Shown here: positions 1 through 64,000 of the stretch, one piece after another
Numbering within the stretch: position 1 is the stretch's first letter
Layout: each line of letters starts with the position of its first letter
Assembly: GCA_024704765.1 (NCBI GenBank)
Contig: JAKMXF010000330.1
Location: 62,001-126,000, forward strand
DNA length: 64,000 bases
Source: Oopsacas minuta
Lineage: Eukaryota > Animalia > Porifera
Direction: 5' to 3'
The notes under the pieces: generated by a model
Database searches by the model: none
Told to the model about the DNA's origin: nothing
The model's input: only the letters and a program-made list of their open reading frames with translations
Position numbers and translations under genes: made by a program

Positions 1-639
1 ATATATTTTGTATATGTACAATTGCACATACAGATATATATATATATATACATAGTATTCAAACTTGCTTATGCCACATGGCCATGGGGTGTTGTGCAAT
101 TGTTGTGCATGCTTGGTGCATTAAAATAATCAAAAACACTGGAGAATTCTGATTCCACCATGTTATAAATTTTCCAGATGTTAACTTCTAAGTTCTAAGC
201 CAAGTCTGTATACATAATGCCCAAAAAGTTGCCAAAAGGTCATTTAGAAAAGAATTCTCTTACTTTCAGAGGTAAATTTCTTGATCTAATAGGAAAATTG
301 ACATGAGAGCTGTTGCTAATAGGCAAACACCACTATAGCTAAAATTATGAAATGCTTAAATTCAGAAGTTGCAGACGTATGAGGATAATTAAAGATCAAT
401 GGCATGGTATAGAATGCTTTATGCTATAGTACAAATGCGCACAGTGGCGTCGGAAGCTCACCAAAAATGGAGCCGCCATGGCCGCCCAAGTAGCTGCAGT
501 TTCGACACCTATGACATGTACATAAATGTAATATTCCCCTTGATTGAATATACGTACTGATACTTCCAAATATTAAAAGAATAAAAATACGTAATAAAAT
601 ACTATAAATACATAAAACAACTAACTGTGCATTATTCCA

Positions 640-2595
640 TTAAACAAAGCTAGTTGTGGTTTTAATGAAACACTTCATAAGCTGTTTGTTACCGTTATTA
701 CCGATTATAAGAGAACCGTTCAAGTCTGCTGCAATTCCGGTAGGTTCTGAGAACTTGGTGATGTCATTTCCCAGAGAGTGTTGTGTGTATGAATTCTCTG
801 GGAGATAATACACAACTAGAGAGTTCCCTATCTCATCGGCTATTATAACATTATTTTCTCCATCTAGCGTGAAAAATGCTGGGTCTTTAAGAAGCAAGGG
901 CTGAGATCTATCCACCAGATGACGTAATAACGTACCTGTTAAGTCAAAAAGGTGCAGGAACGGACTCTTGCTATCTAACACAATTAATGTATCAGAATTT
1001 ACCAAAACATCCTTCGGACCATGGATATCATCGTGAGAAAAATAAGATTTTAGTTCCAAATCAAGACCATATACTTTAATTCTGCTATTGCCAAGATCAG
1101 CTACAAATATTTTCTCTTTAGATTCACTTATCGCAATTCCTTTCGGGCACCAGAATTCCTGTGCACCTGAACCATTGCTACCTATCTTTTTAACTAATTT
1201 ACCAGATAAATTGTAGGATAGCAGAGTGTGTGCCATCCAGTCTGTAACATACACAAAGTTACCGGACACAGATACACCCATGGGACACTTTAGATCAGCC
1301 TTATCTCCAACCTTCTTAACGTAACTCTCATTAGAGAATATGTGGATACACGAGTTGTTACCGTCTGCTACAAACATGCTTCCTTCCTTATCGAGGAAGA
1401 TACCATTAATCCAGAGCAGGGGTTCAGGAACCGGGATAGTAGGACCCAGTACGAGCTCTCCAGTCTCGTACTTTGAGCCCAAATGCAGACTAGCAAAACT
1501 CTCAATCAATTCTCTACCTGACGTCATAGACTTGTTGATTTTAAATGATACATCACCAAAGTTTGGTACTTTAAAAGTCGCGAGGTCACATGCCATCTTC
1601 TCCAGCTTAACTTGTAAAGTATCGTATGAGCTGTAGAGATGTTTCCCTGAACAGAAATGATAAGCTAGCTCTGTGTAGTTATATACACGTTGATGTATGT
1701 CTGTAAGATTCTGTACACTACTGATACAAGCATTTAGTTCTTCGAGATTAGCTTCAAATTTATCTCCTATCTTAGAGAGTGTGTCATCACGTACTATCTC
1801 TATCTCAGTAAGTAGACTGTTGTAGAAGCTTCCTACCCTCTCAAGCACTTCATCTTTAGTACGCATTATTCTAGAAAATTCTTTTGTGAGAGAAGCGATC
1901 AGGTGATTAGATTGGGAACAAGTTTTCTGTCCTTTCTTGATAGATTTATTCAGCACTCCTTTTGATGTAGCTAGTATGTCTTGTGTTGTATACATGAGAT
2001 GATCCATGCAATCCTTAGAAGCGCATTTATCACAGAGATAGTCTCCATTCACTACACTGTATTTCTCAATTAGATTGCCATTATGTCTATTACAACTACC
2101 GAATTTATTCTGTAGCTCTTTCAACAGATCTTCTATTGTTATCTTGTTAAGTTCCTCACGTGTCAGCAACTGATGCTTCTTAGACACAGATCGTCCATAC
2201 TTCTTATGGTACTTAGCATCCTCTTTACAGAATACCAGATGACAGTCTAGGCAGAGGGAGTGACCTGATCCTACCTGATGGTTCACACAGGTACAGCAAA
2301 CTAATTTGTTAGAACTAGCCTTTTCCTTAACAGTCAGTACAAATGCTAGATCCTCTGCTAGCAGGTTGTAAGGTGTACGGTCCTGGAATAGAGTACAGTG
2401 TCTACAGGTTGGTACAGGACAACGTACCAGCTGCTTAGATTCTGAATCTGCACATTTATATATACAATCTTCACAGACACAGTGAAAGCAATCCAGTAAG
2501 ATAAGACCCAATTTAGATTGTGTATTGCATTTGGAACATTCTCCTTGTGTCTGTAAGAAACCGCTGAGAGAGACTGAAGGAATAGGATTCATCAT
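640..2595 (-). CDS. TRIM-NHL E3 ubiquitin ligase (RING, B-boxes, coiled coil, NHL repeats; TRIM2/3/71-like without an obvious filamin domain)
   Basis: RING CSKC..CFHCVCEDC..CPVPTC; B-box CCTC..CLDC..FC..H..H; C-terminal NHL repeats (P.GI..D..G.MFVADGNN, FWCPKGIAIS..IFVADLGNSRIKVY). The ORF-track GTG start at 2655 is unlikely in an animal. The first ATG is at 2595 and a TAG acceptor lies at 2664-2662. Confidence 0.85.
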   Translation of the reverse strand: MMNPIPSVSLSGFLQTQGECSKCNTQSKLGLILLDCFHCVCEDCIYKCADSESKQLVRCPVPTCRHCTLFQDRTPYNLLAEDLAFVLTVKEKASSNKLVCCTCVNHQVGSGHSLCLDCHLVFCKEDAKYHKKYGRSVSKKHQLLTREELNKITIEDLLKELQNKFGSCNRHNGNLIEKYSVVNGDYLCDKCASKDCMDHLMYTTQDILATSKGVLNKSIKKGQKTCSQSNHLIASLTKEFSRIMRTKDEVLERVGSFYNSLLTEIEIVRDDTLSKIGDKFEANLEELNACISSVQNLTDIHQRVYNYTELAYHFCSGKHLYSSYDTLQVKLEKMACDLATFKVPNFGDVSFKINKSMTSGRELIESFASLHLGSKYETGELVLGPTIPVPEPLLWINGIFLDKEGSMFVADGNNSCIHIFSNESYVKKVGDKADLKCPMGVSVSGNFVYVTDWMAHTLLSYNLSGKLVKKIGSNGSGAQEFWCPKGIAISESKEKIFVADLGNSRIKVYGLDLELKSYFSHDDIHGPKDVLVNSDTLIVLDSKSPFLHLFDLTGTLLRHLVDRSQPLLLKDPAFFTLDGENNVIIADEIGNSLVVYYLPENSYTQHSLGNDITKFSEPTGIAADLNGSLIIGNNGNKQLMKCFIKTTTSFV

Positions 2596-3109
2596 TTCTA
2601 CGAAACTTATTAATTTGTTCAAATATTTATCAGACAGATCTTCAGAAACCTTCACTCGTAGCTAATACTATTACAATCGATGTAATGTTAGACTCATGAC
2701 CCATATCTTATATAATAATTATTCTTAGTCAGTAACGAATACATATGTATGTGCAACGTCCATAAGTCCGTCCGACAGATGTTAGAAATCTAGCAGACCG
2801 ATAACACGAAGACTAGTACATATAAAATTATATACATCAGGGTGTAGACTTGCACCTGGTGTAGTGAAATTTCACACCTCTCTGGTGATCAGCTGTAGAG
2901 ATGGCTCAATTCAATTGGTCGATTACCAATTACTGATTTCTGAATATAAACAATTTGTTTACTACCTTGCTGAATACTAATTTAGAGTATATGTAGGTAA
3001 TGTTTGATATACATACACACCTAAAGAGATATAATTAATAATCAGATAATACTGACATATGCAGTAGCTAACCATTACCGACATTAAGTGATTGGGTGAC
3101 ATAAAATAC

Positions 3110-4291
3110 TCAAATAGCCATATTCCTATCCTCAGTAATATCTGCTGACGTAATAATACTCTCACTACGCTTACGAATACCTCCCTGTAGAGAGGCTGAA
3201 TCCTTAAAGTGCTGAGAAGCTTTGAACTCAAGAAATAGACTAAATAGTATATGCAATGCATGTATACGGTTCTGTTGTACTGGAATATCTAACAGAGCGC
3301 AGACAATATCAACATACTGCTCGAGATCACAATCAAGCTCCGAAGAAGGTAGTTTTATATTTCTTACAATTTGCTCAAATTCCCGTGGCCATGTCTGCAT
3401 TAGAGACTCCATATCAGGCATAGGTTTATTCATATGTACTACTTGCGCTGGTTTGTTACGATGCAACTCAGATATAGAATCTATCCATGAGTCAATACCC
3501 TTAGGATTATTCTGTACATCAGATAGAGTTTTAACACTGAGTGTACGAGGAGCTGGTTGCTTTGAAATAGCTCGTAGTTGTAAGTCTAGCACGTTAGGGT
3601 CTGACTGATTAGCAGCTGGTTCATCTAATACAGATATACCTAGGGTATCCTGTCTCCCATCAGGACGAGGGACCTTAGCAAAAGCATCTATGTCCCCTAC
3701 AGAGGGGATGTAATCAGGAACGAAGGGTTTGACCTTATGCTCCAGGTCTATAATCTGAGGCGTGTAACGTGATATGTAGATGAATAGATCTTTTATATCC
3801 TGAGATACCTGTAGATGAGCGTAATCAGCTGGGTCGTAAGCACCTTCAATAGGACGGTCATCCTCCTCATCGTCTTCACTAGACTCAGTCTCTTCGTCGT
3901 CACTCAACTCTCCCTGCTCCCCTCTGGTCTCTTGAGCAAGAGGGAGGATCCTCTCCTTGAGGGGACGAGAAGGTCTGTGCGCCTCCAACAAGCCACCCTC
4001 TATCGTCTCCGAATCAGAGGTAGGAGATTCTTTCAATACGTCAGGTTGTGTTATAGGGAAGATAGGCTTTTTGTTAGCAGCCATATCAGGACTGGAATAT
4101 TCACTAGCTACCTCTTCTGAATCACTGAGGTCTATCGTTTCGTCGTAATGCTGATTTGACACAAAATTTGAGACTAGTTGCTTGTCAGATGTCTGTCTTG
4201 ACATCCCATGCGGGCTAGCTAATATAATAGGCACATGCATGATAGGGATACAGTCATATACGCATCTCCAGATATAGGCTATGGTATCCAT
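3110..4291 (-). CDS. IFT46: Intraflagellar transport protein 46
   Basis: Acidic N-terminus followed by the IFT46 core GAYDPADYAHLQVSQDIKDLFIYISRYTPQ..KPFVPDYIPSVGDIDAF.KVPRPDG and C-terminal IHALHILFSLFLEFK. Intronless. The true start could be the later ATG at 4204. Confidence 0.93.
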   Translation of the reverse strand: MDTIAYIWRCVYDCIPIMHVPIILASPHGMSRQTSDKQLVSNFVSNQHYDETIDLSDSEEVASEYSSPDMAANKKPIFPITQPDVLKESPTSDSETIEGGLLEAHRPSRPLKERILPLAQETRGEQGELSDDEETESSEDDEEDDRPIEGAYDPADYAHLQVSQDIKDLFIYISRYTPQIIDLEHKVKPFVPDYIPSVGDIDAFAKVPRPDGRQDTLGISVLDEPAANQSDPNVLDLQLRAISKQPAPRTLSVKTLSDVQNNPKGIDSWIDSISELHRNKPAQVVHMNKPMPDMESLMQTWPREFEQIVRNIKLPSSELDCDLEQYVDIVCALLDIPVQQNRIHALHILFSLFLEFKASQHFKDSASLQGGIRKRSESIITSADITEDRNMAI

Positions 4292-4507
4292 ATTCTACAG
4301 TCGAAATCGTTTTTCTCCATTGATTACACTGCCCAAGCGACAATAAAAGATAGACAAAACCAAAAGTTCCAGTGACAATAAATACTGTGATTTCGACTGA
4401 ATTTAATTTGACAACTGCTATAAATCATACAGAAACTACACAGTTAATATATTCATTTACAAACTCACAGCATTTGAATACTCCTAGTATACATCTGATG
4501 AATGTAT

Positions 4508-5020
4508 TTAAGATTCTATTTCCATAGCTGCTTCTTTATCAACCTCTTGAGTCTCTCTTAGCTTTCTTTCCATCCCCTCTATAGCCTTTAGTCTATTCTC
4601 CTTATAACTAGGTCCTCTCAACAGGTGTATACCCCTCTCTATCTCTTTCAAATCAGACTTCCTCTGTAGCTGAATACCTCTCCTAAGTCTATGCTTAATA
4701 AAAATATTAGTTCTCTTAAGTCTAATCTCTTCTACGCGTTTCATTGCTGTTAGAGTTTTCATCCACAATTCTCTGCTATAACGAACAGGTACATTTCTTC
4801 TCTTCTCAAACTCAAACACAGAATCTAGAGTCAGCTCCTTACCTGCTGCTTTCCTGAATGCTTTAGTCCAACGAACTTTACGCGGGTTACGCGACTTCTT
4901 GAAAGCTTTGTGACACTTGGGACGACAGAAGCGGAACATCTTACAGTCGTTCCTAACGAAGGTTGTACCATGACCCGGGTATACCGTTGAGGAACAGAAG
5001 TAGCACTTTTCTAACCGCAT
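4508..5020 (-). CDS. RSL24D1: Ribosome biogenesis protein RLP24 (L24e-like)
   Basis: [67 protein letters not shown] is the RLP24-type signature. Confidence 0.96.
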
Positions 5021-5091
5021 AACTTGAGGACGTCACTAATAAATATCTAATTTGACCTCATAATGAATAAAATAATTAACAGAGAAGAAAT

Positions 5092-5949
5092 CTAACTAAT
5101 AGCATCTAAATTAATAGCTCGCAACACTATCTCCTGCTGTACATCAGGCTTTAACAGCTCAATTAACTCACTGTACTTGAGAGATTCCTCGTAGCAGCAA
5201 GATATACTAGTCTCATAGAGCAGTACTTTATAGCTGACTAGTGCTTGGATACAGTTTACCAGTCTAGCTATAGTAGAACGGATCTCTGGGGTTACATCTG
5301 GTTCCTTATCCTCCTTGTCAGCTGTCTGATCAGCTGACGTATCTAAGGACCGAGGACTTATCCATATCCATCCGTTCTTACCGATGAGAATACTTACACT
5401 GGAGGAGAGGTTATGGAAGTGACTCTTACAGGGCTTAATGAGATATGGCGGTACCTTAACAAGAGTACCATACAACAGCTTACCATACTTGAGAGAGCGT
5501 GTGTGTAGAGATAGAGATCCGTCTTCATATACCTGCTGTACTTCTGCACTGATTAGCTCTCCTTCACAGAAGTACTCTCTCATCAGTAATTCATCCTCTT
5601 CTGATCGTCTACGATGAACTCCTCCTGGTAAATTGATTGAAGCTAGATGTAGTATAGAGTCTAGTTTTGCATTAGTGTCAACTTTCCATCTTTTCTGTCC
5701 TACTTCTACCACTCTACCCACGACAACATCCCCAACCTCTCCCTGGTAACGCCCTTTCAGACCCCGTACACACACCAACTTATTAACCTTCTCTACCCAC
5801 CCACTGACAGAAGCTCTCAGGTGACATCTGTCATCACTGTAGCTGCCATGTCCCCGCATGTAATCAGGTTCCTGAGTGATAACTTCTCCAGGAGTTACGA
5901 ATACTGTTTTCTTTCCTTTGTGGAGATGTTGTGCAGTTATTTCAGCCAT
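5092..5949 (-). CDS. EXOSC2: Exosome cap subunit RRP4
   Basis: VTPGEVIT..PDYMRGHG; S1 domain RY.GEVGDVVVGRV.EVGQKRWKVD; RRRSEEDEL.MR; KH-like G.NGWIWI. The likely ATG is at 5949 (tctag-a-ATG) rather than 6045. Confidence 0.95.
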   Translation of the reverse strand: MAEITAQHLHKGKKTVFVTPGEVITQEPDYMRGHGSYSDDRCHLRASVSGWVEKVNKLVCVRGLKGRYQGEVGDVVVGRVVEVGQKRWKVDTNAKLDSILHLASINLPGGVHRRRSEEDELLMREYFCEGELISAEVQQVYEDGSLSLHTRSLKYGKLLYGTLVKVPPYLIKPCKSHFHNLSSSVSILIGKNGWIWISPRSLDTSADQTADKEDKEPDVTPEIRSTIARLVNCIQALVSYKVLLYETSISCCYEESLKYSELIELLKPDVQQEIVLRAINLDAIS

Positions 5950-6282
5950 TCTAGATGTATTATTAGTTAAGTAGATTATATCAGAAAACATAATCCAGGA
6001 AATTCTGGGCCTGCTCTTTCTAAAAGTGACTTTCCTGGATGGCACTTTTGGACGGTAACATAATGATCCTATACTACCCCAATTTGAGTCTTAAGGTCGG
6101 CACATTGTGACCTCCATTGCTGCTGAACTGGGACTGTTAGGTGCTCGCCAAGCAGCTAGATATACGTATGCCAATTTTAGAAAATATTAATACGTATAAG
6201 TGGACTGGTATTGACAGGATGTAAGACACAACAGTGTGATATAAAATCAATTATAATAATGTGATACTAAACTCGTCATAGG

Positions 6283-7104
6283 TCAATGAGTGCTCTGCTC
6301 AGATTCAAGAGAGGGGTGACTATCTGCACTTCTGAGAGGACACAGATTTTCATGTTCTTTCATTTCTTGAATGAAAAAACATTGGAGACCACACGCATTA
6401 CACTTGAGCAGATCTTTATGTGTAACAGCATGAGTAGCCAGGAGTGAGGGATGAGAAAACGTTAGTGAACAAACTGTACAAGTATTGGTATCCGTAGCAT
6501 GTGGATTATGATTACAGTACATATGTTGGAATAATACATCGAGGATATAAAAGTGTTTTTGACACAGTGAACAGTAATGTCTCCTTCTCATAGTTTTAAC
6601 CTTTCTAGTAATATGTCTAGTCTGTGTACTCCTGACATTACGACTGTTAGATTCGTTAAACTTATTTCGCTGTTTGTATTGAGGGAAACAATCTAATCGA
6701 TGATGGCTAAGATCCCTATACATTTCAAACCCAGTATTACAATAAGTACACAAATATGGTTGAGCAGCGTGTTCACTAATCATATGTCTTTTAAAGCTGC
6801 TTCTACCTACTGAGACTAGACATACAGGACATTTGTTCTGATGAATTGGAGAATCTTGTTGGTCAACTTCAACTTGAACCTCTACTGGAGGATGTTCTTC
6901 AATGTGAGATTGTTTAGATTGTGAATAATTTATCTTATTATACTTCGTTCTATGAACACAAGAGAAGTGTTTGGTTAGTGAGGTAGCTATAGTGTACTCT
7001 ACATCACACTCCACACATACATAGTGTCTTTCATTGGAAGATATTCTTGCTCTGTGAGTACGAATTCGTTTTTTGTAGTAGCTCGGGAAATATCCACAAG
7101 ACAT
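6283..7104 (-). CDS. C2H2 zinc-finger protein (about 6 fingers, two ending in C2HC)
   Basis: CVEC..H....H, CPVC..H...H, CTYC..H...C, CSLC..H....H, CTVC..H...H, CNAC..H...C. Confidence 0.8.
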   Translation of the reverse strand: MSCGYFPSYYKKRIRTHRARISSNERHYVCVECDVEYTIATSLTKHFSCVHRTKYNKINYSQSKQSHIEEHPPVEVQVEVDQQDSPIHQNKCPVCLVSVGRSSFKRHMISEHAAQPYLCTYCNTGFEMYRDLSHHRLDCFPQYKQRNKFNESNSRNVRSTQTRHITRKVKTMRRRHYCSLCQKHFYILDVLFQHMYCNHNPHATDTNTCTVCSLTFSHPSLLATHAVTHKDLLKCNACGLQCFFIQEMKEHENLCPLRSADSHPSLESEQSTH

Positions 7105-7320
7105 TGTGATACTTCACAAATCTAAAAATAAATTTAAGTCATATAATATAATATAGAGATTTGAAAGGAAGCTGTAAATTAAATACAAATATTACTCAAA
7201 GAAGCAAAATGTAGTGGAGAATGTGTTCTAATGTGTAGCTACATAGCTAGGTAAAAATGACGGTAACATTTAATTTAGAAAAACGTATGACTTATTTCGA
7301 TCATATATTGCAGTATCAGA

Positions 7321-7340
7321 CGGACGGACGGACGGACGGA
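7321..7340. repeat. (CGGA)5 microsatellite
   Basis: cggacggacggacggacgga read directly. Confidence 0.8.
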
Positions 7341-7598
7341 GTATGGCCAGAACAAAGTAGAAAAAAGATAAGGTACAGCAGTAAAGGCAATTGAAACGTT
7401 CGTTGAAATTTCTTGTCAAATTAAAGAGTTGATAGATTTACTATAAACTTTGTCTAGTAACAGTGGACGCCTGTATAGTAGGGCCCGAAAGATAGGGCAG
7501 TTCTACTGTTAGTACGTAGATCAATCTATATCCATATCATATCAATCTAAATACGATCGAAGGCTCAGCGATATACACGCATATTTGAATTTCTGTTT

Positions 7599-8762
7599 CT
7601 AATAGCTTTTCTCTATCTCAACAAGTTCCGTAATCAATTCTTCATCCATATACTCTAACTCTTGTATAGTATCAATCTCCATCCTATTACTATTATCCAG
7701 ATTAAATGCTGGAGTAAGATCTCCTAAAGTGTTGTTATCTTGTAGAGTTTTATTAGAGTTATCGAGTTGTTCAGTGCTAATCTCTTCATCACTGGTACAA
7801 TGAGCTAGTAACTCACTCATTGTACTGATAATATCCGCATCAGACTTATTATTAGTAACTCCAGATTGAAATGTTCTATTAATCAGCTGTAGAAGAGTCT
7901 GTGATTCACTAAGTTTCTCTTTCAAAGCAGTAAGCTCTGTCTGACACTCATTACAATCATAAGTATTGTGTATACCCAAGTGCCTATCGTAAAGAGATCT
8001 ATCATTTGTTCTCTCTGCCTCACTTACTCGTAGCTGAGTTAAGTTCAATTCCTGTATCCATCCTATTTTCTTTAGTATATTCTGTTTAGCATGACACACG
8101 CCCTTATCAGTAAGATATCCGAGAGAGAACTCCAATTGTGCATATAGCCAATCATCTTTATATTCCCCTTCTAAATGAGGGTATACAGCTCTCCATTCCT
8201 CTCTACATACCAGCTGAGTTAAGAAGATTACATTGAATTCACACTTATCACTTTCATCTACTTTATACAGGCTATTATTAGTCTCACTACACTCAAATAT
8301 TACAGTAGCATTTTTGTAATCTGTACCACACTTATCTCCAAAACTGTATCTCATTCCTCTCACATAATCTGATTGATTCTGGAATATCCATCCACTCCAT
8401 ACACCTAATAATCCATGGTACGAGTTCCATCGATTAGTTACCTCTCTCTGACTGATATTGTAGAATGGACATAGTTCATAATTATAGTCCCCGCTCTTTA
8501 AATTGAAACAATGACCTCTCAGCTGGAGCAAGTGAGAGGGTCCCATAGCGGGGAGGGGCTCAACCAATGATTGTATTTTTAATGTACGAGATGATGAGCC
8601 TATTCCATACTGACTAATATCTACAATACGGATAGGAGTACCCTCTTGTATCTTTTCTTTAATAATATCATCCTTATCATCATTGATACTCTGTAGGACA
8701 GCTTTCATGTCGAAACAGCATGAGAGGTAAAGTATTGACAAAAACAAGATAAGTCTCAACAT
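7599..8762 (-). CDS. GNPTG: GlcNAc-1-phosphotransferase gamma subunit (MRH domain)
   Basis: Signal peptide MLRLILFLSILYLSCC; GPSHLLQLRGHCF..Y.YELCPFYNISQ.E...RWNSYHGLLGVW matches the GNPTG MRH domain; acidic/coiled-coil C-terminal extension. The ATG at 8762 is preceded by tag-a. Confidence 0.85.
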   Translation of the reverse strand: MLRLILFLSILYLSCCFDMKAVLQSINDDKDDIIKEKIQEGTPIRIVDISQYGIGSSSRTLKIQSLVEPLPAMGPSHLLQLRGHCFNLKSGDYNYELCPFYNISQREVTNRWNSYHGLLGVWSGWIFQNQSDYVRGMRYSFGDKCGTDYKNATVIFECSETNNSLYKVDESDKCEFNVIFLTQLVCREEWRAVYPHLEGEYKDDWLYAQLEFSLGYLTDKGVCHAKQNILKKIGWIQELNLTQLRVSEAERTNDRSLYDRHLGIHNTYDCNECQTELTALKEKLSESQTLLQLINRTFQSGVTNNKSDADIISTMSELLAHCTSDEEISTEQLDNSNKTLQDNNTLGDLTPAFNLDNSNRMEIDTIQELEYMDEELITELVEIEKSY

Positions 8763-9298
8763 TCTACAAATAGTCAATAGAAAATTAGTCAATTAGTGAT
8801 TTGTTCCGATCAGTGGTAAGCTGTATAATTAACAGGAGCATTAGTCTCAGTCAATCGAGGCGTGAGTCGGAGGAGAGTTGCCGTGGGAATGCGAAATGAT
8901 TTCCTTACGATGGGTTTCCCACGTAAAAGCATTGGAGTATACTCTAAGCGATGTAGTTCGGTAAGCAATGAACCCTCAATTATTTCACACGAAAAATTGT
9001 ACATGAAATTTCCATGTGAAACCAATCAGGGACAAATGCACTATTTGCCCCTCTCCCAGGCCTCCATCACCCTGGACCGCAACTGACGGTTGCACCAGTA
9101 CAGTGAGCAAGCATCAGGTATTAGTACAGAGTGGGTTACGACGGATATACTCCTATCACTACCGTGCAATAAAAATATGTAATTTTGCTATAGAATTATC
9201 GTAAACAAACTGATCGTCTGAGCTATACAAGGACTAACAGCTTGAACTCAATCCTCGTTTAATAATATATTTTAGAATGCATACAATATAATAAATTA

Positions 9299-9724
9299 CT
9301 AGCCTTTGGCTCGTCGCTTCGCGATGAACTCGGCGCATTGCGCCTCGAGGTATTCAACGGACAAACAAACAGACAAACAGCAATTGAGATTTAATCATAT
9401 AGTTGTTTACAATATTCAGACTCAGCATCCTCGATTACCCCAGGATAGTCGTTGAAAGTATGATTCTTCCTCAATTTGAAATTTGTTTACTTTATATTCA
9501 TAAAAAAAAACAACAATAATTTACATATGATTAATCCAAAAGTATGAAAATCAGATTCAGCATGTGCGATATATTTGTGAAGTTTTATTGAATTCTATTT
9601 ACTTCCTTGATAAACACGATAAATACATAGTTAAGAGACAATTTCAAAATGGCATACAGTAAATCATTTCCTTGACAACGGACAAACAAACAGACAAACA
9701 ACAATTGTGAGTTAATAATATAGA
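9299..9724 (-). mobile_element. Non-autonomous Helitron-like element, copy 1
   Basis: On the minus strand it starts A|TC (9724) and ends CTAG|T (9299), has a subterminal hairpin (tcgc-gaa-gcga) and internal (CAAA/CAGA) microsatellites. Near-identical copy at 41688-42042. Confidence 0.7.
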
Positions 9725-9980
9725 TTGACTTTTGTTGTCCTCTACGGGTCTCTACTCTTTAGGGTAGTAGCGAGCTACCTACCTTATTCTTAGTGCGGGA
9801 TACATATGTTGACTTGCCAGTGTTTTCGTGGGTTACCAAAGTCCAAACGGCAGGTTTAATTAGCTGGCTTGAGAGAATAATTAACTTGACCTCTTAAGAA
9901 AATTTGAATACTAAATACGTAATCAATATAATCGTTAAATCAAAACAAATACATATTAAAGATAACTAGTAGAAAGAGAA

Positions 9981-10016
9981 TGTGTGTGTGTATGTGGAGA
10001 GAGAGAGAGAGAGAGA
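9981..10016. repeat. (TG)n(GA)n compound microsatellite
   Basis: Read directly. Confidence 0.75.
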
Positions 10017-10029
10017 TCACAGTCTCTGT

Positions 10030-11213
10030 AGACAATTGTCTTCCTTCATGTCACCAACTGAAATATGCCAGAGTCTTATATGAATAATTGAATATACAAG
10101 TAGGACGGAATATTTGACATCTATGACCTGTCTCACGAACTGTTTCTAGGAATTCTCCTTTCATATCGAAAACTTTCCTAGGTATGCAGGATGGGATTGA
10201 GCGGATATTCAGGTTCTACCTTCATACGAATGAGACTGGGCTTGAGAGTTCTCACATACAAAAACTATAGACAGATGCGGTGCAACTAGCCTGTGGTATT
10301 GAGATGGTATGTTCACGATACATATCAGAGAAAAGATAATCTAGGCATGCTTATCCCTAGACTACTTTCCTCCATGTTATGCGGAATTGAGCTAACAAAC
10401 TTGAATAGCACACTAATACGAATGGTTCGAAGTAGGTCAATGAGACAGGAGTATCAGGTAATTAAGATTCATGATGCGAAGTTCTGTAGAGTGAGACTGA
10501 ATCACCGTATCTATCTGCTACTATTACGTTATTCTTAACCACAATTACAGCAGCTGGAGTGTCTAATTGGACCTCTAACACCCCCTCTATCAACACCAGA
10601 TGCTATGGGGATGTTCCTCTCTTTTTTGGGTGGAGCTACTGCCATCGGTTGGTTATCACTGGTGATGCCTAATGAAGGAATGTCTATCATGTTGTTGTAG
10701 AAGTGACGGATATTCTGAGCATCATGTCATATACTTCCTTAAACAATTTATCGTCCTTATTCTTCCTGACGAGATATTCAAGTGACCTAACATCATGGAA
10801 AGTTCCGTAAATGTTAAAGTAACCCTCCTCTCAGTTACATGCCAATCATATTAGCATTTCTCTTCTATCTCATCTGCAATCCTGAATTCCGACGGCAAAG
10901 TAAAGTACCATGCTGTCATACTCCTGACGTGTAATACCCCACGGGAAGCAGGTCTCTCTCGGACGGATCCCCTGTTTCATGTCTATTACAGGATCTACCT
11001 AGAAATGAATCCTCCCTTAATGTTGTGTGTCGCTCCTTGCTTCATCACATTGAACACCAAGGTTCTGGTATAGGATAAGTTCTCATTAAGGATCACAGCT
11101 TTTAGTTGTTTTTTAAGAGATTCGTATCTCTTCACAATCACATCCCCGAGAGTATGGAGGCTTCCTCTCCTTCCATCTAGGGATTGCATCTCCCACTTGA
11201 ACCCTTTAATCAA
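10030..11213 (-). pseudogene. Decayed coiled-coil/NHL-repeat gene
   Basis: Broken frames give helical peptides (SLEYLVRKNKDDKLFKEVYDMML) and NHL-like strands (QLDTPAAVIVVKNNVIVADRYGDSVSLY; KVFDMKGEFLETV..GH) with several stops and frameshifts. Boundaries are approximate. Confidence 0.45.
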
Positions 11214-11850
11214 TTCACATATTTCTCTTAAGTCTTAACGTAATTGCTGCTAAGTCAATTTCGCATTGTATCAGCTTGTGATTGTGTTCATGTCTGTTCA
11301 GGGTGACCATACCTTCCTGTCCTTTTCTCTATTTTGTCCTGTATTCAGGCTACAAACCAAGGCTAGCACTCAATAAATTGTATATTTTTCTCTCATCAGA
11401 ACCTAGAATATTCTTACCTAGCATATACGTCCTACTATTTGCAGAGAATCCGAGACAATTCTGAGCGTCGAAAATGTTTGCTATATAACATTTGATTATT
11501 TTTTTTATGTGAATTTTACTGAAATTTCATCCTAATTTTGTCAATTATATCTGTGTTAATCTAATATCCAAATTTGTTGGTATTTGCATCTATTTTGTCA
11601 ATATTTGTTACAATTTGGTCATACATACTTTTCCTTAATTAAATTGTACAATTATAGTTCCAAACCGTCAAACTAATATACGTATATATTTCATCGCTTA
11701 TATCGAAGTAATTATCGCTATGTTTCCGCTTAAATATGGGGATTGACTGTTATTAATACAAACTTGTCTAAGAAATAAATTCGTGAACAGATAAGAATCG
11801 ACCAAAATTGATCCTCTCCTATTATATTTTACATATAGTGATACTATCTA

Positions 11851-13257
11851 ATGTCAGATAACAACAGGATTGAGAATGACAGCATGGGTGAAGTAGAAGT
11901 CCCTAAAGAAGTGTACTATGGAGCTCAGACACAGAGATCTAAGCTAAACTTTGCTATAGGAGATCCTACAACAGAAAGAATGCCGCCACCAGTCATTCAA
12001 GCTATGATTCTACTAAAACTAGCTTGTGCTGAAATTAACAAAGAGTTTGGGCTAGATCCTAAACTAGCTGATGCTATTATGCAAGCAGCAAGAGAAGTCT
12101 TGCATGGAGACATATCCCAGGAGGATAATTTCCCTCTGGTAGTATGGCAGACAGGTTCAGGAACACAGACCAATATGAATGTTAACGAGGTACTGAGTAA
12201 CAGAGCTATAGAGATATTAGGAGGAGAACTAGGTTCTAAGAAACCTGTACACCCTAATGATCATGTAAACAAAGGACAGAGTAGTAATGATGTATTCCCT
12301 ACAGCCATGCATATGGCTACAGCTGTACAGATCAACAAGATACTGATTCCGTCTCTGAATAAGCTGAAGGAGAGTTTTGATGAGAAATCATCTGAATATA
12401 AAGATATTGTTAAAGTGGGTCGTACACATCTTCAAGACGCCACCCCTCTCACATTCGGACAAGAATTCTCTGCATACTCAACCCAGCTGTCTTTAGGAGT
12501 AGATAGGATCACAGCTGCTTTACCTAGGGTGTATCAGCTGGCTATTGGAGGTACAGCAGTAGGAACAGGACTCAACACTCCGCACCTATTCAGCAAGAAA
12601 GTGTGCTCTAAGATATCAGAACTAACTGAGTTACCATTCCTACCCGCTACTAACAAGTTCGAGGCTCTGAGTGCTCATGATGCTCTAGTAGAGATGCATG
12701 GAGCTCTCAATGTTATAGCATGTTCATTGATGAAGATAGCTAATGACGTCAGATTATTGGGATCAGGACCCCGGTGTGGACTAGGAGAACTCATTTTACC
12801 AGCGAATGAGCCTGGTTCTAGTATTATGCCAGGCAAGGTTAATCCCACTCAATGTGAAGCTCTTTCCATGGTATGTGGCCAGGTTATGGGTAATCAGGTA
12901 GCAGTAACAGTGGGAGGGAGTCACGGACATCTCCAGCTCAACGTGTTCAAACCCTTGATAATCAAAAACGTGCTTCATTCTATTCGACTACTTGCAGACA
13001 CCAGTGTAGCATTCAGGAAGCATTGTATAGTGGGTTTATCAGTTGATGAGCAGAGAGTTAAGGATATGTTAAGTCGCTCCCTGATGCTGGTAACAGCTCT
13101 TAATCCCAGAATAGGATATGATAACTCAGCTCTTATCGCCAAAAAAGCTCATACAGAAGGAACTACACTTAAAGAAGCTGCGATTAGTCTGGGACTGGTG
13201 ACTAGTGAACAGTTTGATGAATGGGTATCTCCTATAGATATGGTAGGGAACAAATGA
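11851..13257 (+). CDS. FH: Class II fumarate hydratase
   Basis: [67 protein letters not shown] and the signature [16 protein letters not shown]. Intronless, with no N-terminal mitochondrial presequence in this ORF. Confidence 0.97.
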
Positions 13258-13347
13258 TGGGAATTGTTAATAAATAACGACAATTGGTAGTAAGCAGCGT
13301 ATAAACATCTAATATATTAATATCATAGCTACCTATTTAGTATATAA

Positions 13348-13494
13348 CAAGGTTGAAACCAAACCGACCCAACCGATTATCAGTATTCATGAATAGCTGC
13401 CTTACCGAATTCGAATACGAATACGAATACTGATAACATTCTGTTTTGGTTACTCAAACCGCATACCGAATACTGATATTCGGTTGCAACTTTG
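13348..13494 (+). mobile_element. hAT-type MITE, CAAGGTTG family, copy 1
   Basis: TIRs caaggttgaaacc / ggttgcaactttg; imperfect 8-bp flanks gtatataa / gcatatat; internal accgaatactgatatt motifs shared with the other three copies. Confidence 0.65.
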
Positions 13495-13545
13495 GCATAT
13501 ATTAACTTATATTATACTTAATTACTCATATAGGTTCTCGACTGA

Positions 13546-13596
13546 AAATAACGTCTTGGGTGTCAAATAACGGCCTGGGTGTCAAATAACGGCCTG
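13546..13596. repeat. 19-bp tandem repeat x2.7 (aaataacggcctgggtgtc)
   Basis: Three adjacent units with no spacers. Confidence 0.8.
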
Positions 13597-13921
13597 ATGC
13601 GTAAGACTTCCACTCGGCCAAACGCAGGACGAAAATTTATGACGTCCATGGTTGTATTATATACCACTAATATTTCGGTCAGATAAATGTATTGAAACAA
13701 ATTATCGATTATAATAAAACTAAAAGCACAAGTGGGAATCTACTCATTCTACGAAAACTACTTAGAGTAAATATGTGGTACAAATCTATAAATAGCAAAG
13801 TTTATTTGCTTTAGATGCATGCTACAAGCATGATAAGGAAATACAATAACAAAACATATTATACTAAATACTCCACTGATATAGTATGGTGCATGAAGTT
13901 TATCTAGCTCTATTATTAGAG

Positions 13922-16900
13922 CTAGATAAAATTTGAGTACTCTTTTTCTGGGATTAAATCCTGTGGCAGGGGAGGTACCTGCGGTGTAGCACCTTGTTGA
14001 TCTTCTGACATGGGAGCAGCTCCTTGAAGGAGTCCAGTACTAGATACTGTTTTGGATGATTTGGATTCTAGAAGACTTTGTCTCTCCATTAACTCAATTG
14101 TAATATTAGTAAACTCTAATTGCTCGTTAATTACATTGATTATATCTTGATTAGTTAAACTATTGAGTTCTTCGTGGCAGCTATTTATAAACATTTGAAG
14201 AGAGTTTAACTTAGAATTATAAGTAGCAGATATCTTTGGTTCTTCTACAGTTATTACTTGGCTAGATGGGATAGACTCTTGAGTAACAATAACCTCTTCT
14301 TGTTGTTCTCTTGGCTGTATCCTGCTAGGTTTCTTGTACTTCTTTTGGTAGGGTATCTTCGTGTCGAAATTATCGAATTCCTGAATAGATTCAAAATATC
14401 CACAAACATCGCTACATGCTTCAACGTATTTGGTCCAAACATTAGAACATCGTCCTAGAGTAGTGAGACAGTCTACATCTCCTATCACAAGTATCCAACC
14501 TCTAGCCCGGGTTAAGATAGTGTTGAACTGAGCTACGTCATCCATTAGACCGAAGTCAAGCATTTCTTCTGACTCTATACTCTCTGGCATGTGTGTTACT
14601 GTCCTAACCGTGTTGATTATGATCATATCATATTCTCTGCCCTGTATAGCCTCAAGTTTCTTGTGTTCAATAGTAATATGATTGATACAGTTATGTTCTC
14701 TACAATATTTAGGACTATGCTGTCGCCTCATGCAGTTTATACCTTCCTTCCTCAGAACCTCGTTTATCAAATGGTCCTGTGCTTTGAATGTAGTCAGCAC
14801 TGCAATCTTAGTCACACGTACTCCAGCAGCTACTAATTTCCTGAGCGCTCGGATTGTTAACTGAGCTTCTTCTTCATTATAATAGGAAGGATACCCTTGG
14901 AGACTGTTCTCCTGTCCACTCACGTGAATGAATGAGAGGGCAGGGAAATTAGTAGGTCCTGTCAATCTGGGAGGTTTAGCTACTATACAACTATCATAGA
15001 ATAGTTCAGAAAAGAAATTTACGATAGTTCTTCGAGACCTGAAATTCTCCGTTAAATTTACTTTACACTTCTTCAATATATTCCCTTCATACTCAGGGAG
15101 TAATTCAAATCTTTCCATCAAAGATTGATCAAGATCATACTTCTTGCCGTAATGAGATAAGATCAGTGGTTTAGATTGCCTAACATCTCCTGCTAGGACT
15201 ACTTTAGTATTCGTACTAGCTAGAGACAATGCGATAAGTACTTCTGGCTCTGTAACCTGAGCAGCTTCATCTATGAATATATGTGTAAATAAAGATTTAG
15301 ATTTTCGGAAATCTTGTGCAGAAACTAACGTATGACAGGCAGTTAGTGTTGTTACTACGATAGAGCATTGCTGTATATCATATAAACTAGCTGATTTATA
15401 TTTAGCATCAGGGTAACCTTGATTCTCAATGTTTGCGAATCTATTCACCCTCCTATTCCAGTTGACGTTTTGACTCTTGGCGAAATGTCTGAAAATAATT
15501 TTTCTATTCGCGTGTTCACTTCCTCCTTCACGTAGCACCGAAATTGAATCAAAATAGTCCTGTAACAATTCTACGTAGAGGTTAGCACAGCTATTGGTTT
15601 TGGTCACTATAAGTACTCTAGACCTACGAAATGCTCTGGATATCAATCTGGCTGCTACCGAGAGAGTCCTAGTTTTTCCAGAACCAAAAGGCCCACATAG
15701 AATAGTAGGAAAACTATGACATTCAAGATTAATAATACTGAATACAGCATCTTTCTGTGAATCTGATAATATCCTCTCGTAGTCTAATAATTTCACAAGA
15801 TGGTCTTCATCTATGTAAGACCAAGGTATATCTACCTTCCTCAGTACTGGGAATACGACTGATAAATTAATATTATCTAACGCCTCATGCATCATTACAA
15901 ATTCATCACGATCAGGAATAAACCTGACAAACGCTAAACCTCCACTAGTCTGGCAATCCTTTATTAATTCAGTAGTTACCGTTAGAATAATATACTCAGA
16001 TGCTAAGTTGATACTGGTGCAATGGTATGCTCGCTTCATCCCGTTAGGAATGATGTACGCTGCTTTGGGAGGTCTGAAAGATCGGTAACCTTCAAATAAT
16101 CGGTGTTTCAATTCGAATTTAATGAATCTGTAGTTGCCTCTTGCTGTTTCTACCAATTCTCGGTCGTTATCGATCTCAATCGTAACCTGTCTATCCACGT
16201 TTTCAAACGTAATCTTCTGGTTAGGTAGGTCATACTTCATAAGGGATTTCTTATGCTGATATTCTTCAATAAATAATAGCTGGTGAAATCTAACAGCATA
16301 TTTATCTTTGGTTATTTCACTCTTCATATTCTGAAAGAATCCTGATCTAATTTTATCTTCTATGTCAATACGCATTGGATGCTTATTAGAGTACCAGCTT
16401 GTATTCAACAATGTGTAATTGAGTTCCCAGTTCACAGGTAACATGCTATCGGCCACAGGTGTCCTACCTCTAGCAGGCACGGGTTGAGTAGGTATGTGCG
16501 CATGAGCAGGTACAGAGGGAACAACAGGTATATGAGTAGGAACAGGGTTAATAGTATTCATAAAATTTTCCCTAACTTCCTTGAATTCATCTCCAGTTGG
16601 CTTAACACAAATCTCTTTAGCCAGAAGTAATCCGTCTTGTAATTGGAATATTACATGAACTCTATGCTCGCCTATCTGAGGTTTGCAGATGATAGCTAAT
16701 TCGAAGAAATTGTCAGAATCGAAAGCCTGAAAAATTAAGTAATTTGTCCTATTAGCATTGTGAGGATGCTTCAGTCTTTCTCTAATTCCTCCTTCTTTAT
16801 TGCATTTGAAAATATCGCCAAGAGTGAATATTCCTTTGTGTTGGTAGAGAACAATAGAATTCAGAAATTCAGGTTGTGTTGATTGCAGAGTTAGTAATGA

Positions 16901-17824
16901 TTGGTTTTCATTTGATTCGCCTACATTGACTACAACTGGTGTACTACATTCCATCCTAATATAATCTGGTGGTAGAATACAAGCCTTTAGTCCGAAGTTA
17001 TCTATTGCTCTATACACTTCCTGCAAACAATCAGGCTCTGTTACTGTATTTTCGCTAATCCACTGAGGACGTGAGTCACTACTTGATGGATACCTAGACG
17101 CACCTTGTGATGACGAATACCCTCCACTGCTTGAGTAGTTATAACTATCAGATTTACTTGACAAACTTGAATAGTTGAAACTGTCAAATTTACCTGAATG
17201 GTTCTGGTCAGGATGTTTATTGGTCTCAGCCTGGAGAGCATCTATCCAAACCTTCTGCTCTTCATGTGAGTGTGCATTCTTACAAGCATTATAGAAGCGA
17301 CATCTTTTATAGCGACACATTTCATAAGAATGAGACCCATAAACTAGTTTAGGTCTAGCTCTTATAGGGCCAGAGTACCTAGCGCTATGTCCTACTTCAG
17401 GGAGGATACGCATACTCTTAGTTTTCATTTTATGAACTTCACTCATCATATGGGCATTTAGGTTCTCAATACTTGGAAACTCGTTATCACATATGACACA
17501 GCTAAATCTAGGTTTATCCGGTCTCTTTTCCTTTGCAGTCCATATTTCTAATTCGAGGATATTATGTGCTCTCCTACAGGCTACACCTCTGAAGCATCTA
17601 CCACTTATCTTATTAGGACAAAGGTACAGTTTGTATTCATGTCTAAGATTTCGTATTCTATACCATTTTCGATGTGGTGCATAATATGCTACACTAATAC
17701 CTGACCACATGCGTCCACATGTTCTACAACTGCCATCACTATTGGCGATTTTCTCTAATGTTGGTGGGTTTGTTTGAGCATTGAAACAATCCTCACACAC
17801 TCGGAAGAGCTCGTGACCAGTCAT
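13922..17824 (-). CDS. HELZ: HELZ-like UPF1-family (SF1B) RNA helicase with N-terminal zinc fingers
   Basis: CCCH and C2H2 fingers at the N-terminus; Walker A GPFGSGKT; motif II FTHIFIDEAAQ; motif III VVLAGD; LTENFRS; motif VI FNTILTRARG. 3.9 kb, intronless. Orthology to HELZ is my judgement. Confidence 0.8.
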   Translation of the reverse strand: MTGHELFRVCEDCFNAQTNPPTLEKIANSDGSCRTCGRMWSGISVAYYAPHRKWYRIRNLRHEYKLYLCPNKISGRCFRGVACRRAHNILELEIWTAKEKRPDKPRFSCVICDNEFPSIENLNAHMMSEVHKMKTKSMRILPEVGHSARYSGPIRARPKLVYGSHSYEMCRYKRCRFYNACKNAHSHEEQKVWIDALQAETNKHPDQNHSGKFDSFNYSSLSSKSDSYNYSSSGGYSSSQGASRYPSSSDSRPQWISENTVTEPDCLQEVYRAIDNFGLKACILPPDYIRMECSTPVVVNVGESNENQSLLTLQSTQPEFLNSIVLYQHKGIFTLGDIFKCNKEGGIRERLKHPHNANRTNYLIFQAFDSDNFFELAIICKPQIGEHRVHVIFQLQDGLLLAKEICVKPTGDEFKEVRENFMNTINPVPTHIPVVPSVPAHAHIPTQPVPARGRTPVADSMLPVNWELNYTLLNTSWYSNKHPMRIDIEDKIRSGFFQNMKSEITKDKYAVRFHQLLFIEEYQHKKSLMKYDLPNQKITFENVDRQVTIEIDNDRELVETARGNYRFIKFELKHRLFEGYRSFRPPKAAYIIPNGMKRAYHCTSINLASEYIILTVTTELIKDCQTSGGLAFVRFIPDRDEFVMMHEALDNINLSVVFPVLRKVDIPWSYIDEDHLVKLLDYERILSDSQKDAVFSIINLECHSFPTILCGPFGSGKTRTLSVAARLISRAFRRSRVLIVTKTNSCANLYVELLQDYFDSISVLREGGSEHANRKIIFRHFAKSQNVNWNRRVNRFANIENQGYPDAKYKSASLYDIQQCSIVVTTLTACHTLVSAQDFRKSKSLFTHIFIDEAAQVTEPEVLIALSLASTNTKVVLAGDVRQSKPLILSHYGKKYDLDQSLMERFELLPEYEGNILKKCKVNLTENFRSRRTIVNFFSELFYDSCIVAKPPRLTGPTNFPALSFIHVSGQENSLQGYPSYYNEEEAQLTIRALRKLVAAGVRVTKIAVLTTFKAQDHLINEVLRKEGINCMRRQHSPKYCREHNCINHITIEHKKLEAIQGREYDMIIINTVRTVTHMPESIESEEMLDFGLMDDVAQFNTILTRARGWILVIGDVDCLTTLGRCSNVWTKYVEACSDVCGYFESIQEFDNFDTKIPYQKKYKKPSRIQPREQQEEVIVTQESIPSSQVITVEEPKISATYNSKLNSLQMFINSCHEELNSLTNQDIINVINEQLEFTNITIELMERQSLLESKSSKTVSSTGLLQGAAPMSEDQQGATPQVPPLPQDLIPEKEYSNFI

Positions 17825-18708
17825 TTTATTTGGTATTGTTTGGATTTTCAGAAATGAACAGATAGCTGTAATAGGAGTAACAGTAATATATTGGAAGAAA
17901 ATATTAAGACTATCGGGAAAAATAATTACGAGAAAACGACCAATCTACAAACCGATAGGATAGTGTAGCTCGAGGTCTAGTTCCCACTCGATTAAGAAAT
18001 TACAAAGAATAAGATAAATTAAACTGATTATTAATCAAATGATAGATTGAAAGTCCCAGATTAGATTCTACGTGTCATATAAACTTCTTGTTAATGTATC
18101 GTAACTGGTAAAATATAGAATTAACAGTGCTATATAGTACATACAATTCGCTTCCACCCTAGTGAGTCTGAGATAGAAATAATAAAGCTACATAATAAAG
18201 CTACATAATTTCATCTCAGTGTTTATGATCTATAAACGATAAATGAAAATTAAGTATAATTAAATGTCCTTTTTACGAAAGAGGAGATGGTCACACTGAA
18301 TTTGTTGCATAGTGAAATGAAGCGTAAATTTCATCAAAGCAATTCTTCTAGAGGGTGACGATATATTTTTAGTTGCATTTTCGGTAAATATTCAGGGAAA
18401 GGCGGTATTCCTCAATTTAATTACGTTCTTAGATATATAAATTTGTGAAGAGAAGATACGTGTACTATATAATTCCGTGAATACTATTATCTTACGTAGT
18501 GATTGGCGACTTTGGCGTTGATTTCAAACCTTTATTTTATACATTTTACAATATATCAATAGTTGAAAAAATGACAGTGGTAATTTGGCACAATGGTGTA
18601 TGCATAATATCCCAGCAGTTATTTATAGTAGCTAATTATGTGTAGCTTGCAATTTAATACTATCTAGGAAAAGTATTACTGAGTCCAACACAACAAAGAT
18701 TGTATATT

Positions 18709-19803
18709 CTAGATCATAGAAGGTTTCTTGAACTTACCCTGTATCCAAACTCTGAACATCTTGATTTGCTTCCCTCTGTTAACTTGTAACCTCTTGTCTG
18801 AAATCAGCTGTACCCTTTCCAACCCAGCTTCTTGTTCGAACAACTGACTCACCTCCTGCTCTGTAAAGAAGTATGCTTGAGTGCCATCTCCACGTCTGTA
18901 ACAGTTTGGTTGTAAACAAGTTCCTAGCTTGAATCTCAGTTGAGTCATATCATATCTCCCATAGTCTCTGAAAAGCAGCATACCTCCTGGCTGCAACAGT
19001 CTAGATAGTCTCTTCGTAACAAGACACGCTTTTGAGGGAGGAACAGCTGATAATACAAATAGCAGGAGGATGAAATGGAAGGAATTAGGCGGAAATGGAA
19101 ACTTAACATTATCAGAAGAGAGATCACAGACAAATGGATGAATACGTTTAGAGTTATATTGTGGGTTAGCTTTGATCAAGTCAATGGCAGATTCTGCAAA
19201 ATCACAAGCATATATAAATAAGTCAGGAGACGGGTTAGATTCTAGAATTGGAAAAGAAGAATTTCCAACTCCACAACCTGCATCTAGAATACGAACTGTA
19301 GCTGTACTAGCCTCAGAGCACAAATGTAATGACAAATAAGTGTCAATGTCAATTGATAAGACAGGAGAGGTTAACTCTACTGTAGAATTAACTTGCTCTT
19401 GTGCATCTATCTTAGACTGGGGATGGATGGGGCCATGAGATGGGGGTGTGGTAGCTAACTCAGGGAAAGAACTCAATAACCAATTCCTATCCTTAAAGAA
19501 GTTTTCGTGATGTTGTTGATAGAATGCATGCCATGATTTAGAAGAGTTAGCATACTGCTGATCTACCTCATGACTAGGTAGAAAGCTAGAAGAATTGAGT
19601 GCTATCTTTTTCTCAGCCTCTTCAATCTGAGCCTCGCTCCACTCTACATCATCCCAAGCATTGTGTTCATATACTCGCCCGGGATTATCTAGAAATCTCG
19701 TACCGAACTCTGCCTTCTTCTCTAATACCTCTCCACAATTGTCAGTGTCTGATGGATTGCAAGGTTTAGGTGGAACGCTAACAAAATTCAAGTTCTCTGC
19801 CAT
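18709..19803 (-). CDS. METTL2: tRNA N3-methylcytidine methyltransferase (METTL2 clade)
   Basis: FGTRFL....VYEHNAWDDVEW, FFKDRNWL..FPEL, SAM motif ILDAGCGVGN, LLFRDYGRYDMTQLRFK, RVWIQGKF. Confidence 0.92.
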   Translation of the reverse strand: MAENLNFVSVPPKPCNPSDTDNCGEVLEKKAEFGTRFLDNPGRVYEHNAWDDVEWSEAQIEEAEKKIALNSSSFLPSHEVDQQYANSSKSWHAFYQQHHENFFKDRNWLLSSFPELATTPPSHGPIHPQSKIDAQEQVNSTVELTSPVLSIDIDTYLSLHLCSEASTATVRILDAGCGVGNSSFPILESNPSPDLFIYACDFAESAIDLIKANPQYNSKRIHPFVCDLSSDNVKFPFPPNSFHFILLLFVLSAVPPSKACLVTKRLSRLLQPGGMLLFRDYGRYDMTQLRFKLGTCLQPNCYRRGDGTQAYFFTEQEVSQLFEQEAGLERVQLISDKRLQVNRGKQIKMFRVWIQGKFKKPSMI

Positions 19804-20512
19804 CTATCATCCCTTTACTTACTCGTCATTACAGTATGTATGTCACGGATTATTGGATAAAATAAATTTATGTGATATGTAATCGGATGGTTATAAATTA
19901 TAATATTAGTATTATCACGAGAAATATGAAGTAGATGCCGGATATAAGAACACCGATTATAAGAACCGGCATCCACTGACCACTGTATTATTATTATTAA
20001 TTAATACCTGATTGTTGTCTATATCAGTATGCTTTGTCCAGATTGAAAACTTTTTAATAAATTTATTAGGAATTCAATTTGATTGTTCTAGGTTCAGAAG
20101 AGAGAGTACAAATTAAATGACTTCGTAAGAAATCGTATATGTTTCCTCATTATATGGTATTAACATGGTCAAGATAAGATAACTTTGTCTAAGTACAATA
20201 ATTAATCAAACACATTGAATCTGGCATAACAGGAATAATCCCAAAGAATAATAAAATAGAGAATTTAATCTGAAGTCTAATATATTAATAATAATAATAA
20301 TAATAATAATAATTCACAAACGAACATACATCCTGAACAGAGCACTAATGACGTTATTATTATGCACACTATTTATTAGCCAAGTTTGAAAGTGCTGAGA
20401 GGAGAGAAGTGGTAAAATGAAGTTTGCTTGACCTTGAAAGTAAGATGTTAAAATAACCAGAGTAAGTGCTATGTACTCACATCACACTTACTATCTATAG
20501 CAAGTACATGCA

Positions 20513-23045
20513 TTACATAGTTGTGGACTCCTGTAAGGGAGCATATCTATTCTGTGGAGGCCCTGAGCTTTGTACCTGATAACCTGATATATCAAGAGGT
20601 TGTTTATTTTTCAGTCCAAAAGCAGGGTTTGTTGTTTCTTGAATAACAGATTTGTGGAATTCTTTGGGCGCTTCTACAAACTTAGAGGCAATAGCATCTC
20701 TTACCTCCTTGTCCCAATCCTTATACTCTCTGTATTCCAGGTAGTAGAATATTACTTTTATAATCACGAGTAGAATAATACCTATAACCAGGCCTACCAG
20801 AACTATACCTAATATAATGAACCAGAAAGGGAACACAGTATTACATATAGGCTCGGTATTAACGTAAATAGGTAGGAACTGACCGTTATCATCTCTAGCA
20901 ACATAGTAAAGAAAGTAGCAGTTAGGTACTTCACGTAAACAAACACCTGCAGTGTAGTTGTTAATAAAATCTACGTCATTAGCTGTTTTAACAGGAATAT
21001 GGTTATTAGCACACACAGATCTGCAATCAGATAAGTTAGATATAGTAGAGTTCACTGCACACTCAGCACAACCGACATTATCCAAACAATCAGATGCTTC
21101 GGTATAATATTGACAGAACTCTCCCAAATACCCTTCCTGACACAAACACTCTTCACAATTACAGGTACCTCTACCAGCGCAGACTAATCCATTTCCGCCT
21201 GGCTCTATACATTTCAGTTTAGATAGACTACACTCACACTCTGACCCACTGTACTCAGGTCTACACTGACACTGATTACAGGCACAAGTCCCTCTCTCCA
21301 TGCCACCACACAGCATGGAATTAACACGTCCACAGGAGGTATCACTACACTCACAATACCGTCCGTATATGTTGTTATCGTGTCTCTGATCGCACTCACA
21401 TCTACCACATACACATTGACCACGCTTAGAGCATACAGAATTGGACCCAGGCTTTATACAGGCGCTAACGTCTTGTGGTGCCTCCCCCGTACAGTCACAA
21501 ATATCTCCAAATCTCCCAGCATTGCACTCACATATTCCACACACAAAGGTTCCGTTACCATCTGAACAGTCTGGAGAGTTCTCCACTGCTTCTGCTTCAC
21601 ACGGACAAGAACATAACGCATCAACCTCCACCCCAACCTTACCATACAGGAGGACATTAATCTGACCTACAGCTGTTTGGGAGATACACTTCTCTAGAGT
21701 AACATCTATCCTGAACTGAGCCTGATCCCCTAGATTAATGCCTACACAATCCTCTCCATCAGGACTGACCTGATCACATTGAGCAGTAGATGTAATCCTA
21801 ACTCCAGGGACCTGTTGTAATTCTATGTTAACATTTTGACTGAGAGACATGTAAGCATCAGAAATTATGTCCAATACATTCTCAGCTCTATCCTCTAGCT
21901 TGGCTACCCACGATCTACCCAGCTCTCTGGAGAGTATGTTATACAGGTGGACCTGGTTAGCAGCGCCTCCTATAGCGAATATAACGAATATATTATTCTC
22001 CTGTAGTTTAGCTCCTAAGTGTCCAATTGAAGGGTAGTCCTGTTTGGTAGATTCGACATAGGTTGCAAACGTATCATCCCCCTCGTACTCCAGATGACAC
22101 CGTCCATCATTTGGCTCTATTATACCTGCTAGTTTTCCGTCATGAGCTATATGAAATGTACCATCTGTCACAACCAGGATAAGGTGACGACTATTAGGTC
22201 TCCAGCCTATTTCATTAGTACACACAGCCGATTGCATGATAGCATCAAACGTCCCTTCAGGATTGTCCTGGTTCCTACTGAACTCTTGACGGAATAGAGT
22301 GTCATTGAATAATGTAAAGTTCTGAGTGAGATTCAGTGAGTGATGGAACCCATAGGTAGGTAGACAGGTTTCTCTAGGACCGCACGGGTTCTCTATACGT
22401 CCGAAACTTCCATCTCTATAGACAGGTTACACAGCAAATACAAAACTATCAGTAAATGAAATTATAAATTAACTAAATTTACCTGAATGGAGCTATAGGC
22501 TTGTCAACAAAGCTTCCTATACCCAGCATGTAGTCACTAGTAATATTCCTAACAGTATCAACCAGTTCCTGAGACACACTCTGTATCTGCATGAACCCTA
22601 CCCTCATGCTGGTACTAAGATCCATCAGTAGGTACAGGTCGAGAGGGTACCCCGGAGCTGGGGAAGATGTTATGTTGAATGATTTCGTTTCTCCTAATCT
22701 CAACTCTAGTTTGACCCGCTGTGGCTGAGTGAGTATAATCTGGTTTCCTCTTGAAGAACCGAGAGGGTAGTTTTCCAGTATAGTTAGAGAGGAGGAAAGG
22801 TGCTGTAGATATGAAGTATTGGAGGAATATTCAATACAGGTATCTTCATCTAGATGAGGGATACAGCGTGTAGAGTTGAAGGATGGGTGAGTACACCAAC
22901 CACAATAGTGAGCTACATTTAAACACTTAGAACAACTTGACTCTCTGGAACAAGTGTTACGCTGTATATCTATCGACTGAAGATAGGTTGTGTGGAGAGA
23001 GGAGAGTAGCAATAATAATATGAGACTTCTGAACCCTTTTGACAT
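20513..23045 (-). CDS. ITGB: Integrin beta subunit, 2 exons, about 821 aa
   Basis: Exons 23045-22483 and 22415-20513 joined by a 67-bp GT-AG phase-2 intron (..KPIAPFR/DGSFG..). Signal peptide, PSI (CSKC..YCGWC), beta-I (DLYLLMDLSTSM, NQDNPEGTFDAIMQ, QDYPSIG), four I-EGF repeats, beta-tail domain, TM helix and cytoplasmic tail. Confidence 0.95.
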
Positions 23046-23360
23046 TATTTGACTACCTTATTACCTCTAATTCAATAATTTAGAATACAATAAACGAATA
23101 ATGACAGCTAATTATATTCTTATATAATAATCGATCATTGAATAATGCACTGAAATAAGAGGCTATTGAGCTTCTACAGATTATCAGTATATATGGAGAC
23201 TTGGAATATGGATTATTCTTCAATGAACAATAAGTAGAACCACAATGACGAGGACATGATAAACAGTTTAAAGAGTTGGTGGATTGAATTGAGCCATAGA
23301 CAGACAATTACTTACTAAGCACTACTTTATATGTGCATTAATAAACCTGCATCTAGCCTA

Positions 23361-23481
23361 GGAAAATAGCTGGAATATTTCATAATAGAATCAGTGTTGG
23401 AGCAAATCTGCATATATTAGCGTAATAAATATTAATTGGAGCTGGTTGAACCACTAATCCAATTAAGGTTTTAAGTCTTCA
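23361..23481 (+). repeat. 121-bp direct repeat, copy 1 (copy 2 at 25059-25179)
   Basis: 5 mismatches in 121 bp by eye. Confidence 0.9.
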
Positions 23482-24566
23482 ACAAAGACCAGCAAAAAAT
23501 TGACAGAGTTCGTTGAAGTCAAGCAAGAATAAATGTGATTTCATCTATCGAGTGAAATGTTACTTATGTAGGAATAAGAGAATGAACATAGTTATAGCCA
23601 TGAATGGACACAGTTCTAGGGAGAATATTAATCTAAGAGAAAAGTTTACCTGAATTCATAAAGAGCCTGCCTACCTAAGGAAAATCAATAGTCAGGATTT
23701 TTGTGGCTGTAAGTGGAATAGCTAAACACATTTTTCATTATCGATCCAAAATATAATACTGTATTACATTATATTATATATTGGATAAGTGGTATATACT
23801 GTCGGGTACATAGAATTCAACATCCAAAATGGGAAATTACAACAATTTGCAAAATATATAAATCGAAATATCATCTAGTCATGTAAAAGGTGTGAAGATT
23901 ATTAAACTCCATAGTATTTAGAGCAAATATATACCAGAACGAGCTAGTATAGGACAAAAATTGGTCATTTTGCTAACGAAATCTAAATCACACATACAAA
24001 AAATGAGTAAAAATCACACAATATCGTAAAATACCATATATATAAAAGTTTAGCCAATACAGACCTAATCAGGTTCTTGTTTTTTCTCCAAAATGAAAAT
24101 TTGTTGTACAGTGTTATCACTGCATCTATATGTAGGGCATTACAGGAGCGTAGACTCGGGTTGTGGATTGGTAGGCCTTCCACATACTTTCCATTAGTCT
24201 CTATGGAGAGAGCAGAACCCAACCATTGCCTACCCCATGCATTAGTAGAGTCATATAATGCTGTGCTAGACCTTTATTAAATAATCATAATCGGTTAACC
24301 AGGACAAAACATTGACTCGTCAGCTGTCCCGATTAAGCGTCTTCCACTATATATATTACTCCTATAGGCTTCGCACTATATTCAGTTCGCTACATGTAAA
24401 TTCTCTTTATCATCAACAAGGTTTTGGTCCCTTAGAAGATTCACGATAAGAGACTGGGGAAGGGGAAGTTACGCCCCTCGATGTTGAGTTGATTAGGGGC
24501 GAGTTGTCTGGCAATCCGTATATTACTACATCAGTATAATTTATACAAATAATAGTTGGTAAATAT

Positions 24567-24727
24567 CAAGGTTGAAACCGATCGAACCGAATATCAGTAT
24601 TCATGAATAGTTGCTTAAACGAATATTGATAATATTTGGTTACATCAACCGAATACCGAATACTGATATTCGTTTCGTAACCAAATATTGAACTATTCGC
24701 CAAAAATATTATTCGGTTGCAACCTTG
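24567..24727 (+). mobile_element. hAT-type MITE, CAAGGTTG family, copy 2
   Basis: TIRs caaggttgaaaccga / tcggttgcaaccttg; perfect 8-bp TSD gtaaatat (24559-24566 and 24728-24735), which fits the Ac-type nTnnnnAn pattern. Confidence 0.85.
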
Positions 24728-24808
24728 GTAAATATGTATTCATATATATGATACGGTATCACCAGAACTTGAATAGTGCCGGTGTCAGCATCAGAGGTAA
24801 TCCTCATA

Positions 24809-25274
24809 CCCCTGAACATTATTCACTAGTGATGATGTTTTGGGAAACATCATTCCCAAGGAAACCCTGTCTCTGAGTGTTTCCCCTTGCACACTTAGCA
24901 ACACGTACGCGGGTCAAGGAAACTTACAGCCACCTGGCAAAGCCAAAATCCAACGATAATTCAATGAAAATCCACATAGGCTATCCAAATAGTGAGTTAG
25001 AATGCTCAATTCTCGGCTAAATGCTATTTATAGTTAGATAATCCAATCAAAATAGTGAGGAAAATAGCTGGAATATTTCATAATAGAATCAGTGTTGGAG
25101 CAAATCTGCATATATAAATGTAATAAATATTAATTGGAGCTGGTTGATCCACTAATCCAATTAAGGTTTCAAGTCTTCATGTTTAGGGAAACAGGACGTG
25201 TTGCTAAGTGTGTTTCTCTTAGCAACACGTCTTGTTTCCCTAATCATCATTCACTAGTGAATAATGTTTGGGGG
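24809..25274. mobile_element. Element bounded by approximately 42-bp inverted repeats, carrying copy 2 of the 121-bp repeat and a 25-bp-stem hairpin
   Basis: The left end cccctgaacattattcactagtgatgatgttttgggaaac is the approximate reverse complement of gtttccctaatcatcattcactagtgaataatgtttggggg. No TSD seen. Confidence 0.5.
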
Positions 25275-25515
25275 AACACGACTATATATCATGAGTCATA
25301 GCATTCTATGCATGAGTGAATTCACAACTGACCTAGCGTAGTAATGGGGGTGTTAAACGTTAACTTATCCAAGTTCTTGAAATAGATAAATGAAATATGA
25401 CATTTGGATGATATTACAAACCAGTGGTCATATGTATTTGTAGGTTACTATTTATTATCTCTATGTTATATTTATATATATTGTCTTTAAGAAATTGAGT
25501 AGAATACGATAAATA

Positions 25516-26065
25516 ATGGCTAGCATGCCAGGGAATAGAACTTTATTAAACAGATCAAAGAGAGTAGAAAGAAGATCGAAGACAGCTTCAAGAGGTTACA
25601 TGAAGCTCTACGAGTGAGAGAGAGAGTAACCTCCCCTCTCGTGTTGATGATATTGAGAAAGTGTGCAATGTCAAAACTCAGGAACTACAAGAATTAATAT
25701 AAGCTTTGGATAAAGCAAAATCGTTCATCAAAGATACGTTGAAATCGAATAAACTTACAGATACAAACCAAAGAATTCGTTCAATCATCGACAACAAGAT
25801 TGCAGAACTAACAGCTGAAACAGACAGTAGCATCATGTTTGAGTGGGACAATTTATTCGAGACTGACATAGAACAACTAAAGAGTATTAAGCTTAATAGT
25901 CAGACTAACATATCTCTCACTCGCACCTTCCCTCCTCAAGTGAAGCCTGTTGTACTTGACTACAAAGTTAAACAGCTACCTACTGCTTACAGCTGTAAGA
26001 AATCTTCTGACAAGAAAGCTCCAGGAGAACTGAACAATCCCAGTAATTGCTGTTTCAACCAATGA
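25516..26065 (+). pseudogene. Truncated pseudogene of a coiled-coil + NHL family gene
   Basis: ATG at 25516; peptides KQIKESRKKIEDSFKRLHEALRVRE / SRVDDIEK..QELI*ALDKAK..FEWDNLFETDIEQL..KAPGELNNP, with two frameshifts and a stop. It breaks off at what looks like the first NHL repeat (GELNNP). Family assignment is from memory. Confidence 0.65.
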
Positions 26066-26360
26066 TTACTACCAAGTTGACAGAAGAACTGGAAGAGCTA
26101 CAAACAAATTTAGCATGTACAACAGTCTCCAACCTATATGTGAGAAAAGGTAACAAAATGTTATATCTAATACATTTAAATTAAGGTTGAGACTATTTCC
26201 ACCGACCGGTAAAAAGTTGTTACACTAATTCGAAAAAACATCCAATCCAACAGCTGTAATTCACTTCAAATTCCCAATTCCACAATCTGACGTAGCACAA
26301 ATCCGCAGAACCTCCCAGCACAAATGCGAGAAAACTAGCTCCAGTCAGTGTCAATAATAG

Positions 26361-26497
26361 CAGGGCCGTAGCCACCAAAATAAAAGTGGTCAGGTTAACC
26401 TAACCAACCTGACTGAGTGGTGCCATATTGGGGAAATTCAGTAACCAAAAGTGATCAGGTTGAAACCTGACTAACCTGACTAATAGCTACGGCCCTG
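26361..26497. mobile_element. MITE with 12-bp perfect TIR cagggccgtagc
   Basis: cagggccgtagc ... gctacggccctg; internal ggtcaggt/acctgac motifs; flanks aatag / catag. Confidence 0.75.
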
Positions 26498-27089
26498 CAT
26501 AGCCACTTCGTTTAATTAATGGTACACTAATACATTTCAACATGAATTTAGCATGTAAGTAGAATATAATATAGTATATAGATCTAGGTAGCTTTCGAAG
26601 TGTTCGTGGGTCGCGCAGCGAAAGCAAGCGAAGTATGCTAGTTTTCGTTATACTTTTGTAACTTTGGTAGAGACTAATTCTGCTACACTTTTCATCATTT
26701 TTGTTATGTAACAATTATAACCGTAGGGATACGTATAGGCTATAAATAGATACTCATAGAAGAGTACTTAAATTCAAGACCCTCCCTCAGTTGTCATTAA
26801 ATAATTATCACTACTAAAAAGTGAGATCTATCCCGGTAATGAAGAATTAAAGAGAATATAACAGTATCATTGACAGTGCAAAGTGTAATTAAAGATAGCA
26901 CTTAAAATTATCAAGATAAAAATTCTTCTGCGGATAGGACTACAAAATACAGAATTAATTAGTGAAATTTGTAATCACATGGAAGGAGGAACCAAATTGA
27001 ATTGTTAATTAAGAACATAATCTCAGATTCCCTTTATCATTAATAATACCTCGTCTGAATTAATGCAGTTAATGACAACTTCAGCTACA

Positions 27090-30000
27090 CTAGAGATGTG
27101 TAAGACTGCTGATACTCAAATCTCTATTGCTGCTGTCGTGGTTGAGAGAATTATCTAATCTGGAGAAGAGGTTAGAGGGTGAGTTGTCGTGTTGTGAGTA
27201 CTCACTGGATTTAGAATAATCACTTGATTTTGAGTGAGATTTCTTGTAGCTGCGGAGGTTTGGATGAGATCTAGAGTTGTCAATAGATAGAGGCATCCTC
27301 TGAATGGGACTGAGATTCTCATTGCTTTGAGACTTATTATTAGAAGGATTAGAAGTATGAAATTGGTTGCCAGAGATAACAGAAATATTATCAATTTTGT
27401 GATATTTGTTGTTAGCTTCAGGAGGTATGTAGATAGGAGAGTGTGTAAACACAGGATAGTTATTAAAGCGAGATGGACTAGTCATGGAACGTGGTTGCAA
27501 ATGTATCTCGTTCATTTGTGTTTCTTCAGGAATTGAAGGTTTCCTAACGTATGAAAAGAAGCTCAATCCCCCAGTATAGTCAGTATAGCCTGGTTTGTTA
27601 CGGTTAGTTGGACGAGTAAATATAACATTCCTCTTGTCATGAGGAGAGCTGTCATTCGGAGTGTACTCATGTTTTCCCAGATCCCCGCCCTGCCATACGA
27701 AGCTAATCTCAGAGTCTGATACTGACAAATTGCTTGGACATCTAAAATAAAATAGAATTTTTGTGATAGAATGAATCAGTCATAGCATTTATAAATGTCA
27801 TAAAAAGCAAATTAGAAGTACCAGTCGGGTACTGTAAATTTGATCCTAACTCTGCTTGTTATTTTAATAGGCTATACATGAGTTATACTAATCATTTTCT
27901 AACCTAGTACTACGTATCAAATCCTCAGTATAATGCCTGGCATAATGGGCTACTAGTGGAGTCCTGTGGTCTGTGTCTGTTGAGTAGGAGGACTCTAGTT
28001 CACGAGATAGCTTCATTAGCTGTGGGTCTCCTATCATGAATTCCTCTGTATCTGTTTGGTATAGAGATGTGTAGGAGGAGTATATACTCTGACATACTGA
28101 CGTAGCTTCTGTCTCGTCGTCAGCAATATCTAAAAAGTATAATTAAAATACATAGGACGATAGTCAAATACGAATCTATATTATTAAATCTCAAATATTG
28201 TCCGTAAAGCCTGTTTCAAGGAAATGATTTATAGCATGCTATCAGAATTAGATTCCATAGAGGTAACAATTTGGGTAATCCGAATTTTGCGAATATACCC
28301 CTGTCATATGTAAATGTAGAATTGTTGATATAATTAAATATACTACTATAAATTATCTACTTACTGCCGGAAGAATGGGTCGTCAATTTGTATATTTTAG
28401 ATACGTAGTAAAGCGACGAGCCAAAGGCTTGTATACATAAATAAATATGACTACACTCAATGCATTGGGTATGAATATCCAACATTGAAGTATTATTGCG
28501 TGAAATACATGCTACCTGGGTGCATAGTTAATATTAGCCAACTCTAAATAATCAAGGAAGAATTACAAAATAAACAGCTGTTTCAGGGATATAGTTTACA
28601 CAATAAAGTATCTAATACTAGAAGCTATAATAATTTGACATGTGAATCACAGAATAAGTAATAGTCAGATTCAGGAAAAATAATAACAATATAAGCAATT
28701 TCAAATCGTATGTCAGATTTGATAAAAACGTGTGAACAGAATATTTAATTAGGACAATACAGCAATTGTATCAAAGTTTATTATTAAGAGCTAGCGAGGA
28801 ATTAATATAATATCTGCTAATAGCCGACTTCACAATATCTTATCGATGCTAAATACCTAACATTAAACTTTGTAGTATCATTCCACTGTTAGATGGATTC
28901 GTATAACTTCTCTGTAAACACAGTATAATGTACAAATTGGTAGTTTTAAGGTTGAAACCGCTCGACCAAGAAAATCAGTACACAGTACTCATGAGTAGCT
29001 ACTTTTCCGAATATACAATACTGATAATATTCGGTTCATTGGTTGCAACATTGCTTGGTAGTTTTAGATTTTAAACTATTCTGTTCAAATTAGAATACTT
29101 ACCTGTGCAATTACTGAGTTTAGGAAATCTCATTCTTAGTGGTAGGTTCTTGTTAGACTGTGTGGAGTACAGCTGACAGGTGGAGTCTGTAGAGGGTTGA
29201 TAGTATGGAGGATAACAGTTGGAATCCTCATAGGATAATTGTCGTTTAAGCAGACGAGGGTTTTGATAATAAGGTTTAAGTATGTCAATGCTGTCTTCCA
29301 AATAAGATTTTGATACTGTACCAATTCTGTTGTAAGTTGGATTCTATAAATATTCAATTATTATAAATTAGAGAGCAGAACAACAAATATAGGGAGAGGG
29401 CTGGCCGTTCAGCAACTCAGAGTTGTAGTCAATTAAAACGACTTATGTAACATATACATATACTGCTTAGTAGGTTAGAAGAGTAGAGTCAATGAATTGC
29501 AACTAATAGCACCCAAGAGGATACTGTTAGTTGGAAATTCGTTTATGCTTCACTGATCGCAAATAAGATCACTGCCACAAGAACATAATTATGCTATGTC
29601 ATTATCTTAATTATATTCAGCTGCACCATACAAGACAAGCTAATAAACAATAATATGGTCTCAACGACACTGTGCTTCGTCTAGCACGTTCTTATATCAA
29701 TTAGACTCTATTCATAAAAATACTATACGAATCAACTAAATAATTTTATAGTGACATGACAATATGATCAAATAATGATAAGGCCCTGTTAAATAAAAAT
29801 TGTTCCAGCTCCACATAATGTCCATGTAAGCATGAGGTGGTGGTGTTTCATTTAATTGGGATGAATTTGAAAGGAACGAATTAAAGGAGTAGTATTAATT
29901 AATTAATGAAAATTTAAATGTTTCTGAAAAGTACAACAATCAGAACCAAAGGTACAACAATCAACTTGTTAACCTTGGTTAATTAGTAGCAGATCCATGC

Positions 30001-31609
30001 CACTATAGAGGTCATTCTAGATATGTAAATTAATGGTTAGGTCAGTATACTAATAAGTTAATTTAAGGACTAAAGCTTGAAAATATGATCATTAGAAAGA
30101 TGCAATCATTCCATTAAAACAGATAATCAAAATATATGAACTTGAATAAGTTCAAATATCTTCATCAAAGAAAATTCAATGAAAGCTGAAAGTTGCCATT
30201 CTAATGTATTATACATTCATGTATTCATTTAAAAAACTATTAACCATTTAGTTTAGTGTTTAAACTAAATAACGTCATTTGTAATTAATTAATTAATTAA
30301 GTACAAACGATTCATTGCTAAACAATGTATTATGTGTAATAATCATCTAATATCCTGTGTGTTATGGGAAATCATTATTTCTAAGAAATTCTGTGACTTC
30401 AATAAAAATCAATTAACGAACGTCAAGCTTTACAAAAATCGTTTGTAAATAATATCAAACTAATTTTCTGTTTCCAGTAAATTCCACTCCTTTAAGGAAG
30501 CTAATATAGTGCTACGACACTAATTTACATATCCAGAAATCTGGAAAATGTGCATACTATCAAAAGTGTATCTATGTGGTTATAAGAACAAATGATATGC
30601 TCACCTGATCCACAAAATGTGTAAAATCAGAAGGATGTTTGTAATCTCTGTAAGGACTGATACTATCATCCATTTTTGAATCCATATGAGATTCTATCTC
30701 CATCCTAGCAGTTCTGACTGGTGTCCCTTTAGCTTTAGACTCCGAATACTTTGGTATTATCGTCTTAGAACTAGAGGATAATTTGTGTCTGCTCATCTCA
30801 GATGTTGATCCAGTTGTGCTAGGATCAGGAGTAGAGATTTCAATTGGGAGTGTACCGGTTACAAAACCGGGAGAAGAGTGATGTTGGTAACCGCCTAGTC
30901 TCTGAGAGACTATAGTGGAGCCAGAGGAAGACCTGAGAGAATTTTCTCTGTTGAAGTGAGATGAAGGCTCTGTTCTCCTCAGCTGTTCATGAGACAGGTG
31001 TGCAGGTCTGCCCAGGTTGGGTAGCGGGGAGGGACGAGCGGTAATAGAATTGACAGAGTGAGGTACTTCCATAGACCACTGTCTCTGATGACCTGACGTT
31101 ATATAAGGATTATCTCTCTTCACTTTCTGAGACTCTGAACCAATTCTATACCTACTCAGCTCTGGTTTCTGAGCAGACATGTCTATAGAGTTGATTGATT
31201 TAGGACTGGTAGAAGAGGTAGATCTTGAATAAGGACTTCTGTCGATTTGGGTATAGTTTGGAAAGGGTCGTTGTCGCTTGTCTGAATAATGAGAGCTTGT
31301 TGTAGAGAGATGTCTGTGGGGAACTGGCCCACCTGTGCCTGACTCCATTGCAGAAATAGACTGCAATCTGAAAGGACAACAATATAATCAGATCGAGAAC
31401 AAAATCTATTATCTAAATAATAAGATAAATGTATTTGGATAAATAACTTACTTTTGCAAGCTTTCTGTGGTATCAGATCGAGGTTTTCCATACTTTCCTA
31501 AATTAGTTTGCTTCTTCTTTTCTAGCTTCACACACAAGTTTACAAATAAAACCAAACTGGCGACAAAGAGTAGAGAAAATATTCCAAAAATCAAATTTTG
31601 TTCTTCCAT
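27090..31609 (-). CDS. Uncharacterised type III single-pass membrane protein with a Ser/Tyr-rich disordered cytoplasmic tail (adaptor-like), 5 exons, 679 aa
   Basis: Exons 31609-31452, 31367-30605, 29343-29103, 28129-27904 and 27741-27090; all introns GT-AG with matching phases (2,0,1,2); total 2040 nt open. N-terminus MEEQN-LIFGIFSLLFVASLVLFVNL-C-VKLEKKK. An in-frame TAA lies 9 nt upstream of the ATG. Confidence 0.75.
28411..28429 (+). mobile_element. Remnant of the Helitron 3' end
   Basis: aagcgacgagccaaaggct is identical to the terminal 19 nt of the 9299 element (18/19 to the 41688 copy); the terminal CTAG reads CTTG here. Confidence 0.5.
28948..29057 (+). mobile_element. hAT-type MITE, CAAGGTTG family, copy 3 (intronic)
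   Basis: aaggttgaaaccg ... ggttgcaacattgcttg flanked by gtagtttt on both sides. Confidence 0.65.
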
Positions 31610-33390
31610 TTGAACAAATTAAATAATTCAGACTTGTATTTAGTACAAATAGTTGAAGAGACAGAGAATCAATGTAGCAGTAGAACAAATGCTTTGGTAT
31701 GAATTACTTTACGTATTTTCCGGGCCTATTTAATATAGGATGTATTGTCTCTGGTAGTTATTATAATAAAAGAACCATTTCTAACTTATATACTCTTCAT
31801 ATTGTATGAGCATTCTCTGCTATTACGTTTCAATCCGAGAACATGTCAGCATTACTTAGTAACTAACAGATAAAATAAGATACAGGACATATTCGCCAAT
31901 AGCTATTCCCTTCATGAAGCCTCATTAACTAAATCGATGAGTTCTATAATATCAAAAGTGTAAATATATGACAATTTCTAATACTACTGAGCAGCTGAGA
32001 GAAAATCTGAATTGAAAGGGAATACAGTATTAAACATATTATGGGTGGGCGATGGCCACAGGAGTATATAACTGAGACAATTCATTCAAGACGTTCTCTG
32101 CACCTTGTCATGCCTCTGAGGAGGAACTGCCCTCTACAGTCCACAGAATGACTCTGTTACCAGCTTTTCATATGGCAGGGTGAACCAAAATGGAATACGG
32201 ACAATTGACTACATGGACACTTCACTACACGAGTACATATACGTATAAAATGGAACACATACAATTTGTGGGCATGAGTATAGAAGGAACATCTTTCTAC
32301 TTCACTTCAAGGGTGTATCTATTGGCTAATCTGTGCCTAAAGTATGTAGTTGTATAGTCTAGTCTAACTTTTCAAGTAGATAAGGTCGGGATGTGAATAT
32401 TATTATTTCGCCCTATTCCCCACTAATCATTTTTACGGAAAATTTCCTTTAACCTTTAACAGGAGCTTTTCGGGGTTATTCTATGATATACAATTTATGA
32501 CATTTTAGAAGGATGTAAAGATTTAAATCTATCAATGCGATAAATAAAAAATCACCAAAAAATTATTCGTTTTTTCTTAGAATGTTCGTATCGATGAAGT
32601 GAACGAAGGTGGGACCTAAATACAATTGCCTCACTTATAGAGGTTCTATCAGGGTAATTGCGTGATTAGAGTCAGATTATGAGATTTTCCAGAGCATAAA
32701 ATTACTAATATAATTATTACAGAGATTTATATGATAAATCATATTTTCACACATTCGGCCAGACTTCAGAATCAGCTAGAAATATCGTTTCAACGGCTAG
32801 CCAGGGCCAATCGGGTAATCGGGTAGGTAGATTCCTAAACTGATATTTTAAAGCTATATTTACTTAATTTATCATATGATTAACTATATTTCTACTCTTT
32901 TAGGCTAAAACTAAAAAATATTTTTAATCTTGTGACCTTGACTAATCAGGGTTTAATGGCTAGTAATATTTACCCGAGCTATACAAGAGACTGGACATTA
33001 CTTCATATAGCTAGCTACCATCAGGAATGTGAAGTTGCAGAATATTCGAATAAATTCTGCAAAATGGTAGTACGAGTACGCAATGAAATACAAATATACT
33101 ACGTATAAATACCGTAATAAAGGGAATAGAAATACCTAGCTAGCTAGAAAAGGAATTATAAATTTACATAATAACTTAATCAACTCGCCGCATCATTTCC
33201 ATATTAAATTGCGTAGTAAAACTATGTTTATTCATTAAATATCGTCACACCGTAAACTCTATAACTATGCATAAATCATGAAGATAGTCCATATTCTGTG
33301 CTGTATACTGCAACATAATATATAAGATACCCACATTTCTTCAAATTACATTGATGGACATTGTAATAGATATCTCAACAGCTTAGAGTA

Positions 33391-34248
33391 ATGGCTTACT
33401 TGTATTCAACATGTTTGCCAATTACACAAGTGCGAGCAGTCTCCTATTGTGCCCTAATCAGCATGCTATATATCCTCAGCATGTATATTGGTGTACCAAA
33501 TTTACCAAGAGACTTTCCAAGTGTTGTGCGTGCGAGAATACGTAATGTGATATTATACACACTACTGATTATATTCCTAATGAATTATGACTTATACGAG
33601 ACGAAGGCCAGCAGCTGTCCTACCTTCCTAGAGATGATTGGATTCAGCTCTTACCAAATAATTGCAGCAACTTTACAACCATTACTGCTCTCAATTATAC
33701 TCTTCCTCGGTCCTATAGTACAGTACACCATAGAGGGTAGAAATATTCTAAATCCTAGCTTTTGGATGGATAAAGATGTTATTCTAACTGTAAGAGCTCT
33801 TGTAATCGCCCCAATTACAGAAGAGATAGTATATCGTGGTTGTATGTTCCCATTGCTGTACTCAGCGTTTGGAACTACTGCTATTCTATTGTGTCCTCTC
33901 TTGTTCGGACTAGCACACCTCCACCATTTCTTTGAATGGTTCAAAGATGAAGACAATTTCCTCACATTCAAAATAGCAATGACTACACTTAAGAGGACCG
34001 TATTAGAGGTATGTATACACACGTGTATTACTTTTATTTTTGGAATATATTCAACTTTCCTCTTCTGGAGAACTTCAAACATAATATCACCAATTGTTTG
34101 TCACGTATTCTGCAATGGAATTGGTCCTCCGCCAATACATAGAATCAGCAGTACTAGAGGATCATCTTGTATAATCTATGCTTATATTATAGGGCTAGTT
34201 ATGTTTATTTTGTTGTTACTCCCACTCACGAATATGTACAACACCTAG
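33391..34248 (+). CDS. RCE1: CAAX prenyl protease 2
   Basis: Multi-pass; APITEEIVYRGCM, PLLFGLAHLHH, HVFCNGIG are the Rce1/Abi EExxxR, FxxxH and HxxxN motifs. Confidence 0.93.
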   Translation: MAYLYSTCLPITQVRAVSYCALISMLYILSMYIGVPNLPRDFPSVVRARIRNVILYTLLIIFLMNYDLYETKASSCPTFLEMIGFSSYQIIAATLQPLLLSIILFLGPIVQYTIEGRNILNPSFWMDKDVILTVRALVIAPITEEIVYRGCMFPLLYSAFGTTAILLCPLLFGLAHLHHFFEWFKDEDNFLTFKIAMTTLKRTVLEVCIHTCITFIFGIYSTFLFWRTSNIISPIVCHVFCNGIGPPPIHRISSTRGSSCIIYAYIIGLVMFILLLLPLTNMYNT

Positions 34249-34589
34249 TTACACCGAATGTATACTTATTACATGTCTACAGATGTATTGTAATGTATAG
34301 ACTATAGACCATATGTTAGATGTTGATAATTTGTAAAGGTTTCTCTAAATTCTTAAATTATTCATCAACAAATTTGCAACAATTATTAACATGTGTATTT
34401 CTGCAACTATTAAGTAAAGTTCCATATATGAGTTATTGATATATAGAAATGTCATCTTATCCGTAACTGTGAGCCATTTGTGGATTTAAGGAGTACTGCA
34501 ATTCTGAATTTTGGACAAATAAGGAATAGACATTAGTGTCCTTTCGCCTCAAAGCTTATTTAATCTTTTAATTTTGGTATATTTATCAT

Positions 34590-36102
34590 TTATGACTTTT
34601 TATGTTTGTGGTCAGATCTAGATCTGTGATGAGCATGAAGTTTATAAGAATCATATTCTCTCTGAGGTGAGTGGTGATCTCTCTTATACTGTCTGTTATC
34701 TCTACGGTAATCTGGGGAGTGTCTCCGTTTGGATTTATGAATCCGAGGTGGAGATCTCGGAGGAGATTTCTTATCCATTCTATTTCTCCTTTCTCTCTCG
34801 TCTCTCTCACTGACTGGATTTTTGTTCCTACTTCTAGTTTCCTTAGCCTTCTTCCTCATAGCTTGCTGTAACAATTCCATATTATCAAATACTAATCCGT
34901 ACTCTTGCTTGATTGCATTATTCTCTTCAAAGCTGTTGCCTCCCTTCCTCTGACTGCTAGCCTTATTAGCCAGGGACTGACAGAAATCTACGTGAATACG
35001 TCTGTCATCAATCAACACATTGTCCATCTTAAAATAAGCATTAGAACAGTCATCTATGTTATCAAACTCTACGAATCCATAACACAGAGAATCTCCAGTT
35101 TTCTGATCACGAATTATTTCGGTTGACACAACATTGCCAAATTTCGCGAAAATAACTGCTAAGTCTTCTGAGTTGGTACTAGGATGTAGCTTACAGATGA
35201 AGAGAACATTTTCCGGAGGAAGCTCATCAGAGTCGTGTATGTCTCCTATCACTTCTAAAAGCTTAAGATTAGTTTTAGTTGTTTTAGAGTTAATTCTCTC
35301 ATTTATTTCAACTTCGTTTAAACCGCGGAACTCATCAAGCTCCTCATCAGCTGCGATTGTGAATTCTCCTCTTCTTGTGAGACGGGGAGAAGGAGAACGT
35401 GAGGGGACATTGAAGGATGGAGGGTCTGGATAGGGGTCCTCTAGAATAATAGTGTGAGTTATTAGAATGTCCTGGAATGGTTTACCTTGTTCATCACAAT
35501 AAGCAGCACTCAATTTCTCTAGAACAGAGAATCCAGCAGCTGGAGAGAGAATATATAATATACATACAGTAGAACTCAGATAATACGCAATAAGTACAAA
35601 ATAGATGATCCATTTTTGAGGAAAGTACGACTTAAGCCAAGAATTCTTATCCGAGTTCTACTGTAATTAATATTAAAATGATTAAGTTAATTAACCTATT
35701 TATACCTTCAGCAACTTCTCCAAACACAGTGTGCTGACCATCCAGTGAGTCCAGGCTTGGAGCAAGAGTAAATAAGAACTGACTCCCATGCTGTCCTAAC
35801 CCGTTATTAACCATGGATATCAATCCTGCTTTAGTATGACGTATCTTGGGTACAATTTCCATATCAAAATACTCAGGATTGCCTCCATCCTCTAACAAGC
35901 CTGTTACACTACTGCCCCCTTCTCCAGTACCTGTAGGGTCTCCTGTTTGAGCTACGAAGTTCTCTTGAATGCAATGGAAGCGACAGAAATTGTAATATTT
36001 CAGTTTACAAAGCTTAAGAAAGTTATAACAACTATTTGCTCGCTCCTCAGGATACAAATCTACAATGATGTCACCAACTGTAGTTTCTATTATTACAGAC
36101 AT
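34590..36102 (-). CDS. PPIL4: Cyclophilin-RRM protein PPIL4, 2 exons, about 448 aa
   Basis: Exons 36102-35706 and 35539-34590 (phase-1 GT-AG intron, 166 bp). MSVIIETTVGDIIVDLY..NFLKLCKLKYYN; RRM PPENVLFICKL..SLCYGFVEF..MDNVLIDDRRIHVDF; R/S/H-rich tail. Confidence 0.94.
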
Positions 36103-36139
36103 ACTATATCTTAGAAATAAATATATAAAGATTCTGGGA

Positions 36140-36252
36140 TGTAGTAATCCGTCTAGCTCTCTGGAAAGTCCTGCGGTACAGATAACCTAGCTAGTTAACC
36201 GACCGTGACCTTTACCAGATGCTAGCGGACATCACTAAAGGAGAAATTTTAT
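36140..36252 (-). ncRNA. Candidate structured RNA: 96-nt imperfect hairpin (36142-36237) followed by ACA
   Basis: About 38 base pairs by manual folding, G.U pairs favour the minus strand, ACA at 36142-36140, ANANNA-like ATAAAA at 36252-36247. Identity unknown. Confidence 0.3.
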
Positions 36253-36481
36253 CCTATAGACCAATAGTATTACATGTATGACATACTAATAAACATGTAG
36301 ACCTTGTATTAACCGCCCTGACAGGCCCAACTATGCAGCTCATTCAGAAGGGCTGATCCTCCAATTAGCAACACCTAAGGTAATGGGAACAATTGGTCAG
36401 ATTATCCTCTGCTGTTCTCTATCACAGGTAGATTATAAATCTTAAAGTCATTAAATATAATCTTATCTCATTTTAATCCTA

Positions 36482-37837
36482 TCATAACACTTCTTCATCT
36501 GACTCTGTATCTGTTTGAATTAGTTTCTCAGGATTCTTAACCCCAACAGAAATGATTTCCTCTCCTCTCCTCTCTTCTTCTAGAGTTATCAGCGCTGCTA
36601 TTTCTAACTCAACAAGTTCTAATCCTATCTCTTCTTTCTGGAATGAGCACTCACTCAATTGTTTGTATACTTTACCAATCTTCTTGCTACTAACGCTTTG
36701 TATCCAAACACAGTAATCCTTAATATACAAGTCATTGTGTATGTAAAAGAGATCAGATAGAGCAAACAGCTGATAAGTATATAGCAAACATTTCAGAATA
36801 AGTGGTTTCCCTCCTTCAAATACACTACACATGTCATGTAACACCCTAATAGACAGCTGGAAGTTTCTATATATCGGATAACACAGAGATCTCCGTAGAC
36901 AGGATACCAGTGTGCTTCTAATAGAAGAGAAGGATTGTAGCCAAGATAGGGTAGAACTGAGCTTCCAAATGGTCCAAGCTGATTCTACATCCATCTCTCC
37001 AGCTGTACTTCTGTTAGCATAGCAATAAGCATACACTATATCTATCAATCCGTACAGGAGCTGGTACTCCATAGGAGACTCTATCAAGTATTGTTTCTTA
37101 GGTAACTGAGTAAGCAATAGCTTGTCTTTCTCATTTAGTTTAGCTATCTTCTCTATCTTATCCCAGGAAGGTGTGAAAGAGAATATATTCTCTAAATGAT
37201 GTATCTCCATTGTATCAGCTAGATAGTGCTCAGGATCAAATTCTAAGTTCTCAAAAGATTTTCTGAGTACTCCTCTCTGAGTGTGAGGAGTCCTGTCAGG
37301 GTCTGGGAGAGAGACAAGTTCAGGGAGGTCATCCTGTAGACGAGAGAACACCCCTTGCTTCTGATTAGCAAACCCATAACATGATCCACCTAAAGGAACA
37401 ATATCGATAGTCTCTGGTATAACTTGTTCTAACTTCCAATCTAACTCCTCATCAGAACTATCTCCAGTAGGAGAAAGCTTCTCTTCTTCTAACACTAATA
37501 TCTCTGGAGTACTTACAATACTTTTGATATCTGGCATCTTATTAGGTTGAGTGAGTAGCTTTGTTAGCATATCCAGATCAGGGAATACTTGTCCTGAATT
37601 CATTTTAGGAACATATACAACAAAGTTACCAGAATCTACGTCATAACAGGCTCTCTCTCTTCCATCTTCAGTAAGAGGATAGGGAAGGTGCAGACTGAGG
37701 AAGTACGGTTGGCAATAGAACTGGAATATGTTACCATCTATATGAGTCTCTACTGATGATACCTTTATATACGGAGCATATATACGGATTATTAGGAATT
37801 CTGTGTCTTGATCTATCTCAAATTTTGGGGTTAGCAT
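36482..37837 (-). CDS. SHQ1: H/ACA RNP assembly factor SHQ1
   Basis: CS domain MLTPKFEIDQD.EFLIIRIYAPY..F.FYCQPYFL.LHLP; YGFANQK.GVF; FDPEHYLAD; ESAWTIWKLSSTLSWL. Confidence 0.93.
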   Translation of the reverse strand: MLTPKFEIDQDTEFLIIRIYAPYIKVSSVETHIDGNIFQFYCQPYFLSLHLPYPLTEDGRERACYDVDSGNFVVYVPKMNSGQVFPDLDMLTKLLTQPNKMPDIKSIVSTPEILVLEEEKLSPTGDSSDEELDWKLEQVIPETIDIVPLGGSCYGFANQKQGVFSRLQDDLPELVSLPDPDRTPHTQRGVLRKSFENLEFDPEHYLADTMEIHHLENIFSFTPSWDKIEKIAKLNEKDKLLLTQLPKKQYLIESPMEYQLLYGLIDIVYAYCYANRSTAGEMDVESAWTIWKLSSTLSWLQSFSSIRSTLVSCLRRSLCYPIYRNFQLSIRVLHDMCSVFEGGKPLILKCLLYTYQLFALSDLFYIHNDLYIKDYCVWIQSVSSKKIGKVYKQLSECSFQKEEIGLELVELEIAALITLEEERRGEEIISVGVKNPEKLIQTDTESDEEVL

Positions 37838-38686
37838 CTGTGCTGAAACAGTGTTTTAATTAGTTGTGCTGAGTATTCTAGTGCATTATAACATCCTTAA
37901 AATGGATATTGATCCTATCATAACTGGGTCTAAATATCCCAGCGCTCCTCACATTATAGAGTATAACTGTATAGCGTGGTTAAAGTGGTAAGGACATTTT
38001 GTCGGTTCGTATGAAGATACGTAGAACTGGTAGGAGTCGTTCAAACTTTATTCAACGTTATCTAGGGGAAGTGTCAAGTTTGACAGCCCTATCCTTTTCG
38101 TATTATATGAAGCATAACACAGGGAGGAGGATCAATTTTTCTGGAATTTGTGTTACGTAATGTTTGAACGATGCCTAAGTTAACAGAGAATACGAATAGA
38201 ATGATAGTAATGATAAACTCTTCAGAAAAAAAAGTGTCCATGACAGGTCTCAAAATATATCATATAACAGCTTTTAAGAAAAGTTAAATTACTTAAACGG
38301 TTTTTTTGCGTCAATATGACTGTATGCGTCAGATTGAATTATACCGTAAAGTGAGAATTGGATACTTAGTAAACAACTAAACCCCTATCAGATCTAAATA
38401 ATTCTACCCGTATTTCATTGTTATTGATTCGAGACCTGCTAAACTTATGAATATACCAATTTCTAGCTCTCCTCATTACTATACGTATTAACGTATTGTA
38501 GTTTGATTTCTATCATAACAATATCATAACACGCAGGAGGAGGAAGACAGGTTTGTATATATTGCAGAATAACAAGTTACAAAGTGTAAAGTTCCAACCG
38601 TGATATCATCAGATACGCTTGTTATCAGCACTATAATCAATTACTTAGGATATAAGGATTCGAGATTAATTCAGAGGAGTATGACG

Positions 38687-41458
38687 TCAGACCCATGCTT
38701 GTACGTTTGACTTAACCTGTTTGATGGCTGTCATCCATTTCTCCTTCTCTTGTTTAGAGTCTGCACTGATCAGATACTTCTTAGATCTTGTCCTACCGCT
38801 GTGGAAATAGAATGTGTTTATCCTAGCACACTGAATTCTGTTAGTAGACTCTATCTCCCCGGATATGTACTGTAGACTGATGGTACCAACTGGTGGTTTA
38901 TCCTGCTCCTCCTCTTCAGGGTACAGCCAGAAAGATAGGGTGGTGTGAGCTAACACACACCATCTACGGTTCCAGGTAAGATCATCATGGAATATCGTGA
39001 GGAAACCTTTGACAATCTCTTGTTGTTCTAGGTCAGGTGTAACAGAGAGAGAGAGACGGAGGAGAGGGACTAGAGGGTATGGGTACACGGGACATGAGTG
39101 TGGCTCCAGACGGAAATCAGTCCTCTTCAAATACCTCTTATCTAGAGAAGTAGAAGCGATGAGAGTGAAGCGAGTCTTCTTCAGCTCTATCTCCATCTCA
39201 GAAGTTACTATTGGTAGCTTCCGTTTAAATTTCTTAGACTTTTGTCTCTTTAGAGGAGAGCCTGATTTAGCTGCATTGAGTATCCGTTTAACTTTACTGA
39301 CAGGGGTCTTTACTAGTGAAGCATTGGTTTCTTCTTTACCTCTATTAGCCTCAAACATGTACACCATGGGGGTTAATTGGAACCCTTCCTTCACGCAATG
39401 GAACACTAGAGTATCAGAGAATGTTAGCTGATTGTAATTAGGATTTAAGACGCTTGGTTGTGGAGAGAGAGGGTGTGTAGCTACTACTTGAGCTGGGTTA
39501 GTTGATTTTATTACACACACGAAATGATATGATAGCTTGAGCCCCGTACGTGTAGTGAGATGCTCCATGAACTGTTGACTGAGAGATAATTTGATTCCAC
39601 TCAAAGTCAAACTAGCAGTACAAGAATTACTAGACTCTAGACCGTACCCACTCTCCAGTAGCTTAGCCTCCTGGAAGAATGCCTCTCTTCTGAGAGAACA
39701 GTTTAGCAGTAGTCTCTCTGCTTCCACCTCTTCATTGGATCCAGACAAACCCCCGTGCATTTGACAGATCTGTAAGGCAGAGGTAGCTTGTCTCCAGCCG
39801 TCCTCCAGGAGACAGATCTGGTTTCTGAGAGTCCCTAGCTTGTCCTTAAGGTTCAGAGACCCCCTGGTAGCAGACCGGGTCATAACTCGCTGTTCAGGAC
39901 CAGGGAAGGTAGCAGGGGGCGGTATAGGTTGTATATTGTAGCCTGATGAGAAGGTGAGACAATGAGTAGGTATAGCACTGGATATAGAACTGACATCAGT
40001 TGATAGTGTGTCAATAGAAGATTGACTATTACAACCTACTATTTGAGAGGTCAGTGAGTTGCTAGCTTGACGAACAGTATCCTCGATTGGAGCTATGTCA
40101 TCATCAATTGTCTTGGGGGTGTGTAGAGACACTGACGTCACACTACGTCTGGGGATACGGTGTGGGAACCCTATGGGTGTGTGGACGGGAGATACACTGG
40201 ATATTGGGGTAGGTGTGGGGGTTAGTAAGGGGGTAGGATTCTTCCCTGGATACACAGCTGTTTTAAAGCTATGGTTCCTGTTGTATGGGGCGGGGTTCTG
40301 AGGAGGAGCAGAGGGGACAAGAGGACCTGTCTTATTATCCTCCTCTTCCTGTCCGTACTGAGCTTCCAGTTGTCTGAGGTCCTCTGGAGACATGGAACGT
40401 CTAACTGTCCTCATAAGCTGTTTGGAGATAGCTAATTCAGGACTCATACTGACCCTACGAATACTGTAGTTACCAGGACTAGTAGTGGTGTGAATAGACC
40501 CGGGAATGGTTTCTGAATTATGAGAGAGGGAGGGTCTCTTAGGAGGGGTGTGTTTAGGGGAAGAACAAGAGAGAGTCCTCTTCCTCTTGTGAGAGGTGTC
40601 TGGTCTGGCATACAGCTGCTCTATCTCTGTCCTGGGGGCTGGGGAGGGGATTATCTCTGCTGTACGAGTTCTAGGACGGGGCTTAGGACTGGTACTACGG
40701 CCCCTTGATCCAACCATCTGTCCAGGAGGATATTGTTGATATAATTCATGATTAGTCTGAAAACTGGAATAGCTAGGTAGATCAGGACTAGCTGACTTAG
40801 ATCTACGTAGTATTGATTTAGGTAGTACAGGAGATCCTGCAGAGGCATTGTCAGTATTATCAGCAGTATAAGCTGTAGCCAGATTAGCTCTGGGTGGTCT
40901 TATGGGTGTTACTACTATATGCTGCATGAGAGGGTTAGGGTGAGAGAACTTACGAGGGAGTGGAGAAGTAGAGGGAGCGAGATCAAATTTAGCTCTCAGC
41001 TGACTGACATGAGTTTCCCGAGGAGATTCCAGCTTAGAAGAATCACTACATCCTCCTCTAGACATGTTGTATGCTTCCTGGAATAGTTCAACTTTCCGCG
41101 CTACATGGCCAGATTCCATAGTGTTGATCGGGTTGCTAGGGCGCTCACGGTATTTGTGAGCTGCACTATGTATGCGTGAACCAACTTCATCAGGTGTTAG
41201 GATACTCCCTTGTACCTGTATAGGAGCAGCACCCCCTCCTACTCCAAATTGATCTGTCTCTGAATAGGAGGACTCTACACTACTGTTGATATCTCTAGAT
41301 TGAGGTGCGAAATAAAGATTAGAGTTATACGTGTTTGTGAGAGATAGTTCAGAATCAGCTGACATCTCACTAGCATCACTAATAGGTAGAGTATTACATG
41401 CGAATATCTCCTGGACACGTGCTTGTATCTCTTGTTGTTCTGTCTCAGTGTCACTCAT
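38687..41458 (-). CDS. ANLN: Anillin (disordered N-terminus, RBD/C2 anillin-homology domain, PH domain)
   Basis: QATSALQIC..GSNEEVEAERLLL; PH domain GFLTIF....WNRRWCVL...LSFWLYPEEE..PVGTI..CARINTF..ISADSKQEKEKW. Intronless. Confidence 0.88.
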   Translation of the reverse strand: MSDTETEQQEIQARVQEIFACNTLPISDASEMSADSELSLTNTYNSNLYFAPQSRDINSSVESSYSETDQFGVGGGAAPIQVQGSILTPDEVGSRIHSAAHKYRERPSNPINTMESGHVARKVELFQEAYNMSRGGCSDSSKLESPRETHVSQLRAKFDLAPSTSPLPRKFSHPNPLMQHIVVTPIRPPRANLATAYTADNTDNASAGSPVLPKSILRRSKSASPDLPSYSSFQTNHELYQQYPPGQMVGSRGRSTSPKPRPRTRTAEIIPSPAPRTEIEQLYARPDTSHKRKRTLSCSSPKHTPPKRPSLSHNSETIPGSIHTTTSPGNYSIRRVSMSPELAISKQLMRTVRRSMSPEDLRQLEAQYGQEEEDNKTGPLVPSAPPQNPAPYNRNHSFKTAVYPGKNPTPLLTPTPTPISSVSPVHTPIGFPHRIPRRSVTSVSLHTPKTIDDDIAPIEDTVRQASNSLTSQIVGCNSQSSIDTLSTDVSSISSAIPTHCLTFSSGYNIQPIPPPATFPGPEQRVMTRSATRGSLNLKDKLGTLRNQICLLEDGWRQATSALQICQMHGGLSGSNEEVEAERLLLNCSLRREAFFQEAKLLESGYGLESSNSCTASLTLSGIKLSLSQQFMEHLTTRTGLKLSYHFVCVIKSTNPAQVVATHPLSPQPSVLNPNYNQLTFSDTLVFHCVKEGFQLTPMVYMFEANRGKEETNASLVKTPVSKVKRILNAAKSGSPLKRQKSKKFKRKLPIVTSEMEIELKKTRFTLIASTSLDKRYLKRTDFRLEPHSCPVYPYPLVPLLRLSLSVTPDLEQQEIVKGFLTIFHDDLTWNRRWCVLAHTTLSFWLYPEEEEQDKPPVGTISLQYISGEIESTNRIQCARINTFYFHSGRTRSKKYLISADSKQEKEKWMTAIKQVKSNVQAWV

Positions 41459-41687
41459 ATCAATTTATAATTTTATAATATAGCTAACTGGATATAATAA
41501 TATAAATGTGTTACTATTTAAATAGAATCTGCATAATCCAACACTCGTTGGGACATGGAAACTATATCGGACACGAAGATTTGTCACAAAATTTCTTTGG
41601 TTTGACTATTTAGTGGAATATATTAATATTCAAAATTATATTTCTAACTTTAATTATATTTTTATAAGCCAGTTAATATATAAATTA

Positions 41688-42042
41688 CTAGCCTTTGGCT
41701 CGTCGCTTTGCGATGAACTCGGCGCATTGCGCCTCGAGGTATTCAACGGACAAACAAACAGACAAACAGCAATTGAGATTTAATAATATAGATATTGTTT
41801 ACAATATTCAGACTCAGCATACTCGAGTATACCAATATAGTCGTTGAAAGTATGATTCTACCTCAATTTTGAAATTTGTTTACTTTGTATTAATAAAACA
41901 ACAATAAATTTACTTCCTTGATAAACACGATAAATACATAGTTATGCGACAATTTCAAAATTGCATACCGTAAATCTTTTCTTGACAACGGACAAACAAA
42001 CAAACAAACAAACAGACAACAATTGAGATTTAATAATATAGA
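41688..42042 (-). mobile_element. Non-autonomous Helitron-like element, copy 2
   Basis: A|TC at 42042 and CTAG|T at 41688; colinear with 9299-9724 except for an internal indel of roughly 70-80 bp; second internal TC start at 41792. Confidence 0.7.
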
Positions 42043-42100
42043 TTTTGACCCTTCGATTATCTCGCCTCATTCTCTCTTGGCACTAAAAATATTGAATTTT

Positions 42101-42252
42101 AACTATACAAAAGTTGTAAAATTTGGATTATCCACTCTGTGACCAAAAATTATCCATAAATTTGAAAAAAATAAAAATATAATCTTTCCGGACGGGAGAC
42201 TAAATTTGAGGCGGGCGGGGATGAGAAACATTTATATTACATTACATGGCCT
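42101..42252 (+). repeat. Interspersed repeat of about 150 bp (inverted copy at 54346-54492)
   Basis: Shared core atctttccggacgggagac.aaattt..ggcgggcggggat..gaaaca. Confidence 0.75.
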
Positions 42253-42495
42253 CATACCCTATGTTTATATTGATTGATATTTTATCATACTTCACTATTT
42301 CTATCAATTATTCCGTTAATAATAATTAAACGTTGTGCGACGAAACTTCCGCCATTCGTCGGATTATGAATAGTATTGTCGGAAGTTATTTTCGACTGTA
42401 ATCGAGTTTAAGAAAGAAGAATTGAATCTATTTTTAGCACTTTAAGAAGCGAACAAATTTGGTTGCTAAAATATCGTACTAAAAGAATTAATTGA

Positions 42496-45400
42496 TCATG
42501 TGTTCATTTCACCGAACAACACACTCTGATCCAATGAAGAAGGATCGCTTAAGATATTAATGTACTCTTCATAGCCAGCAGAATATAGGAACCTGAAGTT
42601 CTGGTTACCAGCTAGTCCATACTCCTGTATTGTGGGTGAGGTAGAGAGGGTATCAAAGTCTAGCACCATGTCACATATCTGTGATTTCATCACGAGGGAT
42701 CTTTGTATGATTTGAAATACAGTAGTATCCTGTATCTGTCTTAATGGATCATCAGTAGGGATAGATAACCAGTCGTCCTTCATGACAGCCATGCTCCAAA
42801 CGTAGAGGATTAGATCAGCTCTCTCTTCAGACTGCACATCCTGCTGGTACACTATCTGTACTAACTCAAGTGCTCGTAGAAAGTCATATATATTAGCTTG
42901 ACAATTCTTATCACTATTAACGTATAGTTCTACTATATCTCTACAGGATAGAGGAGGTGCATCATACAAACCGTAACCTTCCTTCTCCAGAGCTTCTACT
43001 GGGATCTGATCCTGGAATGATAGTACAGACAGACTATCATCTATAACCTCCAGGTCTGCTTGCTTACCATCATACTCATCGGCTGCTAGTAAGCATAACT
43101 TACTAAGACTTAGCAGTGTAGATTTCTTTTTTGCGAATCTAGTCTCCTCATCTGCTAGGGTTTTCAGCTGAGAAGAGGCCTCACGTGTTTCTCTATGACT
43201 GATCTGGTTCATCCAGTAGAGATGTGGGTGTTGTTTGAGGAATGTGTCCAGCTCCAGAGGATGTGTGTCATTGAACTCAAATAGGTCTGAAGTACGTCTC
43301 TCATCAAAATACCATTTAAACAGATGATCAGAGAATTTGTACTCACTGTACTCAGACATGTAGTGAGACAGCTGTTTCTTATCTCCTATAGTTCCGTATA
43401 TTCTTATCAGAGCCGGGAAATCGCGGAATTTCTCTGCTAGAGTAGTCGCGTGTGCCAGCTGTTTGTTGTTTAGAAACGGGTCTATGAGTTCTTTGCGAAT
43501 ATTCTCAAACTCCAAACAAGCTTCAAGTTCCAGATGTTGGTGAGGTGGACTAGCTCTTACTAGCTCCAGATAATCTGATAATCCTGATAGTATTATGTCA
43601 CTGATGTCAAGCATTAGTTTGAACAGATTATGCTTATCAGATTCTGATTCTGCGAAAGGCAACGCGTGTGAGATCATTATTCCCATTTGGTTCATTAACA
43701 CAGTTCTCATACCATCCTTTCCACCCGTACAGGTCCAATCGTAGAAGGGAGGGAGGGGCTGGAGAAGAGAAGAGAACTTGTCAGCTTGCCTCTTCCTCTG
43801 TAGAATAGCCTCATGTAACATACTCTCAAGTATAGTACTCACAGAATTTACTAGTTGATAGGCATCATGTCCCTGCACTCCACTCAGCAGTTCTAACTCA
43901 AAAGCAAGCAGTGCCTCCCCTATAGTGTGTACCTCCTCTGTCTCCTGGTAGAACTTGTCCTGAGGGGTAATGTCTCCTATCAACTTAGAAATACCCCGAG
44001 CTTGTAGAGACAGCTTAATAGCACCAGAAAGTAGGTCACGTGTACTCCTCGTGTGTAGTCTACGGAGTATAAGACAAGCTACAAGTTTCTCTGAGTGACT
44101 GGATAATACAGCACAAGTTGGCATAACCTTATCTTGATAAGTAACTAGTCCTAATCTACCCATTAGTCCTGTTTCTCGTATGAAAGATACAAACGTCTCA
44201 TGAGCTACTAGTTTATGCTGCATCTGCTGCTGAATTATCAGAGATCCACTGGGATCCTCTTCTATCTGCTGGAGCCAGCGGGGATCACTAGCTGGCTTGT
44301 CATTGACTATAATCCGACTAACCTCCAGTACTCCTACGTCAGCAAGTGAGTCTATCTGAGGTATGTGTAGAGGAGCACCAGAGGGCAGAGCCTCATCCAC
44401 CTGAATACAAGCCTGCATCTGATTACCCTCTATATAGGAGAACATAGCCTTCTCTAGCTGTCTAACCAGGTCAAGTACTTCAGGTCTCTGTGTACGCATG
44501 TTAGAGTATCTAGAGCTAGGTCTGGGTACAAGAGTAGATAGCTCTGTATTCATAGGAACAGATGGTGTAACAGTATGAGTAGTCAGAGAGGGATTAGGCA
44601 TATCTATAGGTAGTTGTGCTCCAAAGGATAGAGGAGTAGAGGAAAGACGTACTACTCCATGAGTACGGGAGAAGAATGCTATACAATCCTCAGGGGTAGT
44701 ACCATATCCGATAATAGTAGAGGTTGGAGAGAAGTCAAAGTTGTATACAGTGTGTGCTGGAGGCTCCCATACAGCTAGGTAGTTAGGGTTAGATATACAA
44801 CATGTGACGTCAGAAGCTAGTAATCGGTTAGTTAGCAGGATAGAGGTATCTGAGTCTAGAGGGGTGGAGTAATTAGCTGTGTGTATGTCCAGATGATCAG
44901 GTAGAGAGTCTAGTTGTGGGTTGATAAGAGCTAGGAGATAAGAAGCAAGAGGGAGAGAACTTTGATCTGATTGAGATGCAGTGAGAAGAACCGCGAGAGA
45001 ACCACGAAATGGACAGCAGTCCAATAACACGAGTTGAAGAGAGGAAATCAGTTCTTCTAACTCCGAGTGGTACGGCCAGAGAGCTCTAGCAGATTGTTCT
45101 CTCAGATAAAGTACTAGCTCTGAGTCGTATACAAGTACAGGGGCGGTACTAGGGGTACATGTCCACTTCTGAAGAGAGGTACTCGTCAGTATAAACAAAT
45201 AATTATGTCCGTCTGTGCCTGTCAATTGTGTCAGCTGTCTATAAATTTTATCATCAGCACCTGTACCAGATCGGAAGAATAGAGAGCTCATACGCTTACC
45301 GATACCAGCCAGGATTCCACCTGTATCCAAACGGGTAGCGAGGAGATTAAGCACGTGACCTTGTAGATCGATAGACAAACGATAGACCTGAGATTCATGA

Positions 45401-45930
45401 CAAACGATAACGACTGAAGTATCACTGAGTGATTGACAGCTGACAGGTGTCCCAGTACACTTTATGCTAGAATCATAGTATCTTGTGACGTCAGACCCTA
45501 TAGACGGCCAGTAACGGACCTCTCCTGTCTGAGAAACTGCTAGGATAGCCCCAAAGGTATCTCTTTTCTGAGAATTAGGGAGAAGGGAGATGGAATCAGC
45601 TGTAAACTGACCAGTAGAGGGAAGAGGATACTCTATCTTAGTAGCATGTTTTGATCCTATAGTTCCTATAGGGTATCTCCAAAGGAAGAAACTGGTGGGA
45701 GTGACTAAGTAGCACCAGCCACTAGGATGGACACACGCAGAACAGGTAGTCTCCCCCCTTTGGAAGTATTCCTTCACTTGTACAGGGAGAGGTTGTCCAT
45801 ACTGCTCCAACACATACTCTCCTTTCTGCTCAATCACACTGAAGGAACGGAGGTGTGTCTTGGAGAGGTTGGGACTACCTCTTAGAGACGTAGAGCCTAG
45901 GGATAAGTTATCAACAGGCTTATGGAACAT
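42496..45930 (-). CDS. NUP133: Nuclear pore complex protein Nup133
   Basis: N-terminal propeller (YGQPLPVQVKEY, SGWCYLV, GEVRYWPSI), D.PASDPRW..SLII.QQM.HKL.AH, LAEKFRDFPALI, K.TLLSLSKL. 1144 aa, intronless. Confidence 0.92.
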   Translation of the reverse strand: MFHKPVDNLSLGSTSLRGSPNLSKTHLRSFSVIEQKGEYVLEQYGQPLPVQVKEYFQRGETTCSACVHPSGWCYLVTPTSFFLWRYPIGTIGSKHATKIEYPLPSTGQFTADSISLLPNSQKRDTFGAILAVSQTGEVRYWPSIGSDVTRYYDSSIKCTGTPVSCQSLSDTSVVIVCHESQVYRLSIDLQGHVLNLLATRLDTGGILAGIGKRMSSLFFRSGTGADDKIYRQLTQLTGTDGHNYLFILTSTSLQKWTCTPSTAPVLVYDSELVLYLREQSARALWPYHSELEELISSLQLVLLDCCPFRGSLAVLLTASQSDQSSLPLASYLLALINPQLDSLPDHLDIHTANYSTPLDSDTSILLTNRLLASDVTCCISNPNYLAVWEPPAHTVYNFDFSPTSTIIGYGTTPEDCIAFFSRTHGVVRLSSTPLSFGAQLPIDMPNPSLTTHTVTPSVPMNTELSTLVPRPSSRYSNMRTQRPEVLDLVRQLEKAMFSYIEGNQMQACIQVDEALPSGAPLHIPQIDSLADVGVLEVSRIIVNDKPASDPRWLQQIEEDPSGSLIIQQQMQHKLVAHETFVSFIRETGLMGRLGLVTYQDKVMPTCAVLSSHSEKLVACLILRRLHTRSTRDLLSGAIKLSLQARGISKLIGDITPQDKFYQETEEVHTIGEALLAFELELLSGVQGHDAYQLVNSVSTILESMLHEAILQRKRQADKFSSLLQPLPPFYDWTCTGGKDGMRTVLMNQMGIMISHALPFAESESDKHNLFKLMLDISDIILSGLSDYLELVRASPPHQHLELEACLEFENIRKELIDPFLNNKQLAHATTLAEKFRDFPALIRIYGTIGDKKQLSHYMSEYSEYKFSDHLFKWYFDERRTSDLFEFNDTHPLELDTFLKQHPHLYWMNQISHRETREASSQLKTLADEETRFAKKKSTLLSLSKLCLLAADEYDGKQADLEVIDDSLSVLSFQDQIPVEALEKEGYGLYDAPPLSCRDIVELYVNSDKNCQANIYDFLRALELVQIVYQQDVQSEERADLILYVWSMAVMKDDWLSIPTDDPLRQIQDTTVFQIIQRSLVMKSQICDMVLDFDTLSTSPTIQEYGLAGNQNFRFLYSAGYEEYINILSDPSSLDQSVLFGEMNT

Positions 45931-46339
45931 TCTAATTGCTGTACTAAGAAATGAATTTGGCGAAATTAATTTACAATAAAATTATAGGAAATGTTACGGG
46001 ATTATAGATGTTGTGCAAGAAAATAGATTGGAACAAAGGCTATGATTGGAACGACTACTAATGCATAGTATACAATAAATATTACTTATATAGCGGATTC
46101 AACTTAGTAGCTTACAACAATATAATAAGATTTAATTTACAGATAATAATCACTACTATACACTCTAGGTAATCTCAGATATATAAGTAAATTATTACTG
46201 AAATTGGATATTTTCCCTTTTGGTAATTTTACTGTAAAGTTTCGACAATCATTTTCCCACACGTTAGCTATACGATTCGATTATGAAAGGTAACTCGAAA
46301 AAAGAATTAGAAATTTTATGTGAATTATACAGTATTTTG

Positions 46340-46420
46340 CAAGGTTGCAACCGAATATCAGTATTTGGTTAGGATGCTATGCATGAATACTGATATTCTG
46401 TTCGAAAGGTTTAAACCTTG
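46340..46420 (-). mobile_element. hAT-type MITE, CAAGGTTG family, copy 4 (inverted, internally deleted)
   Basis: caaggttgcaaccgaatatcagtatt ... ggtttaaaccttg; no TSD match. Confidence 0.55.
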
Positions 46421-46707
46421 GGTTTGATACATTTGTCAGCTTGAAGTATGTTCGTATAAAGATGCTCTTCGAGTTTTCAATATACGTATAAGAATATAAA
46501 GTATCCTATTAGTATGTCCCATTTCGGGGATAGAAGGCCTGAATTGTTCTTTTCTGGAAGTGAGACCAGACTATATTATCCTAAAACTGATGATAACTTA
46601 ATTAGTATATTAACAGAAAGTTATCAACTGAAATGATATGTAAAATAATTATACAAGAAAATGGTTCATAATAATAATTAATAGCTATTAGTAAAACAGC
46701 TGTATAA

Positions 46708-48554
46708 TTATGACAACCCCAACAAGTGATAGCTAAGCTGACTCACCAATAATACAACTGGAAACCAAGCTATGAAATAGCGTAGAACGTCTAGTAGCTG
46801 TCCAAATAGAATATTCGGCTTTTGCCAACTGATGTAGAGTTAAGGAAAACAACAGAGTACATTTGAAATACACACACTAAATGTATGTATATATGACAGC
46901 CGAAAAACTGGACAATCCAGACCATAAATACAAACTCAGTTAGAGCTGATAGAGCCTGGAACCATGGTTCTCCAGTTACAGTTATTACTCAAGTTATACA
47001 ATTATGAAGTAAATTACTTATAAATGTATATATACTTATAATGGGTAGGAGGATACGGTTGTTGTAGCAGCTCAATCAGATTGACACGCTCCCGACAGAA
47101 TGGACACACGTGTTTCTTTCCAACAATACACCACCCTCGGATACAAAAGTCATGAAATCTATGAAAAGATAACGTTTTAATTAATAATCAACCACCAAAA
47201 GTAACCAAAAATCCTATTAACTTACTTATGTCCACAAGAGAGCCGTAATATAGTCTCAGCAAATGTATTTGAGAGATGAGGAGAAGGAATTAAAGACTGA
47301 TTACAGACATAGCACTGTAGATCATCGATAACATTGTCTTCAGATTCTGAACACTCCTTCGAGAACTTAGAAGAAATATTTCATAAAAATATTAAAAGTA
47401 TTGGTTCCTCAGATTTCGATGGTCTCTTAGAATACTCAGTATGTAAGTCAACGAGAGTATACTGCACTGCGATGATCATATTATTTCGTTTAGATCTTAT
47501 CCGTGTTCTTATTAGTATTGTCACTACTGTGAGAACATTTATACCTTAGATAATGGATAATGAGTTAATAACTTTCTATTACAATACTCGATTGTTGGTA
47601 TGTATATGTTTGCTGTTTATTGTCAATTAATGATGGTATTGCAATTAATATTAGCACGGACGTGATATAAGTGAGGTACAAGTACCTTAAATGTAGCAGA
47701 CATGTTATCAACACAGTATTCAGCAAGATCTCTACCTAACAGACCGTAATATAGTCCATAGAATATCAGCAATACTCCAGTCTCAGTAATAACGTCTAAA
47801 TAATTCTTATTCAAAGTAGGAGCTACCAAGAATAGCATTAGTATTATGGCATAGCCCAGAACACCGAGTGTAAGTGTAGCATGATGTACCAGTAAGAACC
47901 ATCTGTATACTAGCCTTGCTTTGGGATAGAAACATGTAGAATTATCTTATAAGTATAAGCATATATGTAGACTACTACCTTGGAGTTGTAGGTTGCAGAG
48001 GTTTGGTATAAGCTCTACTGAGAATATATATAGAGATAATAGAGAAAATACTCCAGCAGATAAACATTCTCCATAGCAATAACTTAATGCAGTAGTAGAG
48101 AGGAATAAGCCATATGAATAGTAATGTAGTTGCCTAAATATAACAATAATGGGAATTTTTAACTCGCAAAAAGTCACCCAAATATTTACTGACCTGGTAA
48201 GATCGGGAATGCCTTGCTCTCCAACAAACTAGAATAAACTGACCACAAAATATAGACAACAGGAATATTAGCACCATAGTAAAATGCATTTCTTCATGTC
48301 CTTCATGTTCTTTAATGTAATCTTCATGGAATTGAATAGCTGACTTCCTAAAATAATTAGGTGATACAACTACCGAGTAGTTAAGTGAGGTAACGAATTT
48401 TAATAACCAATAGTTAATTATACAGTGGTTATCGCTTATAAGAACACCCTTGCGAGTAGCGATATATGTTCTTAACCAATGTTCTTATAAGGGATACCCA
48501 TTCTAGTTAATACCTATGCTCTACGTCTGCTACTGATAGGTCTTCCACTTCCAT
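46708..48554 (-). CDS. RNF121: RING finger protein 121/175 family (multi-pass E3 ligase), 7 exons, 313 aa
   Basis: Exons 48554-48514, 48347-48194, 48133-47979, 47914-47686, 47365-47226, 47158-47057 and 46828-46708 (942 nt, phases consistent). Peptides [85 protein letters not shown].P. Confidence 0.92.
46829..47056 (-). other. U12-type (minor spliceosome) GT-AG intron, 228 bp
   Basis: 5' site CC|GTATCCTCC (consensus RTATCCTTT); branch site TTTTCCTTAAC (46849-46839) ending 10 nt before the exon; no polypyrimidine tract between branch site and CAG. Confidence 0.85.
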
Positions 48555-48950
48555 GGGTATATTCAGTCTACGTTTGAGTGACGTAATCTAGCTTGAATAT
48601 TGGAAAATATAAGGAAACATAACATAATCAGGTACTAGTCTGTTGATTTTACACTAGTTTTCTAGCATATGCTTAATCTAGGCCCTAAGGATTAGGAAAC
48701 CAAGGTGCGCCCAATAACTACATGATTGATTTCTGGATGAAACGATAATAGCCACTCTCCAAATAGAACCAAACCAGGTTGCCCTGAACAAAGAATAGTG
48801 CACATAATAAATATCATCCAATGTAGAAATTATCAAAGTTATGAAAATAGTTAGAAACGTAATGATAAACTTGTTTCAGCTCCACATGAATTCTATTTGA
48901 GGATTGGAGTGGTCTGACTGCATTACAAATTTACAATCGTTATTTCAATA

Positions 48951-49086
48951 CAAGGCCGGCGGAACCGGTCAGACAGGTCATGCAATTGTCTGACCACTCT
49001 TTGGCTTGCCCTGCACATTTGTATGGGGCAGCCATGAACACTTAGTATCTTTTCCTGACCACATTAATTTGCTTCCGCCGAGCCTG
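48951..49086. mobile_element. MITE related to the cagggccg family
   Basis: caaggccggcggaacc ... gcttccgccgagcctg; 5-bp direct flanks caata / caata; internal ggtcagac/gtctgacc. Confidence 0.6.
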
Positions 49087-49364
49087 CAATACTTTATGAT
49101 GTTGTGTTCTGGTACATGTGGTCCCGGACTGAATATACAGGGAGGCCATATGCATCAGAACAGTTGCAATAAAGAAAATATTACAATGATCCTAAATCTG
49201 AAATAACGTATTAGTATAATGAAATCAAGACCTTATTCCGTAAAGTGAAGTAGTGGTGGAACTGAAACAAGATTCAACTAACAGTAGCTTAGTATCCAAA
49301 TAAGTGAAAAATACATAAAAAATAAAAGTTTATATAAATGTATATTATAAGTAGTGATTAGTGA

Positions 49365-51875
49365 TTAAGTGTTCGCTTGTCTAGCTAGTTTCGGTTTAGT
49401 TCCAGGAGAGAGAGCAGCCTGAGCTTTCCGATCCTTAAGGTACTTCTGAGAGAGAGCAGAGAGGAAGTGTTTGTTACCCTGTATGTAGAAACTCCTGTCT
49501 ACTGCTAACAGTAACACTTGTTTACGTAGTTGAACAATTTCATCATTTTTCTTTTTAAGAGTCGCAAAATATAACAATAAAATACCGCATGCGACAACAG
49601 TAAGAGGCCCAGTAGCGGGGGAATCCCAGAATTTTCTATCAACTAAAGACAGTCTGTCAAAACAATCTGTAAGGTCAGCACAGTTACTTCTAGGAACTAC
49701 AAATGATAAACTCTCACTCACCCACTTCAAATGAATATCTTTATAGAATTCATAATAGTAATTAGTACCACTGAATGGTCCGCAGTTAGTACTAGGGACG
49801 AACTGGAAAAGAGGAACATTGAGAGCTATCATGATTAAGAAAAACGTGCAAAATATTATGAGGTAGTAGATTAGATTGGATCTAGCTGTCCTAGGGTGTT
49901 TGGGAGAAATTCTACAATTCCAGAATGTGAATATAAACATAGAGAAATAGAGCAATACAAACCCAAAGAATCCAATAATGTGCTGGTAGGGACAGAACAG
50001 CATACCGCTCCATACAAGACTCTGTATGTATATAACTTTAATGACATGTTTAGGAAGATGGAAATGTGTGTTGAAGAATCCTTTAATCCACCCAATAATG
50101 ACAGCTGGTACAACACTAGATATAGAACATCGCTTAATTAATTGAAACACTCCTATACGTATTAAGTTCTGTAGAGTTATGATGACAGAACGAATGAAGA
50201 TAGAAGATATGAATTGAGCAATCAGGTATTCATGAAATATCTTAGCTACTTCAGTTTCCCAACAACCGGAAGCAAGACAGCTGACTGGTCCTGAGTTAGA
50301 CCCTGAAAAACATAGAGGGAATGGAAGACTTGAAAATCCCTCACATCTGGATAAGAAGTACACATAGACAACAACAATATAAATAGAAATAAGTGAGATT
50401 ACTCTCATTAGGAGATGTTTTATGATAAGGGATACCATTCCTTTCCTCTGGGTGTCATAGAACTCTAATGCAGTCAACCAAGAGAAGATGAGTTCTAAGA
50501 AACTATGCCACAGAGACGGTATGAAACTGTATATAAATATCTTGTCAGTACAGACACGTTGTAAAGCAGTAATCACGATAAGAGAAGATCCTAGTGTTAA
50601 CAGAGTTAGTGTTATCATCCACACGAATACCCTCCACGTCCATAAGCAACACACATAGATTACATGTTTATTCCTACTGCTACATCTGGGAAATAGTCTA
50701 TCCACTAAACTGTACAAAAATAATCTCTGTGTGTGATGTCTAGGAGAACACTCCCATACAGTCTCTCTTAGCACAATTCTGAGTCTATTGTGTTCTGACT
50801 TAACAGAAAATGAGTTAGTGAGGGTGTATGTCCATCCTCCGAATACGAGATTAGCTATATACGAGGATATGTGACGGACAGAATTAAGTATTGAGTAAGT
50901 ATCAATATAGGCTTGTCCAAGGAAATAGGAAATGTAGAGTAGAATAGAGAAGGTAGATATAAAGAATGTGTAGAAGTAAGCAGACTTGTAATCCCATCTA
51001 GGATTAAGCCTATAGAAACCAAGATAGAGAGATGTATTATCCAAACCTCTGCCAGTAAGTAATGAGTCATAACCAAAACTAGGAATAGGACTGCTGTATA
51101 CCGGCATAAGGCAAGTCAAAACTTGAGGATCATTCCCAGTGGAATTGAGAATTATTGGAGGACATGGTAGCACTGCTGGTAGCCATATGAATACACTAAG
51201 GAGTCCAATGAATAGATTAAGAAGAATCAATCTTTTTACTAGAACAAAGTAAGATACAGCTGAGGAACCGAACCGAGATTCTATCAAATACTCTATCCGG
51301 TGAATTGGTGCAGAAATTATTCTACGCCAAATTTTGATTTTATTCCAAATAATTTTCCATTTTCTCCTTTTAGTACAATCTATAACCTCAGCCATCTTAG
51401 CTACCTGAGGACACTTCCTATAGCGAGATACTCCATTGAATGAACTCCTTCTAGGATATTGAGTAGCGTTAATCTTATCCTGAATACTCTGATTTATCTG
51501 AGATAAGAATGCATTCACATTGATTACCTTTTGTGCAGCTTTCTTAAAGGTTAGTTTAACTGGATCAGGTCCCTCTGTTTCATCTCTATTTTTCTCTATC
51601 TCATTCAGAAAGGCATCTTGCTGTAACTGTGCTTCCAATTGTTTGTCATCTGATAAACGCAGCAAAACCTTCTTGTAATCCTCAATGCTTTGTCCTTGAT
51701 CAAACCAACCAAACTGACTAGGAGCTTGATTCACCAGGAATTTCATGGAAGCATCATCATATTCAGGGAGAGTATGATACCGCACTAGTTTAGCTGCTTT
51801 AGCACATCTAGATTCGTAGCTGCTAGCTCTGACGGGAGGTGGAGTTCTGGATACAGGATTATCAGGTTCTGCCAT
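49365..51875 (-). CDS. TMC: Transmembrane channel-like (TMC) protein
   Basis: IESRFGSSAVSYFVL.K.LILLNL, GCWETEVAK (CWET motif), YIQSLVWSGMLFCP, PSTNCGPFSG; about 10 hydrophobic segments. Intronless. Confidence 0.9.
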   Translation of the reverse strand: MAEPDNPVSRTPPPVRASSYESRCAKAAKLVRYHTLPEYDDASMKFLVNQAPSQFGWFDQGQSIEDYKKVLLRLSDDKQLEAQLQQDAFLNEIEKNRDETEGPDPVKLTFKKAAQKVINVNAFLSQINQSIQDKINATQYPRRSSFNGVSRYRKCPQVAKMAEVIDCTKRRKWKIIWNKIKIWRRIISAPIHRIEYLIESRFGSSAVSYFVLVKRLILLNLFIGLLSVFIWLPAVLPCPPIILNSTGNDPQVLTCLMPVYSSPIPSFGYDSLLTGRGLDNTSLYLGFYRLNPRWDYKSAYFYTFFISTFSILLYISYFLGQAYIDTYSILNSVRHISSYIANLVFGGWTYTLTNSFSVKSEHNRLRIVLRETVWECSPRHHTQRLFLYSLVDRLFPRCSSRNKHVIYVCCLWTWRVFVWMITLTLLTLGSSLIVITALQRVCTDKIFIYSFIPSLWHSFLELIFSWLTALEFYDTQRKGMVSLIIKHLLMRVISLISIYIVVVYVYFLSRCEGFSSLPFPLCFSGSNSGPVSCLASGCWETEVAKIFHEYLIAQFISSIFIRSVIITLQNLIRIGVFQLIKRCSISSVVPAVIIGWIKGFFNTHFHLPKHVIKVIYIQSLVWSGMLFCPYQHIIGFFGFVLLYFSMFIFTFWNCRISPKHPRTARSNLIYYLIIFCTFFLIMIALNVPLFQFVPSTNCGPFSGTNYYYEFYKDIHLKWVSESLSFVVPRSNCADLTDCFDRLSLVDRKFWDSPATGPLTVVACGILLLYFATLKKKNDEIVQLRKQVLLLAVDRSFYIQGNKHFLSALSQKYLKDRKAQAALSPGTKPKLARQANT

Positions 51876-52380
51876 CTTATAAGAATGTCATTACATTGAG
51901 ATAGAGAGAGAGAGAGAGCTAGATAAATAAACCTATTAATTACTTTCCCCCCTAATAAATGCTTACAAATTCCAATTATTCAGTAGGCCATGCTTATATC
52001 AATTTAAAAGTTCAATGAAATGTATTTGCTCCCTAATCATATCCGAATAGTGAACTATTCGACCACAGACTGAAAAACAATAACCACTTATTGCGATGAT
52101 AAATATTTATCCTTTCCATCGCTGTTAATTTAAAATCAAAGCTTACATATATTTCTTATAGAGCTAGTTATCAATTAATTATTTAATGCTACAAGATTAC
52201 TAGATTGGCATACGAATATACGCAGGACAACTCATGCCACATGTATATATACAAAATAGTATTAACTAATCAGCTGATCTCGTACCACTATACATTGCTG
52301 TGTAAGTGTAGAGATCTTCATTGACTTGTAGCTAGCTTTAGATACCAATAGTAATATCTGTGTATCCAGTATAACAGCTG

Positions 52381-54104
52381 TTAACTAGAGGCGGGTTGGT
52401 CTTGTGAGAATATCTTGGTACCATCCATTAGAAGCTGAGAGAATGTTTGTACGTTTGCAATCCCACGTACCTCATAGTCCATGAGTGGTACTTCAATAAT
52501 GTTGTAATCCTCGTAGAGGTCATGAACCTGCTCCAAATACTTATGTTGTATTTTGTAACGAGAGGAACACTTAGAACATATGTGATTACCCGAGCTATCT
52601 TTCAATGGTACCAATAACTGATTGACTATAATGTGCTGTACTCCCATCTTATTTCTAGTCAATGCTTGTATTAGTCTTTCTGTCTCGTAGACGGAGAGAA
52701 ATTCTGCTATGCACACACATACAAATGTAGTCTTCGTCTTGTCTTTAAACTCTTCGTTTATCTTCTCTATTATAGGCATGTTTTCATTAAGTTTAGATTG
52801 CAAGTCACCTTGAGAGAAGCCTAGACTAGGGAGGACATGCTGCATTATCATACCTACTCCACCCTTACTCATACCGTTCTGTATACTCTGAGGGATTGAT
52901 AGGAAGCGGAGGGTGTGTCCTGTGGGAGCTGTGTCAAATACAACCACAGAAAAGTTCAAATCAGTAACTAGTTTCATTATTTCAGCAAAAGCCATTGCTT
53001 CATCAAGTCCCGGGAGAGAGCCGACAAACTCTTTAAACATAGACTTTACTGCCTAAACGTAATTACAGTAATTTGTGAATATTATATGGATACAAATCTA
53101 ACAACATACTTTAAATATACCAGTCTGTCCACCAGCACCACCCATTGAAGTGAATTCCTGCTCAAATTCATCATAGTTTATATTGGTTGATATTTCCATA
53201 GCAAATAGGTTAGAAGTTCCTCCAACTCTGGTAGGTTCTGATCCGATCTTCTGGTCGAAAGCGTCAGAGAGATTGTGAGCTGGATCAGATGAAATCAGCA
53301 GGACATTTTCGCGGAACTAAACGAGGAGATATAGAATTTAATTAGAATGTATAAAGATATATTTCAAAAAAATAACTATAGAATGCTAGAATCACACAAA
53401 CCATGGACACATAGTATCCATGTTAGTTTCACACTAGTATTTTGATAGAATATCTACCACAAGGTGCCCAATTGCCACCTTGTTACGTAACCGGCAATCC
53501 TGTTACGTCATGCTAGAATCACACTAACCATGGACATTTCTTATCTACGACTTCTATACTGGTTTCACAAACAACTAAATTAAAATAAATTGCTAGATAT
53601 TTGTATTAATTGGGTTAATCGGGTAGTATGAACAAATTTGTAATACGTGGTCCCGAAAAAAGGCTCTCAGTGATTATTCTAGGATATTAAAAGGTACTGA
53701 ATCTCCAACTACTAGGGCACTAGAGTGAGTATATTGGTTCCAATGACCAACCCCATGAGATTTCTTTCCTGCAAAACATACTCTTTTATTTGTCAATGCA
53801 ATAAAGTGATGATTAACTGATGGTTAGGATCAGGATGGTAAATATTCTATCAAAATACTAGTGCGTGAAACTACCATAGATCCTATGTCTTCATGGTTTG
53901 TGTGAACCTAGCACGCGCGTGATTCTGGCATACAACAGAAGTTACCTTAGTTAGCAAAAGCGCTAGAGCACAGCTACAGGTGGTCTTACCTACTCCTCCC
54001 TTCCCGCCTACAAATATCCACTTGTAGTTTTGAGTAAACAGCTGATGGATATTTGAAGCTAAGTCGAAGAATTCATCTTCTCCGTCTGGGTTAGCAGTTG
54101 CCAT
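52381..54104 (-). CDS. GET3: ATPase GET3/ASNA1/TRC40, 3 exons, about 345 aa
   Basis: Exons 54104-53946, 53316-53110 and 53052-52381. [75 protein letters not shown]. The exon 2/3 junction has one alternative donor/acceptor pair. Confidence 0.96.
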
Positions 54105-54345
54105 GTGGCGAAATGTTTGATAACAAGAAGCTATAAATTAATACAATGAGATATGTTACATACGTTAAAATTCCTAAAGTTAGACAATATAGAATGTATT
54201 TAAGAACGTACAATCTCTAAATTTTTGTATATGTCCCTGATATAATATTAATTATCACATATTAATGTGAAAACTTAGACTAGGGTATTACAACATTTCT
54301 CCAGTACACGAGCCATGCACCTCAGCATATCAGAAATTTCTCTTA

Positions 54346-54492
54346 AGGCTATGTAATGTAATGTAATTGTTTCTTATCCCGCCCGCACCAAATTTTGTCT
54401 CCCGTCCGGAAAGATTTTATTTGTATTTTTTCCAAATTTATGGATAATTCTTTGGTCAGAGTGTGTAATCACATTTTACCAGTTGTATAGTT
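54346..54492 (-). repeat. Inverted copy of the 42101-42252 interspersed repeat
   Basis: cccgcccgcaccaaattttgtctcccgtccggaaagat is the approximate reverse complement of the 42181-42220 core. Confidence 0.75.
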
Positions 54493-55115
54493 TAATATTT
54501 CGTTTCTAACAAGTTGTGTGCTAGAATTGTGCAATAATGGTAATCATTTCAATAATATTTGTAAAATCAAAATGGTGAGGGGATAATATAGAGAGTGAGT
54601 CATGTATTGTTTAGTTTCTAATATTGTAATTAAATTGATATTTCTTATGTAATTCAAATTACTTTCTTGCAATATAATAAATCCCCAGTCTATTATCATT
54701 TCCTCAGTATCGGATTACCGCACGTGCGGAGTGTGCAATCGCACAAGCCCGGACTGATTGGGAGCCATTTGGCCCCCAATCAGTTTATATTTGGCTCGGT
54801 CGTGACTCAAAGCATCGACTTCCAATAAATTTTTGTCCCTTATTACACTACTATGAGATTCATTCTTAATTAGTGTGGTTGTTATTTCGTCTTCGAACTG
54901 GTTAATGAATGGATTAAGTGAAAGTGTGAAGCTACAAAAGAATTGTTTATTCATAACAGTGAAACTAAATTTCCAAATACTAAATCTAACTTCTCAAATA
55001 TTTATATACATAAATCATTAAGACGATGGTATATTATATTTGTACTTTAATCCGGCCCCTGCCTTTCATCGAGGATGTCACACTGTAATCAATTTTTTCA
55101 AATATTGCAGGGGGT

Positions 55116-55734
55116 ATCTGTATATTTTGATAGAATTTTTTGTAGAACTTTGATCAAAATTTCTTGTGTCCCTGAACTTTGATCGAATGATGAAAAAGGC
55201 AAATTTTGATCAAAGTTCTACTAAAATGTCTTCAGTCGAACTTTGGCCGAAAAATTTTCGTGCTCCACGACACCACAATATTCAGGGTGGCACCCCCTGA
55301 CCCCCATGTAATGCCACAATGCACCGGACTCGACTGATTTCAATCTAGGACGTGCTAGCACTTTATATTTTATTAATTAGAAAGAGTACCATTGGGAGGG
55401 GATTAGGGATTTATTTCGCTACCTCTTTGCTCTGGGAGTATTTATTTGTGTTCGTTATTCAGCTACTAAAGGACGGGAGTGTGGAATTTATGCTAATTTT
55501 ATGATTGGATGGAGTTTTGTTGGATTGATTATTATAAATCTTTGTAAAATGGTGGATCGTTGGATTTTTTTGTTTTATTTCTCCATTTTCTATCAAAGTT
55601 CTCACTTTTCGATAAGATTCTACAATTTTTTGATCAAAGTTCGACTGGAGACATTTTGGTAGAACTTTGATCAAAATTTGTCTTTTTCATCATTCGATCA
55701 AAGTTCTACAAAAATTCTATCAAAATATACAGAT
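55116..55734. mobile_element. Foldback-like element with long (about 110-140 bp) inverted repeats built from gaactttgatcaaa modules
   Basis: 55116-55257 is the reverse complement of about 55625-55734, with one extra module on the left; no clear TSD. Confidence 0.6.
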
Positions 55735-55836
55735 TCGTATAAATATGTGATTTTGTAATTTGTTTAGAAAACAATGGCTATGTAATTCTCCTCTAATTAG
55801 TAATTACATAAATTCTATTTTACAAGAGTTCTAGAT

Positions 55837-56052
55837 TAGGGTTTCTCAAACTATGGTCATATGACCAAACTGGACCACTCTGTGGTCATAGAGATTTTTA
55901 TATTAATTTATAGTTCAAGCTCCATGACCAGTTTGACCAAACTTGACTAAACGTGGCTAAATATGACCAAATATGTCCACCTGGGTGGTGTGGTCATGAC
56001 ACAAAACTCCAAAAAAGTGTGGCAATAACCCATGAGAGTTTGAGAAACCCTG
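55837..56052. mobile_element. hAT Charlie/Buster-like MITE
   Basis: TIRs tagggtttctcaaact / agtttgagaaaccctg; flanks ttctagat / tt-tagat (nnnTAnnn-like); internal tgacca repeats. Confidence 0.7.
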
Positions 56053-56554
56053 TTTAGATGAATCCTTCTTTCTGTAGATTATTTGTATACATTTGTCAAC
56101 GACAGATTCACGAGGGATGAACATTGGGCAAAAAAGGAGATAAATGGCAAATGAATAGAAAGACTGGTAGCCATATCAAAAGGATATCTCACACTGCATA
56201 TGATACATCATATAACATAAATAATATGTATTCTAATTATATTTCCAGAATATGGGAAACTATTCGAATACGCATTTGTTATTAATACTCTGATATATAT
56301 TGAATAATTAGTACTATAAATATCTTGGAATGATTTCATAATTAATTCATTGAATACGTAAGAAAAGATTGTGAAATAGAAAGAATAAAACGATACGATA
56401 TTTTAACTTTGGGATTAACTATAGAGAGCAGAAAATCAATGAAGTTAGCTGTATTGTAGAGCATTTGCTGTATCGGTGTAGAAGTGTATCCTCTTAATGG
56501 TAACCTAGTCGGTTAATTGGAATGTCTCATGCAGTGCTGCAATCTGATATCGAA

Positions 56555-57809
56555 TTACACATTATTATGATTAACCAAGTCACATCCAAAATTGCCTTTA
56601 TTGTAGATTTGTTGAAAAATCCCGAACTTGCTAGACTGAGAAGAGAGAGTATCTACAGCATCAAATAGAGCATAAGTATCATGTACAAGCGTATACGTCT
56701 TGAGGCAATCTCTTAATTTCTGTAGAAATGAGTATACATTCAGGTGACTCTCTGTTGTACATTGTACAATTTTGTAAGTAGATGGATGTGGTCCAAATGT
56801 GGTGAATGGTATCTTCTCACTCCAGGGATTCCATTTCTGAGCGAAGCTGAGAGGGATGTCTTTGTTCCAGTGCAGTCTCACTCCAATACCTGGTCTTCTC
56901 TTGTAAGGAGATGAATTAGGGAAAGGTCCGTATGTAGTTGAGTAGATCCCACTAAGTCCTATGCTTCTAACTTCTTGTAGGACTTGAATATAGAAATTAT
57001 ATCTAAGGAAATATAATAATCAATAATACATTTGTTTGTGATTGCAATTATAAAGACTCAGAAATATTATTTCAAACTTACTTTGCTATTAGAAGAGAAT
57101 CATTGAGTAACATGACGATACGCTCACTCTCATTGTCCCAATGGTTGATCTCAGACAGAAGCCACACCCCATGCACCTCCTGATCATCTTCAACAGATTT
57201 TATGAGAGTATTTACAGCTGTCTGCCATTTTACGTCACTCCGTGCTAGAAACGAGTCACTTGATCCTTTTCTAATAGAGGGGTGTGAGTATTGTAGAGAT
57301 TGCGTCATCAGCTGATGTTTCTGATCAGTGAGACTTCCATCTATCACTACAGACTCGTGTAAGAGACATTGAGCCAGCTCCTGCTCCACCTCCTCTGTAG
57401 AAGGAGCTTCAAACCTATCTACAACATCATATGCGTTGAATGAGGATTCAGGAACGGAGCTAGAGCACTTTGAAGTCAGTAACTTAGGTAGAGGTATCCG
57501 TTTAGGTAACTTTGGTTTTAGAGAACTAAGGAAATCATTTTTGACTAAGGGGAGTGTTGCTAGTTTCGAAAGAGAGTTCTGCTTAACAAGGACCTGGGAA
57601 GGAGGCACCAACTCTGTTGGGATGAACTCCCATTCTTCATTAGCCTGAGCTAGAACTTGCTGGTTAGGACAATCATTCTCATTAGAGAAACATTGATCTT
57701 CTGCAAGTATTGAACATTGTATTTCATCGTCAAGCATAGAAATGTCGAAAAAGTCAAGACTTGAGTTTTCAGAAATTGAAATATCGTTTTTTGAGAAACC
57801 AGTAGCCAT
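56555..57809 (-). CDS. TPRG1: TPRG1/FAM79 (hSac2-domain) family protein, 2 exons, about 391 aa
   Basis: Exons 57809-57082 and 57002-56555 (79-bp phase-2 intron). GVWLLSEINHWDNESERIVML, IAK/YNF, KWNPWSEKIPFTTFGPHP, NKGNFG match the TPRG1/TPRG1L pattern; long acidic N-terminal extension. Confidence 0.85.
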
Positions 57810-58493
57810 GTCCACGTATGTCAGAAATGAAATGAGAACTTAGTATATAAGAATTGAATTATAGATTGATTAGCAAGTCCTTATTTATACTCCTCTCTGT
57901 TGTTTAGATAACCATGAACTAATTAACGTAACACAGTGCAATTTGTAAAATGTAATGGATTTTAATGTGTTAGATTAGTCACACATTATTAATGATTTAG
58001 AAAAATAACCAAGTTCAAGTCTGTCCGCTATTGATAACATATACGTAATGATAATCTAAATATAGCAGAGGAAAAGTTCGAGGGAACACAAGTACTTCCA
58101 AGAGTTGGTTAATTAGCAGAGTAATGTTACTATAATCATAATACGATTCTACTTATTGTGCTTAGAGATACTTCTAGTTATCTCCACATTATACGTAAGA
58201 TAACATACCACTGGCACACACAAGTACACCAGATGACCTCCATGGTAGTAACATCTTATAATTTTAACATTGTATAATTAACCTAAAATATCATGAATCA
58301 AATTGTAATGCAATTATACCTATTTTCCTACAACGTAGTATAATTAGTAGATGTAGTAAAAACAACCATCTATATTATCAACCCCTGCCCTGGGGAGGGC
58401 CTTCATGGTAGAGATTTAGGGCTGCTATGCTAGATTTGGTATTATATTATCATTATCCATTATCAAATTATTAACCTAAAATTTAAGTTAGTA

Positions 58494-59128
58494 CAGTCCA
58501 GACTTGGACCGGGTCATGATTTCCTGACCCGGTGACCCGGTTTTCAAAACATTAATTTTCTATATTCATGCGATTAGATAATAATTAGTTTAGTAAAATT
58601 ACTAATGATTCATGAAAATGAAATGTCTAACTAATATTGACTGAATCTTTATGATTTTACAAACCGAAATAATTTAATTATCTATAAGGATATAAACCAG
58701 GTCAAGTCAAAATCAGTGACCCGGTTCAGACCCGAAATTTATTGAAAATAGTGACCCGGTCCAAGCCTGGTACAATCAACTCCCGTTATATTGAAGCTCA
58801 AGTGATCGATAATTACTTTGATATAACCAATGACTTATAATTTGTTTCAGCATATCCTACTTTATACCAGGCCTGGAAGTAACCTGAAATTTCGGATTTG
58901 GGATAAGTAAAGCATGGAACAGATTCCATGTGAGTTCTATATTTTGGCACGAATAAATGTATTGCATAATTGTAGACTAACAAATTATCAACAATTATAT
59001 GCTAAATATTTCTAGGAATGTTTCGAAATATGTGACTAGTTAAGCATTTATTTGTTACACTATGGCATTCTTTGATGCGGGTGTATTGATATATCCATAT
59101 CCATGTTCGATATAACGAGAGTTGACTG
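58494..59128. mobile_element. pogo/Tigger-like MITE interrupted by a hAT MITE
   Basis: Reconstructed left TIR TA|cagtcaactcccgttatattgaa versus right TIR ttcgatataacgagagttgactg (21/23 match). Confidence 0.65.
58499..58769. mobile_element. hAT-type MITE (271 bp)
   Basis: TIRs cagacttggaccgggtca / tgacccggtccaagcctg; 8-bp TSD gtacagtc / gtacaatc; internal tgacccgg repeats. Confidence 0.8.
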
Positions 59129-59447
59129 TCTAGCGGTATATATATATATATACACCTCTTACAATTTCTTCAATCAACTCTATACAACTATAAGGTACAG
59201 ATGGATTACGGATGACAGATCGATGTAAAGTCCGTCAAACCCATAACTTATGGATTATTGAACAGAAATTGGTGTAATCCTAGTACATATTAGCGAATAA
59301 AATAAGTAAATGTTTAATATTTACATCAAGTAAACAACAACTCATCAAAACACAAAATTGACATATTCTTTAAAATAAATGAAAGCAACTGAGTAAAATA
59401 ATATAACTGAGGTTGTAATGAGAAAGATATTTACACTTCTGGACTGT

Positions 59448-62400
59448 TTAAACATCAGTTGTATCTGTAATACTCAATTGTTGTCCTAAGACTTGGTTAG
59501 CTTTACGGATACTAGTCATAATTTTGTTTCTATGAACACAAGGGACAATCCCAATACTCAATAGATCATGCTCTTTCAGACGCCAAACAGAGTCTAGACA
59601 TGTGTAACCATTATCTGTAAAGTTATCTTCATATCTGTACATTTCCAGTGATTTAAGCCATTCTCGTATTGACGAGAAGCTGAACACGTCAGCTTGAAAT
59701 GAACCTGTCAGTCTCCTAGACTTCCTAGCCTCAAGATTAGACCAGTACTTATCAGTAATCTTAGACTGTATCTGAGTAAAGCTTGGTCTCTGATCCTGAT
59801 CCTCCAGCCAGCAAGATTGCATCAGCTGATACACTTTATCAGGACAGTTGAGAGGGGCAGGCAGACGGTAACCAACTTGTAATTTATGTACTAGCGTGAA
59901 TATTTCCATCCCTTCGTACGGTTCCTGAGCAAAGCTCATGATCTCCCACAACAGTACTCCATAGCTCCAGACATCAGAAGCACTGTTAAATCGCTTATAT
60001 AGGATAGCCTCAAGAGCTGTCCATCGCACCGCTACTTTACCCCCCTTACTCATTGTGTAGAAATCCTCCTCTGTTTCACGGGACAACCCGAAATCTGATA
60101 TCTTGGGAGTTAAGTCACTGTCTAGTAGCACATTACGTGCTGCTAAATCTCTATGCACAAAGCATATAGAACTGAGGTAAGACATCCCTGATGCTACACC
60201 CAATGCAAGCCTGCCCTGCTGGATAAGTCTTAGATTCCAGGTATTCTTACGAAGGAAATGTAGGAGAGATGAGTTAGGCATGAATGGTGTTACAATCATG
60301 ACAGGATGCTGTAGTGTAACCCCCAGCAATGTTATAACATTATCATGATGAAATTGTCCCATTATTGAGGCTTCCTTATAGAAATCAGATTTGTGTCTCT
60401 CTGAAGTATCTGGTTTTAGAGTTTTCAGTGCTACTACTATTGAGTGACCATCTTGGTTTAAAGAGCCCATACACACATCACCGAACTCTCCATTCCCGAT
60501 CACCTCATCTATCTTAATATCTACGTTATTCACTTCTTTTGCAAAGTGTCGCACTGCCTCTCTAAGATTCTCAAACATATCAGGATCCTGGTAAGATACC
60601 GGTCTGGTACGGTGAGTAGTGTCATCAACGATTACATACTTTCTGGAATCTTTATACGTTAATGAATGGTAGATCTTTAGGAAACGTTTCTTTATTATCA
60701 AACAGCACATAACGAACGAAATAATAGAACAAGTAACGATGAATATAAGTACACAGAGAGCACCAGCTAATATCAAGTAAATACTTGTAGTTTGATTTAA
60801 TAATTCTTTTAGAGTAGGTACTATCGTAGTGTGTTGCGTGTCAAAATTACTTAATGTAGTTGTGTTATATGTAGCTGTGCTCTGAACCATAAGATTAGAT
60901 AGGTTATAGCTCTGAGAAAGAGATCCATTAGTTATATTAGGAAATAGAGGAATTAGAGTTATAACAACACTCATATTCTTATCCAAATCAACAACACCTG
61001 TACTACATCTGTAGATATCTGTAGTCACAATAGAACATCCATTCACTCTCACTTGTCTCAACACACCTCCTTTACTAGTGTAGTTAAATTCAAAACTCAA
61101 ATTACTCACTCCTCCCTCCAGTCTGTATTCCCACTCCATTACTGAACTAGCTTCATTCAAACTCAAAGACTCCTCCAACACTTCTGGGAAAGTAGACACA
61201 AATCTAACATTCACACTCTTCTCTACATCACTCAGTACTACAAGGTTGTTCAATGACGTCACTAATAATAGATATTCTCTGCTACTAGTCTCCAGTTCTG
61301 ATTCACTTAACTCATACGTCATATTCTCAATCACATCACTCCTCCACCACAACTCTAAACTACCTTCCCTTTCTAAGTATAAACTCAGTTGATAACTCAC
61401 TGATCTATTCCACACATCTATAGGTTCATTCCATGACACAACAATACTCACTCTTCCTCCTCCATTGTCTACTCTCTCTAATCCCAGGTTCCGTACAATA
61501 GAAGGACTCCTCCCACATAACATATACACACTCTCCTCCTCACTGCGATACCAACCAGCATCACACTCACAAGACTCACTTCCTACCATCCCATTCGTGT
61601 TACTCATCTCTCCACAACTCATACACTCACCCTCATCCCCAACATCAGGCTTGTATGTATTCACAGGACAAGCAACACAAGATAGATTATTCACTTGGCT
61701 CCATCCTCTCTCACATACACACTCCACAGACTCAGGTATTCTCCAAGAACCGTTCGTATAGCATTCAGCTTGTTGGTGACTCACAGAACCTACAGAGCAG
61801 TTAAAGTCAATGATTGTAGGTTCATCACTCAGTATAGGAACTGGAATATCTGGTACTGAAAGGAATTGGTTTATGCTCATAGCAGGACAGACCAAATAGT
61901 AGAATCTGAATGATAACAACCGCACACAATACCCAGAATTTTGAAAACCAATATAGAATCCTCTCTTACTAAGGGTAAAATTAGCCAATACTGTAAAATT
62001 ATCCATTACTGTAGAATTAAATTCTTGTAAGGAAAGATTGTAGATTTGCAGGAACTGATCAAGATTATTCGCTACATTAATAAGATCATCTGACTGAAGT
62101 ACATGAATATTAAATAATCCACTACAGTTCTGTGGGTATGGATGACCATCAAAAATATCATATACAATTTGTATATGTACAATATTAGCTTGTGAATGAT
62201 AGAATTCTGTAATAAGCCAATTATTCTCTCTACTGTGATCAACCTCTGTATCTGGACTTCCTGCACATACAATATATTGAGGACCACTATTTCTAGAATT
62301 TCCATTAAACATCCAAGTGACTTGATCGCAATTATGATACAGTTTATTATCATCATCGATTATCTCCCAATTTTGAATAGGATTAAGTTTTGATTCTCCA

Positions 62401-62480
62401 ATCGACCTGTAAATGTCCTTTTCTTCACCAACCAAGAACTTGATGAAAAACAATAATATGAAGTATCTCAATTCTAGCAT
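59448..62480 (-). CDS. EPH: Eph-type receptor tyrosine kinase (ligand-binding domain, Cys-rich region, FN3, TM, kinase, SAM, PDZ-binding tail)
   Basis: Signal peptide from the ATG at 62480; LBD (YIVC..ENNWLITEF); CECERGW..C.ACP..TYK; TM IYLILAGALCVLIFIVTCSIISFV; YQDP..EAVRHFAKEV; GNGEFGDV, VALKTLK, HRDLAARN, DFG; SAM; ends TDV. Intronless. Confidence 0.92.
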   Translation of the reverse strand: MLELRYFILLFFIKFLVGEEKDIYRSIGESKLNPIQNWEIIDDDNKLYHNCDQVTWMFNGNSRNSGPQYIVCAGSPDTEVDHSRENNWLITEFYHSQANIVHIQIVYDIFDGHPYPQNCSGLFNIHVLQSDDLINVANNLDQFLQIYNLSLQEFNSTVMDNFTVLANFTLSKRGFYIGFQNSGYCVRLLSFRFYYLVCPAMSINQFLSVPDIPVPILSDEPTIIDFNCSVGSVSHQQAECYTNGSWRIPESVECVCERGWSQVNNLSCVACPVNTYKPDVGDEGECMSCGEMSNTNGMVGSESCECDAGWYRSEEESVYMLCGRSPSIVRNLGLERVDNGGGRVSIVVSWNEPIDVWNRSVSYQLSLYLEREGSLELWWRSDVIENMTYELSESELETSSREYLLLVTSLNNLVVLSDVEKSVNVRFVSTFPEVLEESLSLNEASSVMEWEYRLEGGVSNLSFEFNYTSKGGVLRQVRVNGCSIVTTDIYRCSTGVVDLDKNMSVVITLIPLFPNITNGSLSQSYNLSNLMVQSTATYNTTTLSNFDTQHTTIVPTLKELLNQTTSIYLILAGALCVLIFIVTCSIISFVMCCLIIKKRFLKIYHSLTYKDSRKYVIVDDTTHRTRPVSYQDPDMFENLREAVRHFAKEVNNVDIKIDEVIGNGEFGDVCMGSLNQDGHSIVVALKTLKPDTSERHKSDFYKEASIMGQFHHDNVITLLGVTLQHPVMIVTPFMPNSSLLHFLRKNTWNLRLIQQGRLALGVASGMSYLSSICFVHRDLAARNVLLDSDLTPKISDFGLSRETEEDFYTMSKGGKVAVRWTALEAILYKRFNSASDVWSYGVLLWEIMSFAQEPYEGMEIFTLVHKLQVGYRLPAPLNCPDKVYQLMQSCWLEDQDQRPSFTQIQSKITDKYWSNLEARKSRRLTGSFQADVFSFSSIREWLKSLEMYRYEDNFTDNGYTCLDSVWRLKEHDLLSIGIVPCVHRNKIMTSIRKANQVLGQQLSITDTTDV

Positions 62481-62541
62481 ATCTAATGAGTAGTAATTCA
62501 ATAAAGGAATAAATCTGGCAAGAATAAGATATATATATATA

Positions 62542-62707
62542 CAGTCAAATCACGTTATATTAAACACGGCTACATCGAAATACTGACTTGATATTGTATA
62601 AATATGGTCCAGAACCGCCAAGGAAATATGCTTCATCGGTTATATCCAACTCTGTATCGAAGGAATTATCGAGGACCCTTGACCTTCGAAATAACGGGAG
62701 TTGACTG
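62542..62707. mobile_element. pogo/Tigger-like MITE
   Basis: TA|cagtcaaatcacgttat ... ataacgggagttgactg|TA; same family as 58494-59128. Confidence 0.75.
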
Positions 62708-63124
62708 TATGGAACAAGTTGTAAAAGGTGAAATGTTTCAAAATAAATAGAGCTCTTATTTAATTTCACAAATAAAATTTGGGTCAAAAACTGGCGGGTC
62801 CATAACATGCAAGAGGGTACAGGTACAGTTCAAGGTTTGGTGATAACGTAAGTAACGTTTTTCGAGACAAGAAAATAATTAACCGTCTATTGAGTAAAGA
62901 AGTGTACCTGACAATATTTTATGGATTTTCTTAAACCCTACTACATAAGACCGAACAGAAACGTAAAAAATCAAATGGAGAATTATGTGTGAATTATAAA
63001 AATGTACAATCATATTACATAATATTAACACAAAATGTATTCACGATGGAATAAAATATACACAAATCTAAACAAATTTCTTAAAAAACAACTTAAGTTT
63101 CTAGAAGAGTAAACTCAACCCATT

Positions 63125-64000
63125 TCAATCAGGGTTAACAGTTTGTAGCATAGTCTTGTGCATCTCAGCGATACTCTTCATGATTTTGGAGCGATGACCA
63201 GCAGGAATAATTCCAAGATTAGCCAGGTCCTCATAAGTGAGAGAGTATAACTGAGCAAGATAGCAGTATCCGCCTTCTTGGAAATGTCTAATATAACGAG
63301 AGAAGCCGATAGAATCTAACCAGTCTTCTAGAGAACATGTTTTCGCATGAAAAACTGAGGCTCTATTCTTTCGCTTTTGTCCAAAATTATTATCAATTAA
63401 ACTATAGAGTTTGTACTGAATTTCAGTGAAGGTTGGTCTCAAATTAGCATCTGATTTCCAGCAGGACATCATCAAACTATAGAGGGGGTCGGGACAGAAG
63501 TCTGGTTTCTCAAGTCGGTAGCCAGCTTGTACCTCTCCCAATACGTCATAATTCTCAATACCTGCGTAAGGAATTCTACCGAAACTTGTTACCTCCCACA
63601 TGAGGATACCAAAACTCCACATATCACTAGATTCATTAAATTTACGATAGGCGATTGCTTCAGGTGCTGTCCACCGTACTGGAATCTTACCTCCAGATTT
63701 AACATTATAGAAATTCTCCTCAGTTTCACGAGATAGACCGAAATCTGATATCTTAGGAGTCCAATCACTATCTATTAGCACATTACGTGCAGCTAGATCT
63801 CTATGGACAAATCCTATTTTAGTAAAGTATTCCATGCCACAAGCAACGCCAATACAGATTCTGACCTGCTGGATAGCTGTCATGGATAACTCTTTCTTCA
63901 TAACGAAATCATCTAAAGAGCCATTCTCAATGTAAGGAGTGACAATGACAATAGGTTTAGCTAGGGTAACACCGTATAGGAATATAACATTAGGATGCTT
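63125..64000 (-). CDS. EPH: Second Eph-type receptor kinase, 3' part (kinase C-lobe + SAM); 5' part lies outside the window
   Basis: The frame is open to the window edge (KHPNVIFLYGVT..); HRDLAARN, KISDFGLSRE, GKIPVRWTAPEAI.YRKF..SSDMWSFG; SAM SLEDWLDSIGF.RY..HF. Confidence 0.9.
   Translation of the reverse strand, partial: KHPNVIFLYGVTLAKPIVIVTPYIENGSLDDFVMKKELSMTAIQQVRICIGVACGMEYFTKIGFVHRDLAARNVLIDSDWTPKISDFGLSRETEENFYNVKSGGKIPVRWTAPEAIAYRKFNESSDMWSFGILMWEVTSFGRIPYAGIENYDVLGEVQAGYRLEKPDFCPDPLYSLMMSCWKSDANLRPTFTEIQYKLYSLIDNNFGQKRKNRASVFHAKTCSLEDWLDSIGFSRYIRHFQEGGYCYLAQLYSLTYEDLANLGIIPAGHRSKIMKSIAEMHKTMLQTVNPD

Follow-up and report, generated by a model that had tools for sequence, protein, structure and literature searches.

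LOD99_8101 of the glass sponge Oopsacas minuta, a candidate membrane-tethered scaffold of restricted lineage and adaptor-like organization

LAT, PAG, and similar transmembrane adaptors are regarded as an invention of the vertebrates, mostly for immunity, and glass sponges are syncytial and have neither lymphocytes nor nerves. The kinases that such adaptors serve, like the SH2 readers, are much older. Conservation of Src and Csk reaches down to sponges and choanoflagellates (PMC3492796), and phosphotyrosine signaling is reported to have expanded early in the holozoans (PMC4342544). A preliminary description of a 64,000-nt window of the O. minuta genome (contig JAKMXF010000330.1, positions 62,001–126,000; coordinates below are those of the window) had proposed, from the letters alone, a hidden gene whose product is laid out like these adaptors. 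The locus raises the question of whether the gene is real and what kind of membrane protein, if any, it encodes. Literature searches found no mention of the gene product, LOD99_8101, and no report of LAT/PAG-type adaptors outside the vertebrates; neither tyrosine nor SH2 nor PDZ is discussed in the O. minuta genome paper.

Five exons on the minus strand (31609–27090) join through four introns into a reading frame for 679 amino acids, and their summed length of 2040 nt corresponds to 679 codons and the stop codon. Each intron runs from GT to AG, and the phases are 2, 0, 1, and 2. Orthologues were found in three other assemblies (L001–L003), in the same gene neighborhood and with identical intron positions and phases, and a full-length transcript from Vazella pourtalesii (P0007) is colinear with the model. 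Conservation was counted exon by exon across these five species (O. minuta, V. pourtalesii, and L001–L003). The features of the gene are as follows.

31452..31609 (-), exon 1: ATG at 31609; residues 1–52 plus 2 nt; MEEQN stub, predicted transmembrane helix, Cys26, and KLEKKK
31529..31594 (-), codons of the hydrophobic helix, residues 6–27: mean Kyte–Doolittle score 2.53; helix in the AF2 model; near-invariant in five species
31511..31534 (-), juxtamembrane Cys26-Val-Lys-Leu-Glu-Lys-Lys-Lys: candidate S-acylation site and basic patch
30605..31367 (-), exon 2: residues 53–307; Ser/Pro/Arg-rich; invariant islands GSESQK, HEQLxRTEP, and KGTPVR
29103..29343 (-), exon 3: residues 308–387; KRQLS, YPPYY, TDSTCQL, and LPLRMRFPKLS
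29200..29211 (-), PPxY, Pro352-Pro-Tyr-Tyr355: invariant in five species
27904..28129 (-), exon 4: residues 388–463; highest conservation among the exons (70–88% identity)
28023..28082 (-), invariant 20-residue block, residues 404–423 (YSSYTSLYQTDTEEFMIGDP): three invariant Tyr and SxYxxL
27090..27741 (-), exon 5: residues 464–679, stop at 27090–27092; GYTDY, GGLSFFS, SIPEE, SPSRF, Y558xxF, Y567xxP, and SHPNLR
27093..27107 (-), C-terminal SLTHL-COOH: invariant in five species amid a poorly conserved stretch; putative PDZ ligand

Evidence for splicing was obtained from X4, a sequencing run of the same sample. In its contigs each of the four junctions is found precisely where it was predicted (27741/27904, 28129/29103, 29343/30605, and 31367/31452), the last of which is the exon 1–exon 2 splice that had been singled out for checking. 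The record of X4 carries no RNA label; it is read as RNA because depth is confined to the exons (thousands-fold, compared with 17–80 in the introns) and the contigs are spliced, and its reads have Illumina adaptor ends. None of the four spliced junctions was found in three DNA runs from the same sample, and a processed pseudogene was rejected for this reason. The gene is transcribed and spliced as modeled, in agreement with the preliminary five-exon structure, its GT-AG introns, and its phases. The product is identical, letter for letter, to the NCBI entry "hypothetical protein LOD99_8101 [Oopsacas minuta]" (P0013), so the gene was already annotated, although uncharacterized. It had been called hidden, which is true of the open reading frame track only, because the public annotation carries the exact model.

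The reading frame is interrupted by a TAA 4 codons ahead of the ATG, so that an N-terminal extension cannot be spliced onto exon 1, and the Vazella open reading frame begins at the same Met. Together with a conserved TATA-like box ∼175 nt before the ATG, these observations led to rejection of an upstream coding exon; the signal peptide or ectodomain that such an exon might have added, named in the preliminary description as a ground for refutation, is thereby absent. The conserved stretch that precedes the coding sequence is probably the core promoter and 5'UTR.

31622..31820 (-), conserved stretch of non-coding DNA ahead of the ATG: blastn identity of 73–77% to L001–L003
31785-31792 (-), TATA-like box within this stretch
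31718-31730 (-), AATAGGCCCGGAA, invariant in the alignment, within the same stretch

The 679 residues include 117 Ser, 51 Pro, 6 Cys, and exactly 35 Tyr, where about 35 had been counted before. Residues 6–27 form the sole hydrophobic segment, a run of 22 residues with a 19-residue Kyte–Doolittle mean of 2.53, compared with 0.11 for the best window elsewhere, and it is preceded by a stub of only 5 residues (MEEQN). AF2 modeling of the full-length protein gave a confident helix at residues 2–40 only (pLDDT 94–98). In all five species the N-terminal flank of the helix is acidic, with two Glu and no basic residue, and the C-terminal flank carries a charge of +4. The basic flank of a membrane helix faces the cytosol according to the positive-inside rule, by which the tail would be cytosolic and LOD99_8101 a single-pass protein of type III topology (N-out/C-in). 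Cys26 is followed directly by VKLEKKK, within a block (NLCVKLEKKK) that is invariant in five of five species. No second Cys was found within 3 residues of Cys26, and CxxC is thus absent. The short N-terminal stub, single helix, and juxtamembrane Cys with basic patch of the preliminary description are all confirmed and are kept in the five species.

Alternatively, the hydrophobic run could be a cleaved signal peptide, or could insert N-in, in which case the chain, rich in Ser, Thr, Pro, and Tyr, would be secreted or extracellular, e.g. as a phosphorylated matrix protein or a silica-associated protein. Such a role would suit the Ser-rich composition with Lys and Arg, the restriction of the family to glass sponges, and the high exon depth in the RNA-like run X4. 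However, a signal peptide has a positive n-region, a hydrophobic core of 7–15 residues, and small residues at −3 and −1, whereas the run in LOD99_8101 exceeds this core length, its n-region is acidic, and the charge of its C-terminal flank points to a cytosolic tail in all species. Only 2–3 Cys are conserved, and PPxY and a PDZ-type C terminus are cytosolic ligands. A secreted or extracellular chain is considered very unlikely.

Comparison of the orthologues indicates that at least five glass sponges have kept the gene, and identity in exon 1 is 63–83% to L001–L003. Residues 336–460, hereafter the core, equal the neighboring integrin and enzyme genes in conservation; they are 76–91% identical, compared with 62–79% for the neighbors SHQ1, Rce1, integrin beta, and a methyltransferase. 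In total, 260 of the 679 residues are invariant and fall into 15 blocks of 5–20 residues, among them YPPYY and the terminal SLTHL, with variable Ser-rich linkers between. The predicted transmembrane helix is near-invariant, Cys26, KLEKKK, PPxY, the 20-residue Tyr-rich block, and SLTHL are invariant in five of five species, and the association of helix and Cys, earlier proposed for checking in other sponges, extends to all the glass sponges compared. Values of pN (0.14–0.31) are well below those of pS (0.63–0.78); as pS is saturated, the dN/dS derived from them is an upper bound, at most 0.11–0.15. These values argue that the predicted disordered tail is under strong purifying selection, and LOD99_8101 is a clean example of ∼650 residues of predicted disorder that have been so constrained while synonymous sites reached saturation between the lineages.

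Outside the glass sponges, relatives could not be detected. Exon 2 as a phmmer query retrieved three orthologue fragments and nothing else from 1.84 billion representatives, a word-index search with exon 5 returned three orthologue fragments, all from glass sponges, and word-index searches with full-length P0007 and with residues 325–540 of P0013 returned P0013 alone. The exon 4 profile had no match in a scan of JGI metagenomes, and a search of the ESM Atlas with the core gave no usable match. As far as is detectable, LOD99_8101 appears to be a single-copy gene found in glass sponges only.

No folded domain could be recognized in the tail. Pfam-A hmmscan of P0013 and P0007 at E ≤ 10 matched no family, with the per-exon scan also empty, and a PDB profile search found no relative, LIMK2 alone appearing at a chance level (E = 0.11). 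AF2 assigned a pLDDT of <50 to 573 of 679 residues of the full-length protein and a mean of 37 to residues 325–545 modeled alone, and the ESM Atlas model of the protein has a pLDDT of 0.30. The tail, ∼640–645 residues, is accordingly predicted to be disordered, which agrees with the earlier reading of some 650 residues without a recognizable domain. A folded domain in the conserved core was rejected for now, on the basis of the low pLDDT both at full length and in residues 325–545; with an alignment of five species, which is shallow, a small fold in residues 336–460 might escape AlphaFold. Within the core, one highly conserved stretch spans 85 residues, which is long for a linear motif.

In one reading, which takes up the idea of the preliminary description, LOD99_8101 would be devoted to phosphotyrosine docking as a convergent counterpart of LAT, PAG1, NTAL, and LIME, phosphorylated by Src/Syk-type kinases and assembling SH2 proteins at the membrane. 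The proposed phospho-sites are the invariant Tyr-404/407/411, Tyr-450/454, Tyr-489, Tyr-515/518, Tyr-558, and Tyr-567. The layout matches that of PAG as described (PMC2213442), and the conservation of Src and Csk down to sponges (PMC3492796) would supply the kinases. Tyr makes up 5.2% of the disordered tail, and 16 of the 35 are invariant, including those of SxYxxL (SSYTSL) and YxxP, both kept in five of five species. The motifs listed in the preliminary description (NPTY, YYQNP, SSYTSL, IYSSY, NYTQI, and KYHKI) are all present at the places given. Their conservation in the orthologues holds for SxYxxL but not throughout, as YxN is kept in four of five species and NPxY in three of five.

Statistical comparison does not favor this reading. 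None of 17 SH2/PTB/SH3-type motif classes rose above composition-matched shuffles, and enrichment of SH2, PTB, SH3, ITAM, or ITIM motifs was rejected. The proportion of invariant Tyr compares with 37% for all tail residues (P = 0.17 with five species; P = 0.07 with three), so that preferential conservation of Tyr was rejected as well; Ser, Pro, Arg, and Glu are conserved to no lesser extent. Five positions swap with Phe: Tyr-126, Tyr-141, and Tyr-527 of O. minuta are Phe in at least two of the other four species, and Tyr-366 and Tyr-436 are Phe in L003 only. Several Tyr positions swap with His. SH2 sites of the YEEI/YSSV type, for Src or Csk, do not occur in the protein, the single PxxP is below chance expectation, and the CxxC of the vertebrate adaptors is missing. 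Language-model neighbors in the ESM Atlas, which include HCMV UL135, poxvirus A36R, and LIME1/PAG clusters, are N-anchored disordered adaptors, but their scores (0.79–0.85) fall below the 0.9 threshold for a lead and within the range also reached by shuffled proteins, and they are taken as leads only. A dedicated phosphotyrosine adaptor is therefore regarded as doubtful.

The reading that is somewhat favored is that LOD99_8101 is a type III single-pass membrane protein of glass sponges whose disordered tail acts as a docking scaffold, a proposal in which we infer the topology, acylation, membrane identity, partners, and phosphorylation. Residues 6–27 would cross the membrane, and Cys26, probably S-acylated, together with the KLEKKK patch would keep the first part of the tail close to the inner leaflet. 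The other ∼645 residues would be intrinsically disordered and would provide membrane-tethered docking, the 15 invariant islands serving as short linear motifs for the recruitment of partners from the cytosol. PPxY may be a ligand for WW domains of the Nedd4 or YAP type, and the C-terminal S-L-T-H-L may be a class I PDZ ligand, as it fits the pattern [ST]-x-hydrophobic-COOH, a pattern match only. These two, missed in the preliminary description, are the best-conserved classical ligand motifs of the protein, although each is a short pattern that occurs once. KRQLS and RxNSxRSSS could be basophilic Ser sites, and SxY407xxL, Y558xxF, and Y567xxP could either be phosphorylated or bind clathrin adaptors.

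The same ligands would also serve an adaptor for trafficking or for a ubiquitin ligase, of the PMEPA1/Ndfip/Commissureless functional type, in which PPxY recruits a Nedd4-family E3 or YAP, YxxPhi leads to endocytosis, the PDZ ligand directs the protein to junctions, and Tyr are motif residues rather than phospho-acceptors. The N-terminal anchor with its short stub is as expected for such a protein, and the five species show no variation in PPxY, Y558xxF, or the C-terminal T-x-L. Adaptors of this type, however, usually carry two or more PPxY/LPxY motifs, whereas LOD99_8101 has one PPxY (352–355) and no LPxY. Pfam similarity to the PMEPA1, Ndfip, or Comm families is absent, and ∼640 residues under purifying selection, with a 20-residue invariant block, would be left unexplained. 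A trafficking role of this kind is thus judged improbable.

Overall, LOD99_8101 is best described as a membrane-tethered scaffold that is restricted to one lineage, is laid out like an adaptor, and may engage in phosphotyrosine docking. It offers a concrete example of the means by which early animals may have recruited cytosolic signaling proteins to the membrane, with Cys26, PPxY, Tyr-404/407/411, and SLTHL as the key residues for mutation. The more far-reaching proposal, that glass sponges evolved their own palmitoylated transmembrane adaptor in which an invariant Tyr cluster (Tyr-404/Tyr-407/Tyr-411, Y567xxP, and others) is phosphorylated by Src/Syk-type kinases and nucleates SH2, WW, and PDZ complexes, is unlikely. 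If true, the LAT/PAG design would have been invented independently outside the vertebrates, which would suggest that membrane-tethered disordered phosphotyrosine scaffolds recur wherever the phosphotyrosine toolkit is rich. If the tyrosines are irrelevant, LOD99_8101 would be an ordinary lineage-specific scaffold.

The layout first described is real and conserved, but the resemblance to the vertebrate adaptors is one of layout only. The PAG (PF15347), LAT, and LIME1 (PF15332) profiles of Pfam-A had no match at E ≤ 10, and no non-hexactinellid homologue was found among 1.84 billion and 5.8 billion proteins. Homology to LAT or PAG is unsupported on these two grounds, and the suggestion of a deeply diverged relative falls with it. 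PAG1 has a C-terminal T-x-L ending of the PDZ type, as does LOD99_8101; apart from this and the layout, nothing favors true orthology, however deeply diverged, with vertebrate PAG1 or LAT. CxxC is absent, and such orthology is extremely unlikely. PAG is a type III protein whose ectodomain has 16 aa, whose acylatable Cys adjoins a basic patch, and whose long tail has no domain but bears many Tyr and Ser/Thr kinase sites (PMC2213442). LOD99_8101 resembles it in its predicted type III topology with a very short ectodomain (5 residues), in a Cys right after the helix that precedes basic residues, and in a long tail without domains, predicted to be cytoplasmic, that bears many Tyr and putative Ser/Thr kinase sites. 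Unlike PAG1, to which it has no sequence similarity, it is found in glass sponges only, has a single Cys in place of CSSC, lacks YEEI/YSSV-type Src/Csk SH2 sites and proline-rich SH3 ligands, and has a PPxY and a tail ∼1.6 times longer.

LAT, NTAL (LAT2), and LIME1 likewise begin with a stub only a few residues long, have one helix and a juxtamembrane Cys, and continue into a disordered tail that bears Tyr. Several YxN sites for Grb2/Gads underlie the function of LAT, whereas LOD99_8101 has one YxN, kept in four of five species; it also differs from all three in the lack of CxxC, a tail three times longer, and the absence of homology. Poxvirus A36R and HCMV UL135, among the top feature neighbors in the ESM Atlas (scores 0.83–0.85, below 0.9), are much shorter and show no alignable similarity or Pfam match, but they too have an N-terminal anchor and a disordered cytosolic tail of linear motifs. 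PMEPA1/TMEPAI, Ndfip, and Commissureless have no sequence relation to LOD99_8101, carry several PPxY rather than one, and lack counterparts of most of its conserved blocks; what they have in common with it is a membrane anchor from which PPxY would be offered to cytosolic WW-domain proteins.

The five exons of LOD99_8101 join into 2040 nt, or 679 codons and a stop, through four introns that all run from GT to AG (phases 2, 0, 1, and 2).

Exon 1, window 31609-31452, minus strand
Exon 2, window 31367-30605, minus strand
Exon 3, window 29343-29103, minus strand
Exon 4, window 28129-27904, minus strand
Exon 5, window 27741-27090, minus strand

This reproduces the five exons, four GT-AG introns in consistent phases, and 679-residue product of the preliminary description, every listed element of which was found in its place. 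The model is letter-for-letter identical to the NCBI entry "hypothetical protein LOD99_8101 [Oopsacas minuta]" (P0013), and the gene is therefore annotated yet uncharacterised; no literature mention of the locus tag was found. In X4, a sequencing run with no recorded library type that is taken to be RNA from its exon depth and spliced contigs, read mapping gave depths in the thousands over exons and of 17-80 over introns. The suggested RNA junction check was run on X4 contigs, whose loose ends carry Illumina adaptors, and all four joints were present at the predicted sites (27741 to 27904, 28129 to 29103, 29343 to 30605, and 31367 to 31452, the last splicing exon 1 to exon 2), each flanked by CT..AC on the plus strand. 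The locus was uninterrupted in three DNA runs of the same sample and study. Because no splice joint occurred in any of these three runs, a processed copy was ruled out and the spliced form is RNA.

Within intron 3, short words at window positions 28172-28202 and 28411-28443 stood at 2-4x baseline depth in the three DNA runs, in whose contigs 28194 was followed, after 9 other letters, by 28411, and 28433 by 28173. The pattern suggests either a dispersed repeat or an allele with ~216 bp inserted or deleted; all that a repeat search of the region turned up was a weak 16-nt inverted pair.

The reading frame is closed by a TAA four codons ahead of the ATG, so no coding exon can be spliced in front of the short N-terminal stub. 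The non-coding DNA beyond is 73-77% identical to the orthologous loci of three other glass-sponge assemblies (L001-L003; four genomes compared), although coding synonymous sites are saturated between the same genomes.

Conserved upstream stretch, window 31622-31820, minus strand
Its counterparts, L001 6540-6757, L002 6540-6758, and L003 9620-9836
TATA-like box within it, window 31785-31792, minus strand
Invariant AATAGGCCCGGAA within it, window 31718-31730, minus strand

The CCGGAA core of AATAGGCCCGGAA resembles an ETS site. The stretch is probably a conserved core promoter and 5'UTR; on that reading, the gene would begin with exon 1. One X4 contig, 2222 nt long and of lower mean depth (233), begins within exon 1 and continues upstream (window 31487-31700 and beyond); a long 5' leader, DNA background, or a transcript that is unspliced or antisense could each account for it.

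The protein contains 117 Ser, 51 Pro, 49 Thr, 35 Tyr (about 35 had been reported), and 6 Cys. Its sole hydrophobic segment spans residues 6-27, where the 19-residue Kyte-Doolittle mean reaches 2.53 (no other part of the chain exceeds 0.11), and Cys26 is followed by VKLEKKK; the 5-residue stub, single helix, and juxtamembrane Cys with KLEKKK are thus all present as first described. The positive-inside rule and the usual core length of signal peptides serve as guides to topology. Given a hydrophobic run of 22 residues, an acidic N-terminal flank (MEEQN and variants), and a C-terminal flank of +4 within 15 residues in all species, the protein would be a reverse signal-anchor with its N terminus outside and its tail cytosolic. 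The N terminus looks unlike a cleaved signal peptide, and a secreted product is very improbable. In L002 the basic patch (L002 6840-6870) is expanded to KLEKKKKKKKQ, compared with KLEKKKQ in the other four species.

AlphaFold2, run on a shallow alignment of five species, returned one confident element, a helix at residues 2-40 (pLDDT 94-98), with a lower-confidence helix at 45-55 (pLDDT 50-60) and one weak helix at 423-432. The pLDDT was <50 in 573 of 679 residues, the core folded alone (residues 325-545) had a mean of 37, and the ESM Atlas entry for the sequence stands at 0.30. No Pfam family, including PAG, LAT, and LIME1, matched P0013 or its Vazella pourtalesii orthologue P0007 at E<=10, and no significant relative was found in the PDB; the tail, first described as domain-free, holds no known folded domain by these searches and the shallow-alignment model.

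A database search with exon 5 returned three proteins. By cluster look-up, one comes from the EukProt transcriptome of V. pourtalesii and has a full-length sibling of 675 residues, P0007, which runs colinear with the model over its length, MEEQN through SLTHL, at 71% identity. Three ENA assemblies (L001-L003) hold the gene in the same neighbourhood, with the order SHQ1, PPIase/RRM, Rce1-like, LOD99_8101, integrin beta (two exons), and methyltransferase. The order and orientation of this block of at least six genes (window 18709-37837; the whole of L001-L003) are the same in all four glass-sponge assemblies, with 62-90% protein identity; in each, integrin beta directly follows LOD99_8101 on the same strand. 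The orthologues in L001-L003 (680, 685, and 687 residues) each keep the five-exon structure, their GT-AG introns matching the model in position and phase. In P0004, a Vazella-like ENA contig of 7765 nt, the exon 2 ORF matches the Vazella transcript protein to "...TGTLPIET" and then leaves the frame, probably through an assembly indel error and not a real frameshift. A phmmer search with exon 2 over 1.84 billion representatives found three orthologue fragments only, word-index searches with full-length P0007 and residues 325-540 of P0013 matched P0013 alone, a JGI metagenome scan found no relatives, and homology searches found no paralogue. As far as sequence can see, the family is restricted to glass sponges; older orthologues may escape detection, since disordered proteins diverge fast.

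In pairwise comparisons pS is saturated (0.63-0.78) and pN lies at 0.14-0.31, which caps dN/dS at 0.11-0.15. Measured against L001, L002, and L003, respectively, the neighbouring folded proteins of O. minuta are 75-79, 69-76, and 62-74% identical (the PPIase domain is higher, at 80-90%), and LOD99_8101 as a whole stands at roughly 72, 58, and 50%. Exon 4, which falls within the core (residues 336-460), reaches 88, 70-71, and about 80%, and the conserved part of exon 3 reaches 89, 68, and 55-58%. The five-species alignment has 260 invariant positions among 679 residues, grouped as islands.

Invariant islands in the five-species alignment: NLCVKLEKKK, GSESQK, KGTPVR, KRQLS, YPPYY, TDSTCQL, LPLRMRFPKLS
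Invariant islands, continued: the 20-residue block 404-423, RTPLVA, GYTDY, GGLSFFS, SIPEE, SPSRF, SHPNLR, C-terminal SLTHL

Linear motifs of 17 classes (NPxY, PPxY, LPxY, YxN, YxxL/I, ITIM, ITSM, ITAM, YxxM, YxxP, YxxPhi, Src-SH2 type, Csk-SH2 type, PxxP, RxxS, [ST]P, and di-Leu) were counted in the tail against 2000 composition-preserving shuffles, and none was enriched.

SxYxxL (SSYTSL), conserved in five of five species
Y567xxP, conserved in five of five species
Y558xx[F/Y], conserved in five of five species
PPxY, conserved in five of five species
YxN, conserved in four of five species
NPxY, conserved in three of five species; TPSH and SPSH in L002 and L003
NYTQI and KYHKI, incompletely conserved among five species

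Among the Tyr motifs first pointed out, SSYTSL therefore held in every orthologue, and YxN, NPxY, NYTQI, and KYHKI did not. Of the 35 Tyr, 16 (46%) are invariant, compared with 37% for the tail as a whole (P=0.17), and Ser, Pro, Arg, and Glu are conserved at least as well. Tyr 126, 141, and 527 of O. minuta are Phe in at least two of the other four species, Tyr 366 and 436 are Phe in L003 only, and several others exchange with His. Only in composition do the Tyr stand out: they make up 5.2% of a disordered tail, and three invariant ones cluster in the eight residues 404-411. A dedicated phosphotyrosine adaptor, as first proposed, would be a special case of a docking scaffold; its layout matches PAG as described (PMC2213442), and conservation of Src and Csk extends as far as sponges (PMC3492796), but the lack of enrichment in all 17 classes and the unexceptional Tyr conservation make it unlikely. 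The C-terminal S-L-T-H-L, which matches the class I PDZ pattern, is shared by all five species although conservation is otherwise poor in the stretch that it closes; it and PPxY appear to be the two most classical conserved ligands, and both were missing from the first list.

On balance, we favour a membrane-tethered, intrinsically disordered docking scaffold as the probable nature of the protein. It would be held at the inner leaflet by its helix together with the basic patch and Cys26, which is probably acylated, and its conserved islands would serve as docking sites for WW, PDZ, and kinase partners and perhaps for SH2 or clathrin-adaptor proteins. A role in trafficking or as an E3 adaptor is distinctly less likely than a dedicated phosphotyrosine adaptor.

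The protein is alike in layout to transmembrane adaptor proteins (TRAPs), PAG among them, but PAG, LAT, and LIME1 have a CxxC, which it lacks. As no profile matched, it does not appear to belong to these three families, and true orthology to PAG or LAT is barely credible. The observation in the preliminary description is thus confirmed and its interpretation partly supported: the LAT/PAG-like layout stands, and profile matches and motif enrichment are missing. Feature neighbours in the ESM Atlas (UL135, A36R, C1orf185, and LIME1/PAG clusters) have the same architecture; their scores of 0.79-0.85 all fall below the lead threshold of 0.9, and shuffled proteins reach a first match of at least 0.8 one third of the time. 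LOD99_8101 would gain interest if phosphotyrosine docking were shown; it represents an undescribed, lineage-restricted family whose architecture is of a known type and whose motif set is distinct.
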